Positions 1 through 64,000 of a stretch of DNA of 64,000 bases are shown here, in pieces. The position numbers were made by a program, and so were the translations under genes. Origin of the DNA: Myxococcota bacterium (lineage in GTDB: Bacteria > Myxococcota_A > UBA9160 > UBA4427); NCBI GenBank assembly GCA_965250285.1, contig OZ252299.1, positions 608,001 to 672,000 on the forward strand, read 5' to 3'. A model generated the notes under the pieces. That model saw only the letters and a program-made list of their open reading frames with translations, did not search any database and had not been told where the DNA came from. Positions within the stretch are counted from its first letter, which is position 1. Every line of letters starts with the position of its first letter.

Positions 1-3000
1 TGGGGCAAGTACTCCACGCAGTTCTGGAACGACACGTCGCGCGCAGACGCCAACGACCCCCGCCCCGACTGCTTCGAGGGGACGGGCGGCTCGAACAACG
101 TGTCGCCCGACTGCCTCGCGCTGGCCGACTACGATCCCCGGTACGACCCGAACAACACGCTCGCCAACAACTACGGCACGTCGCAAGGTCGACTCGATGC
201 CCGCTTCATCAGCGACCTCAACCCGGCCTGGTTGAACTCGTACGACCCGACCCTGCGGTACGACCCGCGCAACGCACTCGAGCAGTCGCCGACCAACCTG
301 TCGGTGTTCAACTGGGTCTGCGCTTCGACCGTGGGCTTCAGCGAGCTCGACCCCTCGGCCTGCGCCACGACGGTCTTCAGCTCGCAGCGCTACTCGCGGG
401 GCGTGCAGAACCCGGTGTCGTATCTGCTCGCCGGCGTGATCAGCGGCTCGCAGAACATCAACGTGGCGCTCTCGGGGGCCAGCGCGAACGAGTCGCTCTC
501 GTACTTCACCAGCATCCCGCAGCTCATGGGCATCCCCTTCATGCGGCTGCACGTCGACACCATCGCCGAGGTCGACGACGAGGCGACACCCAACCTGAAC
601 GAGGCGCTCTTCACCTACGATCGCCGCGCCCAGTGGGCGGTCGAGACGGGTGTGGCCGGCGCGGCCGCCGACCTCGACCAGATGCTGATCCGCGCGCGTG
701 AGGGCGAGAGCTACAACTGCCTGTCGCGCGGCTTCACCCAGGCTTCGGCGCTCACCGGTCAGGCGGTGCTCTGCGGCGGCTATGCCTGGCGCGGCACGGG
801 CGTCGACACGCGCTCGCAGGTCGTCGGCCACATCTCGCGCGGGTTCGCGCCCGAGCAGGAGGCGCTGCTCGGCTGCGGGCCCTACTTCGGGACGAGCTGT
901 GACGCGAACGGCGTCGACCTGCTCTGGGCCGAGGGCAGCGCGCTGCTGCAGTCGGCGATCGGTAACGACTCGATTGGCATCGCCTTCAGCGATCTGGGCA
1001 TCCAGGATCTCGTGCCCGAGATCTACGGCGACCGGCTGATGGACAACGGCAGCATCCCGCTCGAGTACCGCACCGACGGCCGCGTGATCGGTGTCGATGG
1101 TCAGCTGATCCGCATCAACGAGACGACGGGGCTGCCCGAGCTCGGCACCGCCGAGGGCGCGGCGACGGGCTTCGTCGGTCGAAACGGCCAGGCGATCGGT
1201 CATGACGGCAACGACTGCAATCTGACGTACGAGCCGTTCAATGTCGATCCGACCACGCAGGAGCAGCGCCTGCGGACGGCCGCCGCCAACCGCTTCAACT
1301 CGCGCTGCTGGGATCGCCGCGAGTACTTCGTGGTGAACGGCATCCAGCCGGGCACGTCGGCCTTCGAGATCCAGGGGCTCGGCGGGCCGAAGTGCACGAC
1401 CGCCGACATCGGCGGGCCGCAGGGCGCCTCGGGCATCCTGCCCGGCTGCCGCAACAAGTGGGCAACGATCCGCTACAACCGCGTGCTGCAGCCGGGCGAG
1501 GGCGAGTACCACCCGAACAACCCGCTCGCCGAGTACGTCGGCAACAACTATCTCGGTACGGTGGGCGACCCGACCGGGCAGCGCACCGACTACCAGCAGA
1601 TCGACCTCGCGGCCCAGTTTGGCTGGTGCCCGGCAAGCGACCCCGACTGCAACGTAAACGCCCCCGACGGCCGGCTGGTGACGCTGACGGGTGGCCAGGT
1701 CGATCCCACGGGTCGCGCGACCACGGGTTCGGGTCTCAACTGGGGCGTGTACTCGCCCGGCCAGGTGCCCGGCTGCGACGTCGCGGGCTCCGAGGACGAT
1801 CCCCGCTGCTACCTCGCCGGCTGGGTGCAGACCACCGACGGCGACCCCGACCGACTGGGCGTGCTCTTCCCCGACGAGGGCGCGATCGACTTTCCGCAGG
1901 TCTTCCAGGCGACCGGCGGCTTCGACTTCGGCACCGGGCCCGAGGATCTCGGCACCTGGGTCACGAACATCGTGCAGCGCGACTACGTGAACATTCGCGC
2001 CGGCACGCCCTTCGGCGCCGATCCGTCGGGCTGCACCGAGATGCAGGCCTGGGTCTGGATGCAGCGCGTCGCCGACGAGCACGGCGGCGGCTACATCAAC
2101 CACGCCGAATGTACGTCGGTCAAGACGGGCATCGGGGCGGGCCATCCCTTCACCGGTGAGAGCTGGTCGAGCGAGGTCGCGGGCCTCTCCTTCAACTTCA
2201 TGATGCTGCTGGTCGCCTTCTCGCCCGAGTTCGCCGACGGCATCGCGAGCGTGCGCGGCTTCGTCGACCCCGCGACGTACGACGCGAAGCTCTACTCGGA
2301 CCAGCCGCTGACGTCGGACGACGCGAACTTCGATCGGCGCGACAGCGTGGCCGAGTCGGGCATCGACGATCAGCTGTTGCCGTGCCCGGTGACGGAGACG
2401 AACTGCAGCCGCCTGCAGCGCGACCCCGATCTGCCGAACGTGCTCGACGTCTTTCCCGATCTGAAGTGGTACGAGCAGCAGTCGCCCTGGGCCTTCCGCG
2501 AGAACGCGGCCCGGCGCCTTCGCCTCGGCACGTCGGCGGGGCAGAACATCGACGCGATCGGCGCGGGCGCCGCCGAGATCGCGCGCGGCTCGGACGGCAA
2601 GATCTTCAGCCAGGGCGAGAACGGCGGGCGACACCGCTGGCGCGGCCTGATCCACACCATGCTCTGGGACTACGCCTTCACGGGCAGCGAAAACCAGCTC
2701 ATGGCGTTGATCCCGAAGTGCACCGACGAGCGGGCCACCCAGGCGCGCATGATCCAGGGCAGCGTCAAGTTCGTGAACCCGTCGCGCATCGACTGCCGCG
2801 AGGGCTCGGCAGGTGAGACGCTCGGCAGCGAGCGCTGCACCTTCGTCACGCCGCAGCACTGCTCGCTGGTGCAGGCGCTGTACAGCGTGGCCGGTCAGAA
2901 GCGCAACATCATGCGCGCGGGCGGCAACGGCACCTTCGGTCGCCGGACGATGCAGTGGCAGTCGGGCAGCGAGGTCTACCTGAGCTATGAGAAGCGCAAC

Positions 3001-3588
3001 GTGCTCGGCTTCTCGATGGACTTCGCGGAGGACTTCACGAAATCGAATTGGTCGACCGAGTTCACGTTCATCAAGGGCATCCCGACGGCCGACGCGAACT
3101 CGTACGAGCTGAACACCCGCACCGATACCTACAACCTGACGGTCTCGGTGGATCGACCGACCTTCGTCAACTTCCTGAACTCGAACCGCACGATCTTCAT
3201 CAACTCGCAGTGGTTCTTCCAGTACCGCAGCAACTACAACAGCGGCATGGGCCCGAACGGGCCGTGGAACACGCTGGCGACGCTGTCGGCCTTCACGGGC
3301 TACTTCCAGGATCGCCTCAACCCGGCCATCACCGGCGTGTACGACTTCCGGTCGCGCTCGGGCGCGGCGCTGCCGTCGATCAACTACCGCTTCAGCGAGG
3401 CGTTCTCGATCACGGTCGGCGCGTCGATCTTCTTCGGTCGACAGCAGCTGCAGCCGATGCAGGTGAACCCGATCGGGCCTGCGATCGAGCGCGGCGGCGT
3501 GACCCCGTATCAGGACGGCTTCTTCGGCGGTCTGTCGCTGATCAAGGATCGCGACGAGGTCTACATGACGCTGCGGTACACGTTCTGA
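1..3588 (+). CDS. Very large DUF1302-like outer-membrane protein with Cys-rich insertions (5'-truncated by window)
   Basis: Frame is open from base 1 (WGKYSTQFW...) and continuous with ORF 100..3588. C-terminal amphipathic strands (YEKRNVLGFSMDF...GYFQDRLNP...DRDEVYMTLRYTF) end in an aromatic BAM signal. Family assignment is from recall. Confidence 0.6.
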   Translation, partial: WGKYSTQFWNDTSRADANDPRPDCFEGTGGSNNVSPDCLALADYDPRYDPNNTLANNYGTSQGRLDARFISDLNPAWLNSYDPTLRYDPRNALEQSPTNLSVFNWVCASTVGFSELDPSACATTVFSSQRYSRGVQNPVSYLLAGVISGSQNINVALSGASANESLSYFTSIPQLMGIPFMRLHVDTIAEVDDEATPNLNEALFTYDRRAQWAVETGVAGAAADLDQMLIRAREGESYNCLSRGFTQASALTGQAVLCGGYAWRGTGVDTRSQVVGHISRGFAPEQEALLGCGPYFGTSCDANGVDLLWAEGSALLQSAIGNDSIGIAFSDLGIQDLVPEIYGDRLMDNGSIPLEYRTDGRVIGVDGQLIRINETTGLPELGTAEGAATGFVGRNGQAIGHDGNDCNLTYEPFNVDPTTQEQRLRTAAANRFNSRCWDRREYFVVNGIQPGTSAFEIQGLGGPKCTTADIGGPQGASGILPGCRNKWATIRYNRVLQPGEGEYHPNNPLAEYVGNNYLGTVGDPTGQRTDYQQIDLAAQFGWCPASDPDCNVNAPDGRLVTLTGGQVDPTGRATTGSGLNWGVYSPGQVPGCDVAGSEDDPRCYLAGWVQTTDGDPDRLGVLFPDEGAIDFPQVFQATGGFDFGTGPEDLGTWVTNIVQRDYVNIRAGTPFGADPSGCTEMQAWVWMQRVADEHGGGYINHAECTSVKTGIGAGHPFTGESWSSEVAGLSFNFMMLLVAFSPEFADGIASVRGFVDPATYDAKLYSDQPLTSDDANFDRRDSVAESGIDDQLLPCPVTETNCSRLQRDPDLPNVLDVFPDLKWYEQQSPWAFRENAARRLRLGTSAGQNIDAIGAGAAEIARGSDGKIFSQGENGGRHRWRGLIHTMLWDYAFTGSENQLMALIPKCTDERATQARMIQGSVKFVNPSRIDCREGSAGETLGSERCTFVTPQHCSLVQALYSVAGQKRNIMRAGGNGTFGRRTMQWQSGSEVYLSYEKRNVLGFSMDFAEDFTKSNWSTEFTFIKGIPTADANSYELNTRTDTYNLTVSVDRPTFVNFLNSNRTIFINSQWFFQYRSNYNSGMGPNGPWNTLATLSAFTGYFQDRLNPAITGVYDFRSRSGAALPSINYRFSEAFSITVGASIFFGRQQLQPMQVNPIGPAIERGGVTPYQDGFFGGLSLIKDRDEVYMTLRYTF

Positions 3589-3611
3589 CGCCACCCCGAT
3601 CCGGATCGGCC

Positions 3612-3652
3612 CGCCCGCCCTCGCTGCCCGGCAGCGGGGGCGGGCGTCGTTT
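3612..3652 (+). terminator. GC hairpin terminator candidate
   Basis: cgcccgccctcgctgc / gcagcgggggcgggcg stem followed by tcgttt, just after the stop at 3588. Confidence 0.5.
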
Positions 3653-3812
3653 GCGGTGCCGCGAGAGGCGCGCGGAGGTCGTCTCGAGGGATGCTCTGCA
3701 GAACTCGCTCCACGCATGTTGGAACAGCTCTGGGCGGCGACCTCGATGACGCGATGCGACCCAAACCGATGCCACCAGAAGCGAGTGCTGCGCACCAACC
3801 GAAGCGTCCCGA

Positions 3813-3930
3813 GGCCGGGGCAGGCGGGGGTACCGCGCGCAGTTCGCAGGCGCGCTGGGTGCAGCATGCGAGTTTCCCTGATGGGTCGCGCCGAGAATGT
3901 CTGAGCACGGTGCCCCCGCCTGCCCCGGCC
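3813..3930. repeat. 26-bp inverted repeat with ~66-nt spacer
   Basis: ggccggggcaggcgggggtaccgcgc (3813-3838) vs gcacggtgcccccgcctgccccggcc (3905-3930), 2 mismatches. Confidence 0.8.
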
Positions 3931-4030
3931 CTGGCACGGCAGACCGGGCAGAGGTTCCCTATCGGGACCGGGGGACGCGCGCGCGGGGTCGTCTCTTTGC
4001 GGGGCCGGGTGACGCGCGCGGCGGTCGTCG

Positions 4031-5518
4031 TCAGCGGCCGCGCAGCAGCGAGTCGGACGACATCAGCTGCCGCCGATCGTCGTCGCTCCAGGGCAGGCTG
4101 CGCACGTCGAAGCTCTCGCGGATCCATCCCCCCTCGCCATCGAGGGCGTTGAAGAACGCGGCGGCCACCGGCTCGAGCACGTGGGCCTGGCTGCCGCCCG
4201 GCCACTCGGGGTACTGGGGGATGTCATCGCTGTAGCGGTGGGCGAAGACACCGATCTCGACGAGGCGGCGTCGGTCGGTGCGTGAGATCCAGTAGAGCGG
4301 GTGCTGGGTCTGTTCGTCGAGATAGATCGTGATCGTGCGGATCGTCTCGTTCTTGCGCTTGAGCGCGCCCTCGATCACGACCGCCGAGCGTACGTCCCAG
4401 CGGTCGCTCGCGAGAGAGAGCCCCGAGTAGCCGTAGAGCCGCTCTTCCTCGATCGGATAGCCCGACTGATTGCTGTTGATCGGCGCGATGACGACGGTGC
4501 GGCCGCGCACGCGCCAGACGAACGCGTTGGGGCGAAGCTCGAGCCCCGTGAAGCCGATGCGCGCGTCCTCGGTCTCGCCGATGTTGATGCCGGCGCCGGG
4601 GTTCACCGCGCCGGTGCCCACCGCGATGCCCCCGCCTCCGGACTGGCCCGACCACGTGAACCTCGGCGTATAGAAGCCGTCGACCCAGTTCGTTGCGGCC
4701 CGGCGCACCTTCCGCATCGACGGCACGTAGACGAAGATGTCGTCGGGCTCTTCCCAGCGCCGCGCGCTCTTCTCGACGCGGTACTGGCGCCAGGCGAGGC
4801 CGCGGGCGGCGAAGGGGTGGCTGAACGATCCCGCGCCCACCCAGAGCCGATCCTTCGCCTCGGGTACGGCATAGCCCTGCTCCCACAGATCGGCGCGCTC
4901 CTTCAGCTTGAGCAGGCTGAACTCGCCGCGATAGGTCTGGGTGCGGCCGAGGCCGCTCGCGTGGCTGCGAATGCGCATGCGACCGCGATGGCCCGCCCCG
5001 CGGTAGCGCTTCTCGAAGTTCCAGGCCCAGCGCAGGCCCGCGGTGCTGTCGTCGTCGGCGAACGTGTCGGGGGGGAAGGGCTGGCCCGCCGTGTAGTTCT
5101 CGAGGTTGCCGTGCTTGTCGAGCTTCGGCTGCCCCTTGAACTGCTCGGTCGCCGAGCGGTAGGCCTTCGGGATGATGAAGCGGCGGTGGCACGGGCCGAT
5201 CTCCATCTGCATGCCTTCGAAGAAGAAGACCTCGCGGAACTTCCACAGCTCGGAGGGAAGCAGGGTGCGCAGCGCGAGCAGTGAATCCTTGTCGATCGTC
5301 ATGCCGGGCTCGATGACGACCGGGGCGGCGTCCTCTTGCGTCTGCCCGTCTTCGCTCGTCGCCTGAAGCGTGGGGCAGTCGCCCTCGTCGGGCGTCGCCG
5401 ACGCGGCCTGCGCCGCGAGCAGGGCCCACGCTGCGGCGAGGGCGGCACGCCAGAACGAAGAGCGGCGCGCGCATCGCCGGCGCGGCTGCGCAGCGAGTTG
5501 GGGGCGGGTCGTCGGCAC
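4031..5518 (-). CDS. DUF1329-like periplasmic protein (LolA-like lipid carrier family)
   Basis: GTG start after ggagga RBS; signal peptide (AAQAASA); motifs NYTAGQPFP, AGLRWAWN, DDIFVYVPSMRKVRR. Confidence 0.7.
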   Translation of the reverse strand: MPTTRPQLAAQPRRRCARRSSFWRAALAAAWALLAAQAASATPDEGDCPTLQATSEDGQTQEDAAPVVIEPGMTIDKDSLLALRTLLPSELWKFREVFFFEGMQMEIGPCHRRFIIPKAYRSATEQFKGQPKLDKHGNLENYTAGQPFPPDTFADDDSTAGLRWAWNFEKRYRGAGHRGRMRIRSHASGLGRTQTYRGEFSLLKLKERADLWEQGYAVPEAKDRLWVGAGSFSHPFAARGLAWRQYRVEKSARRWEEPDDIFVYVPSMRKVRRAATNWVDGFYTPRFTWSGQSGGGGIAVGTGAVNPGAGINIGETEDARIGFTGLELRPNAFVWRVRGRTVVIAPINSNQSGYPIEEERLYGYSGLSLASDRWDVRSAVVIEGALKRKNETIRTITIYLDEQTQHPLYWISRTDRRRLVEIGVFAHRYSDDIPQYPEWPGGSQAHVLEPVAAAFFNALDGEGGWIRESFDVRSLPWSDDDRRQLMSSDSLLRGR

Positions 5519-5731
5519 GGGCTCCTCCCGGGGTGCTTCGGCGCGCCTCGGCGCTCGGCGGACGAGCGAGTCTACCGGTCGCGGCGCGCCCGCGCGTGGG
5601 TGGCGGGGCAACCCTGCGGGCGTGACGCGAGGGCGGACGGGGGACGGGTCGAGGTTGCCCGCATGACGCGAGGGCGTGCCGGGTGGGTCGGGCTACCCTG
5701 CCGGGGCCTTCGAAGCGCCGGAGCCCAATCC

Positions 5732-6703
5732 ATGGCCAGAAGATCGATCGGTGTCCCGGTCACCGTCGGCACGGTCCTCATCGTGCTGGTGCTCGCGCTC
5801 GCCGTCGGCTGGCAGGTGCTCGTATGGACTGATTCCGGGCCCGACCCGGCCGCGCTGCCCCGCCTCGACTGGCTGCTGCTGGTGCTCGGCACGACGTTCT
5901 TCGCAGTGGTCATGATCGGTCTCGTCTGGCTCTGCACCTGGCTGGTCGCCGAGGTTCGCCTCAATCAGCGCCAGCGCGCGTTTCTCGACGCCGTGACCCA
6001 CGAGATGAAGACCCCGCTCGCGTCGGTTCGGCTCGGCCTCGAGACCCTCGATCGGCACAACCTCGACGAAGCGCGTCGGCACGACTTTCTGCGCAGCATG
6101 GGCGAAGACCTCGATCGCCTCGACGAGACGATCGCGCTCGTCCTGGCCGCAGCGCGGGCCGAGGAGCGAGGCCGGGGCGACTGGCGCCGACGCCCGGCCA
6201 TCGAGCTGGGGGACGTGATCGACGACTCGGTGCACGAGCTCGTCGAGCGCCACGGGCTACCGGCCTCGGCCGTCACGGTCGATCCGATCGCCCCGGTTCG
6301 CGTGCTCGGCGATCGCAGCGAGCTCTCGCTGATCTTCCGCAATCTGCTCGAGAATGCGTTCAAGTACTCGCGGGGTGAGCCGGCGATCCACGTGAGCGTG
6401 CAGCAGCCCTCCGAGGGCCGCGTTGCGATCGCGATCGGCGACGAGGGCATCGGGATCCCGCGCCACGAGCTGCGCAAGATCTTCAACCGCTTCTATCGTG
6501 CGGGGCGCGACGTGCAGAGGCAGGTGGCGGGGCTCGGCCTCGGGCTCTTCGTCGTGCGTGCCATGGTGCGCAAGCAGGGGGGGCGTGTGGTCGCCGAGAG
6601 CGAAGGAGCGGGCCAGGGCAGCCGCTTCGTCGTGACGTTGCGCACAGCAGCTCGCAGCGAGCGCAGCGCCAGCAGCATGCACCCGGCGCCCCACGCCGGC
6701 TGA
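5732..6703 (+). CDS. Sensor histidine kinase, 2 TM with short loop
   Basis: H-box AVTHEMKTPL, N-box NLLENAFKYS, G1 DEGIGIP, G2 GLGLGL. Confidence 0.92.
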   Translation: MARRSIGVPVTVGTVLIVLVLALAVGWQVLVWTDSGPDPAALPRLDWLLLVLGTTFFAVVMIGLVWLCTWLVAEVRLNQRQRAFLDAVTHEMKTPLASVRLGLETLDRHNLDEARRHDFLRSMGEDLDRLDETIALVLAAARAEERGRGDWRRRPAIELGDVIDDSVHELVERHGLPASAVTVDPIAPVRVLGDRSELSLIFRNLLENAFKYSRGEPAIHVSVQQPSEGRVAIAIGDEGIGIPRHELRKIFNRFYRAGRDVQRQVAGLGLGLFVVRAMVRKQGGRVVAESEGAGQGSRFVVTLRTAARSERSASSMHPAPHAG

Positions 6704-6735
6704 GGGCTTCGAGGCCCGCGAGGAAGACGTCGCAC

Positions 6736-7437
6736 GTGTCCCACATCCTGATCGTCGAAGACGAGGCCCACATCGCCGAGGGTCTCCGCTTCAATCTCGA
6801 GGCCGAGGGCTACGCGGTCGACGTCGTCGGCGATGGCCGGGCCGCGACCGAGGAGCTGGCGCGCGAGGATTGCGACGTCGATCTGGTGATCCTCGACCTG
6901 ATGCTGCCCGAGATGAACGGCTTCGAGGTGGCGCGGCGGATGCGGGCCGCGGGCAACTACGCGTCGATCCTCATGTTGACGGCGCTCGATGGCTCGGCCG
7001 ACGTGGTGCGGGGGCTCGAAGAGGGCGCCGACGACTATCTGACGAAGCCGTTTCGTCTCGAAGAGCTGCTCGCGCGCGTACGGGGGCTGCTGCGTCGTCG
7101 TCGCTGGGACGGCGTCGACGACGCGCCCGACAAGCCGCGGGTGGTCGAGTTCGGCGAGGCGAAGCTGCACCTCGATCGTTTCGAGCTCGAGACGCAGGGC
7201 GAGACGATTCGCCTCACGACGCGCGAGATGGGGCTGCTCCGCGCGTTGATCGAGCGTGAGGGTGAGGTCGTGACGCGGGGCGAACTGCTCGAAGAGGTCT
7301 GGGGTTTGCGCCCCGATACGCGAACCCGCGTCATCGACAGCTTCATCGTGCGGCTGCGTCGTTACATCGAGACCGACCCGGCACGGCCGCGACACATCGT
7401 GTCGGTTCGTGGCCACGGCTACCGCTTTCAGAGATAG
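6736..7437 (+). CDS. OmpR/PhoB-family response regulator
   Basis: ILIVEDE, LDLMLP, GADDYLTKPF receiver motifs plus winged-helix VRGHGYRF. Confidence 0.95.
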   Translation: MSHILIVEDEAHIAEGLRFNLEAEGYAVDVVGDGRAATEELAREDCDVDLVILDLMLPEMNGFEVARRMRAAGNYASILMLTALDGSADVVRGLEEGADDYLTKPFRLEELLARVRGLLRRRRWDGVDDAPDKPRVVEFGEAKLHLDRFELETQGETIRLTTREMGLLRALIEREGEVVTRGELLEEVWGLRPDTRTRVIDSFIVRLRRYIETDPARPRHIVSVRGHGYRFQR

Positions 7438-7494
7438 CGTCGACCGCGGTGCCACCCGACGACGCGCAGGCTTCGACTTTCGTACCCGCTGTGC

Positions 7495-8337
7495 GTGACA
7501 CGACGTTCGCACATCGGCCCTTGTGGCGTCGACGGAGAACGTGCCACTCTTTCTGTCGTGGACTCACCGCTTCGGTTTCACGTGCGCCCCGAGCTCGATC
7601 GTCCCTGGCTGCTTCTCGCCTTCGAAGGCTGGAACGACGCCGGTGAGGCGGGGACGACGGCGCTTCGGTACGTCTCGGATTCGATGCGCTCGGTGCCGCT
7701 GGCCGACGTCGATCCCGACGAGTTCTACGACTTCACCGTGCGTCGACCGCTCGTCTCGATCGATGACGAAGGCGAGCGCCATGTCGATTGGCCCGCGACC
7801 GAGTTTCGCTACGGCACGCTCGTCGATGGCCGCGAGCTGGTCATCGGCGTCGGGGTCGAGCCGCACTTCCGGTGGCGCCGGTACTGCGACGCCGTGGTCG
7901 ATCTCGCGCTCGACATGGGAGTTCAGCAGGTCGCGCTCGTCGGCGGGTACCTCGCCGACGTGGTGTACAGCCAGCCCGTCGCGTTGACCGGTCTGGCGAC
8001 GGAGCCCGTCGACCTCGAAGCGCTCGGTGTGTCGACGTCACGCTACGAGGGGCCGATCGGCATCCTCGGCGTGCTCGACGAGCGGCTCCGGCGTGAAGGC
8101 CTCTCGGTCACGAGCATCTGGGCCGGCTTGCCGCACTACATCGACGCCTCTCCCAACCCGCGCGGTGCACTCGCCCTCGTGCACAAGCTCGGCGAGCTGG
8201 TCGAGATGGAGGTCGACGACGCGGCGCTTCGGCTCGAAGCGGCCGAGTTCGAAGAGCGGGTATCGAAGGTCGTGGCTGCGGATGCAGAGCTCGCGGACTA
8301 CGTGCGGCGGCTGAAGAAGCGGGAGTTTGCGCAGTAG
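7495..8337 (+). CDS. PAC2 family (proteasome assembly chaperone-like) protein
   Basis: AFEGWNDAGEA, DPDEFYDF..RP, GVEPHFRW, YEGPIG, WAGLPHY motifs; start may be GTG 7558. Confidence 0.85.
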   Translation: MTRRSHIGPCGVDGERATLSVVDSPLRFHVRPELDRPWLLLAFEGWNDAGEAGTTALRYVSDSMRSVPLADVDPDEFYDFTVRRPLVSIDDEGERHVDWPATEFRYGTLVDGRELVIGVGVEPHFRWRRYCDAVVDLALDMGVQQVALVGGYLADVVYSQPVALTGLATEPVDLEALGVSTSRYEGPIGILGVLDERLRREGLSVTSIWAGLPHYIDASPNPRGALALVHKLGELVEMEVDDAALRLEAAEFEERVSKVVAADAELADYVRRLKKREFAQ

Positions 8338-8374
8338 CGGTTTCGCGTGCGCGTGGACGTGAGCGGTTGCTCGG

Positions 8375-8508
8375 TTCGCGTTTTCGGGGTGTCGTCCTCA
8401 GATTCCGGCGGGCCCGTTCTGCCGAAACGATTCGCATCTGCTCGTTTGGTGCCGCTTGGGTTGGGCTGGCCCGCCTTCAACTTGCGGGCGCCACCCCGAA
8501 AACGCGAA
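8375..8508 (+). repeat. Hairpin repeat element, copy A (134 bp)
   Basis: Perfect 17-bp terminal IR ttcgcgttttcggggtg/caccccgaaaacgcgaa; conserved cgtcctcaga and acttgcgggcg motifs. Confidence 0.9.
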
Positions 8509-8741
8509 GCGTCGATCGAGTGGCCGCGTGCTTGCTTGGAGAGGGGGGCTCGTCGCGGCCTGGCGGGCCGCGGCTCGCCGCTCTTGCAACGCCCCCGTCG
8601 AGATCGAACCACTCCGCGCGTGCGAGCTTGGCCAAAGCAACGCGAACCAACGGGGGACGAGGCCTGAAGGCCGAGGCCCCGCTCCCAACCAAAGAGAATG
8701 GGGGGCGCACCGCTTCTGGGATCGAGTCCCACGGCGCGTCT

Positions 8742-8875
8742 CGGGTTTTCGAGGGGGGCGCCCGCAAGTTGGAGGCGGGCGCCAAAGCAGCTCAAGTGTT
8801 GCGGCCCAGGCGAAAGCGCCCCAATCCCGTACAGCCAGCCCGCCGGAATCTGAGGACGCCCCCCTCGAAAACCCG
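8742..8875 (-). repeat. Hairpin repeat element, copy B (134 bp, inverted relative to A)
   Basis: Reverse complement reads cgggttttcgaggggggcgtcctcagattccggcgggc...gcccgcctccaacttgcgggcgcccccctcgaaaacccg. Confidence 0.9.
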
Positions 8876-8898
8876 CCCGGGCACAACCTTCGAACGAG

Positions 8899-9147
8899 CT
8901 AAAGCTCGATCGACTCCTCCACCAGCATCACCGGAATATCATCATCCACCACGTACAGCACCCGCCCGTCTTCTCGCACCAACCCTTCGGCGATCGCCTT
9001 CTCGGGCTTGTCACCGCCCCGGTTGCGCAGGGTGCCGGCCTTGATCTTCTCGTTCAGGTCGGCGACCACGCCAGCGTCGGCGACGCTCAGCGCTTGCTTC
9101 GTCTCGGGGCAGACCAGGATCTCGAGCAGCTCGGCGTTGACGGGCAT
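8899..9147 (-). CDS. Trm112-family protein (82 aa)
   Basis: LLEILVCPETK...YVVDDDIPVMLVEE; aaggag RBS. Confidence 0.85.
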   Translation of the reverse strand: MPVNAELLEILVCPETKQALSVADAGVVADLNEKIKAGTLRNRGGDKPEKAIAEGLVREDGRVLYVVDDDIPVMLVEESIEL

Positions 9148-9203
9148 CGGGGTTCTCCTTGCAGGGCGTGCCCGGGCGGGAGCCCGGGCGTGGGCGCCGG
9201 ACT

Positions 9204-10436
<1,233 letters not shown>

Positions 10437-10485
10437 GGGGTTCTCCTGCGATCTGATTGTGAAGGTGGGCGCGTGCGCGAGTGAC

Positions 10486-11565
10486 TCAGATCTGTGTCAT
10501 GGCTTCGAGGCTGCTCGTGAAACCGACGGCGTTGCGCAGGTACATCTCGGGCAGGTAGTCACGAATGAAGCCGTGGCCGCCGAAGACCTGCACCGAGTCG
10601 TCGGCGCACTTGAGCGCGACTTGCTTGGCCTGGTTGTAGGCGAGCGTGGCCTTGCGGCTCGCATCCACGCCCTGGTCGAGGTCGTTTGCCGCCTCCCAGG
10701 TCAAGAGTCGCGCGGCGTCGATCTCGATCGCCATGTCGGCGAGCTTGAACGCGATGGCCTGCCGCGTCGCGATCGGCGCGCCGAACGTCTCGCGCTCCTT
10801 CGCGTAGTCGCGGGCGATCTCGAACGCCGCCCGCGCCATGCCTACGGCGCACGCGGCGAGGCCGACCCGCCCGCGGTGCACGACCGACCGGACGTCGCCG
10901 CCGAGCTTGGCGCTCGCATCGACGCGCACGTTCGAGAGCGTCAGCTCGGCCGTCGGGATGCCGCGCAGGCCGACGTTCTTCTCACGCTCGGCGCTGAGCC
11001 CGTCGGCGTCGCGCGGCACGACGTAGGCGCCGAGCTCGCCGCCGTCCGCGGCGAACACGAGCACGTGTCGGCCCCCGTCGAGCCAGGGCACCTGGGCCTT
11101 CTGGCCATCGATCACGATCGTGTCGCCGTCCTGCTTGGCGGTCGTCTGCGGTCGGTAGGGGTCGCTGTCCCAACGCGGCTCGGTGATCGCGAGCGCACCG
11201 GGGACGAAGGCGTCGCCGAGCAGCGTGGGCAGGATCTCGGCCTGCAGGGCCTCGCTGCCGAGCGTGGCCACCGGTATGCCCAGCAGCCCCGGGGACAGGA
11301 TCGCCAGCGCCGTCGAGACGTCGCCCCAGGCGAGCTCCTCCGCGATCAGGCAGCCGGTCATCGCGCTCGGCTCCCCGCCGCCGCCGTGGGCTTCGGGCAG
11401 GCCATTCGCCACGAGGCCGAGCTCGTGGGCGCCGGCGAGCAGCCCCGCGTCGGCCGCGGCGGCCTCGTCGCACTCGCGTGCCTTCGGGCGGATCTCGTTC
11501 TCGGCGAACTGCCGAACGGTCTCGATGATGAGCGCCTGCTCTTCGGTGGGTTCGAAGTCGATCAT
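10486..11565 (-). CDS. Acyl-CoA dehydrogenase (tandem partner, FadE23/24-like pair)
   Basis: MIDFEPTEEQ start; ALAITEP, YAKERETFGAPI, QVFGGHGFIRDY. Confidence 0.9.
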   Translation of the reverse strand: MIDFEPTEEQALIIETVRQFAENEIRPKARECDEAAAADAGLLAGAHELGLVANGLPEAHGGGGEPSAMTGCLIAEELAWGDVSTALAILSPGLLGIPVATLGSEALQAEILPTLLGDAFVPGALAITEPRWDSDPYRPQTTAKQDGDTIVIDGQKAQVPWLDGGRHVLVFAADGGELGAYVVPRDADGLSAEREKNVGLRGIPTAELTLSNVRVDASAKLGGDVRSVVHRGRVGLAACAVGMARAAFEIARDYAKERETFGAPIATRQAIAFKLADMAIEIDAARLLTWEAANDLDQGVDASRKATLAYNQAKQVALKCADDSVQVFGGHGFIRDYLPEMYLRNAVGFTSSLEAMTQI

Positions 11566-12370
11566 GGGGATCCTCTGTGGGGCAGCCTTCGCGCGCCGCG
11601 CGGGCGCCGATGCTGAGGGGGCGCGGCCCCGGTGCGGGGAGCGAGCCCTGGGTTTCGACTCTGACTCGGACCGAGAGCGGGCGCTCTCTGAGCCCGGGCT
11701 CTCGGAGTGCTCGCTCCAGTCCTGGTGCCGCGGCCGCTGGGCCACCTCGACGTGCGATCGCGGCCGCCTCGGCAGCGCCGGCACGGACGAAGGCGTTCGG
11801 TGTGCTCGGCCGCGTACGGGTCACGCTGATCGGGCGCAGCTCGATGGTGCGCGCGACGGCTCGCAGTCTATCAAGCGCCCGTCGCGGTTGCTCGGTGCAC
11901 CGACCCGATGCACTCCGCCGCGTCCGCCGCGCTTTCGTGCCTCGAGGACGGGTGTGGCTTCGCCGCAACGATGCGCTGCGTTGGGGCGACACGAGCCGAC
12001 GTGGAAACTCCTGCTCGCACGCGTGGTTGACGAGGTGCAGGGACCGTTGTAACACCCTGCGCGTCGCTGCCGCGACACGCTGATTCGCTGCTCAAGTGCA
12101 TCCGGAATCAGTGGTTTTCGAGCGCGAACCGGCCATGATCGTCGCATCCGCACCGACGAGCTGTGCCGAGGCCCGATAGGGCCGAACCGACCCGCGTGGT
12201 CGGGCGAGACGGACGGAGGGTCGTCAGACCGTCCTCCACCGAATCAACGCAGCCATGACGTTCGCTCGATCGGCGAAGTCGTGGTCGCGCAGCCAGTCGG
12301 GCCGTCGTGCGCGCGTCACATCGACGCACACACGTGAGCGCCGACGAGCCGAAGGGCTGACGTCTCGAGG

Positions 12371-13114
12371 ATGAACATGCATCGCCAGGATGGTCGAGTC
12401 AGGTGTTGGAAGGCCGCGAGTGGTCTTCTGGTTCCCGCGCTCTTCGCCGTTCTCTTCTTGTGCCTGGGGTCGACTGCGGCCCAGGCCAGAGACGGTGAGG
12501 TGCTCGTGGCCGACAGTGTTTGTCGAGCGCACGAGCTGCGCTTCATGCAGGAAAACGATCCCGAGCTGCAAATCGAGATCCCGGCCGAGTTCGCGGGACC
12601 GTGGCCCTCGCGCAGCGCTTGCGAGAGCGCGGTCCTGGCCTGGGATCCCGAGGCGCCTGGGCCGAAGCAGCCGATCCCGTTCAGTCACAAGCACCACGCG
12701 GGTGAGTTCGGCATGGACTGCCTCTACTGCCATACCGGCACCGACCGCTCGCAGGCCGCGGGCGTTCCGTCCGTCGAGCTCTGCATGGGTTGCCACGCGC
12801 AGTTCCCCGCGACGTACGACGAGATCGAGGGCATCCGCATCTTGAAGGCGGCCTGGGAGACGAAGCAGCCGATCCTGTGGAATCAGATCCACCGGCTGCC
12901 CGAGCACGTGCAGTTCCGGCACAACCGCCACATCAAGGCGGGGCTCGACTGCCAGGAGTGCCACGGCCCCGTCGAAGAGATGGACAAGGTCTACCTGGTC
13001 CCCGACACGCAGTGGAAGTACTTCGTGCCCGCCCAGAAGATGGAGATGGGCTGGTGCATCGACTGTCACGAGGAGAAGGGCGCTTCGAAAGACTGTCTGA
13101 AGTGCCACTACTGA
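12371..13114 (+). CDS. actA: Alternative complex III pentaheme cytochrome c subunit
   Basis: Five CxxCH (CLYCH, CMGCH, CQECH, CIDCH, CLKCH); QPIPFSHKHHAG; first gene of the act cluster. Confidence 0.9.
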   Translation: MNMHRQDGRVRCWKAASGLLVPALFAVLFLCLGSTAAQARDGEVLVADSVCRAHELRFMQENDPELQIEIPAEFAGPWPSRSACESAVLAWDPEAPGPKQPIPFSHKHHAGEFGMDCLYCHTGTDRSQAAGVPSVELCMGCHAQFPATYDEIEGIRILKAAWETKQPILWNQIHRLPEHVQFRHNRHIKAGLDCQECHGPVEEMDKVYLVPDTQWKYFVPAQKMEMGWCIDCHEEKGASKDCLKCHY

Positions 13115-13305
13115 GACAGCGCGAAGAGTAAGAAGACGCTCATCATCGAACGGCCCTGAAGCCTCAATCGAGCCGAGCTGCACGAAGCGCGTGGCGAGAG
13201 AGAGAAAGAAAGAGAACAGGGCGAGGACATCGACCCCAGGTCACCGAGCCGGCTGCGAGCGGCCGCCGGTCCCCGGAAACCCGGGACGAAACCCAGGACA
13301 ACGAC

Positions 13306-16300
13306 ATGCCTGAGCTTGATCGACGAGACTTCCTGAAGATTGTGGGCCTTGGGGCCGGCGCGGCTGCCGCGTCGGGCTGCTCGGACCCGATCGAGAAGCT
13401 CGTCCCCTACGTGATCCAGCCGGAGTCGGTCACCCCCGGCATCGCCACGATCTATGCATCGACCTGTCAGGAGTGCAGCCTCGGCTGTGGCCTCCACGTG
13501 CGCACGCGCGAAGGCCGGCCGATCAAGCTCGAAGGCAACCCCGATCATCCGATCAATCAGGGCGCGCTGTGCTCGCGGGGCCAGATGGGCCTCTCGCGCG
13601 CCTACCACCCCGATCGCTATGACAGCCCCAAGAAGCAGGGCGGCTCTGGCCTCGAGGCAACCGGCTGGGACGAGGCGATGGCCTCGCTCGGCGGCCAGAT
13701 CGGCGAGGGCACCGTGGTGCTCGGCGGACCGGTCGGCCCGAGCCTGTCGGGTGTGATCGACGCATTCGTGACCGGCGTCGGTGGCCAGCGGATCGTGTAC
13801 GAAGCGTTTTCGACCGATGCGCTGCGCACGGCGACCGAGAAGGTCTTCGGCGTCGCCACGCTGCCGATCTTCGACTTGACCGACACCGACCTCGTCGTCG
13901 ACTTCGGCTACGACGTGATCGACACGGGTAAGTCGTCCGTCGAGCATTCGCGTCAGCTGGCCGACGCCCGGGACGTCGAGAAGCACAAGGACGGCGGCGC
14001 GCGGCTCGTCTCGATCAGCCCGCGCATGAACCTCACCACGGGCAACGCCGACGAGTGGATCCCCGCGAAGCCCGGCAGCGAGGGGCTGATCGCTCTGGCC
14101 CTCGCCCAGGCCGTCGCGCAGAAGAAGGGCGCCGACGGCGCGCTTCAGGCCGCCCTCGACGGCGCCAATGCGAGCGACGCGGCCTCGAAGGCAGGCATCG
14201 ACCAGGCCCAGCTCGACGCACTGGCGGACCGGCTCGCAAGCGCCAAGAACGCGATCGCGCTGCCGCCCGGCGTCGCCGTCACGTCGAGCGTGGCCGTTTC
14301 GGCGAATGCGGCGGTGCTGCTGCTGAACGCGGCCATCGGTGCCGTGGGCAACGCCGTGACTCTGCCCGCTCCGACGGGTGCCGCGACCGCGACATACGCC
14401 GAGCTGGAGCAGCTCGTCGATGCCATGAACTCCGGCGCGGTCAAGACGCTGCTGATCCACGACAGCAACCCGGTCTATTCGCTGCCGACCTCGCTCGGCT
14501 TTGCCGAGGCGCTCGACAAGGTCGACACCGTCGTCTCGTTCGCTTCGATGAAGGACGAGACGAGTGAGGCCGCGACCCTCGTGCTGCCCGACCATGCGCC
14601 CATGGAGGCCTGGGGCGACGCCGAGCCGCGTCCTGGAGTCCGGTCGATCGTGCAGCCGACGCTGCGCCCGCTGATGGATACGCGAGCGCTGGGCGACACC
14701 CTGCTCGAGCTCGGCCGCGCCAAGGGCGCGACGATGCCCGAGGGCTCGTTCCACGAGGTCGTCAAGGCGAACTGGGCCGAGACCGACTGGGTGACCGCGC
14801 TCTCGAACGGCGGTCTCTTCGGCGAGGTGCAGACGGTGCCGGCCGAGGTGCAGAGCGTCGCGGGGATCGACCCGGGCGCGCCCTCGTTCGAGGGAGACGG
14901 CGACTTCATGCTGGTCGCCTTCCCGCACTCGTTCCAGACCGATGGCAGCGGAGCGAGCTTGCCGTGGGCACAGGAGGTACCCGACCCGGTCACCAAGATC
15001 AGCTGGAACAGCTGGGTCGAGATGAGTCAGACCAAGGCCGAAGAGATCGGCGTCACGTTTGGTGATGTCGTGCGCGTCCGGACCCCGGGCGGTGACCTCG
15101 AGCTCTCGGTGTATCCGCGCGGCGGCATCCGCGATGACGTGATTGCGATTCCGACGGGCCAGGGCCACACCGTTGGCTTCTACTCGTCGATGGCGACCGA
15201 GGTCGACCAGGTCGACGTCGAGCCCGGCACCGCGCGGGGCGTGAACGTGCTCTCGGTTCTGCCGGGCGCCGCGGGCGAAGACGGCACGCGCGTCTACCTC
15301 GGCACAAAGGCCGCCATCGAGAAGACCGGCCGATTCCGGCGTCTGGCCCTCTCTCAGTGGACGGACAACCAGCGCGGTCGCGATCTCGCCCCGACGCTGT
15401 CGCTGATGGAGCTCGCCGAAGACACCCACAAGGTGGCCCACTTCGCCGCGCAGTCGGCCGAGGATGGCGATGATCACGGCGCAGGGCACGGCGACGACGT
15501 GCCCCACGGCGGCGACGATCACCACCTCCTGCCCTTCGACCCGGCCTACGACGCGAAGCCCGGTCAGCCCTATCGCTGGGGCATGGTGATCGACAACGAT
15601 CGCTGCGACGGCTGCAGCGCCTGCATCACCGCCTGCTACATCGAGAACAACGTCTCGATCGTGGGCGAGACCCAGGCGATCAAGCATCGCGAAATGACCT
15701 GGCTGCGCATCGAGCGGTACATCGGCGATGGAGATCGCGAAGGCGGCGAGTCGCGTCGGCCGTATCCGACGCTCGAGCGGCTCGGTGACACCGACGTCCG
15801 CCACCTCGCGATGCCTTGCCAGCACTGCGGCGCGGCGCCCTGCGAGGCGGTGTGCCCGGTCATCGGCACGTACCACACCGACGAAGGCCTGAATGGCATG
15901 GTCTACAACCGCTGCGTCGGCACTCGCTACTGCGCGAACAACTGCGTGTACAAGGTGCGCCGGTTCAACTACTGGGATTACGGCAACAAGAACTGGCCCG
16001 GCATGCTCGGCATGATGCTGAACCCCGATGTCACCGTGCGGCAGCAGGGTGTCATGGAGAAGTGCAGCTTCTGTGTCCAGCGCATCGAGCAGGCGCGACA
16101 GCCCGCCAAGGACGCCGGCCGCCCGATTCGCGACGGCGAAGTCGTGACGGCCTGCCAGCAGACGTGCCCGAGCGGCGCCATCACGTTCGGCAACTGGCGT
16201 GAAGAAGACGCTCAGATCAACAAGCTCGTGAACGACAATCCACGCAACTACAACGTGCTGCATGTCCTGAATGCCAGACCGGCTGTCAGCTACCTCGCGC

Positions 16301-16338
16301 AGGTCACGCGCGAAGATCAGGAGGGGCACCACTCATGA
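13306..16338 (+). CDS. actB: Alternative complex III subunit B (molybdopterin-oxidoreductase-like domain + Fe-S domain)
   Basis: Tat signal DRRDFLK plus lipobox ASGC; EGRPIKLEGNPDHP; CDGCSACITAC, CQHC..APCEAVCP, CVGTRYCANNC, EKCSFC. Confidence 0.93.
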   Translation: MPELDRRDFLKIVGLGAGAAAASGCSDPIEKLVPYVIQPESVTPGIATIYASTCQECSLGCGLHVRTREGRPIKLEGNPDHPINQGALCSRGQMGLSRAYHPDRYDSPKKQGGSGLEATGWDEAMASLGGQIGEGTVVLGGPVGPSLSGVIDAFVTGVGGQRIVYEAFSTDALRTATEKVFGVATLPIFDLTDTDLVVDFGYDVIDTGKSSVEHSRQLADARDVEKHKDGGARLVSISPRMNLTTGNADEWIPAKPGSEGLIALALAQAVAQKKGADGALQAALDGANASDAASKAGIDQAQLDALADRLASAKNAIALPPGVAVTSSVAVSANAAVLLLNAAIGAVGNAVTLPAPTGAATATYAELEQLVDAMNSGAVKTLLIHDSNPVYSLPTSLGFAEALDKVDTVVSFASMKDETSEAATLVLPDHAPMEAWGDAEPRPGVRSIVQPTLRPLMDTRALGDTLLELGRAKGATMPEGSFHEVVKANWAETDWVTALSNGGLFGEVQTVPAEVQSVAGIDPGAPSFEGDGDFMLVAFPHSFQTDGSGASLPWAQEVPDPVTKISWNSWVEMSQTKAEEIGVTFGDVVRVRTPGGDLELSVYPRGGIRDDVIAIPTGQGHTVGFYSSMATEVDQVDVEPGTARGVNVLSVLPGAAGEDGTRVYLGTKAAIEKTGRFRRLALSQWTDNQRGRDLAPTLSLMELAEDTHKVAHFAAQSAEDGDDHGAGHGDDVPHGGDDHHLLPFDPAYDAKPGQPYRWGMVIDNDRCDGCSACITACYIENNVSIVGETQAIKHREMTWLRIERYIGDGDREGGESRRPYPTLERLGDTDVRHLAMPCQHCGAAPCEAVCPVIGTYHTDEGLNGMVYNRCVGTRYCANNCVYKVRRFNYWDYGNKNWPGMLGMMLNPDVTVRQQGVMEKCSFCVQRIEQARQPAKDAGRPIRDGEVVTACQQTCPSGAITFGNWREEDAQINKLVNDNPRNYNVLHVLNARPAVSYLAQVTREDQEGHHS

Positions 16339-17723
16339 CGCCTCCGCCTCCCGTGTCCGCCACGATGGACGCAGCGGGATCGATCCCCACTGGTGCGGAA
16401 TCGACCCCGCCGCGCGATTCGCAGGCGAACATCGACATCCTCGCGCATACGCGAGGCACGACCTGGCACTACTGGGTCGCGCTCGCCATCGTGCTATTGG
16501 GCGTGGCCCAGGCCGCGGTGCTGCTCATCTATCAGATGTACGCGGGCCTCGGGGTCGCCGGCTACCAGGCGCCGATCTTCTGGGGCGTGTACATCATCAC
16601 GTTCGTGTTCTGGATCGGCATCGGCCACGCCGGTACGTTGATCTCGGCCATTCTGTTCTTGTTCAGGGCGAAATGGCGAAATGCGATCAACCGCGGCGCC
16701 GAGACGATGACCGTCTTCGCCGTGCTGACGGCCGCGATCTTCCCGGCGATTCACATCGGTCGTATGTGGAAGTTCTACTTCCTTCTTCCGTACCCGAATC
16801 AGCGCCAGCTCTGGGTGAACTTCAAGAGCCCGCTCCTCTGGGACGTGTTCGCGGTCAACACCTACCTGCTCGTCTCGCTCATCTTCTTCTTCATCGGCCT
16901 GATCCCCGACATCGCGATCGCGCGTGATCGCTCGACGGGTCTCAAGAAGGTGCTCTACTCGATCCTGTCGCTCGGTTGGCAGGGCACGGGCAAGCAGTGG
17001 AAGGCGCACAGCCGCGCCGTTCTGCACCTCTCGGGCATCGCGACCCCGCTGGTGCTCTCGGTGCACTCGGTCGTTTCGTGGGACTTCGCGATGTCGATCG
17101 TGCCGGGCTGGCACGCGACGATCTTCGCCCCCTACTTCGTGGCCGGCGCCATCTTCGGCGGCTTCGCCATGGTGATCGTGGTGATGATTCCGGTGCGCCG
17201 CATCTTCGGCCTGCAGGAGTACATCACCGAGTACCACTTCGAGAACATGTCGAGGTTCATCCTGCTGACCTCGATCATCTGCGGCTACGCGTACGGCGCC
17301 GAGTACTTCATCGCCTGGTACAGCGGCGTCGAGTTCGAGCAGACGTCGTTCTGGCTGCGGCTGTTCGGTCCGTACTGGTTCTCGACCTGGTGCATGATCG
17401 TCTTCAACGTCTTCTTCCCACAGCTGCTGTGGTTCAAGAAGCTGCGAACGAACCTGCCTTTCCTCTTCGTGCTGTGCTGGTTCATCAACATCGGCATGTG
17501 GTTCGAGCGCTACGTCATCATCATCACGTCGCTCTCGCGTGAGTACATCCCCGGTGCCTGGGGTCTGTACATCCCGAGCCCGCTCGAGCTCGCCGTGCTG
17601 GCTGGCAGCTTCTGCTGGTTCTCGATGTTCTTCCTGATCTTCCTGAAGCTCTTCCCGATCATCGCGATCTCTGAGGTGAAGGAACTGACGATCCACGCCA
17701 AGGATCACGGGGGGGCGCACTGA
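16335..17723 (+). CDS. actC: Alternative complex III quinol-binding NrfD-family subunit C
   Basis: FVFWIGIGHAGTLISAIL, SPLLWDVFAV, PLVLSVHSVVSWDF. Confidence 0.95.
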   Translation: MTPPPPVSATMDAAGSIPTGAESTPPRDSQANIDILAHTRGTTWHYWVALAIVLLGVAQAAVLLIYQMYAGLGVAGYQAPIFWGVYIITFVFWIGIGHAGTLISAILFLFRAKWRNAINRGAETMTVFAVLTAAIFPAIHIGRMWKFYFLLPYPNQRQLWVNFKSPLLWDVFAVNTYLLVSLIFFFIGLIPDIAIARDRSTGLKKVLYSILSLGWQGTGKQWKAHSRAVLHLSGIATPLVLSVHSVVSWDFAMSIVPGWHATIFAPYFVAGAIFGGFAMVIVVMIPVRRIFGLQEYITEYHFENMSRFILLTSIICGYAYGAEYFIAWYSGVEFEQTSFWLRLFGPYWFSTWCMIVFNVFFPQLLWFKKLRTNLPFLFVLCWFINIGMWFERYVIIITSLSREYIPGAWGLYIPSPLELAVLAGSFCWFSMFFLIFLKLFPIIAISEVKELTIHAKDHGGAH

Positions 17724-18226
17724 TGGCGACCGTCGTGAGCGTGTTCGAGCTGCCGAGCAACACCGCTTCGGCAATCCGCAAGCTGAAGGCCCGTGGCTTC
17801 GACGAGCTGACGAGCTACGCGCCGGCTCCGTTCGAGGAGATCGAGCTCGCGGAGAACCCCAAGCCCTCGGGTGTGCGCACCTGGACGCTGATTGGTGGCC
17901 TGACCGGCGTAAGCCTCGGCTTCCTGATGCAGATCTGGATGTCACTCGAGTGGCCGCTGAAGATCGCGGGCAAGGCGTACGCGTCGATCCCGCCCTACGT
18001 GATCATCGGCTTCGAGCTGACGATCCTCTTCAGCGGCATCCTGACCCTGGTGGGCTTCCTGGTGCACTCGGGTCTCTATCCGCGCGCCGTGGACAAGCAC
18101 TACAGCGCCCGCTTCTCGGCCGAAGACTTCGGCGTCGTCGTCGAGGTCGAAGACCGCGACGTGGCCGAGGTCGAGGCGCTGATGCGCAGCGAGCAAGCGA
18201 AGGAGGTGTCCGTTGTCGCGCACTGA
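17723..18226 (+). CDS. actD: Alternative complex III subunit D (DUF3341)
   Basis: Two TM segments; WPLKIAGK, FELTILF, RFSAEDF; position in operon. Confidence 0.9.
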   Translation: MATVVSVFELPSNTASAIRKLKARGFDELTSYAPAPFEEIELAENPKPSGVRTWTLIGGLTGVSLGFLMQIWMSLEWPLKIAGKAYASIPPYVIIGFELTILFSGILTLVGFLVHSGLYPRAVDKHYSARFSAEDFGVVVEVEDRDVAEVEALMRSEQAKEVSVVAH

Positions 18227-18791
18227 TCGCACCCTTCGGCAGGCCCTCGCCTTCGCCGTGCTTCTGAGCGTCAGCCTCTCGGTGGGCTGCTGGGAGCAGG
18301 TGAGCGCCGAGTGGTTCCCGCAGATGAAGCGCCAGCTCGCCGTGCAGGCCTTCGAGTACGACCCCTACGTGCCTGATGGTGAGCAGCTCACACCGCCCGC
18401 CGGCACCGTCGCGGTCGGCAACCCGTACCCCGACCTGGCGGTCCTCACGACGGCCGAGCAGGACGCCATCCCGAACCCGGTCTCGCCCTCGCTCGCCAGC
18501 CTGAAGCGCGGCGAAGAGGTCTACAACCAGACCTGCGCCACGTGCCACGGCATGACCGGCGGTGGCGACGGCCCGGTGGCGGGTCCGCCCTTCGGTCAGG
18601 GCCCCTTCGGACTCGTACTGCCCATCGGCGGTCAGATGAGCGTCGCGAAGGCGCTCACCGACGGTCACATCTACGCCACGATGACCCTCGGCCGAGGTCG
18701 CATGCCTTCGTACCGGAGGCTGACGCCCGAGGATCGCTGGAACGTGGTCAACTACGTCCGTGACCTGAACGGTCAGGGAGGTCGACAGTGA
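18213..18791 (+). CDS. actE: Alternative complex III monoheme cytochrome c lipoprotein E
   Basis: Lipobox SVGC; CATCH; GRGRMPSY, DRWNVVNYVR. Confidence 0.9.
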   Translation: MSRTDRTLRQALAFAVLLSVSLSVGCWEQVSAEWFPQMKRQLAVQAFEYDPYVPDGEQLTPPAGTVAVGNPYPDLAVLTTAEQDAIPNPVSPSLASLKRGEEVYNQTCATCHGMTGGGDGPVAGPPFGQGPFGLVLPIGGQMSVAKALTDGHIYATMTLGRGRMPSYRRLTPEDRWNVVNYVRDLNGQGGRQ

Positions 18792-20110
18792 GTGCTCCCG
18801 CCCTAGCTCCGGAGAAGGCGCTGCCGCGCGAGCTGCCCATGAACGCCATGTACGTGGCGCTGGGCCTCGTCGGCGTCGGCCTCGCTTCGTTCGTCTTCGG
18901 CCTCATCAATCAGCCCGAGCGCGCCTGGCTCGCCTTCCACGCCAACGTCATCTACTTCACGATGCTCGCGTGCGGTGGGCTGGCGTTGTCGTGCATCTAC
19001 ACCGTCGTGGGCGCGAAGTGGTGTGGCCCCTACAAGCGCATCGCCGAGTCGATCGGCGCCTTCGTGCCGATCGCGTTCCTGCTCTCGATCGTCGACTTCT
19101 TCGGTCGCGAGTACGTCTTCGAGTGGGTCAAGCACTCGGCCGCCGGCAAGGAGGTGTGGCTCAACACGTTCCGCGTGTACGCCATGGATTTTGCGCTGCT
19201 CGGCTCGCTCGCCGTCCTCTCGGTGATCTACATCCGACAGTCGGTGCGCCCCACGCTCAAGAACCTGGCCGAGACCGGCACGGGCTTCGCCAAGAAGCAG
19301 GCAGAAGCCTGGACCGCGAACTGGCAGGGCGCGGACGCCGAGCGCGCAGCGGCGCCGAACGGCACTCATCCGGGCATCGCCATCGCGATTCTCCTGATCT
19401 TCGGCATCGGCATGAGCTTCTGGAACTTCGACCAGGTCATGTCGATGGATCAGCTCTGGTTCTCGAACCTCTTCGGAGCGTACGTGAACTGGGGCGGCAT
19501 TCTCTCGGCCGTGGCCGCGAGCGCGCTGATCGGCATCCTCAGCCGCAAGACGCCCGTGCTCGGCAGCGAGATCACCGAAGAGCGGCGCCATGACATCGGC
19601 AAGATGATGTTCGCGTTCTCGATCTTCTGGATGTACCTCTTCTTCTCGCAGTACCTCGTGATCTACTACGGCAACCTGCCCGAAGAGACCGAGTTTCTGC
19701 GCGATCGCCTGGGCAACCAGTTCTTGATCGAGAAGGGCTTCAGCCAGTACGCGTTCGCCCAGCAGTGGGCCGACTGGGACTTCCGGTGGTCGCGCCTCGC
19801 CAGCGGCTACGGCTGGGTCTCGATGGTGATCTGGGCCCTGTGCTGGATCATCCCGTTCTGGGTGCTGCTCGGTCAGGCCCCGAAGAAGTCGCCGCTCATC
19901 GCCGGTACCGTCGCGAGCGGCCTGCTCATCGGCTTCTGGCTCGAGCGCAACGTGCTGACGTGGCCCTCGGTCGTGAAGGGCGACATGACGGCCTTCCTCC
20001 AGCCGATCCCGATCGGCATTGCGCTGGGCTTCGTCGGTGCGTTCCTCGCCGTCCACCTGCTCTACACGCGGGTCTTCCCGACGATCGCGGTGAGCGACAA
20101 GGGCGAGTAA
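18788..20110 (+). CDS. actF: Alternative complex III membrane subunit F
   Basis: Multi-TM; HDIGKMMFAFSIFWMYLFFSQYLVIYYGNLPEE. Confidence 0.92.
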   Translation: MSAPALAPEKALPRELPMNAMYVALGLVGVGLASFVFGLINQPERAWLAFHANVIYFTMLACGGLALSCIYTVVGAKWCGPYKRIAESIGAFVPIAFLLSIVDFFGREYVFEWVKHSAAGKEVWLNTFRVYAMDFALLGSLAVLSVIYIRQSVRPTLKNLAETGTGFAKKQAEAWTANWQGADAERAAAPNGTHPGIAIAILLIFGIGMSFWNFDQVMSMDQLWFSNLFGAYVNWGGILSAVAASALIGILSRKTPVLGSEITEERRHDIGKMMFAFSIFWMYLFFSQYLVIYYGNLPEETEFLRDRLGNQFLIEKGFSQYAFAQQWADWDFRWSRLASGYGWVSMVIWALCWIIPFWVLLGQAPKKSPLIAGTVASGLLIGFWLERNVLTWPSVVKGDMTAFLQPIPIGIALGFVGAFLAVHLLYTRVFPTIAVSDKGE

Positions 20111-20151
20111 GGCGAATCGGGCCCGGGCTCTCGGGCCACGCAGGAAACCAG

Positions 20152-20190
20152 CGGCGCGATCGGCTCAGGCCGGTCGCGCCGTTCTCGTTC
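20152..20190 (+). terminator. Terminator-like hairpin after act operon
   Basis: cggcgcgatcggc-tcag-gccggtcgcgccg followed by ttctcgttc, between convergent genes. Confidence 0.55.
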
Positions 20191-20225
20191 CGGGGGGCGT
20201 GGGCGCGCGCGCGGCGGACCGCGCC

Positions 20226-21806
20226 CTACTCGTCGAGATCGAGCCGCGAGTAGGGCGTGATGCTTCGAGACTCACCCGCCGCGATCGCATCGAGCAGGGC
20301 CTGGGACTTCGCGCTGATCCCGTTGCGGTGGGTCGCCACGAAGGCCGGTCGCGCGACGCGCACCGCGTCGTCGCGGCGCCCGAGTAGGATGTAGAGATCG
20401 GCGAGCGCGAGCCGGATCGAACGATCGCCGGGCACGAGGCGGTGCGCCCCTTCGAGCGTGTCGAGCCCCTTCTCGTGGGGCTCTCCCGGCAAGAGGAATG
20501 TCATGCCATACGAGGCGTAGGTCTCGGGCGTGGGGCCGCCGATCTTGCTCGCTCGCACGAAGTCGCGCCGGGCGCTCTTGAGCAGTCTTCGCCGCGCTTC
20601 GGGGTCGGCCGTGCGGGTCGCGCGGATCGTCGAGGCCTGGCCGCGATCGACGAAGCTGAGTGCGTCCTTTGGGTCGAGCTCTACGGCGCGGTCGAAGAGG
20701 GAGTGCGCGAGCTCGTCGTTTCCCTCGGTGCGCTCGACGGCGGCCAAGCCCGCCACCGCCCGTGCGCTTTCAGGCGCCACGGCGACCGCGTGCTCGAAGA
20801 GCCCGCGTGCGCAGGTCAGGTCATCGAGCATGAAGCAGAGGCTGCCAAGCCGCTCGGCGACTTCGTTCTCAGGGAGCTGACGCACCGACATCTCTTCGGA
20901 GAACTCGAGCGCGCTCAGCTGCACGCCGAACAGCTCGAGCTTTGCGCGGCGCCAGTACGCACGCACGGCTCGCTCGGCCTCCCGCAGCGTCGTCCCGAAG
21001 TACGTCTCGAACGCTTCTTCGACGGGAACGCCGTTCTGGGTCGCCTCGATGTACGGACCGAGGCCCTTCTGCATGATCTCGCGTCGCGCGCTGTCGGTGT
21101 ACCAGTAGTTCACGAAGACCCAGGCCTGGGCGTAGAACATGCCCTGCTTCTCGGGTCTCCAGGCGGGGTAGTCGACCGGTTCGAGAAACTCGGCCATTGG
21201 GATCCAGGCCGAGTACTTCAAGTTCGAAAGCCGGTGATCAGCCAGGTTTCCCAAAACGACGGCTCTTCTCTTCTCCTGCGCCAGGGCCATGAACTCGGCG
21301 AAGCCTTCGTCGAACCACATCGGATACACCAGCCCCGACCCGTTTCGGAGCAGCCAGTGCGTGTACTCGTGCTTGAGGATGTTCGACGCGCCCATCGACC
21401 GGTCGTCCGATGTGGTCAGCACGTTCGCACGCAGTCGAGGGATCATGTACCCGACGGTCCGGTCCGAGACGTTGAACGGCCCAAAGCTGGTATTGGCGTT
21501 GAACGCATAGATCCAGGTCGGGTGGCGCGAAGTAAGGTCGTTGCCCTCGATCATCAGGAGCACGGCCGCTCGAAAGACCTCGAGATCGCGCGCTTGGCGA
21601 CGCGCCCTGGCCTCGCTCTGATCGGTCCAGATCGTGAAGTGCTCGCTGCGCACCTCGATCCAGCGACGCTTCGCGGCGACGTTGACGGCCGCGGGGGCGC
21701 AGCCGCTCGCGACGAGGGCGATCCCCATGAGCAGGGCGAGGTGGAGGGCGAGCGCGAATCGAGACGAGGTGAGCCGGTGCCGAACCAGCGAGCGCGAACG
21801 GTTCAT
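20226..21806 (-). CDS. Lipoprotein with gluzincin/DUF1570-like metallopeptidase domain and TPR repeats
   Basis: Lipobox ASGC; HEYTH plus WFDEGFAE; FYAQAW; C-terminal TPR-like helices. Confidence 0.7.
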   Translation of the reverse strand: MNRSRSLVRHRLTSSRFALALHLALLMGIALVASGCAPAAVNVAAKRRWIEVRSEHFTIWTDQSEARARRQARDLEVFRAAVLLMIEGNDLTSRHPTWIYAFNANTSFGPFNVSDRTVGYMIPRLRANVLTTSDDRSMGASNILKHEYTHWLLRNGSGLVYPMWFDEGFAEFMALAQEKRRAVVLGNLADHRLSNLKYSAWIPMAEFLEPVDYPAWRPEKQGMFYAQAWVFVNYWYTDSARREIMQKGLGPYIEATQNGVPVEEAFETYFGTTLREAERAVRAYWRRAKLELFGVQLSALEFSEEMSVRQLPENEVAERLGSLCFMLDDLTCARGLFEHAVAVAPESARAVAGLAAVERTEGNDELAHSLFDRAVELDPKDALSFVDRGQASTIRATRTADPEARRRLLKSARRDFVRASKIGGPTPETYASYGMTFLLPGEPHEKGLDTLEGAHRLVPGDRSIRLALADLYILLGRRDDAVRVARPAFVATHRNGISAKSQALLDAIAAGESRSITPYSRLDLDE

Positions 21807-21872
21807 GCCCCGAATCTAACAGGACGCGGGGCGGCGCGGTCGACCACCATCGCGCCCGTCATATGTCGCCCG

Positions 21873-22841
21873 CTACAGCTCGTACTCCTCGCCATCCTCG
21901 GGCACGATGATCTCGCCGTCGTACTCGTTGGCGACGATCGAGCGCACCTGCAGATCGAAGAAGGGCGGCGGGCGCAATCGGATCAGCATGAGCCGAGGTA
22001 CGCCGGCCTTCGTCGCGTACTGTCCCACCTCGAGCAGCGGCGTCGAGACCGCGGCCTCGCGCTCGAGGCGCTCCGCGTCGGCGACGACGCCGGCGGGCTC
22101 GAGATCTTCGGTCGGGGGGATGTAGGCGCCGTCGTGCACGAGCAGGTCGGCGCCGCGGGCGAAGTCGATCAGGGTATCGGCGCCCCATCCGGTGCCCGAT
22201 ACCACGACCGTTCGGCCGCTGGCCTCGAAGCGCCACGCGAGCGCGGGGATCGGGCCGCCGGGCAGGGCGACGGCCGTGAGTAGAACACCGTTCTGGTTTA
22301 GCTCGAAGCCGTCTCCGACCTCGATGGCCTCGACCCGCGCGCCCTCCGCCGGCAAGCCCAGCGCATCGCCGAGCGCCCCCATCCCGGGCGCCAGGCTGGC
22401 CGTGAGCGCCTCGATGGCGGCCTGCGTGCCCGGCGGTCCATAGACGCGAATCGGGCCGTCTCGGCCGACGAGGAGCCCCGTGTAGATCAGATCCCCGATG
22501 CCCAGCAGGTTGTCGGGCATCAGGGTCGTCAACACGATCGTGCGGGGCTGATCGACCGGAATGCGCGACTTGCGCAGGGCCGGCGCCAGACCCCGCCCGG
22601 CGTCGACCAGCCAGATCGACTCGCCGAGGCCGATGGCCGTCGAGGGGCCAAGGCGTTCGGGGTTCTCGTACTTCCCGCCGGTGCCGACGCTCACGACGGT
22701 GAGCCGCTCGAAGTCGCGGGGCTCGACCAGGCCGACGATCTCGCCGATCTCGGCGGCGCGCCACATGACGAACGCCGCCATCCAGCCGCCGAAGAGCACG
22801 ACGGCGATCACGACGAGAGCGATGACGCGAACGGGAAACAT
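21873..22841 (-). CDS. Membrane-anchored RNase Z-like MBL-fold protein with degenerate metal site
   Basis: VGTGG, LVDAGRG, IRVYGPPG, FARGADLLVHD motifs; the HxHxDH position reads TLMPDN. Confidence 0.75.
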   Translation of the reverse strand: MFPVRVIALVVIAVVLFGGWMAAFVMWRAAEIGEIVGLVEPRDFERLTVVSVGTGGKYENPERLGPSTAIGLGESIWLVDAGRGLAPALRKSRIPVDQPRTIVLTTLMPDNLLGIGDLIYTGLLVGRDGPIRVYGPPGTQAAIEALTASLAPGMGALGDALGLPAEGARVEAIEVGDGFELNQNGVLLTAVALPGGPIPALAWRFEASGRTVVVSGTGWGADTLIDFARGADLLVHDGAYIPPTEDLEPAGVVADAERLEREAAVSTPLLEVGQYATKAGVPRLMLIRLRPPPFFDLQVRSIVANEYDGEIIVPEDGEEYEL

Positions 22842-22929
22842 CGAGGTGGGCCTCCTGGTCGGCGGCGACGGGCTCGGGCATGCGTCGCCGTCGGTGGCTG
22901 CTGGGATCAACCGGGACGAGCCTCGCGGC

Positions 22930-23823
22930 TCAGTCGAACACCACGGTCTTGTTGTCGTACTCGAGCACCCGACGCTCGAGGTGGGCCCGCACGGCCCGCG
23001 CGAGCACGTTGCGCTCGACGTCTCGGCCCTTGCGCACCAGATCAGACACCGAGTCGCGATGTGACACGCGGATCACGTCCTGATCGATGATCGGTCCTTC
23101 GTCGAGATCGGTCGTGGCGTAGTGCGCGGTGGCGCCGATCAGCTTGACGCCTCGCTCATGGGCCTGGTGATAGGGGCGCCCGCCCTGGAACGCGGGCAGG
23201 AACGAGTGATGGATGTTGATGATGCGGGACGGATGTGCGGCGATGAAATCGGCCGACAGGATTTGCATGTACCGCGCCATCACGATGAGATCGATGCCGT
23301 GCTCTTCGATGAGCGCGAGCTGACTCGCTTCGGCCTCGGGCTTCGTCGCCTTGGTCACGGGCGTCACCACGTAGGGGATCCCGAACTGCTCGGCGACGGC
23401 GCGAAGCGTCTCGTGGTTGCTGACGATCAGCGGGATGTCGCAGACGAGCTCGCCCGCGCGGTGGCGCAGCAGCAGGTCGTAGAGACAGTGATCGGTCTTC
23501 GAGACGAAGATCGCGACGCGGCTGCGGTGCGCCTCGTCGTGGAGCGACCAGCTCATGCCGTGCCCCTCGGCGATGGGCTCGAGCGCTCGGCCGATCGCTT
23601 CGAGCGGGTCGGGGCTCGCTTCGCTGGCCCAGTCGAAGCGGATCCGCTGGAAGAACTTGCCCGCGACGACGTCGGTGTGCTGATCGGCATCGAGCAGGTT
23701 GACGCCGTGGTCGAAGAGCGTCTGGGCCAGCACGGCGACCAGGCCCGGGCGGTCGTCGCAGCACACGAGCAGCGTGGCCGTGCGGCGATCGGTCGGCGTG
23801 GCATTCGACGAGGCGGCGGTCAA
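22930..23823 (-). CDS. purU: Formyltetrahydrofolate deformylase
   Basis: ACT domain; HCLYDLL, ARYMQILS, INIHHSFLPAF, GVKLIGATAHY, NKTVVF. Confidence 0.96.
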   Translation of the reverse strand: MTAASSNATPTDRRTATLLVCCDDRPGLVAVLAQTLFDHGVNLLDADQHTDVVAGKFFQRIRFDWASEASPDPLEAIGRALEPIAEGHGMSWSLHDEAHRSRVAIFVSKTDHCLYDLLLRHRAGELVCDIPLIVSNHETLRAVAEQFGIPYVVTPVTKATKPEAEASQLALIEEHGIDLIVMARYMQILSADFIAAHPSRIINIHHSFLPAFQGGRPYHQAHERGVKLIGATAHYATTDLDEGPIIDQDVIRVSHRDSVSDLVRKGRDVERNVLARAVRAHLERRVLEYDNKTVVFD

Positions 23824-23995
23824 CGGACTCTCCGGATGAAGGGGGTGGGGCGCGGGCTGCCTCGGTCGGGCGGCCGATTCTCGATCAGCTTCGTCCAGAT
23901 CTCCAGGTGTGCGACAAAACCGTGCCGATTCGTGCGCTTGGAGGTGAAGCTGCAGGTCGTGCTGGATCGCCCCGAAAGCTTCCGGTACTTTGCCG

Positions 23996-24346
23996 GGGAG
24001 GGAATATCACTCATTCCCGAGTCTCGGGTCCGGCCCCAATGGGGGGTCAGTGCTCGGGGCGGCCTGAAAGGGGCGGACACGGCGCCCACCCTGGACGGGA
24101 ACCTGGCGAGGATGGGGCCTCGCCGATTCTCTTCTATGCCGATATGGGAGGTGAGAATGCATCAACGTAGCACTACGGCGAGTGAGGTGGCGGCGTCCTG
24201 AACGCACGGCTTTCATCGCCAAGTCCATACCGAGCTTTCGCTTGGTAACGGTGCTGCGCGGGACGCAGGTTCCCAGCGCCGCCGTCCCTGGGGTCGCGGA
24301 TGTCGTAGCCGCTTCGGGGTCTTCGGACCCGGCCCCGGGGATTTTT
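23996..24346 (+). ncRNA. Candidate structured non-coding RNA (unassigned)
   Basis: Intergenic; putative -10 TACTTT at 23986; stacked hairpins; long-range 9-bp helix gggaacctg/caggttccc; cUUCGg hairpin and T5 tail. Confidence 0.4.
24285..24346 (+). terminator. Intrinsic terminator-like structure
   Basis: tccctggggtcg/cggccccgggga stem enclosing gggtcttcggaccc, followed by TTTTT. Confidence 0.55.
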
Positions 24347-24454
24347 GTGCCCGGCGTCCGACGGGCCGCTCTTCGAGCACGCACACTCGGCGGCCATCGC
24401 GCCGACCGTCCGTTCAGCCGGGTCGGCTGAACGCCGCCAGACCCTGCAACCGGC

Positions 24455-24922
24455 TCAGCCCGACCGGCTGAGCATGCCCAACCAGACGAACCCGGCCGAG
24501 ACGACGCCGAGCACGGCGCCGGCGAGGGCGACGCGGCCCGCGATGCGGTGCCGATGGAGATCGCTCGGGCTCGGTGCCGGCGCGTCGGGCGTCGTCGCGA
24601 AGAGGCGCGACTTCTTGATTCGCCCGCCGAGCACCAGCGCGGTGCCGCCGCCGATGAGCATCGCCAGGACGCAGAGCTCGTGGAAGCGCAGCGTCCAGAC
24701 CGCCGCGCTCGACCACGTATCGAGATCCTCGCGGCCGAGCGTCGCGAGCTTGACCACGTACGCGACGAGGAACACCCCGACGAGACTCGCTGCGATCAGC
24801 ATCGAACGCCGATGTCGCGCGCGCTCGCCGCGCCTGATCTGCTGGATGCCCGCCACGGCGAAGCCGGTGAGGGCCGCGAAGTTGAGCACCGCGGCCCCCC
24901 AGAAGATCACCTTCGCATCCAT
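24455..24922 (-). CDS. DUF420-family membrane protein
   Basis: 4 TM; GIQQIRRG...HRRSM...FLVAY, LRFHE, HRIAGR. Confidence 0.75.
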   Translation of the reverse strand: MDAKVIFWGAAVLNFAALTGFAVAGIQQIRRGERARHRRSMLIAASLVGVFLVAYVVKLATLGREDLDTWSSAAVWTLRFHELCVLAMLIGGGTALVLGGRIKKSRLFATTPDAPAPSPSDLHRHRIAGRVALAGAVLGVVSAGFVWLGMLSRSG

Positions 24923-25143
24923 CGATCGGATTCTCCGTGGCGGCCGGCTGAGAGCAGGGGAGGTCGCCGGTCGTCGCGCCGGCGCCGTGGCGGCCGATTC
25001 TAGGCAGCTCGCGCGACTCCGGCCACGCCTCGACGCAGCGCGCAGCGCGCGATTCGAGCGCCGTATCGAGGGGGCCAGGCACGCGGCCCCGCGCTCGTTC
25101 GCACGGGTCGCGCCGCGGCCGCACGCCGCGATACGCTCGCGCC

Positions 25144-25890
25144 ATGTCATCGGCCGCTGTCGTGATCCCCGCGCGCTGGGCATCGTCGCGCCTGCCCGGC
25201 AAGCCACTCGTCCCGCTGCTCGGTCGACCGATGATCGAGTGGGTGCATGCGGCCGCCGCGCGCTGCGAGCGCGTGACGCGGGTGGTCGTCGCCACCGACG
25301 ACGCGCGCATCGCGGCGGCCTGCGAGGGCTTCGGTGCGCAGGTCGCCTGGACCCGAGCCGATCACCCGAGCGGCAGCGACCGCGTGGCCGAGGTGGCCGA
25401 CTCGCTCACCGAGGACGTCATCGTCAACGTGCAGGGCGACGAGCCGCTGCTCGAGCCCCGGCTGCTCGATGCGCTCCTCGACGCGCTCGCGGGCGATCAA
25501 GAGGCCCGGGTCGCGACGCTGGTGACGCCGGGTGAGCCCGATCGCTTCGAGGATCCGAACTGTGTGAAGGTGCTGCTCGATGCGCGTCGGCGCGCGCTCG
25601 TGTTCACGCGCGCGCCGGTGCCCGCGGTGCGCAAGGGCGAGCCGCCGCCCGAGTTCTGGCACCACGTCGGGCTCTACGCCTACACGCGCGAAGGCCTCTT
25701 CGACTTCGTGCGCCGCCCGACGAGCCCCCTCGAGCGCGCCGAACGCCTCGAGCAGCTGCGCGTGCTCGAAGCGGGTGAGCCGATCGCCGTCGGCTGCGTG
25801 CCCGACTGGCGCGGTACGGCCGTCGACGTGGTGCAGGACGTCGCCCGTGCCGAGGCGGCGCTGCGGCGAGCGGGTCGACTCGAGCCCTGA
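25144..25890 (+). CDS. kdsB: 3-deoxy-manno-octulosonate cytidylyltransferase (CMP-KDO synthetase)
   Basis: IPARWASSRLPGKPL, SGSDRVAE, VNVQGDEP, HVGLYAY, LEQLRVLE. Confidence 0.95.
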   Translation: MSSAAVVIPARWASSRLPGKPLVPLLGRPMIEWVHAAAARCERVTRVVVATDDARIAAACEGFGAQVAWTRADHPSGSDRVAEVADSLTEDVIVNVQGDEPLLEPRLLDALLDALAGDQEARVATLVTPGEPDRFEDPNCVKVLLDARRRALVFTRAPVPAVRKGEPPPEFWHHVGLYAYTREGLFDFVRRPTSPLERAERLEQLRVLEAGEPIAVGCVPDWRGTAVDVVQDVARAEAALRRAGRLEP

Positions 25891-25945
25891 GCCGGTTCGC
25901 GATCGAGCGACGTCGTGGACCCGCACCGCGCCGGGCCAGCGCGGA

Positions 25946-27898
25946 TCAGGCCGCGCCGCGCGACTGCAGCTCGGTGAAGCGCCGGTAGCGGCCATCGGGC
26001 AGGGCCATCAGCGCCTCGTGCGAGCCGCGCTCGACGATCCGGCCGTCGTCGATGAAGCAGATCTCGTCGGCCGCGCGGATCGTCGACAGTCGGTGCGCGA
26101 TCACGACCACGAGCCGACCCGCGCGGGCGTGGTGCAGCGTCTCGACGAGCTGGGCCTCGGTGCGCGGATCGAGCGCCGATGTCGGCTCGTCGAGCACCAG
26201 GATCGAGGCATCGCGCACCAGCGCCCGCGCGATCGAGAGCCGCTGCTTCTGACCGACGCTCAGCTTGCCGCCGCGCTGCCCGAGCGGCGTGTCGATGCCC
26301 TGGGGCAGGCGTTCGACGAACTCGCTGGCGCCGGCGAGTCGCAGCGCGCGGGCGATCTCGATCGGCGTCGCGTCGGGCTTCGCGATGCGCATGTTGTCGG
26401 CGACCGTCCCGTCGAAGAGCTGCGTCTCTTGAAACACGAACGCGGTGCGCTCGCGCAGGCTGGCGAGGCTGAACTCGCGCGCGTCGACGCCGTCGATCGT
26501 CATGCGCCCTTCGGTGGGGGTGAGAAAACGCGGCAGCATCGACGCGACCGTCGTCTTGCCGGCGCCGGCCGGGCCGGCCAGCGCGATCATGCGGCCGACC
26601 GGAAAGTCGGCGTCGACGCCTTCGAGCGCCGGCGTGCCGTCGGGATACGCGTACGACACGCCCTCGAGCCGCACGCCCTCGCGCACGGCTTCGAGCGTGC
26701 GGGTGCCCGCGTCGTCGGCCTCGTTCGGGAGATCCATCAAGAAGAAGACGCGCTCGATGCCTGCGGCCGCCTCCTGCACCCGGAACCAGGTCATGCCGAG
26801 GATCACCGCGGGCGTCACGAGTCGGCCGTAGTAGACGATCAACAAGCTGAAGTCGCCGAGGGTGAGGGTCTTCGCGATCACGTCGTCGCAGATGCGAAAG
26901 AACGCCCAGACCCAGATCACCGCGACCGGCACGATCGCCGCGATCAGCCCCGCGATCTGAAGCAGCAGCAGCCGCCGAAACTGACCGAACGACTCCCAGC
27001 TGTCGTCGTCGAAGCGCGTGCGTTGCCGATCCTCACCGCCGAGGCTCTGCACCGCGAGCATGTTCGAGATGCCCTCTTCGGTCGTGCTCGTGGTCTTCGA
27101 GCCGGCCTCGCGGCTCGCCTGGCTGCCTCGGCGTACCGAGGCGACGAGCGGCAGGCTGCCGAAGAACGCCGCCGGGATCATTGCGAGCGATGCGGCGAGC
27201 AGGTGGGGCTGGGGGCCGTAGGTGAGCCAGATGATCCAGGTGGTCAGCAGGATCACGAGCGGCGAGGTGACGGGTGTCAGAAGGATCCGATACGCGGCGT
27301 TCGTGATGGCCGGCGTGTCGTACATGACGCGATAGACCGCGTCGCCGATGCGCTCGTCGGCGAAGGTCGTGATCGGCAGCTGCTGCACGCGCTCGAAGAG
27401 CTTCGACCGGTAGTAGTGGTTGATCGCCTGGCTGAGCTTGAGGGTGAAGCGGAAGTCGACGAGACCGAGGAGCCCGCCCGCAAAACTCCAGCCCGAGTTC
27501 GCCTCGGCTTCGGTGCGGGTCGCCGTGTCGTGACCCTGCGCGAGGTTGGCTTCGGCCGAGTCGCTCTGGCCGCCGGCCGTGCCGAACGAGCCGGCGAGCA
27601 GGAAGAGCCCGAACTGCAGCGCGACCAGCACCATCAGGATCTGGTAGGGGTCGCGCCCTTCGAGCACGTGGATCAGCGGCTGGATGAAGAACGGGTACGG
27701 ACGCTCGGCGTCGGCGATCGGCTGCTTCAGCACGACGTTGTCGACGATCATCTTGACCGGCCACGGCACGATCAGCATCGGCAGCAGCGACAGCATGATG
27801 AACGCCGCCTTGATCGCGAAGCGGCCCGAGAAAGGGCGTACGTAGCGGGTGGCTTTGCGGACGATCTCGAGCCCGCTGAGCGGCTGGCCGGGGCTCAT
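25946..27898 (-). CDS. ABC exporter half-transporter (TMD+NBD)
   Basis: Walker A GPAGAGKTT, signature LSVGQKQR, Walker B LVLDEPT; ATGA overlap with the upstream partner. Confidence 0.92.
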   Translation of the reverse strand: MSPGQPLSGLEIVRKATRYVRPFSGRFAIKAAFIMLSLLPMLIVPWPVKMIVDNVVLKQPIADAERPYPFFIQPLIHVLEGRDPYQILMVLVALQFGLFLLAGSFGTAGGQSDSAEANLAQGHDTATRTEAEANSGWSFAGGLLGLVDFRFTLKLSQAINHYYRSKLFERVQQLPITTFADERIGDAVYRVMYDTPAITNAAYRILLTPVTSPLVILLTTWIIWLTYGPQPHLLAASLAMIPAAFFGSLPLVASVRRGSQASREAGSKTTSTTEEGISNMLAVQSLGGEDRQRTRFDDDSWESFGQFRRLLLLQIAGLIAAIVPVAVIWVWAFFRICDDVIAKTLTLGDFSLLIVYYGRLVTPAVILGMTWFRVQEAAAGIERVFFLMDLPNEADDAGTRTLEAVREGVRLEGVSYAYPDGTPALEGVDADFPVGRMIALAGPAGAGKTTVASMLPRFLTPTEGRMTIDGVDAREFSLASLRERTAFVFQETQLFDGTVADNMRIAKPDATPIEIARALRLAGASEFVERLPQGIDTPLGQRGGKLSVGQKQRLSIARALVRDASILVLDEPTSALDPRTEAQLVETLHHARAGRLVVVIAHRLSTIRAADEICFIDDGRIVERGSHEALMALPDGRYRRFTELQSRGAA

Positions 27899-29949
27899 CC
27901 CGCACCGCCTTCCGCCGTGAAGGCAGGGGCCTCGCCGCGGTCTGCGGCGTCGAGGCCGGCGAGCTCGGTCTCGACGAGCTCGCGGTAGGCACCCCCTGGC
28001 TTCGCCATCAGCTCGTCGTGCGAGCCGAGCTCTTCGATGCGACCGCCGCGCAGGAAGGCGATCTGGTCGGCCTGGCGGATCGTCGAGAGCCGGTGCGTGA
28101 TCAAGAAGATCGCGCGGCCCTCGCCCCAAGCCTGCAGGTTGCGCATGACGTTCAGCTCGGTCGACGCGTCGAGGCTGGCGGTCGGCTCGTCGAGCACGAG
28201 GATCGGCGTGTCTTTCAGTACGGCCCGCGCGATCGACAGCCGCTGGCGCTGCCCGGTCGACAAGCGCGACCCGCGCTCGCCGAGCGGCGTGTCGTAGCCC
28301 TCGGGCAGGCGCGTGATGAAGTCGTCGGCGCTCGCGACGCGCGCCGCCTCGCGCACCGCCTCGTCGTCGGCCCCGGGCACCGCGAAGCGGATGTTCTCGC
28401 GGATCGTCTCGCCGAACAGGATGTTCTCCTGCAGCGCGATCGAGATCGAGCTGCGCAGCGACTCGACGGTGTAGGCAGCGAGCGGCTCGCCGTCGATCGA
28501 GATGCGTCCTGCGTCGGGGTCGAAGAGGCGCAGCAGCAGCGCCATCAGCGTGCTCTTCCCCGAGCCGGTCGGGCCGACGATCGCCGTGATCGTGCCGACG
28601 CCCGCTTCGAGGTCGACACCGGTCAGCACGGGCCGATCGGCGCCGTAGGCGAATTGAACCGCCTCGAAGCGGATCGCGTCTTGCACGCCTGGGAGCGGGC
28701 GGGCATCGGGCGCGTCTTCGACCTCGGGCTCGAGGTCGAGCACCTCGAAGACCCGGTCGAGGCCGATGGCCACGTCCTGCAGTCGACCCCACATGCGGAA
28801 CAGGTCGCGGCCCCCGCCCGTCATGTCACCGGTGCGGTCCTTGAAGACGTTGAAGAGACCGATGGTCCAGCCGAGCGTGGTGATGCCGAGCGCGGCGAAG
28901 AGGCGGCCGCTGGTGCTCGACGGGTCGGACGCATCGAGCCACTGGGTGATCACGAGCGGCAGCTGGTCGCGCGCCGCCATGGCGGCCACCGCCATGGCGA
29001 AGATGCCGGCGCCGCCCATCAGCCAGAAGAGCAACACCTGGTAGATCGCGAAGCGGTTGCGGGCGACGAACGCCTCGTCGAATGCCGCGCGACTCGCCGT
29101 CTCGAAGCGTGTCTGGTGATTCGCCTCGGCGCCGTAGGCCTTGATCACCTGGATCCCCGCCAGGGTTTCCTGGATGCGCGAGGTCAGGTGGCTGTTCGTC
29201 TCGCGCGCACGGCGGAAGCCGACGCGCATCGGCTGCGCGTAGTAGCCGGCGATCACGAAGAGCACGGGCGCGATCAGGGCGAAGAAGAGCGCGGCCTCGA
29301 GGCTGAACGCCGCGAGGATCGCCGCCGTGAAGAGGATCCGGCCCGTGTGCCAGAGGGGCTCGATGAAGAGCACCTGCACCAGCTGCGTGACCATCGCGCT
29401 GTCCTGGTACATGCGATAGATCGCGTCGCCGACCGGGTTGTCCGAGTGAAAGCGCAGCGACAGCGCCTGAAAGCGGTCGAGCAGCTGCACGCGCAGCACC
29501 TGATTGATGCGCTGGAGGATCCACGTCTGGTAGTAGATCAGGCCGACCACGATCGGCGCCATCGCGATGCCGAGCCCGACGCTCCACGCCACCACCCACC
29601 GAACGATCTCGCGCTGCACTTCGGGAGCGAGCTTGTCGACGTCGACGGCGACGTCGGGCGCGTAGCCGAGGAGCGACGCGAGGCCGGGGTCGAGGGGCTC
29701 GCCGAGCAGGCCGCGGGTCCAGAACGTGTCGACCAGGATCACCGAGATCGGAAACGAGATCGTGACCAGCACGATGAAGCTCACGATCAGCTGGATGATG
29801 TGGCGGCGAACGGGCCGCAGCAGCGCGACGCAGCGCCAGAGCAGCGTGACGATCAGACGAAACGACAGCCGATCCTGGCGGGTGCCTTCACCGAGTCGCG
29901 AGAGCGTGGCGAGCGGCGAGTCGGGGGCGGGTTCGGGCGGCGACGACAT
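27895..29949 (-). CDS. ABC exporter half-transporter (TMD+NBD)
   Basis: GPTGSGKST, LSTGQRQR, LVLDEPT, ITHRL. Confidence 0.92.
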   Translation of the reverse strand: MSSPPEPAPDSPLATLSRLGEGTRQDRLSFRLIVTLLWRCVALLRPVRRHIIQLIVSFIVLVTISFPISVILVDTFWTRGLLGEPLDPGLASLLGYAPDVAVDVDKLAPEVQREIVRWVVAWSVGLGIAMAPIVVGLIYYQTWILQRINQVLRVQLLDRFQALSLRFHSDNPVGDAIYRMYQDSAMVTQLVQVLFIEPLWHTGRILFTAAILAAFSLEAALFFALIAPVLFVIAGYYAQPMRVGFRRARETNSHLTSRIQETLAGIQVIKAYGAEANHQTRFETASRAAFDEAFVARNRFAIYQVLLFWLMGGAGIFAMAVAAMAARDQLPLVITQWLDASDPSSTSGRLFAALGITTLGWTIGLFNVFKDRTGDMTGGGRDLFRMWGRLQDVAIGLDRVFEVLDLEPEVEDAPDARPLPGVQDAIRFEAVQFAYGADRPVLTGVDLEAGVGTITAIVGPTGSGKSTLMALLLRLFDPDAGRISIDGEPLAAYTVESLRSSISIALQENILFGETIRENIRFAVPGADDEAVREAARVASADDFITRLPEGYDTPLGERGSRLSTGQRQRLSIARAVLKDTPILVLDEPTASLDASTELNVMRNLQAWGEGRAIFLITHRLSTIRQADQIAFLRGGRIEELGSHDELMAKPGGAYRELVETELAGLDAADRGEAPAFTAEGGAG

Positions 29950-30193
29950 GGACAGACGCGATCACTCCCTCACGGCGACGCGGGCGCAGACCTCCAAAGG
30001 GGCCGTCGACGACGGTCGGTCGGACGAAGTCGAGAGCATCGCCCACGCGGCAGGGGGCGCCAATCGCTCGTGGGGCCGCGGCTGCACCCGTGTCCAGATC
30101 CAGCCCGCACATGCAGCGACCCCACGCGCATCGGCGCGCGGCGTGTCGTCGACGCAAGGTCGTCTCGTGAAAGCGCGCCTGGGGCTTCTCGGC

Positions 30194-30778
30194 TCAGAGT
30201 CGAACGCGCTGGGGCGAACGCTTGGCGAAGCTCGATCGCAGGATCGCGCCGAGCAGCATGCCCGAAGCGAAGATCAAGGCACCGGTGATCCACTCGGGGT
30301 ATCGGGCACCGGCCTTGAGCTCCATGTTCTCGAGCGTCAGCGCCTTGATGCGCGCCTCCTGCTCGCCGTCCTGGGTCGACAGCACTTCGTTCGTTGCGCC
30401 GAGCTCGTCGGCCTGCTGCGACACCTTGGCGAGCTTCTGCTCGAGATCGGCCGCGTGCACCTCGAGCTCGGCGAGTCGGATGCCGGGCGGCGGCTTGGCC
30501 AGCAGATAGCCTTCGGGGATCCAGCCTTCGGCGCCGGTCTCGTTGACGCGAACCTGGGTCCAACCTTCGCCGCGCTTCAGCACACGCACGGCGTCGCCGG
30601 TCTTGATCACGCCGACGATGCGGTTCTTGGTCGACGGTCCGGTGCGCACGTTGATCCGGATCTCGTCGCGCACCCAGCCCGTCTCGGCGCGCGCTTCGGG
30701 CGTCGCGGCGACGAAGCCGAAGAGCAGACAAGCCAGGACGCCCACGAGTGCGGCCCGGCGAGGCATTCGATCGAACAT
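30194..30778 (-). CDS. SH3 domain protein (TIGR04211/YgiM-like)
   Basis: Signal peptide; INVRTGPS...GWTQVR...EGWIPEGYL; coiled coil; C-terminal TM. Confidence 0.85.
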   Translation of the reverse strand: MFDRMPRRAALVGVLACLLFGFVAATPEARAETGWVRDEIRINVRTGPSTKNRIVGVIKTGDAVRVLKRGEGWTQVRVNETGAEGWIPEGYLLAKPPPGIRLAELEVHAADLEQKLAKVSQQADELGATNEVLSTQDGEQEARIKALTLENMELKAGARYPEWITGALIFASGMLLGAILRSSFAKRSPQRVRL

Positions 30779-31060
30779 TCCCCCTCCCGAGGTGTGGAGC
30801 CGGCGGCTCCCCGGCGCGCGGGGTGCGCCGCGGCGCCGATGGTACGCAATGCCAGCGGGCGCGACACGCACTGGAGGGGGGCAGGGCGCGTTCTGCGCGG
30901 CACAGCGCGGCCGCCGGACGTCATGCATCGACGATTCGGCGGGTTCTGGCTGTGATCCAGGCCCCAAATTCGGGTCGTCCACCCACGGTTCGGCCCGGAT
31001 CGAATGGGATAACGTCTCGCCGCGCGGCCAGGCGCCCACGCAGCGCCAGGGGGAGGGCCC

Positions 31061-32611
31061 ATGTCAGCGTCAGCGCGCGTCGCGATCGTGCTCGCGATCC
31101 TTCTACTTCTACCCATCGTATTCGGGCCGATCGTCGTCGGTGTGCTGATCGAGCGGGGCCTCGACCGGGTGCGTGCGTCGGGGGCCACGCCCGGCGTCGA
31201 CATCGAGTTCGAGCGCGGTCTCTACACCTCGCGGGCCCGCACGAGCCTGGCAGTCGACCGGACAGACGGCACGGCAGGCGCCATCACGCTCGATCACGTG
31301 ATCGTGCATGGACCCATCCCACTCGCCGCGCCGGCGATCGGGCGCTCGCCCCTCGATCTCGTCGTCGTGCTGGTCGATTCGAAGCTCGCGCCCGACCTCG
31401 AGATGATGCCGGGCGTCGAGCAGGCCCTCGACGGCGAGGCCCTCGCGACCGCCTTCACGCGGGTCGGGCCTCGAGGCGACGTCGAATCGAAGATCGTGTC
31501 GCCGGCTTTCGAGCTGGCCGGCGGCCGCTTCGTCTGGGCGGGGCTCGAAGGCCGGATCGAGCTGGTCGACGACATGACCCGCGTCTCGGGCGACGTGACG
31601 GTCGAGGGCCTGCGCATCGCCGACGATCAGGTGTCGCTCGCCATGCAGCCGGGCACCGCCCGGTTCGACGCCGATCTGAGGGGGCAGCGGCTCGAGGCCC
31701 AGATCGAGCAGCAGGGCACCGAGTGGGTCTTCGGCGATCAGCGCTTCTCGAGCGGCGCCGTGCGCATCGAGGCCGATCAACCGCTCGGAGGCGACCTGCT
31801 CGGCGACGCGACCTCGACCTGGACGATCGAGCGCATTGCGGGCGCGGGCAGCCTCGGCGAAGGCGACTTCGAGATGAGCGGGATCGAGATCGAGCAGGTC
31901 GTCGAGCGCAATTTCGACTCGGGGCTGCACCGGGGTGAGCTCGGGCTCGCCTTCGAGACGTGGCGTGTCGGCGACGATCCGGTCGAGGGGCCGGGCGGGC
32001 TGCGAATGCACGTCGCGCGCATCGATCGCGCCGCCGTCCAGCGTTTTCAGGCGGCGCTGCAGGAGCTCGAGGAGAGCGGTGCGCCCCCCGATCAGATCGA
32101 GGCGATGCGTCCGTTCGTCGTGATGGAGCACCTGCCGGCGCTGCTCGCGAGCTCGCCCGCGCTCGATGTGCGCGACGCCTTCGTCGACGCGCCCGACGGG
32201 CGCGCCGAGGCGACCTTCCATCTGACCGTCGACGGCAGCGAGCCCGAGCTGCTCACCGATCCGTTCATGATGATGAGCCTGATCGAGGCGCACGCGTCGG
32301 TCGAAGGGACCGACCCGTTGCTGCGCCGCCTCGCAGACCGAATGCTGCCCGCGCTCTACGCCGCGCCGCCGGTCGCCCCGCAAGCCGATTCGGGGCTCGT
32401 CGTGTCGAACCCCGATGCCGCCGATCCGGGCGCGGGCGAAGTCCCGCTGGGCGAGGCGATCGACCGCGTCGACGTGTGGCTCGAGGACGGCACGCTCGTC
32501 CAGGAAGGCGAGCGGCTGACCTTCGAGGCGCGCTTCGAGAACGGGATGCCGATGCTGAACGGCCAACCCGCCGACCCCGAGCTGATCACGAACCTGATGC
32601 CCGGGATGTAG
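31061..32611 (+). CDS. DUF945/YdgA-family protein
   Basis: N-terminal TM; FERGLYTSRA, HVIVHGP, FENGMPMLNGQP. Confidence 0.75.
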   Translation: MSASARVAIVLAILLLLPIVFGPIVVGVLIERGLDRVRASGATPGVDIEFERGLYTSRARTSLAVDRTDGTAGAITLDHVIVHGPIPLAAPAIGRSPLDLVVVLVDSKLAPDLEMMPGVEQALDGEALATAFTRVGPRGDVESKIVSPAFELAGGRFVWAGLEGRIELVDDMTRVSGDVTVEGLRIADDQVSLAMQPGTARFDADLRGQRLEAQIEQQGTEWVFGDQRFSSGAVRIEADQPLGGDLLGDATSTWTIERIAGAGSLGEGDFEMSGIEIEQVVERNFDSGLHRGELGLAFETWRVGDDPVEGPGGLRMHVARIDRAAVQRFQAALQELEESGAPPDQIEAMRPFVVMEHLPALLASSPALDVRDAFVDAPDGRAEATFHLTVDGSEPELLTDPFMMMSLIEAHASVEGTDPLLRRLADRMLPALYAAPPVAPQADSGLVVSNPDAADPGAGEVPLGEAIDRVDVWLEDGTLVQEGERLTFEARFENGMPMLNGQPADPELITNLMPGM

Positions 32612-32619
32612 CCGCCGAC

Positions 32620-34878
32620 TTGGATCCCGATCGCCGAAAGAGAACGCGTGCGCGCCTTGGGGTCGCGTGGCTTGGGCCCCTGCTCGTGTGGGCCGGGCTC
32701 GTGACGGCGCTGGCCGCCCAGGCCGAAGAGGCTGCGCCGATCTTCGCCGGCGAAGAGGCGATCCCGGGCGACCCGGTGACGCCGGCGACCGAGAGCGCCC
32801 CTGACGCGTCCGCACCGGCCGGGACCGGAGGATCGACCGACGCCCAGCCGGCGGTCGGCGGCGCCTCGCGCGACTCGGTCGAGGAGCTGGTGGTGCGGGC
32901 GCGCCGCCCCGACGCCGATCTGCTCGAGGTGCCCCGGGCGATCAGCGAGCTCGGCATCGAAGACATCCAGGAGGGGCGGCTGCAGCTGACCCTCGCCGAA
33001 TCGCTCGCGCTCGTGCCTGGGGTCTTCGTTCAGAACCGCTCGAACTTCGCCCAGGACAACCGAATCTCGATCCGCGGGTTCGGCGCCCGGGCCAACTTCG
33101 GCCTGCGCGGCATCCGGCTCTACGTCGATGGCGTGCCTCAGACGCTGCCCGACGGTCAGGGCCAGGTCGACTCGCTGTCGCTGCCCACCGTCGGGCGCAT
33201 CGAGGTGCTGCGCGGCCCCGACTCGACGCTCTTCGGGCCGGCGGCCGGCGGCGTGATCCTCGTCGAGACCGAGCGCCCCGGTCCGGTGCCGACGGTGTCG
33301 GGGCGCGCAGCCTACGGCAGCTATGGCTACCAGAGCTATGACGGCAAGGCGGCTGCCTCGACTGATCGACACGACATCGTGGTCGGCGTCGCGCACCAGC
33401 GCCTCGACGGCTACCGCGACCACGCCGAGATGAAGAGCACCCAGGGCGTGCTGAAGTCGATCTTCGCGCTCACCGAGCAGACCGAACTGATCACGACGGT
33501 GCAGGCCGTGAACGCGCCGGAAGCGAACGATCCGGGGGGGCTGACCGCAGGAGCCGTCGCCCAGGATCCCACGCAGGCTTGGCAACGCAACGTCGAACTC
33601 GACGCGGGTGAATCGGTGAACCAAGCCACCGGTGGCCTGGGCGTGCGCCATACGTGGAACGAAGAACATGAGACCACGTTGCGCGGCTTCTACACCTGGC
33701 GGGCGTTCGACGGCCGATTGCCGGTCGAGAATCGCGGGCAGATCGATCTCGACCGGAACTTCGGCGGCGGGTCGCTGCTGCACGTGTGGCGCGGCGATCT
33801 CCTCTCCTTTCCACATCGACTCGTCGCCGGCGTCGAGGGCTCGGCCCAGCGCGATCATCGCCGCCGCTACGACAATCTCGACGGGGGGGAGCGCGGGCCG
33901 ATTCGCCTCGACCAGGACGAAGACGTCTCACTGATCCGCGCGTTCGCAGCCGACGAGCTGTCGCTGCCGGCCGACCTCACGCTGTCGGTGGGGGTCAGCT
34001 ACGACCACCTCTTCTACGCGGTCGACGACCGCTTGATGCCCGGTGGCAACGACGGCTCGGGCCAGCGCGACTTCGGTCGCGCCAGCCCGATGGCGGCGCT
34101 CGGGTGGTCGCCGACGCGCTGGACAAACCCGTACTTTCGCTTCTCGACCTCGTTCGAGCCGCCCACGACGACCGAGCTGATCGATCAGTCGGGCAGCGGC
34201 TTCAATCCGGGTGTCGAAGCGCAGCGTTCGAACAGCTGGGAGCTGGGCGTGAAGGGGGCCGGCGACGTCAAGGGGCTCGGCCTGCCGATCGCGGTGCGCT
34301 ACGAGCTGACCGGCTACCACATCGAGACGCGCGACGAGCTGATCCCCCAGGATACGAACGGGGTCACCTTCTATACCAACGCCGGGCGCACACGACGCTC
34401 GGGCCTCGAGACGCTGCTCGGCATCGAGCTGGTCGAGGGCCTCGAGTCTCGATTCGCGTATGCCTACGGTGTGTCGAAGTTCGTCGAGTACGTCGAGGGC
34501 GGGAACGACCTCGCCGGCAACCGGATCCCCGGTATCCCCGACCACGTCTTCACCTTCACGCTGCAGTACCAGCACCGTTCGGGGCTCTGGGGCGCCTGGG
34601 AGACGCGGGTCGTGAGCGCGATCCCCGTCGACGACGCGAATACGGCCGAGGCGGCGAAGTACGCCGTGCATGGCCTGCGGATCGGCTGGACCGGCCGGCT
34701 GCCCGGGCCCTTTCGCCAGCTCGCGTTCGCGCCCTACGTCGGCATCGAGAACCTGACCGACGCACGTTTCATCGACAACGTGCGCATCAATGCGTTCGGT
34801 GGCCGCTACTTCGAGCCGGCGCCGGCGCTCGCGGCGCAGTTCGGCGGTCGCCTCACCTATTTCTTCGGCGAAGAGTAG
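32620..34878 (+). CDS. TonB-dependent receptor (YncD/PqqU-like)
   Basis: TonB box EELVVRA; plug NRSNFAQDNRISIRGFGAR; DGVPQTLPDGQGQ; GRYFEPAP; start (TTG 32620) approximate. Confidence 0.88.
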   Translation: MDPDRRKRTRARLGVAWLGPLLVWAGLVTALAAQAEEAAPIFAGEEAIPGDPVTPATESAPDASAPAGTGGSTDAQPAVGGASRDSVEELVVRARRPDADLLEVPRAISELGIEDIQEGRLQLTLAESLALVPGVFVQNRSNFAQDNRISIRGFGARANFGLRGIRLYVDGVPQTLPDGQGQVDSLSLPTVGRIEVLRGPDSTLFGPAAGGVILVETERPGPVPTVSGRAAYGSYGYQSYDGKAAASTDRHDIVVGVAHQRLDGYRDHAEMKSTQGVLKSIFALTEQTELITTVQAVNAPEANDPGGLTAGAVAQDPTQAWQRNVELDAGESVNQATGGLGVRHTWNEEHETTLRGFYTWRAFDGRLPVENRGQIDLDRNFGGGSLLHVWRGDLLSFPHRLVAGVEGSAQRDHRRRYDNLDGGERGPIRLDQDEDVSLIRAFAADELSLPADLTLSVGVSYDHLFYAVDDRLMPGGNDGSGQRDFGRASPMAALGWSPTRWTNPYFRFSTSFEPPTTTELIDQSGSGFNPGVEAQRSNSWELGVKGAGDVKGLGLPIAVRYELTGYHIETRDELIPQDTNGVTFYTNAGRTRRSGLETLLGIELVEGLESRFAYAYGVSKFVEYVEGGNDLAGNRIPGIPDHVFTFTLQYQHRSGLWGAWETRVVSAIPVDDANTAEAAKYAVHGLRIGWTGRLPGPFRQLAFAPYVGIENLTDARFIDNVRINAFGGRYFEPAPALAAQFGGRLTYFFGEE

Positions 34879-34950
34879 GCGGGCCGCGACGCGGCTCGGC
34901 GCTTCGGCGCGCTAGCATCGAGCGGAGCCCGAAGTAAGCCAGGAGGTGAC

Positions 34951-35184
34951 ATGGCCACCGACCCGCTCGTCGTGATCGAAACGTATTCAGACGAATCCTT
35001 TGCCGAGGCCGCGGTCTCGCTGCTTGCCGCCGAGGGGATCGAAGCGCAGATCGCGAGCGACGACGCCGGTCATGCGCTGCCCAACCTCGACTTCGCGAAG
35101 GGCGTGCGTGTCCTCGTCGCGCCGAGCGACGCCGACCGGGCGAAGGCCTTGATCGAGACGGCGGGGGACGCCCCCGAAGCCTGA
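34951..35184 (+). CDS. DUF2007 putative signal-transducing protein
   Basis: aggagg RBS; AEAAVSLLAAEGI...GVRVLV..DADRAKALI. Confidence 0.75.
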   Translation: MATDPLVVIETYSDESFAEAAVSLLAAEGIEAQIASDDAGHALPNLDFAKGVRVLVAPSDADRAKALIETAGDAPEA

Positions 35185-35251
35185 GCGTCGGCGCCAGCCA
35201 TGTGGCCTGCGCGCGGGCGCGAGCGGCCAGCCATCCCAGCGGAGGCCTCCC

Positions 35252-37483
35252 ATGAGCGAGAACGTCCACCTGCGTCAGTGCACCCTGTGTGAAGGCATGT
35301 GCGGTCTGCGCGTGACCGTCGATGGTGACCAGATCACGAAGATCCGCCCCGACCCCGACGATGTCTGGAGCAAGGGCTACGCGTGCCCGAAGGGGGCGAG
35401 CCTCGCGGCCTTCCATCACGACCCCGACCGGCTGCGTACGCCGTTGATCAAGCGCGACGGCGTCTTCGTCGAGGCGACGTTCGAAGAGGCCTACGCCGAG
35501 TGCGAGCGGCTGCTGCACGGCGTGATCGAGCGTCACGGCAAGTCGGCGCTGACCGCCTTCGTCGGCAATCCGAGCGGACACAACTTCTCGCTGAGCCGCT
35601 ACATCGGCGCCTTCATGGCGTTCTCGGCCCTCGACCCGATCTACTCGAGCGGCACGGTCGACCAGTGGCCGAAGAACCTGTCGAGCGCGCTCATGTACGG
35701 CGGCATGTGGAAGATCCCGACCGCCGACATCGATCGCACCGACTTCCTCGTGATCCAGGGGGCCAACCCGCACGCGAGCCAGGGCAGCCTGATGTGCGCA
35801 CCGGACTTCCTCGGCCGGATGGACGCGCTGCACGCCCGCGGTGGCCACAGCATCGTGATCGATCCGCGCCGCACCGGCACCGCCGATCGCGCGAGCGAGT
35901 GGCTGCCGATCCAGCCGGGCACCGACGCGCTGCTGCTGCTCGCGGTGCTGCACGTGCTCTTCGACGAAGGGCTCACACAGACCGAAGCCCTCGAGCCGCA
36001 TCTCTCGGGCCTCGAGCAGGTGGCCGAGCTGGTGCGCGAGTGGACGCCCGAGCGTGTCGAAGCCGACTGCCGCATTGAGGCCGCCGAGATCCGGCGGCTC
36101 GCGCGGGCCTTCGCCGGCGCCGAGAAGGCGGCGTGGTACGCCCGCATCGGCACCTGCACGCAGGAGTTCGGCACCCTCGCTTCGTGGCTCGTCGACGTCG
36201 TGAACATCGTCGCCGGCCACTTCGATCGCCCGGGCGGCATGATGTTCGCGAATCCCGTCGCCTGGGGCAGCACGACGCTCCCCGACCCGCAGTGGGCCGA
36301 TGGCTTTGCCTTCGGTCGCTCTCACAGTCGGGTGCGCGGCGTCCCCGAGGTGCTGGGGCAGTACCCGGCCTCGTGCCTGGCCGAAGAGATCGCGACGCCG
36401 GGCGATGGCCAGCTGCGCGGCCTGATCACGATCGCCGGCAACCCCGCGATCTCGGTGCCCGACGCCGCCGCACTCGACGCGGCGCTACCCGGCCTCGAGG
36501 CGATGATCTCGGTCGACTGCTACGTGAACGAGACGACGCGGCACGCCGACGTGATCCTGCCCGGGCCGTCGCCCTTCGAAGAGCCGCATTACGACGACCT
36601 CATGTGGGGTTGGGCGGTGCGCAACGCGGCGCGGTACTCGGCGCCGATCTTCGAGATGGCCGACGACATGCGGCCCGAGTGGCAGACGCTGATCATGCTC
36701 GGCCTGCTCTGCGCCGGACAGAAGGCGGCCGACATCGACGTGCACGCGGTCGATCAGCTCTACTTCGCCGGGATCACCGGGGTGGTGTGCGGCCTCGAGG
36801 GCGGGCCCCTCGAAGGCCGCGACCCGGGCGAGATCGTCGCTGCGACTTCGGGCGTCGGGCCCGAGCGGCTGCTCGAGCTGCAGATCCGAAGTGGTCCCTA
36901 TGGCGACGCCTACGGCGCGAAGCCCGAGGGTCTCACCCTCGAGCAGGTGAAGGCGGCCGAGCACGGCCTCGACATCGGTGCCCTCGAGCCGCGCGTGCCC
37001 GAGGTGCTCGAGACGCCGAGCGGGCGTATCGAGCTGGCGCCCGAGTTCATCGTGGCGGATCTCGAACGGCTGGCGGCTCGCGAGGGGCGCGACGACGGGC
37101 TCGTGCTCGTGAGCCGACGCCACGTGCGTTCGAAGAACTCGTGGATGCACAATCTCGGCCCGCTGATGACGGGCAAGGATCGCTGCACGCTGCTGGTCCA
37201 CCCTGACGATGCATCGCGGCTCGGCATCGAGGCGGGCGCTCACGCGCGCGTGAGCTCGCTTGCCGGTGCCATCGAGGCGCCGGTCGAAGTGAGCGATGAG
37301 ATGATGCCCGGCGTCGTGTGCCTGCCGCACGGCTGGGGGCACGATAAGCCCGATACGCGAATGGCGGTGGCGTCGGAGCACGCGGGCGTCTGCAACAACG
37401 TGATTGCGCCCGGTGAGTTCGTCGACTCGCTCTCGAACAACGCCGCCGTGAACGGCATCCCGGTGCGGGTCGAGCCGGTCTGA
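35252..37483 (+). CDS. Molybdopterin (bis-MGD) oxidoreductase with [4Fe-4S], cytoplasmic
   Basis: CTLCEGMCG...CPKG; DPDRLRTPL; IQPGTD; NETTRHADVILP; HPDDA; no Tat signal. Confidence 0.92.
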   Translation: MSENVHLRQCTLCEGMCGLRVTVDGDQITKIRPDPDDVWSKGYACPKGASLAAFHHDPDRLRTPLIKRDGVFVEATFEEAYAECERLLHGVIERHGKSALTAFVGNPSGHNFSLSRYIGAFMAFSALDPIYSSGTVDQWPKNLSSALMYGGMWKIPTADIDRTDFLVIQGANPHASQGSLMCAPDFLGRMDALHARGGHSIVIDPRRTGTADRASEWLPIQPGTDALLLLAVLHVLFDEGLTQTEALEPHLSGLEQVAELVREWTPERVEADCRIEAAEIRRLARAFAGAEKAAWYARIGTCTQEFGTLASWLVDVVNIVAGHFDRPGGMMFANPVAWGSTTLPDPQWADGFAFGRSHSRVRGVPEVLGQYPASCLAEEIATPGDGQLRGLITIAGNPAISVPDAAALDAALPGLEAMISVDCYVNETTRHADVILPGPSPFEEPHYDDLMWGWAVRNAARYSAPIFEMADDMRPEWQTLIMLGLLCAGQKAADIDVHAVDQLYFAGITGVVCGLEGGPLEGRDPGEIVAATSGVGPERLLELQIRSGPYGDAYGAKPEGLTLEQVKAAEHGLDIGALEPRVPEVLETPSGRIELAPEFIVADLERLAAREGRDDGLVLVSRRHVRSKNSWMHNLGPLMTGKDRCTLLVHPDDASRLGIEAGAHARVSSLAGAIEAPVEVSDEMMPGVVCLPHGWGHDKPDTRMAVASEHAGVCNNVIAPGEFVDSLSNNAAVNGIPVRVEPV

Positions 37484-37569
37484 TCCGACGGCGCCGCGGG
37501 CGCTTGGCGAAGCAGGCGGAGGCGCCGGTCGCGCGTCGGGGCAGGGGGCGGGGCAGGGAAGGGGCCCGA

Positions 37570-37645
37570 TGGCTCCCCGGGTAGGACTTGAACCTACGAC
37601 AAGGCGGTTAACAGCCGCCTGCTCTGCCAGCTGAGCTACCGGGGA
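37570..37645 (-). tRNA. tRNA-Asn (GTT)
   Basis: tccccggtagctcagctggcagagcaggcggctGTTaaccgcc...ggttcaagtcctacccggggagCCA, 76 nt. Confidence 0.97.
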
Positions 37646-37837
37646 ACAGGGCCTTCGGGCGGCGGAATTCTAGAGGCTGAACCCCGAAACGCAAGCGCGG
37701 ACGGCGAGTTGTCCAGGTCCTGGGCGAGGCCGTTCGGCTGCGCTCGAAGGCCCGGCCGAAGCCGCGCGGAATCGCGCACAGGCGCGCTGCCCAGCTTCGG
37801 TCGCCCGAGAGGGACGGCGCCGGCAGAGGCGCCTCGG

Positions 37838-38314
37838 TCAGCCGTACTGGACCCCGATGATCTCGAACTCGCGTTCGCCCTTCGGCACGCGCACGACCAC
37901 CTCGTCACCGGGCTCCTTGTGCATCACCGCTCGGGCGACGGGTGACGTGACCGAGATCTTGCCGGCCTTCGCGTCGGCCTCGTACTCGCCGACGATCTGA
38001 TACGCGACCTCGTCGCCCGACTCGACGTCTTCGAGCTTCACCGTGGCGCCGAATCGCACCTTGTCGCCGGGCTGATCGCTGTTGTCGATGACCTGGGCCA
38101 GCGCCACGCTGTTCTCGAGCTGCGCGATCTTGCCCGCGATGAGGCCCTGCTTCTCTTTGGCCGCGTGATACTCGGCGTTCTCTGAGAGGTCGCCGTGGGC
38201 GAGCGCAGCCTCGATCTCCTTGATGTTCTCGAGTCGGTCGACCGACTTCAGCTGCTGGAGCTCGGCCTTGAGCGCCTCGAAGCCGTCGGGTGTGATCGGG
38301 ATGCGATCGGCCAT
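37838..38314 (-). CDS. greA: Transcription elongation factor GreA
   Basis: HGDLSENAEYHAAKE, FGATV, ISVTSPVARA. Confidence 0.97.
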   Translation of the reverse strand: MADRIPITPDGFEALKAELQQLKSVDRLENIKEIEAALAHGDLSENAEYHAAKEKQGLIAGKIAQLENSVALAQVIDNSDQPGDKVRFGATVKLEDVESGDEVAYQIVGEYEADAKAGKISVTSPVARAVMHKEPGDEVVVRVPKGEREFEIIGVQYG

Positions 38315-38663
38315 CTTGCAGTCGGGTCCTTGCGCTGGGCGCCGCCTCGGGGCGCCGGTGGTCTATTCTGCGGCCCATCTCCGAACGAGCCGAGCGCCGT
38401 GCTCGGGCGACGGTGGGAGCGTGTGGCCGTCGGGAGAGCGCCCCTCGTCGGGATCGGCCGGCGTCGTGTCTCGAGCCGGCACTGCGAGGCGCCGCAGCGA
38501 CTCGCATCGACCCCGTCGGATGTCGTCCGTTCGGTGGGGGCGTACGGGAATCAGGAAAGTTAGGCCCCCGGCGGGGACGGGTCAACGCCGCCGGGCCCGG
38601 CCGTTCGCTCGGGGGCGAACGGACCGCCTCCCTGACCGGGTGGGCAGCGCAAAAGGAGCGGAA

Positions 38664-39416
38664 TTGACCGAGGACCGATTTTCGCCGCAGCCGAGCGGCC
38701 TCGGCGAGCAGCCCACGGAATCGGCCAGGGGGACGCCGCCGACGATCTCGGCGCCACAGCGCCGCGCGGAGGCACCGGGGCCGGCCGAGCGGGGGAGCCG
38801 CCTGGTTCGGCTCGCCGTGCCCTTCTATCTCATCATGGCCGGTGTGGCATGGCTCTGGCGCGCCCTGGTACGGGGGGAGCCGATCTTCTCGGCACCGGGC
38901 GTCGAGCCGGCGGCGATCTGGCCGCTCGACGAGGCCATCGGCGCCGGCGCCGCGCTGGGGCTGGCGGTCGTCGCGGCGTCGGCGGTCTGGACCCGCTGGC
39001 TGCCTTCGGGCGAAGCCGTCTCGCGTTACCTCGGCCAGGCGATCGGGCGCATCGGTCTCGGCGCCACGACGCTGCTGGCCGTCGTGAGCGGCCTCGGTGA
39101 AGAGATGCTCTTTCGCGGCGCGCTTCAGCCCGAGATCGGCCTCGTGCTCGCGTCGATCGGCTTCGGCCTCGCCCATCTGGTTCCGCGCTGGCCGATCGTG
39201 CTGTGGAGCCTGTACGCGATCGTGATCGGGTTCGTGTTCGGCTGGGCGTTCGAGGCGAGCGGCAGCCTGTGGGTGCCCGTCGTCGCACACGCCGTCGTGA
39301 ACGGCATCAACCTGCCGATCCTGTCGCGTCGCTACGGGGGTGTGGATGCGCCGGGGTCAGGCCTCGTCGACGATGCGCGCGACGGCGTCCATCTCGACGA
39401 GCGCACCCAGCGGTAG
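38664..39416 (+). CDS. CPBP (CAAX/Abi) family intramembrane glutamic metalloprotease
   Basis: EEMLFRG, FGLAH, AHAVVN; TTG start after aaggag. Confidence 0.85.
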   Translation: MTEDRFSPQPSGLGEQPTESARGTPPTISAPQRRAEAPGPAERGSRLVRLAVPFYLIMAGVAWLWRALVRGEPIFSAPGVEPAAIWPLDEAIGAGAALGLAVVAASAVWTRWLPSGEAVSRYLGQAIGRIGLGATTLLAVVSGLGEEMLFRGALQPEIGLVLASIGFGLAHLVPRWPIVLWSLYAIVIGFVFGWAFEASGSLWVPVVAHAVVNGINLPILSRRYGGVDAPGSGLVDDARDGVHLDERTQR

Positions 39417-39764
39417 CGCCGCGACCTGCACGGTCGCTCGGGCCGGCGCGGGATCGCCCGAGAACGCCTCGGCGTAGAGGGCGTTGACCTTCGGAAAGTC
39501 GGCGATGTCGGCGAGGTAGATCGTGACCTTGAGCGTGTGCTCGAAGCCGCTGCCGCCGGCGCGCAGCACGGCGCCGAGATTCGAGAGCACCTGACGTGTC
39601 TGCGCCTCGACGTCGCCTTCGACCATTGCACCGGTGTCGGGCACCAGCGGGATCTGGCCCGAGGCGTAGAGGACGTCGCCATGAGCCACGGCCTGCGAGT
39701 ACGGGCCGACCGGCGCCGGCGCGGCGTCGGTGCGGATCTCTCGGATCGAATCGGGCGTCGACAT
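39357..39764 (-). CDS. RidA/YjgF family reactive-intermediate deaminase
   Basis: APAPVGPYSQA, SGQIP, PARATVQVAALP, VEMDA. Confidence 0.93.
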   Translation of the reverse strand: MSTPDSIREIRTDAAPAPVGPYSQAVAHGDVLYASGQIPLVPDTGAMVEGDVEAQTRQVLSNLGAVLRAGGSGFEHTLKVTIYLADIADFPKVNALYAEAFSGDPAPARATVQVAALPLGALVEMDAVARIVDEA

Positions 39765-39844
39765 CGCTGCATCCTCTCATGACGTGCCGAGAGGATGCGG
39801 TCGCCCCCGCCTGCGAGCACGCGGCGAAGCCGGCGGGTGTGCGC

Positions 39845-40189
39845 TCAGATCTCGCGGCGCTGGGGGTCGAGGCGCTCCTCGACGACGCGCAGGAGATAGC
39901 CCATCAGCATCAGGTTCGGCAGCCGTTCACGCGTGGCGTCTTCGATCTCGGCCGTCTTGCCGAAGTGATTCGCGTACTCACTGATGAAGCCGAGCGCGTC
40001 GACCGGCACGTTGTGAGCGAGCATCTCGTTGATCTGTTCGGAGTCGAGCTCGTGAAAGACCTCGGCCAACTGCCACGCCATTTCCTCGAAGGACATGTGC
40101 TCTCCGCTCGGGGCCCGAAGCACCCGAGCCGTCGGAGCACGGGCGATGGACCAGAGGGAGGCCGGCTCGTCCGCGCTGAGGGGACGCAT
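39845..40189 (-). CDS. Hypothetical helical protein (~114 aa; alternative start 40096)
   Basis: Protein-like composition (MSFEEMAWQL...LPNLMLMGYLLRVVEERL) and GC3-rich codons. Confidence 0.65.
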   Translation of the reverse strand: MRPLSADEPASLWSIARAPTARVLRAPSGEHMSFEEMAWQLAEVFHELDSEQINEMLAHNVPVDALGFISEYANHFGKTAEIEDATRERLPNLMLMGYLLRVVEERLDPQRREI

Positions 40190-40285
40190 GCGTCGCTCGA
40201 GCCATCTTGATTCGAAGGCCCGGTGATGCCGCGCACGAACGATGCTGGCATTCGGCTGATTCACTGTCAACGGAGCGTTCGACCG

Positions 40286-40307
40286 GTTGACACCGATTGG
40301 TGTCAAC
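40286..40307. promoter_or_regulatory. Palindromic operator candidate
   Basis: GTTGACACC-gatt-GGTGTCAAC; extra TGTCAAC half-site at 40265. Confidence 0.55.
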
Positions 40308-40708
40308 TCGATCTGCGCGAACTTGCACGCGAGTTGCGCTTTGCACCGAACCTTCGTGCGGCGGCTGCGACTGCACGCCTCGCTCATGCAGCGCGTGAAT
40401 GTGATGCGGAATCAGCGACGCGGGCGGCAGAGTTGCCTGTTCGAACGATGGCTCGAACCGCGACGCGTGGAAGCGGGCCGAGGCACCAAACGCGGGATGC
40501 GCGAAGCGTCCGTGATGGCTCGAAGCGCTACGAAAAAAGTTTCGCTGTCGGCCGCACGCCCGCGGGCGAGCCGAAGGGCGCGGCGACGACCGCGGCGACT
40601 CGGGGTCAGTGCATAGGCCGCGCGCGCGCCGAATCGGGTCTCGGATTCGAGCGCGAAGCGTGCGGCTGGCGAGTCGATGGGAGTAGAGAGAAGAGTGGGG
40701 AGAGGCAA

Positions 40709-40785
<77 letters not shown>

Positions 40786-41010
40786 ACTGGCGGCGGAGTA
40801 TGACGCCGAAAGCCCTCGTTCTCAAGCTGTACGGGCGGGTTCGCGACCGGCGCGGGCCGATCCGACGCGCCCGGGGCGTGAGACTCGTCTCTGAGCGCTC
40901 GACGCGCGGCCCGCGAGGTGCGAGGCGCCACCTGCCGCGGCCAGAGCGTAGAATTGGCGGCAGTTCACGCATTCGGGCTGCGCCGCCCGTCGAGGGGAAC
41001 GAAGAGCCCG

Positions 41011-43337
41011 ATGAATCCTGGGTGGGTCGCCGCCGTACTCGCGCTCGGCCTGCTCGCGCCGGCACTGGCGCCAGCCGCCATCGTGCAGCGTCGTCGGGCA
41101 GTGCTCGCGGTCGTCGCCGCGGTGAGTGTCGCCGCGACGCTGGTGATGCTCGACCTCGCAGCGCCCGGGCTCCGACTCTCGATCGACCCGAGCAGCGATC
41201 CGCTGCTGCCCGCCGGCGATCCCGCTCGGGCTTCGCACGCGCGCGCCGTCGCCGACTTCGGTGACGACGAGGTCTACGTCGTGGCCGTGGTCTGCGATGC
41301 GGTCTTCGCGGCACCCTGCCTCGACGCGCTCGAACGCGCGGGTGACCGACTGGCTCGGATGGAGGCCGTGCGCTCGGTGTCGCATCTGATGGACGCGACG
41401 CACTTCGCCTTCGATCCCGAGCTCGAGCAGGTCGACATCGTGCCCTTCATCGAGGCGGTGCCAACCGACCCGATCGAGCTGGCGCGTCTCGAACGCGAGG
41501 CCCTCGCCGACCCGGTGTATCAGCGCATCCTGGTCTCGGACGACGCGCGCACCGCGGCGCTCAACGTGCGGTTCCAGGACATGGACGACGGTGCGTTCAT
41601 CGCCGGTCGCTACGACGCCGCGGTCGTCGAGGTGCTCGAAGAAGAGCTCGGCGGGACGCGCGGCTTCCACATCGCCGGGCGACCGCACGTGAAGGTCGCG
41701 GTCTACGAGGGGATCGTCTCGGATCTGCTGCGACTCGGTCCGCTCGTGGCGATCGCGATGTGGGGCGTGCTCTTCGCTGCGTTCGGCCGACTGCGCGCCG
41801 CCCTGCTCCCGATCGGCGTTGCCGCCGGGGCTGTACTGTGGACCCACGCCGCCCTCGTCGCTGCCGGTGAGGCCCTCGACCTCATCACGGCGCTGCTCGC
41901 GCCGATGCTGCTCGCGGTGGCCAGCGTGTACGGCGTTCACGTGGTGGCGCGATTCGACGAAGCCCGATCGCAGCCCCGGGACGCCCCGACGGCCGCGCTC
42001 CGGGCGCTCGAAGAGATCCGGCTGCCGTCGCTCATCGCCTGCGTGACGACCGTCGTCGGCTTCGGTGCGCTGATGATCTCGGACGTCCCGGCGGTGCAGC
42101 GCTTCGGCGGCTTCGCCTGCATCGGGATCCTCTCGGCGACGCTGCTCGCGCTGACGGCGGTGCCCGCGCTGTGCGCGACCGATTCGGGCGCAGCGGGGTT
42201 CGGGCGAAGTGAGCCCGGCCGACTCGATGCCGGGCTCGGCTGGCTGGCCGACCGGGTTCAGCGCCACGCCGTGGCGATCCTCGCCGTGTCGGGGGTCGTG
42301 ATCGTCGCGTCGGTCGCGCTGATCCCGGGCATCGAGATCGACACCGATCAGCTCTCGAACTTCTCGGCCGAACACCCCGTACGGCTCGACTTCGAGGCCG
42401 TGAACGAGGGGCTGGCCGGCGCGGTCCCGCTCTACGTCGCCGTCGAGGGCGCCGAGCCCGGTGCGCTGCGCCAGCCCGCGCTGCTCGAGTCGGTCGCGAC
42501 CCTGCAGGCGGCGCTCGATCGCGTGACCGGCGTGGGCCGCACGATCTCGGTGCTCGACTCGATGCGGCCGCTCAACCGGGCGTTCGCCGCCGGCGACCCG
42601 GCGGCCGAACGCATCCCCGAGAGCCGCGCCGGCGTGAGCGAGCTCTACTTCATGATGCCGCGCGACGAGACGTCTCGGCTGCTGACACTCGACCATTCCC
42701 GCGCGAACGTCGTCGTGCGCACCGGGCTGGTCGGTTCGAGCGCGCTGCTCGGGCTTTCGGATCGCATCGACGCTGTGATCGCGGCGCATCCGCTCGAAGC
42801 CGGCGCGCGGGCCGAGCTCACGGGGCGCGCGTTGATTCTCGCCCGCGGTGCCGATGGGCTCGCGCGCAGTCAACCGCTCGGCGTCGTGCTCGCCACGCTC
42901 GCGATCGCAGTGCTGGTGTCGGTGTCGCTCGGGTCGGTGCGACTCGGACTCGCGACGATGGTGCCGAACGTCGTCCCCCTGATCGCCTTCTACGGCCTCA
43001 TGGGGCCGGGGCCGCGCATCTGTCGCTGCCGACCAGCCTCGTCGGCAGCATGGCGCTCGGGATCGCCATCGACGACAGCGTGCATTTCATGGTGCGATAC
43101 GGCCGGGAACGGCGCAGCGGCCGCGCGCCCGGGCCGGCGGCGCGAACGACGACACGGCACGTCGGCCGGCCGATCGCGATCACGTCGCTGATGCTCGTGC
43201 TCGGGTTCGGGATCGTCATGGCGAGCCGCTTCTCGACGCTCACCGAGTTCGGCGGGCTGGCGGCCTGGACGATGGCGTCGTGCCTCGTCGCCGATCTCGT
43301 CTTGTTGCCGGCGCTGCTCGTGAAGCTGCGCGTCTGA
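41011..43337 (+). pseudogene. MMPL/RND-family lipid exporter, frameshifted at about 43002-43005 (true lesion or sequencing indel)
   Basis: TM4 LAVASVYGVH, TTVVGFGAL; the C-terminal LGIAIDDSVH...DLVLLPALL continues in another frame; adding one G restores YGLMGAGAAHLSLPTS. Confidence 0.8.
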
Positions 43338-43419
43338 GCACCCGACCCGGCTCGGGGCGTCGTTTGCGACGCTATGTTTGAGCGGTCCGCTCGCTTCCCT
43401 CTCGCACGGTGGTCGCTCC

Positions 43420-44637
43420 ATGACGCTCGATGACATCGACTTGACCCGGCACGATCTCTATCGGCAGGGCTTTCCGCACGAGGTCTTCACGCAGCTGCGC
43501 GCCGAGGCGCCGGTCTGGCGCCATCCCGACGTGCCGGGGCTCTCGGAGACGGTGGGGGAGTCGTTCACCGTGCTGTCGCGGTATGCGGACATCCAGGCGA
43601 CGAACCGCGATGCCGAGACGTTCCTCTCGTGCCGTGGTCCCGGCCTCGGCTACGACGGCACCGGCCTGATGCTGACCGACATGGACGGGCCGTCGCATAT
43701 TCGACAGCGCCGGCTGATCAGCTCGGGCTTCACGCCGCGCATGACCCGGCGACTCGAAGACCAGGCGCGCCAGTGGGCGATCGAAATCGTCGAGGCGGCG
43801 CTCGAGAAGCAGAGCGTCGAGTTCGTGCAGGAGGTCGCCTACCAGCTGCCGATGCACATGATCGCCGACGTGCTCGGGATCCCGCGCGAAGATCGCGAGT
43901 GGCTCTTCACGACGACGAACGACATGCTGCTCGCGGCGGATCCCGATCATCCCATCGACGAGAGCGAGCGTCTCGGACTGGCCGGACAGATCTATGCGTA
44001 CGGGCAGGAGATCGCCGCGCGCAAGCGGGCCGATGCGACCGACGACGTGCTCTCGGTGCTCGCCACCGTCGAAGACGACCAGGGGCCGCTCAGCGAGATG
44101 GAGCTCGATGCGTTCTTCATGCTCCTGACCGTCGCGGGCAGTGAGACGACGCGCAACGCGATCTCGGGTGGGCTGCATCAGCTGCTCGCCGAATCGGCCC
44201 AGCTCGACGCGCTGCGCAAGGATCCGGGCCTGCTCAAGGGGGCGACCGAAGAGATCATTCGCTGGTCGTCGCCGGTGGCCTACTTCCAGCGTGTCGTTGC
44301 GCGCGACACCGAGATCGCGGGCGTGCCCGTTCACGAAGGCGAGCGGCTCACGCTCTGGTACGCCTCGGCCAATCGCGACGACGCCGTCTTCGACGACCCC
44401 TTCCGGTTCGACATTCACCGCGAAAAGAACGAGCACGTCGCGTTCGGCGGCGGTGGCCCGCACTTCTGCCTGGGGGCCCACCTCGCGCGCCGCGAGATCA
44501 CGATCTTGTTCGAAGAGCTGCTGAAACGCACGAGCGAGATCGAGCTGATCGGTGAGCCGACGTACAGCGTGCTCGGCATCGGGAGCCCGATCCTGATGTC
44601 GCTCGGTCAGCTCCCGGTGCGGCTGCGGGCGGCGTGA
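43420..44637 (+). CDS. Cytochrome P450 (CYP124/125/142-like)
   Basis: I-helix VAGSETT, ExxR EIIR, heme ligand FGGGGPHFCLG, WYASANRD. Confidence 0.95.
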   Translation: MTLDDIDLTRHDLYRQGFPHEVFTQLRAEAPVWRHPDVPGLSETVGESFTVLSRYADIQATNRDAETFLSCRGPGLGYDGTGLMLTDMDGPSHIRQRRLISSGFTPRMTRRLEDQARQWAIEIVEAALEKQSVEFVQEVAYQLPMHMIADVLGIPREDREWLFTTTNDMLLAADPDHPIDESERLGLAGQIYAYGQEIAARKRADATDDVLSVLATVEDDQGPLSEMELDAFFMLLTVAGSETTRNAISGGLHQLLAESAQLDALRKDPGLLKGATEEIIRWSSPVAYFQRVVARDTEIAGVPVHEGERLTLWYASANRDDAVFDDPFRFDIHREKNEHVAFGGGGPHFCLGAHLARREITILFEELLKRTSEIELIGEPTYSVLGIGSPILMSLGQLPVRLRAA

Positions 44638-44692
44638 ACTCGGGCCGGCGCCGCTGGGTCATTGGGCGCCTCCACACCGGCCTCCCGACGGC

Positions 44693-45373
44693 TCAGCCGA
44701 TTGCGGCCTCGGCCTCGGCGCGCAGAGCGTCGATCGCCTGCTTGAAGTCGGGCTGCCCGAAGATGGCCGTGCCCGCGACGAAGTTGCGTGCGCCGGCCCG
44801 CGCGGCCGGTGCGATCGTGCCCGGCTTGATGCCCCCGTCGACCTGCAGGCTCACCTCGCGGCCGCTCTCGTCGATCCAACGGCGCACGACCTCGATCTTG
44901 CGCTCGACGGCGGTGATGTACGACTGCCCGCCGAACCCCGGGTTCACGGTCATCAACAGCACCTGATCGACGTCGCCCAGGACGTCGCGAATCCCCTCCT
45001 CGGGGGACGCCGGGTTCAGCACGACGCACGCTTTCGCGCCGAGCTCCTTGATCTGCGCGACGTTGCGGTGCAGGTGCGGGCAGGCCTCGACGTGCACACC
45101 GACGATGTCGGCACCCGCCGATACGAAGTCGGGCACGTACTTCTCAGGCTCGACGATCATCAGGTGCACGTCGAGGGGCAGGTGCGTCGCTGGCTTGATC
45201 GCCTCGACGACGAAGGGCCCGATCGTCAGGTTGGGGACGAAGCGCCCGTCCATCACATCGACGTGAATCAGGTCGGCGCCGGCGTCGGTCACGCGACGCA
45301 CCTGGTCGCCGAGCTCGGCGATCTTCGAAGCGAGGATCGAGGGCGCGATCTCGACGGTCGTGTGTGCGCTCAT
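44693..45373 (-). CDS. rpe: Ribulose-phosphate 3-epimerase
   Basis: IAPSILA, HVDVMDG, DVHLM, MTVNPGFGGQ, VDGGI. Confidence 0.97.
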   Translation of the reverse strand: MSAHTTVEIAPSILASKIAELGDQVRRVTDAGADLIHVDVMDGRFVPNLTIGPFVVEAIKPATHLPLDVHLMIVEPEKYVPDFVSAGADIVGVHVEACPHLHRNVAQIKELGAKACVVLNPASPEEGIRDVLGDVDQVLLMTVNPGFGGQSYITAVERKIEVVRRWIDESGREVSLQVDGGIKPGTIAPAARAGARNFVAGTAIFGQPDFKQAIDALRAEAEAAIG

Positions 45374-45412
45374 GGGTTCGTTCCCCCGGCCTTCGATTCT
45401 AGGGTGCCTGGT

Positions 45413-46867
45413 CTAGGGCGCCTGCTTGACGATGCGCGCCGCGAAGAACCCGTCGGCGTCGTGCCGATGCGGCAGGGTGTGCAGCTGGCCGCGTTCGTCG
45501 ACCCAGGGCCGCACGGTGTCGGGCAGCTCACTGGGCACTGCGAGCCGGCAGTCGGGGTGTCGCTCGAGGAACGCCTCGACCACCGCCTCGTTCTCCTCTT
45601 CGAGCACGGTGCACGTACTGTAGACGAGCGCGCCGCCGGGCCTCAATACGCCGATGGCCTGATCGAGGATGCGCCCTTGGATCGTCGCGAGCCGGCCGGG
45701 GTCGTCGGGCTCGATGCGCCAGCGCGCGTCGGGGTTGCGACGCAGGCTTCCGATGCCCGAACACGGCGCGTCGACGAGCACGCGGTCGAAGGGTTGCTCG
45801 CTGGCGTCGCGCTCCGTATCCCGGGTCGAGGGCAGATCGCCGAGCGGCCGCGTCGCGTCGCGCGCGATCGTGTGCAGGCTCGAGAGACCGAGTCGCCGGC
45901 AGTCGCGCCCGACGAGCTTGAGGCGCTCGGGATGGCGATCGAGCGCGAGCACGCGGCCTGCCGGCCCGAGTCGCTCGGCGATGCCCGTCGCCTTCGTGCC
46001 GGGCGCGGCGCAGACGTCGAGCACGTGATCGTCGGGCTCGGCGCCCACCATCTCGATCACGAGCTGCGAGGCCTCGTCCTGCACGGTGAAGTCCCCTGCG
46101 ACGAAGGCGGGGTCGCGCCGTGGGTCGCCCTTGCGCGCGAGCACGACGCCGAAGGGCGCGCGCACGCAGGGCGCTGCGTCGGGATGGCGCTCGACGAGCC
46201 GTGGCAGCATGGCGTCGCGTGTCGTGCGCGCGGCATTCACGCGCACCGTGAGGGGCGGCGGGTGATTGCACGCCTCGGCGAAGGCGGCGGCTTCGTCGGC
46301 GCCCCAGTCGCTCACGAGTCGCTCTGCGAGCCACTGCGGCAGCGAGAGCGCATCGCGCAGATGCGCGATGGGGTCGTCTTCGAGGGACGGCGGCTTCCAC
46401 TTCTCGTGGTCGCGCGCGATGCGGCGGAGCACGGCGTTCACGAGACCCGTGGCGCGCTCGGCGTGCAGCGCGCGCACGCAGCGCACCGCCTCGTCGACGG
46501 CGGCGTTGACGGGCACACGATCCATGAACAGGAGCTGATAGGCGCCAGCGCGCAGCGCGGTCACGACGAGCGGTTCGAGATCGGCCAGGGGGCGGTCGAC
46601 GGCCTGCTGCAACACCCAGTCGATGCGCGCGCGCCAGCGCAGCGTGCCGTACACGATCTCGGTCGCCATCGCGCGGTCGGCCGCCGGCAGGTTGCTCTGC
46701 GCGAGCGCCTGGTTGAGCGCGAGGTCGGCGAACGCGCGCAGGCGCTCGACGCGTTCGAGGACGCGGACGGCCAATAGCCGCGACTGCGTGGGCGAACCGG
46801 CCTTGCGGCCCGCGCCCGGGGCCGGGCCGGTGCGCTGGTGTCGACCGCCGGGCTTGCGGCCGCTCAT
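45413..46867 (-). CDS. rsmB: 16S rRNA m5C967 methyltransferase
   Basis: NusB-like N-terminus (YGTLRW, NAVLR); VQDEASQ, DVCAAPGTK, DAPCSG, VYSTCT. Confidence 0.95.
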   Translation of the reverse strand: MSGRKPGGRHQRTGPAPGAGRKAGSPTQSRLLAVRVLERVERLRAFADLALNQALAQSNLPAADRAMATEIVYGTLRWRARIDWVLQQAVDRPLADLEPLVVTALRAGAYQLLFMDRVPVNAAVDEAVRCVRALHAERATGLVNAVLRRIARDHEKWKPPSLEDDPIAHLRDALSLPQWLAERLVSDWGADEAAAFAEACNHPPPLTVRVNAARTTRDAMLPRLVERHPDAAPCVRAPFGVVLARKGDPRRDPAFVAGDFTVQDEASQLVIEMVGAEPDDHVLDVCAAPGTKATGIAERLGPAGRVLALDRHPERLKLVGRDCRRLGLSSLHTIARDATRPLGDLPSTRDTERDASEQPFDRVLVDAPCSGIGSLRRNPDARWRIEPDDPGRLATIQGRILDQAIGVLRPGGALVYSTCTVLEEENEAVVEAFLERHPDCRLAVPSELPDTVRPWVDERGQLHTLPHRHDADGFFAARIVKQAP

Positions 46868-46904
46868 CGCGCGTCTCCGCGCAGCGGGTTCATCGACGGC
46901 GTAT

Positions 46905-47957
46905 TCACGTGGAGGCTCCCCGATCGGGCGGGGTCGGGTCGAAGCGCGCCGGGCCCGACAGCGCATGGCCGCGCAGGAAGGCGTCGGTGGGCATGGCCTT
47001 CTTGCCTTCGCGCTGCACCTCGAGCGGGACGAGCCATCCATCGCCCGTACCGACGAGCAGCGCCGGCGCCCCGCCGCCCGCGCCGAGCACCACGCTGCCG
47101 GGCTTCGCGGTGAGCGGGGGCGTTTCGTCTTCGGTGGCGACGCGGGCACGCAGCACGCGCAGCGCGATGCGCTGTTCGCCGTCTTCGAGCGTGGCGAACG
47201 CACCCGGTCGCGGGGCCATGCCGTGCACGTGACGCACCAGCGTGTGCGCCGGTCGCCGCCAGTCGATCCAGCCGTCCGCCTTCTCGAGCTTGGGTGCGAG
47301 CGTCATCTGTTTTGCATCCTGTGCCTGCCAGCGCACCGTGCCGTCGGCGATTTGATCCAGCGCCTCGACCAGCGCCGGCCCCGCCATGTCGCCGAGGCGC
47401 GCGGTCAGCTCGGCGGTGTTCTCCATCGGGTCGATGGGCGTCGCGGCCACGAGCGCGACCGGGCCGGCGTCCATCTTGCGATCGACTCGCATGACCGAGA
47501 TGCCGGTCTCGGCGTCGCCGTCGAGGATCGACTGCGCGATGGGCGATGCGCCGCGGTGGCGGGGCAGCAGGCTGGCGTGGGCGTTGATCATGAACCCCTT
47601 CGAAGGCAGCTCGCGCACCGACTTCGGAATGAACTGTCCGAACGCGACGACGACGCCGACGTCGGGCGTGGTCGCGCGCAGCGCCTCGACGCAGTCGGGC
47701 GCACCGACCTTCTCGGGTCTCAGGAGCGGCACGCCGAGCTCGAGCGATCGCGCCGAGACAGGCGAGGGCGACGTCTTGCGGCCGCGGCCGCGCGGACGGT
47801 CGGGCTGGCTCACGACGCAAACCACCTCGTGTCGACTCGCGACGATCGTGTCGAGGCTGTTCAGGGCGATGTCGGGCGTGCCGAGAAAGACGACGCGAAG
47901 GCCGGGGGCGCGCGCCGCCCCTCGCGCTTGGGGGGCCTGAGAGGAGGAAGGGCTCAG
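46905..47957 (-). CDS. fmt: Methionyl-tRNA formyltransferase (start uncertain, probably CTG)
   Basis: VFLGTPD, SQPDRPRGRG, NAHASLLPRHRGASPI, MDAG. Confidence 0.93.
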   Translation of the reverse strand: MSPSSSQAPQARGAARAPGLRVVFLGTPDIALNSLDTIVASRHEVVCVVSQPDRPRGRGRKTSPSPVSARSLELGVPLLRPEKVGAPDCVEALRATTPDVGVVVAFGQFIPKSVRELPSKGFMINAHASLLPRHRGASPIAQSILDGDAETGISVMRVDRKMDAGPVALVAATPIDPMENTAELTARLGDMAGPALVEALDQIADGTVRWQAQDAKQMTLAPKLEKADGWIDWRRPAHTLVRHVHGMAPRPGAFATLEDGEQRIALRVLRARVATEDETPPLTAKPGSVVLGAGGGAPALLVGTGDGWLVPLEVQREGKKAMPTDAFLRGHALSGPARFDPTPPDRGAST

Positions 47958-48475
47958 GACTCTTCCTCTTCGCGCAGCTGCTTCTTGCGCTTCTTGACGT
48001 AGCGGCTGCGCTTCAGAAAGCTGATGCGGTCGATGAACAGCTTGCCGTCGAGGTGGTCGTACTCGTGCTGCATGCACACCGCCCGCAGGCCGGTGCACTC
48101 CTCGGTGAATTCCTTGCCATCCAGGTCGAGAGCCTTGATCGTCACCTCGGCGGCGCGCTCGACGTCGGCGGTGAGGTCGGGCACCGAGAGGCATCCCTCC
48201 TCCCAGGTGATCTTGCCCTCGGTGCGCACGAACTCGGGGTTGATCAGCACCGTGGGGTTCTTCGAGCCGTCTTCTTCGGTCCAGTCGGTGTCGATCACGA
48301 ACATGCGGATCGCCTCGCCCACCTGGGGCGCAGCCAGCCCGATGCCCGGCTCGTCGTACATCACTTCGCACATGTCGCGCGCGAGCTCGCGAATCTCGTC
48401 GGTGATCTCTTCGATCGGCTTCGACACGCGCTTCAGACGCGGATCGGGGAACTGCAGAACTTCGAGAAGGGCCAT
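47954..48475 (-). CDS. def: Peptide deformylase
   Basis: GIGLAAPQ, EGCLS, QHEYDHLDG. Confidence 0.97.
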   Translation of the reverse strand: MALLEVLQFPDPRLKRVSKPIEEITDEIRELARDMCEVMYDEPGIGLAAPQVGEAIRMFVIDTDWTEEDGSKNPTVLINPEFVRTEGKITWEEGCLSVPDLTADVERAAEVTIKALDLDGKEFTEECTGLRAVCMQHEYDHLDGKLFIDRISFLKRSRYVKKRKKQLREEEES

Positions 48476-48659
48476 CGATCGCCTCGTGCCAGCGACCCGC
48501 ACCGCGAAGCGCGCCGCCCGCGCGGCTCGTTCGGTGCGGATCCGATTGGTGCGGGGGTGGTTCGATGCGCGCGGAGCCGGGGCATGAACACCCCCGCGCC
48601 CGCCCGCTCGAGGCGCTCGGGAGAAGCGCTAACCCCCCGAATCACCGCCGGTTTCGGCG

Positions 48660-51146
<2,487 letters not shown>

Positions 51147-51216
51147 CGGCGGGGGGTCCGCGCTGCGCGAAGCGGCGTGCTCATGTCGGCAGTCTAGCGG
51201 CGCGGGCTCGCGCCGG

Positions 51217-52014
51217 ATGCAGGAGAGTCGAAGCTTGGCCAAGGCGCCGCGCTCGAAAGAGAAGAACGAGGGGCGCCGGGTCGACACGCCCCGCCAGCGC
51301 CGAAAGCGAGCTGGGCGCTCGGAACGGGCGTCGCGCGTGCGTGTTCAGGAGAGTCGCTACGGCCGCGAGCTGATCGTCGACGAAACCTTCGCGAGCCTCT
51401 ACCGCCCGGGCGACGCATCGACGGGCTCGGTGTGGGATGCGATCGGCGCGCCGCTGTTGCTGCGGCCGCCGACGGCGCGGCATCGCCTGCTCGTGCTCGG
51501 GCTCGGTGGCGGCAGCGTCGCGAGGCAGCTGCGCCGGCTCGCGCCCGCGGCGCAGATCGTCGCGGTGGAGCTCGACCGCGAGGTCGTCGACGTGGCCCGG
51601 GCCGAGTTCGATCTCGACGAGCTCGGCCTCGAGGTGATCATCGACGACGCGCTGGCGGTGCTCGAGCGCGAGCGCAGACGTTTCGACGCGATCTTCGAAG
51701 ACGTCTTCATCGGGCGGGGGGACGGCGTGCACAAGCCCGATTGGATCCCGTCGCCCGGCCACGACCTCGCGGCCAGGAGACTCAAGCCCGGGGGCGTCCT
51801 CGTGACGAACACGCTCGACGAGGCGCCGGCCGTCGGCCGGGCCCTGTCGGCGCGCTTCGAACACGTGGTGTCGATCGGCATCGACGAGTTCGACAACCGT
51901 GTGCTCGTCGCGAGCGACGCGACGTTCGATGCGAAGAGCCTGCGCGCGTCGGTGGCGGCGACGCCGCTCTATGACGACGCGTTGCCCGCGCTGTCGTTTC
52001 GCACGCTGGTCTAG
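51217..52014 (+). CDS. Class I SAM-dependent methyltransferase / spermidine-synthase-like
   Basis: LVLGLGGG, AVELDREVVDVA, DDA, FDAIFEDVF, LKPGGVL. Confidence 0.8.
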   Translation: MQESRSLAKAPRSKEKNEGRRVDTPRQRRKRAGRSERASRVRVQESRYGRELIVDETFASLYRPGDASTGSVWDAIGAPLLLRPPTARHRLLVLGLGGGSVARQLRRLAPAAQIVAVELDREVVDVARAEFDLDELGLEVIIDDALAVLERERRRFDAIFEDVFIGRGDGVHKPDWIPSPGHDLAARRLKPGGVLVTNTLDEAPAVGRALSARFEHVVSIGIDEFDNRVLVASDATFDAKSLRASVAATPLYDDALPALSFRTLV

Positions 52015-52059
52015 CGGGTTGGTCCGCCGGCTCGGGCGCTGCTGGCCCGCCCCGCGTCG

Positions 52060-52878
52060 TCATCGCTCGTCGTCGAGGAATTGCAGCACCACGTGATTGA
52101 AGCGCTCGGCGCTCTCGGCCATCACGATGTGGGCGCCGTAGCTGAGCGTCACCAGCTGGCTGTCGGGGATCAGGTCGGCCAGCTCACGGTGAAACTTCGG
52201 TGGCGTCAGCTGATCGTGGCGACCGCAGATGATCATGGTCGGGTGGGGCAGGCTGCCGAGCCGATCGGCGGCGTCGTGCGCGATGCTGGCGTCGAACTGG
52301 CGGATGATCAGGTCCTCGCTGAACGGGATGTCGACCGGGTCGACCGGCCGCGTCATCGACTTGACGAGGTCGGCCTCTTCGAGGGTCTCGTCCTGCATGG
52401 TCCAGAGCATGCGCTGGTAGACCATCGAAGAGAACGGCACGCCGTCCTGCATCATGTGCGCCCAATGCTTCAGCAGGATCACCCGCTTGGCGTCGGGTTT
52501 GGCATACGTGCCGACCAGCACGAGCTTGCGCACCAGGTCGGGATCGGTGATCGCGAGCTCCTGCGCGACCATGCCGCCCATGAAGGTGCCGAGCACGTCG
52601 ACGGGGCCGAGGCCGAGCGCCCGCACGAGCGCGCCCGCGTCGGCGGCGAGGTCGGCGATCGTGAACGTGCCGCCGGGGTCCGCGCTCTCACCGATGCCGC
52701 GATGATCGAAGATCAGCACGGCGCGCGTCTGGACGAATTCGGGCAGCTGCAGGGCGTGCCATCCCGAGCACGCACCGGCCATCCCCGTGACGAGCATCAG
52801 CGGAGGCCCCGCGGCTTCGCCCGACGGCTGGTGCAGCTCGTAGTAGAGAGGGCGACCGTAGACTTCGGCCAGCGGCAT
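52060..52878 (-). CDS. Alpha/beta-hydrolase-fold protein (nucleophile Ser replaced by Phe)
   Basis: FDHRGIGES, GTFMGG elbow, GRHDQLTP, GAH. Confidence 0.88.
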   Translation of the reverse strand: MPLAEVYGRPLYYELHQPSGEAAGPPLMLVTGMAGACSGWHALQLPEFVQTRAVLIFDHRGIGESADPGGTFTIADLAADAGALVRALGLGPVDVLGTFMGGMVAQELAITDPDLVRKLVLVGTYAKPDAKRVILLKHWAHMMQDGVPFSSMVYQRMLWTMQDETLEEADLVKSMTRPVDPVDIPFSEDLIIRQFDASIAHDAADRLGSLPHPTMIICGRHDQLTPPKFHRELADLIPDSQLVTLSYGAHIVMAESAERFNHVVLQFLDDER

Positions 52879-52982
52879 TCCAGACTCCTTCGCAGAGATC
52901 GAGCCTGCGTCGACCTATCATACGTCCGATGCGTCGCGTTCGACATGTCGGTCGGCGCGCAAAGCAGGCGTGGGAGAGATTC

Positions 52983-53954
52983 ATGGAGTTCGGATTCGCC
53001 CCGGTGCAGTCGCGCCCCCGCTTCGACGAGATGCAGGCCCAGGCTCGGCTCGCCGAAGAGCTGGGCTACGCCGCGCTCTGGGCACACGAACACCACTCGC
53101 AGGGCATGATGTATCCCGACCCGTTGATGACGCTGGCGGCGCTGGCTCCGCTGACCCGGCGCATCGGACTCGGTACGAACATGCTGCTGCTGCCGATCCA
53201 TCACCCCGTTCGGGTCGCGCAAGCGGCGGCCATGCTCGACGTGCTGAGCGAAGGGCGAGCGCGGCTCGGCGTTGCGAACGGGTACTCGGCCCACGATCTG
53301 CGGGCGTTCGGGATGACCGGTCGTCACCGCGGGCACCGGCTCGACTCGGGCCTGCAGCTGATCCGCGACCTGTGGTCGGGCGAGCCCGTGACGGCCAGAG
53401 GCGACGACTTCGACCTCGAAGGCTTCGAGCTCTTTCCTCGGCCCGTGCAGCCCGGCGGTCCGCCGATCTACGTGGGGGGGCACGCCGAGGTGGCCGTGCG
53501 CCGGGCGGCTCGGCTCGGAGACCACTATCTGATCTCGACGACCCAGGTCGCGAGCGAGATCCCCGGGTTGGTTGCCACGTATCACGCTGCGCTCGCCGAG
53601 CTCGGCGCGGCCCCGCGTTCGCCGACCCTCAACCGCATCGTCTGCGTGGTCGACGACGCAGCGAAGAAGCAGGAGGCCGAGCGCTTCTTTGCGCGCGCCC
53701 TGATCCAGCTCTACGAGGCCTGGGGCCACAGCAACGTGACGTCGCTCGACGAAGATGCGCGCGCGCACCGCACGCTCTGCGACGAGCACTTCATCATCGG
53801 TGAGCCGAGCGAGTGCACCGAGCGCGTGCAGTCGTACGCCGAGATGGGCGTCGGTCACATCGCCTGCTTGATGAACTTCGGCGGGCCCGACCTCGCGTGG
53901 GTCGATCGATCGATGCGCCTGCTCGCCGAGCAGGTCATGCCCAAGGTTTCGTGA
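52983..53954 (+). CDS. LLM-class flavin-dependent oxidoreductase
   Basis: AEELGY..WAHEHH, TRRIGLGT, LDVLSEGR, PRPVQPGGPPIYVGG. Confidence 0.92.
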   Translation: MEFGFAPVQSRPRFDEMQAQARLAEELGYAALWAHEHHSQGMMYPDPLMTLAALAPLTRRIGLGTNMLLLPIHHPVRVAQAAAMLDVLSEGRARLGVANGYSAHDLRAFGMTGRHRGHRLDSGLQLIRDLWSGEPVTARGDDFDLEGFELFPRPVQPGGPPIYVGGHAEVAVRRAARLGDHYLISTTQVASEIPGLVATYHAALAELGAAPRSPTLNRIVCVVDDAAKKQEAERFFARALIQLYEAWGHSNVTSLDEDARAHRTLCDEHFIIGEPSECTERVQSYAEMGVGHIACLMNFGGPDLAWVDRSMRLLAEQVMPKVS

Positions 53955-54000
53955 ATGTCGGGGTGCGCGCCGCGGGCGCGCGCGTCGGTCGCCGCGTGCG

Positions 54001-54591
<591 letters not shown>

Positions 54592-54602
54592 TTAGGCAGG
54601 GC

Positions 54603-55091
54603 TCAATCGGAGAACAGGTTGTCGATATCGTCGTCGGTGATCTCGGCGAACGGACTGCCGCTCGCCGCCGCCTCTGCGTCGGCGTTCTTCTTGATCTCCT
54701 CGAAGATCTTGGCAAGCTCGGCGCCCGCCTTCTTGACGCGCAGTCTCACGAGTCCGAGCGAGCTGCGCTCGTCGAAGACCACGACCAGGATCATGCGCTG
54801 ACCGACCAGGGTGATGTGCAGGTTGTCGTGCATGCCCTGGTGGAAGTGCGTGGGGAACTCTTCCTCGCCGACGATCTTGGCGAGGCCGCCGGTGGCAGCG
54901 ATGCAGCCGGCCGTCAGCGAGGCGAGGCTCGTGCTGTCGACGCCCTGCAGCTCGCCGGCCTCGCCGATCAGCTGCCCGGCCTTGTCCACCACGAAGACGC
55001 CCTTGCTGTTGGCATCACGGGTCAGCTTTTCGATGACGCTCTGGATTCGCTGGAAATCCTCTTCGCGCATCACGAGCTGAGATTCGAGCAT
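54603..55091 (-). CDS. mglB: Roadblock/LC7 GAP MglB
   Basis: SLASLTAG, SSLGLVRLRVKK, C-terminal SPFAEITDDDIDNLF. Confidence 0.96.
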   Translation of the reverse strand: MLESQLVMREEDFQRIQSVIEKLTRDANSKGVFVVDKAGQLIGEAGELQGVDSTSLASLTAGCIAATGGLAKIVGEEEFPTHFHQGMHDNLHITLVGQRMILVVVFDERSSLGLVRLRVKKAGAELAKIFEEIKKNADAEAAASGSPFAEITDDDIDNLFSD

Positions 55092-55291
55092 CGGCACTCC
55101 GCCCCTATAACTGCCTGCCCTGAAAGGAAAAACCCTTCGGAACCGTACCCCATGCGGACGCTGGGGCAACCAGGTCAGTGAGGGGCACATCGGCGATGCG
55201 CAAAGGCGACTTGAGAGCGGGGGCGCCGGAAACCGTCGACTTGGGTCGGGGGGATCGAGCGAGCTCGCGCGACGGGGGTGGGGAGGTCGGG

Positions 55292-55428
55292 TCGGGTTTT
55301 CGGGGGTGTCGTCCTCAGACTGCGGCGGCCTGGCTTTGCGAGTTCGGGATGGCTCCGTTTGGATTGGGTGTGGGGTGCACCCTTCGAAGGCCGCCTTCGA
55401 CTTGCGGGCGTCACCCCCGAAAACCCGA
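55292..55428 (+). repeat. Hairpin repeat element, copy C (137 bp)
   Basis: tcgggttttcgggggtg-tcgtcctcagactgc-ggcggcct...aggccgcc-ttcgacttgcgggcgt-cacccccgaaaacccga. Confidence 0.9.
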
Positions 55429-55561
55429 AGCGTTGGTTTTGGGACGTCGTTTCGCTGACGTCGCCCGCCGAGGTTGCGCGTCGGCGGATTTCTCTTTGCG
55501 TTGGGCGGGGGCGCGTCGCCGTCACTGGCTCGAATTCGCGTGCCAGTGGAATCGGCCCGGA

Positions 55562-56164
55562 TCAGCCGCGGAGGGAGCGGCGGTTCTCGAGAGAGCGGCC
55601 GACGGTGACGTGGTCGGCGTACTCGAGGTCGCCGCCGAGCGGCATGCCGTAGGCGATGCGGCTCACGGCGACGTCGAACGACGAGAGGCGGTCGGCGACG
55701 TAGTGGGCGGTCGCATCGCCCTCGGCGTTGGGATTGGTTGCGAGGATCACCTCGCGCACGTCGCCGCGCTCGACCCGAGCGGCGAGCTCTTCGATGCGGA
55801 GGTTCTCGGGCCCCATGCCGTCGATCGGCGAGAGGGCGCCGCCGAGCACGTGGTACACGCCGTGAAAGCCACCGCTGGCTTCGACGCTGCCGAGGTCGGC
55901 CGGCTCTTCGACGACGCACACCAGGCTTCGGTCGCGGCGGTCGTCCGCGCAGATCGGGCAGGGGTTGCGATCGGCGAGGTTGAAGCACGTGTCGCAGATG
56001 ACGGTGTCGGTCTTGAGTCGGCCGATCGACTCGGACAGCTCGGTCACGACCGAGTCGGGGGCCGAGAGCAAGAAGTAGGCGAGCCGCGCTGCCGACTTCT
56101 CACCGATGCCGGGCAGTCGCTTCAGGCTCTTCACGAGCCTTTCCATGGCCGGGGAGGAGTGCAT
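55562..56164 (-). CDS. recR: Recombination mediator RecR
   Basis: LPGIGEKSA, C4 zinc finger, YHVLGG, EGDATA, GGDLEYAD. Confidence 0.97.
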   Translation of the reverse strand: MHSSPAMERLVKSLKRLPGIGEKSAARLAYFLLSAPDSVVTELSESIGRLKTDTVICDTCFNLADRNPCPICADDRRDRSLVCVVEEPADLGSVEASGGFHGVYHVLGGALSPIDGMGPENLRIEELAARVERGDVREVILATNPNAEGDATAHYVADRLSSFDVAVSRIAYGMPLGGDLEYADHVTVGRSLENRRSLRG

Positions 56165-56227
56165 GATCTTCTTCGCGCTTCTGGGTTGGGTTGTGGGGTC
56201 GCGTTTGGCTTCGTCGTCAGCGCCGCG

Positions 56228-56568
56228 CTAGCCGCCCGAGCCGGTGAACTGCTTGAGCAGGCCGCCGAGATCGATGCCGCCCTGGGCGCGCTGCATCTCG
56301 GCCTGCACCCCCTCTTGCGCCTTGCGTAGCGCCGCATTCGTCGCGGCGGCCGTCAGGTCTTCGATCATCTCGCGATCCTTGGCGTCGACGAGGGTGGGCT
56401 CGATGTGCACCTCGAGCACGCGCAGGTCGCCGCTCGCGACGACGCGAACCATGCCACCGCCGGCGTCTGCCTCGAAGCGCATCGTCGCGACGCGCTTCTG
56501 GAGCTCGGCCATCTTGGCCTGCAGACCCTGCGCCTGCTTCATCAGGTCGCCGATGTTCGGGGGAGAGC

Positions 56569-56572
<4 letters not shown>
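56228..56572 (-). CDS. ybaB: YbaB/EbfC nucleoid-associated protein
   Basis: LMKQAQ, AGGGMVRV, DREMIEDL; GTGA overlap with the dnaX stop. Confidence 0.92.
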
Positions 56573-58512
<1,940 letters not shown>

Positions 58513-58603
58513 GAGGGGGGTCTCTCAGCCGGAAGGGAGGAGCAACTGGGGGCGCTTTGCGACGGGTCGCAAGGCGACATCGCCGGTCACCCGGAGACCG
58601 ACA

Positions 58604-58734
58604 CTGCGCCGAGGGTTGACCGCAGGGCACCCCCGCTCGCAACCGACAACTCGCTACGGCTGCTTCCTTCCGGACCTGACCGGGTTCACGGGCTCCCGCT
58701 TCGAACGGGACCCCACGGTCAGCCCTCGGCGCAG
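58604..58734 (-). ncRNA. ffs: Signal recognition particle RNA (4.5S)
   Basis: Domain IV gtgaacccggtcaggtccggaaggaagcagcc; 19-bp closing stem; canonical position upstream of dnaX. Confidence 0.95.
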
Positions 58735-58796
58735 ACCCGCACGGTACACCGGCGGGGCCGCGGACGCGACCGAGCGCGGGCCCGCGGCGCGCGGGC

Positions 58797-59516
58797 TCAG
58801 GCGTCGGGCAGCTCGGGATCGATCGGCATGCCGGGGATCAGATGGGCCGCACCGAGGGCCTCGAGCACGTGGGGATAGAGACCGGCCTTGAGCGCCGTCA
58901 TTGTTTCGCGGCTCTTGCCCGCATACGGGGCGACGCGGGCGATCGCCTTCTCGATCACCTCGTCCTCGGCGGCCGTCTCCTGCACGATCCCGGCCGCTCG
59001 CGCCTCTTCACCGCCGTAGCGCCGACCCGAGACGATCGCCTCGTGCGCCGACTGCTTCGGCAGCCGGCTCTGGATCACGGCGGTCATGCCCGGATGCAGC
59101 GGCAGGCCGAGGTCGATCTCGGGCAGGCAGAGAAAACCGCGGTCGGCGCGCATGACGCGGTGATCGTGCGCCAGCGCCATCATGAGACCGCCGGCGAAGG
59201 CGTGGCCGTTGATCGCCGCAGCGGTCGGCAGGGGAAACACGAGGTAGCGGGCGAAGAGCCGCAGCACCGAGCCGATGAACCCCGGCTCGGCCTTGCCTTC
59301 GTCGCTGCTCATCCACGCGAGGTCGAGCCCGTTCGAGTAGAACTTGCCCTCGCCTGTGGTGACGAGGGCGGGGCTGCCCTCCATCGCCTCGACCTCGTCG
59401 AGGGCGGCGTTGATCGCGTGGATGGAGTCTCGGTTGAAGCGATTCTCGCCGCCCTGCATGCGCAGCACGACGACGTCGCCGTCGCGTTGGAGGTCGATCT
59501 TCGGGGTGTCGGGCAT
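58797..59516 (-). CDS. Enoyl-CoA hydratase/isomerase family
   Basis: FYSNGLDL, AAINGHAFAGG, LPEIDLG. Confidence 0.92.
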   Translation of the reverse strand: MPDTPKIDLQRDGDVVVLRMQGGENRFNRDSIHAINAALDEVEAMEGSPALVTTGEGKFYSNGLDLAWMSSDEGKAEPGFIGSVLRLFARYLVFPLPTAAAINGHAFAGGLMMALAHDHRVMRADRGFLCLPEIDLGLPLHPGMTAVIQSRLPKQSAHEAIVSGRRYGGEEARAAGIVQETAAEDEVIEKAIARVAPYAGKSRETMTALKAGLYPHVLEALGAAHLIPGMPIDPELPDA

Positions 59517-59695
59517 CGCGGCGTCTCCCGGGAGAAGCGGTGGGCGGCTTCGCAGCGTACACGGCCGGGCGCCGCACCGACACCGGGCGACACGCCACGT
59601 CGCTCACCCGCCACAGCGCAGATCGAGCTGCAGGCCGATCAGCCGTTCGCTGAGTTCGTCTTGTTCGCCCCGCCCGGCGGACGCCCGGCCGTGGC

Positions 59696-60292
59696 TCAGG
59701 CCTCGAGCCCCGCAAAGAAGACGCGGACGAAGCCGTGCACGCGTTTCTTGACCGATGCAATGTCGGGCGCTTCGTGCTTCAGGCCGGTGCCGCCCAGGTG
59801 GAGGAGCTCGGCCGCCGCCGGTGCGGTGAGCCCGGCCGACTTGAGGTCGATCTCGCCTTCCTTGGCTGCCGCGCTGAGGGCAGTCGTGAGCATGTGGCGG
59901 AATCGATCCGACGACGCCGTCACCAGATCGCCGCAGAGTCGATTGTTCTCGTCGTAGATCTCGCTGCCGTGCGCCGACTGCGCCACGACCTCGAGAAAGG
60001 GCACCATGCGCTCGAGCAGGGCGGCGGCGACGCGGTCGGGAAGCGCCTCGCCCGCCTCGCTGTCCCCGCTCAAGTGGCGCTCGGCGTCGGTCAGCGATTG
60101 CTCGTGCAGCTTCGCCGAGAGGCTGCGGAAGATCTCTTCCTTGTTGTCGAAATACGAGTAGAGCGAGGCGCGTGACACGCCGGTCTCCTCGGCGATGTCC
60201 TCCATCGACGTGCGGCGGAAGCCGTAGCGGGCGAACTGGACCTGGGCGGCCAGCAGGATCGCGTCGCGCTTTTCGTCGGTCGGATTCGGCAC
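59696..60292 (-). CDS. TetR/AcrR transcriptional regulator
   Basis: FARYGFRRTSMEDIAEETGVSRASLYSYFDNKEEIF; GTG start inferred. Confidence 0.92.
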   Translation of the reverse strand: MPNPTDEKRDAILLAAQVQFARYGFRRTSMEDIAEETGVSRASLYSYFDNKEEIFRSLSAKLHEQSLTDAERHLSGDSEAGEALPDRVAAALLERMVPFLEVVAQSAHGSEIYDENNRLCGDLVTASSDRFRHMLTTALSAAAKEGEIDLKSAGLTAPAAAELLHLGGTGLKHEAPDIASVKKRVHGFVRVFFAGLEA

Positions 60293-60296
60293 ACCG

Positions 60297-60332
60297 ACAG
60301 ATTGACAATCCGGCTTCGGATTGTCAATCTGT
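60297..60332. promoter_or_regulatory. Perfect 16-bp palindrome: probable TetR operator overlapping divergent promoters
   Basis: ACAGATTGACAATCCG-gctt-CGGATTGTCAATCTGT; TTGACA-17nt-CAATCT on both strands. Confidence 0.8.
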
Positions 60333-60389
60333 TCGTGTCGTGGCCAGCCGGGTACGCCGCCCGGCCCGCCCGAGAGGGAGGCAATGCGC

Positions 60390-60884
60390 ATGGCGATCCT
60401 GACGATCAACGGCGAGCAGCGCGAGGTCGACATCGACCCGTCGACGCCGCTCCTCTGGGTCCTGCGCGAGCAGCTCGCGCTCACCGGAACGAAGTTCGGC
60501 TGCGGCATGGCCCAATGCGGCGCGTGCACCGTGCGCCTCGATGGCCGCGCGATTCGATCGTGCGTTACGCCGGTGTCGGCGGTCGAGGGGCAGGAGATTC
60601 AGACGATCGAAGGCCTCTCGAGCGAGGACGGCCGGCTGCATGTCCTGCAGCAGGCCTGGATCCAACACCAGGTGCCCCAGTGCGGCTACTGCCAGTCGGG
60701 CCAGCTGATGTCGGCGGCCGCGCTGCTCGAGCGCAACCCGAACCCGACCGACGAAGACATCGACAACGCCATGGACGGCAACATCTGCCGCTGCGGCATG
60801 TACGGACGGATCAAGGCGGCCATCAAGACGGCGGCCGCTTCGGGCGCCGCGCCCGGGACGACCGAGGAGAGCAGCCATGAATAA
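60390..60884 (+). CDS. (2Fe-2S) small subunit, IorA/CoxS family
   Basis: [30 protein letters not shown]. Confidence 0.95.
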
Positions 60885-63135
60885 GTGGACGCGACGGTCG
60901 TTTCTGACCGCGGGCGTACTCGTCGGCGGTGGTCTCGTGGTCGGCGTGGCGATTCGCCCGGGCTCGCGCAGCCGCGAGTTGACACCGCTGGCCGCCCGCG
61001 ACGGTGAGGTGTTCGTGCACTCGTGGGTGAAGCTCGGGCCCGACAACGTCGTGACGGCGATCGTGCCGCACGCCGAGATGGGGCAGGGCGTCGGCACGGC
61101 GCTGAGTCAGATGGTCGCCGACGAGCTCGACGCCGACTGGGATCTCGTGCGCTTCGAAGAGGCTCCGCCGCTCTCCGAGTTCGCCAACTACTCGCTCGGC
61201 CAGGGGATGCTGCTCGCGGGCGTCGACATCCCCGATCTGGTCGTGCCCACGGTCGACGGCGCGCTCATGAAGACGGCCCAGGCCCTCGATCTGCAGATCA
61301 CGGGCGGCAGCCTGAGCGTGCGCACGACGGGCGTGTACGGCATGCGCGTCGCCGGCGCCGCGGTGAAGGAGATGCTGCGGCAGGCCGCGGCCGACGCGTG
61401 GGACGTGCCGGTCGACCAGGTGACCGCGCGCAAGAGTCAGCTGATCCACGAGGCGAGCGGGCGCACCGAGCCCTACGCGACGTTCGCGGCGGCGGCGGCC
61501 GAGATGTCGCCGCCGGCTTCGCCCAAGCTGAAGACCGCTGACGAGTTCGAGATCATCGGCACCCACGTCGAGCGCCACGACATCCCGGGCAAGGTCGATG
61601 GCACGGCGACGTTCGCGCTCGACGTGCAGCTGCCCGACATGCTCTACGCGACGGTGCGGCGCGCGCCCACGTTCGGGGGCACGGTCGAGCGCGTCGACGA
61701 TGGCCGAACGCGATCGATCGACGGGGTCGTCGACGTGATCGAGCTGCCCGCAGGTGGAGCGAGCGGGCTCGTCGGCAGCTTCTCGTCGCCGCCGTCGGTG
61801 GCCGTCGTCGCCGAGGGCTTCTGGCCGGCCAAGCAGGGCATCGAGGCACTCGACATCACGTGGAGCAAGACCGGCAACGAAGGCGTCTCGAGCGCGACGA
61901 TCTTCGAGCAGTTCGCGCGCGACCTCGACGCTTCGGTCGAGCGGGAAGTCGACGTCGCAGAAGGCGATGTCGAGGGTGCGATGGCCGGTGCCGCGCAGGT
62001 GATCGAAGCCGACTACCGGGTCCCGTATCTCGCGCACACCTGCATGGAGCCGATGAACGCGACGGCGACCGTGGCCGATGGGAAGTGCGAGATCTGGGTC
62101 GGCTCGCAGAGCCCGCTGCCGTTCCGGCAGGCCGTCGCCGATGCCCTGGGGTACGACGTCGAGAACGTCACGCTGCACAACTGCTTCATGGGCGGCGGCT
62201 TCGGCCGCAAGGCGCGCGCCGACTACGCGATTCAGGCGGCGCAGCTCTCGGAGAAGGTCGGGCGCCCGGTTCAGCTGATCTGGACCCGTGAAGAGGACGT
62301 CCGTCAGGACTTCTACCGACCCGCCATCCAGAGCCGGTTTCGTGCGGCCCTCGACGAGAACGGCGATCTGCTCGCCTGGGAGAACACGTACGTCGACAAG
62401 CACGAGCCGGTCGAGGCGCCGCTCATCCCGTACCGCGTCGCCGCACGCGACATCGGCCACGTGAGCAGTCCGACCCACGTGCCCTTCGGTGCGTGGCGCA
62501 GCGTCGATCATTCGCAGCACGGCTTCTTCACCGAGTCGTTCTTCGATGAGGTCGCCGTGGCGGCGGGCGAAGACCCGTACGCGTACCGCGCGGCGCGGCT
62601 GGCGGATCATCCGCGCCAGCTCGCCGTGCTTCGCAAGGCGGCCGAAGCCGCCGACTGGGGCACGCCGCTCGGCGAGGGCCGCGGCCGTGGCATCTCGCTG
62701 CAGGAGTCGTTCGGCACGATCGTCGCGCAGGTCGTCGAAGTGACGATCGCCGGCGGCCAACCGCAGGTCGACCGCGTGGTCGCGGCCGTCGACGCGGGCT
62801 TCGCCGTGTCGCCCGACGGGCTGCGGGCTCAGATCGAGTCGGGGATCGTCTACGGCCTGACCGCGGCGTTGCACGGCGAGATCACGATCGAGGACGGGGC
62901 CGTCGCGCAGGGCAACTTCCACGACTACCAGGCGCTGCGCATGTCGGAAGCCCCCGTCATCGAGGTGCACGTCATCAACAGTGGCCACGCCATCGGCGGC
63001 GCGGGGGAGCCCGGCACGCCCGGCATCGCGCCGGCGCTCGCGAACGCAATCCACGACGCCACCGGGGTCCGGATCCGCAGTCTGCCGGTCGGTCCGATCG
63101 ACCTCGACTACCGTTTCGAGCGCGGCGACGCCTAG
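60877..63135 (+). CDS. Molybdopterin large subunit, IorB/aldehyde oxidoreductase family, Tat-exported
   Basis: TRRSFL, EMGQGV, TGGS, HTCMEP, GGGFGRK, GGAGEPG. Confidence 0.93.
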
Positions 63136-63204
63136 TCGAGCGCGGCCATGCGGGGTCGCATGCGGCGGGCGAGCGTTGCATCGCGGCAGGAAGGGGGTGA
63201 CCCC

Positions 63205-64000
63205 ATGAGAGAGATCCGAGAGATCCTGCGCGCGGCCCGGGCGCTCGCGCCGCACGAGCCGGCTGCGCTCGCGAGCATCGTCGATGCCGAAGGCTCGACG
63301 TACCGCGGCGTCGGCGCGCGCATGTGGGTGCACTCGGACGGCACCGTGATCGGCATGCTGAGCGGTGGCTGTCTCGAGGCCGACATCATCGATCGGGCGC
63401 GTCGTGTCGCCGAGCGCGGCGCCCCCGAGCTCGTGCGCTACGACACCACCGAAGATCACGATGCGTTGCTCGGCACCGGCCTCGGCTGTCGCGGCATCGT
63501 CGACATCCTGATCGAGCCGATCTCGCACGCTGCGCTCGGGCCGATCCCCTGGCTCGAGGCCGCGCGCAGCGCGCGGGCGCCGACTGCGCTGGCCACGTGT
63601 GTGAGCGGCGCGCGTCTGGGCGAACGCCATGGGTTGATGCCCGGTATGCACCGGGCCGAGCCGCCGGCGGGCGCCGATCTCACCGAGGCCCTCGCCGAAG
63701 CCGCTCGCAGCGGCGCGCCGATGCGACGCGAGATCGGCGGGGTCGTCTGGGCGTTCGAGTTGATCGCGTCGCCGCTTCGACTCGTCGTCCTCGGCGCCGG
63801 CCCCGATGCACCGGCGCTCGTGCGCGCAGCGAGCGCACTCGGCTGGGACGTGAGCGTCGCCGATCATCGCGCCGCCGAGCTGCGCCCCGAGCGCTTCCCC
63901 GACGCGCGCGTGCTGCATGCCCGCAGCGACGAGGCGTGCAAACGACTCGACGTCGACGCGTCGACCCATGTCGTCGTCATGACGCACAACCTGAACCAGG
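63205..64000 (+). CDS. XdhC/CoxI molybdenum-cofactor chaperone (3'-truncated)
   Basis: Read from the sequence: GSTYRGVGARM, LSGGCLE, GLGCRG, VVLGAGPDA, VVMTHN. Confidence 0.88.
   Translation, partial: MREIREILRAARALAPHEPAALASIVDAEGSTYRGVGARMWVHSDGTVIGMLSGGCLEADIIDRARRVAERGAPELVRYDTTEDHDALLGTGLGCRGIVDILIEPISHAALGPIPWLEAARSARAPTALATCVSGARLGERHGLMPGMHRAEPPAGADLTEALAEAARSGAPMRREIGGVVWAFELIASPLRLVVLGAGPDAPALVRAASALGWDVSVADHRAAELRPERFPDARVLHARSDEACKRLDVDASTHVVVMTHNLNQ

Follow-up and report, generated by a model that had tools for sequence, protein, structure and literature searches.

A dispersed, REP-like family of long imperfect hairpins in a Myxococcota genome and its relatives

The window analysed here is a stretch of 64,000 nucleotides (C1:608001-672000) from the genome of a Myxococcota bacterium (G000), which is assembled as one contig of 6.25 Mb with a GC content of 68.6%. 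Three copies of a long hairpin, to which a first-pass annotation had drawn attention, lay where that annotation had placed them, at 8375-8508 (plus strand), 8742-8875 (minus strand) and 55292-55428 (plus strand). Copy 1 consists of a variable, perfectly paired outer stem, a conserved bulged core, an inner stem and a loop; it is preceded by an unpaired 5' foot (8365-8374, plus strand), a TGC-containing foot being present in 53 of 84 family copies, and is followed by a small 3' accessory hairpin (8548-8577, plus strand) of a type common to other copies. Copy 2 is its inverted partner, with the feet of the two pointing outward; its own foot lies at 8876-8886 and its accessory hairpin, of a second type common in a congeneric species (G001), at 8656-8679, both on the minus strand. 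The pair is flanked by a PAC2-family gene (7582-8337, plus strand), whose stop codon is separated by about 28 nt from the foot of copy 1, and by a Trm112-like gene (8899-9147, minus strand), with about 12 nt between its stop codon and the foot of copy 2. Because one read contig of run X1 matched window positions 3917-10500 with zero differences, the doublet at 8375-8875 is not a product of misassembly. Copy 3 with its foot (55282-55428, plus strand) is single and lies between an mglB-like gene (profile match below the cut-off) and recR. The mglB-like gene may point to a lineage akin to the myxobacteria. A hairpin of a sister family (FAM2) in the same superfamily, missed in the first reading, was found at 3805-3938 on the minus strand, inside what is left of the right end of an IS5-family element; this decayed end runs on the plus strand from 3693 to about 3961-3970 and has an IR-like end near 3945-3961. 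The window also contained four 18-nt tandem repeats inside a long minus-strand reading frame (56996-57085), and two tRNA genes and an SRP RNA recognised by Rfam (37573-37645, 40712-40785 and 58618-58717).

The full unit was 135-200 nt in size: a foot of about 15 nt on the 5' side precedes the long hairpin, which is often followed by a linker and one of two small 3' hairpins. Compared with shuffled sequences, the three window copies folded with z-scores of -5.0 to -6.9 as RNA and -4.0 to -5.7 as DNA. Their outer stems had been described as different and yet paired, and this was borne out in 21 copies of the source genome by 77 double-sided against 3 one-sided changes; the covariation score of these copies was reached by 0 of 500 shuffles, in a test that kinship among the copies inflates. 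Among 1162 outer-stem pairs in 83 copies from three species, which carried 44 distinct outer left arms, 1131 were Watson-Crick, 2 G·T, 19 A·C and 10 other; these totals, unlike the number of double changes, are not inflated by shifts of stem length. In none of the copies was the mismatched core repaired. Variation within Watson-Crick pairing, together with the unrepaired core, indicated that the sequence of the stem is free, that its pairing is strict and that the irregular core is kept. The earlier suggestion that selection acts on a fold with a conserved bulged core was supported. The two internal-loop motifs, which had been called invariant, were so in the three window copies and differed by subfamily elsewhere. 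The proposed preference for one strand was weak: the T·G pair of the core favoured the strand named at first, which was more stable by 5-10 kcal/mol as RNA but by only 2-3 as DNA, whereas the outer-stem mispairs (19 A·C against 2 G·T) favoured the other. The lagging-strand template, as deduced from skew, carried the foot strand in 11 of 14 single copies against 14 of 28 FAM2 copies (p=0.057), a weak bias that comes from clustered copies and gives a hint only. Alignment A2 left out 3 aberrant copies of the source genome, and the counts leave out 8 copies lacking both motifs and 11 metagenome copies resembling those of G001, with 1 G001 copy missing. As separate observations, C1:5242304-5242544 and L164:17-216 appeared to be collapsed doublets in which two left arms are fused and the middle is lost, and the family copy at C1:5231039-5231204 had a loop extended by a short tandem repeat.

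Beyond the three copies first noticed, iterated nhmmer found 24 family copies in the source genome, of which 12 lie at 5.23-5.32 Mb; the congener has about 40, and a third species has further ones. Every one of the 24 in the source genome was intergenic with respect to genes called by our own caller, and 9 of the 19 occupied gaps were convergent, against 14.7% genome-wide (p=7e-4). Sixteen of the 24 began 5-47 nt past a same-strand stop codon, and the other 8, both divergent doublets among them, faced a promoter region instead. The copies occurred as singles or as inverted doublets arranged tail to tail with feet outward, and Pfam analysis of 59 neighbouring proteins showed that the genes around them were ordinary or housekeeping ones. 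The intergenic position, the enrichment in convergent gaps and the inverted doublets agreed with the REP-like behaviour that had been suspected from the window.

In relatives, a model of the window family (R1) detected it in 3 of 141 genomes: the source genome, the congener (41 rows, 40 places) and G047, which had one divergent copy. A metagenome scan gave 32 loci, 30 of them confirmed by R1 and 20 from the third species. A loose-pattern scan of the genome collection yielded chance matches, R1 giving one weak match (20 bits) in 80 of the 120 loci, and viral contigs contained 0 matches for both hairpin patterns and 1 match to the pattern of a short-loop relative. Of the syntenic sites, 19 were occupied in G001 or in metagenome loci; the source genome was filled at 11 of them and without a hairpin at 8. 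The orthologous copy was the closest or second-closest copy in the other species at 4 loci, which indicated vertical descent; at 8 loci, including the site of the window doublet, it stood at a random rank and was of the local subtype. For 70 of 84 copies the nearest neighbour was in their own species. The filled and empty syntenic sites, and the random-rank orthologues of local subtype, demonstrated gain, loss and overwriting of copies among related species. Comparison of filled with empty syntenic sites fixed neither the borders of the insertion nor a target motif.

Self-comparison of the source genome gave the second family, FAM2 (41 BLAST hits), a hairpin with the same layout and a related core. 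Model R2, which was trained on 28 FAM2-type hairpins with the window family left out, recognised 11 of 11 window-type copies on the foot strand with 24-36 bits, whereas 14 control loci scored at most 20 bits, and the divergent G047 copy scored 42.5 bits with R1 and 43.9 bits with R2. Since window-type copies were not listed in a genome-wide R2 search at E<=0.01, the sequence evidence that the window family is probably homologous to the FAM2 superfamily is good but not overwhelming. The FAM2 core pattern was present in 13 of 141 relatives, in 8 of 401 genomes across the phylum and in 25 of 151 relatives of G472, and a reversed control gave 0. The span between the motifs was family-specific, 74-121 nt overall with steps at about 75, 95-100 and 103-121. 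Superfamily members were arranged as singles after stop codons, as inverted doublets, as tandem arrays and as inverted pairs enclosing a stretch of genes of 1.8-2.8 kb in all. In G472, inverted pairs bracketed about 2 kb of genes, one stretch having 59% GC in a 70% background. G478 was without the 59%-GC block at the same upstream gene, but its right-hand neighbour also differed from that of G472, so that the hairpins are only candidate ends of that insertion. The contents of two such G472 pairs were an SDH-type protease block, the one with 59% GC (L405:2415-4792), and a metallo-hydrolase and LysR pair (L404:2479-4818). Two tandem short-loop hairpins with the inner core motif of FAM2 were also seen at C1:5655039-5655371 (L409); the one at C1:5655094, which by eye shares the motif, scored a non-significant 17 bits.

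These features were compared with those of known repeats. According to reports on REPINs, BIMEs and their RAYT or TnpA-REP enzymes (PMC3116915, PMC8266576, PMC8049555), such elements share with ours the intergenic position, conserved arms, compensatory changes, a conserved bulge, inverted doublets and arrays, a spacer whose length outweighs its sequence, and persistence in genomes lacking the enzyme. Activity of TnpA-REP on E. coli REPs needs the conserved bulge (PMC8266576), the REPIN spacer is constrained in length (PMC3116915) and REPINs persist in E. coli genomes without RAYT (PMC8049555). As in REPs and REPINs, extragenic imperfect hairpins with conserved mismatches occurred in inverted doublets and arrays. 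Unlike the arms of a REPIN as described there, those of our hairpins are not two copies of one REP but enclose a fixed asymmetric internal core in a free stem, and the unit measures 135-200 nt rather than 20-40. The GTAG/GTGG foot of REPs was absent in 73 of 84 copies, the foot of the window family being of TGC type, and no Y1 gene flanked by the repeats was found: G000 and G001 had no Y1 match, and the surroundings of 54 Y1 loci were free of the hairpin. Hence the hairpins behave like REP, REPIN or BIME elements but fail membership for want of a GTAG foot, a flanked RAYT and symmetric arms. The CGTC REPs and TIR repeats, as described in PMC3733652, likewise form dimers between convergent genes, and the CGTC REPs also have no dedicated transposase, orphan REP-like repeats of this kind being treated there as an open problem; a CGTC REP has an unpaired terminal CGTC, a stem of 8-9 bp and a loop of 4-5 nt, whereas here CGTC is paired within a long stem and the loop is about 50 nt. 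ERIC/IRU and YPAL repeats (PMC2229807) resemble ours in size, in being long imperfect palindromes and in their transcribed intergenic location; their TA ends and fixed terminal repeat were absent from our hairpins, as was similarity to the 127-bp ERIC consensus. Kinship with ERIC was not supported, R2 having no match at E<=1 in an E. coli ERIC locus (L408, one copy) and Rfam showing no link. We found no paper on these motifs or on such a family in a search that left subscription journals mostly outside, and repeat lists supplementing PMC3733652 and PMC6006769 could bear on novelty.

We consider it somewhat probable that the hairpin is a REP/REPIN-like element that is non-autonomous and is mobilised, as folded single-stranded DNA, by an enzyme that acts in trans and reads structure; no such enzyme was found. 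A host-selected RNA element at the 3' ends of transcripts (a terminator, a stabiliser or a protein-binding stem), spread by hitchhiking on IS and homogenised by gene conversion, is rather unlikely, but it would account for the 16 of 24 copies that follow a same-strand stop codon, for the sites kept vertically between species, and for the cores and stems that outlasted their flanks in 22 dead IS5 ends (described below; the figure for the core is inflated by selection). ERIC and YPAL repeats also provide a precedent, since they influence the stability of upstream mRNA (PMC2229807). Evidence against an RNA element came from the 8 of 24 copies, including both divergent doublets, that face a promoter region, from Rfam, which had no relevant family for the window at the gathering score or for 8 loci at E<=5, and from most stand-alone copies, from which the IS end is absent. 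The outer stem, moreover, had nearly zero G·U pairs, which typical RNA helices do contain. The ssDNA-element reading and the host-RNA reading are not mutually exclusive.

Intact IS5-family elements encoding a 325-aa transposase were found in G071 and G085 with a FAM2 hairpin between the transposase stop codon and the right end, and about 35 decayed IS5 right ends with the same hairpin were present in the source genome, where the transposase survived only as C-terminal scraps. In 22 dead ends, which were chosen by the core pattern so that the figure for the core is inflated, identity was 99% in the core, 94-98% in the stems, 90% in the IR, 86% in the loop and 60-72% in the inner flank. From the intact and decayed ends one might take the hairpins to be an IS5-derived MITE, that is, remnants of IS5-family ends in which the hairpin is native. 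We regard this as improbable, because 13 of 19 readable 3' ends of related IS5 elements had no hairpin (5 had one and 1 was interrupted), the hairpin-less ends including elements 77-80% identical in protein; because the IS5 IR, transposase remnants and right end were all absent from the window family; and because the freely varying stem is unlike a DDE terminal repeat. The 13 hairpin-less ends instead suggest that one lineage of the IS5 family (NF033581) likely captured the hairpin in its 3' non-coding end. A CTAG-type duplication was absent from the window family, and FAM2 had the right end only. Many IS5 remnants ended on the TAG stop codon of an opposite-strand neighbour, some were tandemly amplified (four at C1:5764105-5764673), and a very short IS5 3' end in G083 (L306:1689-1760) resembled the hairpin-bearing ends with the stem deleted.

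No cognate enzyme had been seen in the window, and models for Y1, Y2, IS110, RT and DUF559 went unmatched in the source genome as well. In the source genome (95% complete) and the congener (83%), none of these models nor DDE_Tnp_1 scored over the cut-off, the Y2 search being without a positive control; RT and IS110 gave no match although their positive controls responded. The zinc domain of IS91 had no match in the source genome, tblastn with 28 peptides from Y1 loci gave no Y1-like match, and flanks of about 1.5 kb around 54 Y1 loci (part of all the Y1 matches) contained no hairpin. Y1 genes occurred in 29 of 40 hairpin-bearing genomes and were absent from the hairpin-rich G000, G001, G005 and G047; G073, G124, G547 and G517 each had about 30 Y1-domain genes of 220-300 aa. 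A GIY-YIG search of G000 and G001 returned a UvrC-sized gene and one other, neither flanked by a hairpin, and Pfam searches with three sets of neighbouring proteins (59, 6, and 50 picked from 189 listed) revealed no recurrent mobile enzyme. An Rpn-family nuclease gene lay between two direct copies at L444:10919-12521 and a DUF222 gene beside a six-copy array at L446:954-5598; neither had a tblastn match in the source genome. Excision joints in read contigs, which drop rare variants, were all short-sided and were explained by other repeat copies.

The source genome did have an integron, with an integrase above the cut-off and about 40 attC sites, each roughly 150 bp long and lying in DNA of low GC (C1:5462873-5496000), and integron integrases read folded single strands. 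That the hairpins are attC-like sites recombined by this integrase, an identity raised at first sight of the window, is nonetheless quite improbable: the R''/R' box pair was found in 0 of 23 copies on either strand, the genome's true attC array lay elsewhere and had a different sequence, R2 had no match in the integrase locus, and the copies formed inverted doublets beside housekeeping genes instead of direct-repeat cassette arrays. A second cluster of 5 attC sites was present at C1:109227-111539, about 4 kb from another tyrosine recombinase, and repeated tRNA-end-like segments near low-GC islands (C1:3186880-3187215, 3209478-3209919, 2527468-2527789, 2581772-2581996 and 2602372-2602532) are possibly remnants of integration sites.

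The loops had been described as not alignable by eye and as perhaps being exchangeable cargo of fixed length. Their length was indeed constrained, to 47-53 nt between fixed offsets in 84 copies, with a motif span of 94-101 nt in 84 of 86. They could be aligned within species, with an identity of 0.57-0.63 against 0.51-0.53 for shuffled loops and a maximum of 0.96, identity between species being near shuffle level. Searches of the loops against phages and plasmids gave zero meaningful matches, and against the rest of the host genome chance-level matches only. Because the loops are diverged homologues within a species and have no foreign match, they are not cargo. An RNA scaffold whose guide or cargo is exchangeable and fixed in length, as in a bridge RNA or a retron, would fit a motif span that is narrow within a family and stepwise between families, but it is most improbable given these loops, the viral contigs without a match and the absence of the cognate RT and of the IS110 DEDD recombinase from G000 and G001. 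Repeats like those of msDNA, reportedly known from Nannocystis, were rejected because RT is absent. The tests described above set the hairpins apart from a CGTC REP, an attC site, an ERIC copy and an IS5 MITE.

If the hairpin is moved as folded ssDNA, as we favour, the enzyme would read the bulged core and the foot and leave the stem sequence free, and the loop would be a spacer of which the length, not the sequence, matters. Stems that acquire a mismatch would undergo arm-to-arm repair or be purged. Two inverted copies would serve as a pair of ends and could carry the DNA between them, and older copies would be replaced by new subtypes through re-insertion or gene conversion. The element would outlive its enzyme, as REPINs do in RAYT-less E. 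coli (PMC8049555). It is doubtful, though conceivable, that the superfamily represents an undescribed transposition system of the phylum, whose ends would be set by a bulged core of about 20 nt in a free-sequence stem of family-set length, whose inverted ends would mobilise kilobase cargo, overwrite old copies and invade other IS, and whose enzyme would be neither RAYT, IS91, IS110, IntI nor RT.

The capture by an IS5 lineage, seeding about 35 copies that outlast the transposase, would be one route by which such repeats spread. The pairs that bracket cargo, if mobile, would have ends of interest as tools. Distant families have almost the same letters in the core, with free stems and loops, and the superfamily is thus a phylum-wide, sharply defined substrate for tracing a missing enzyme.
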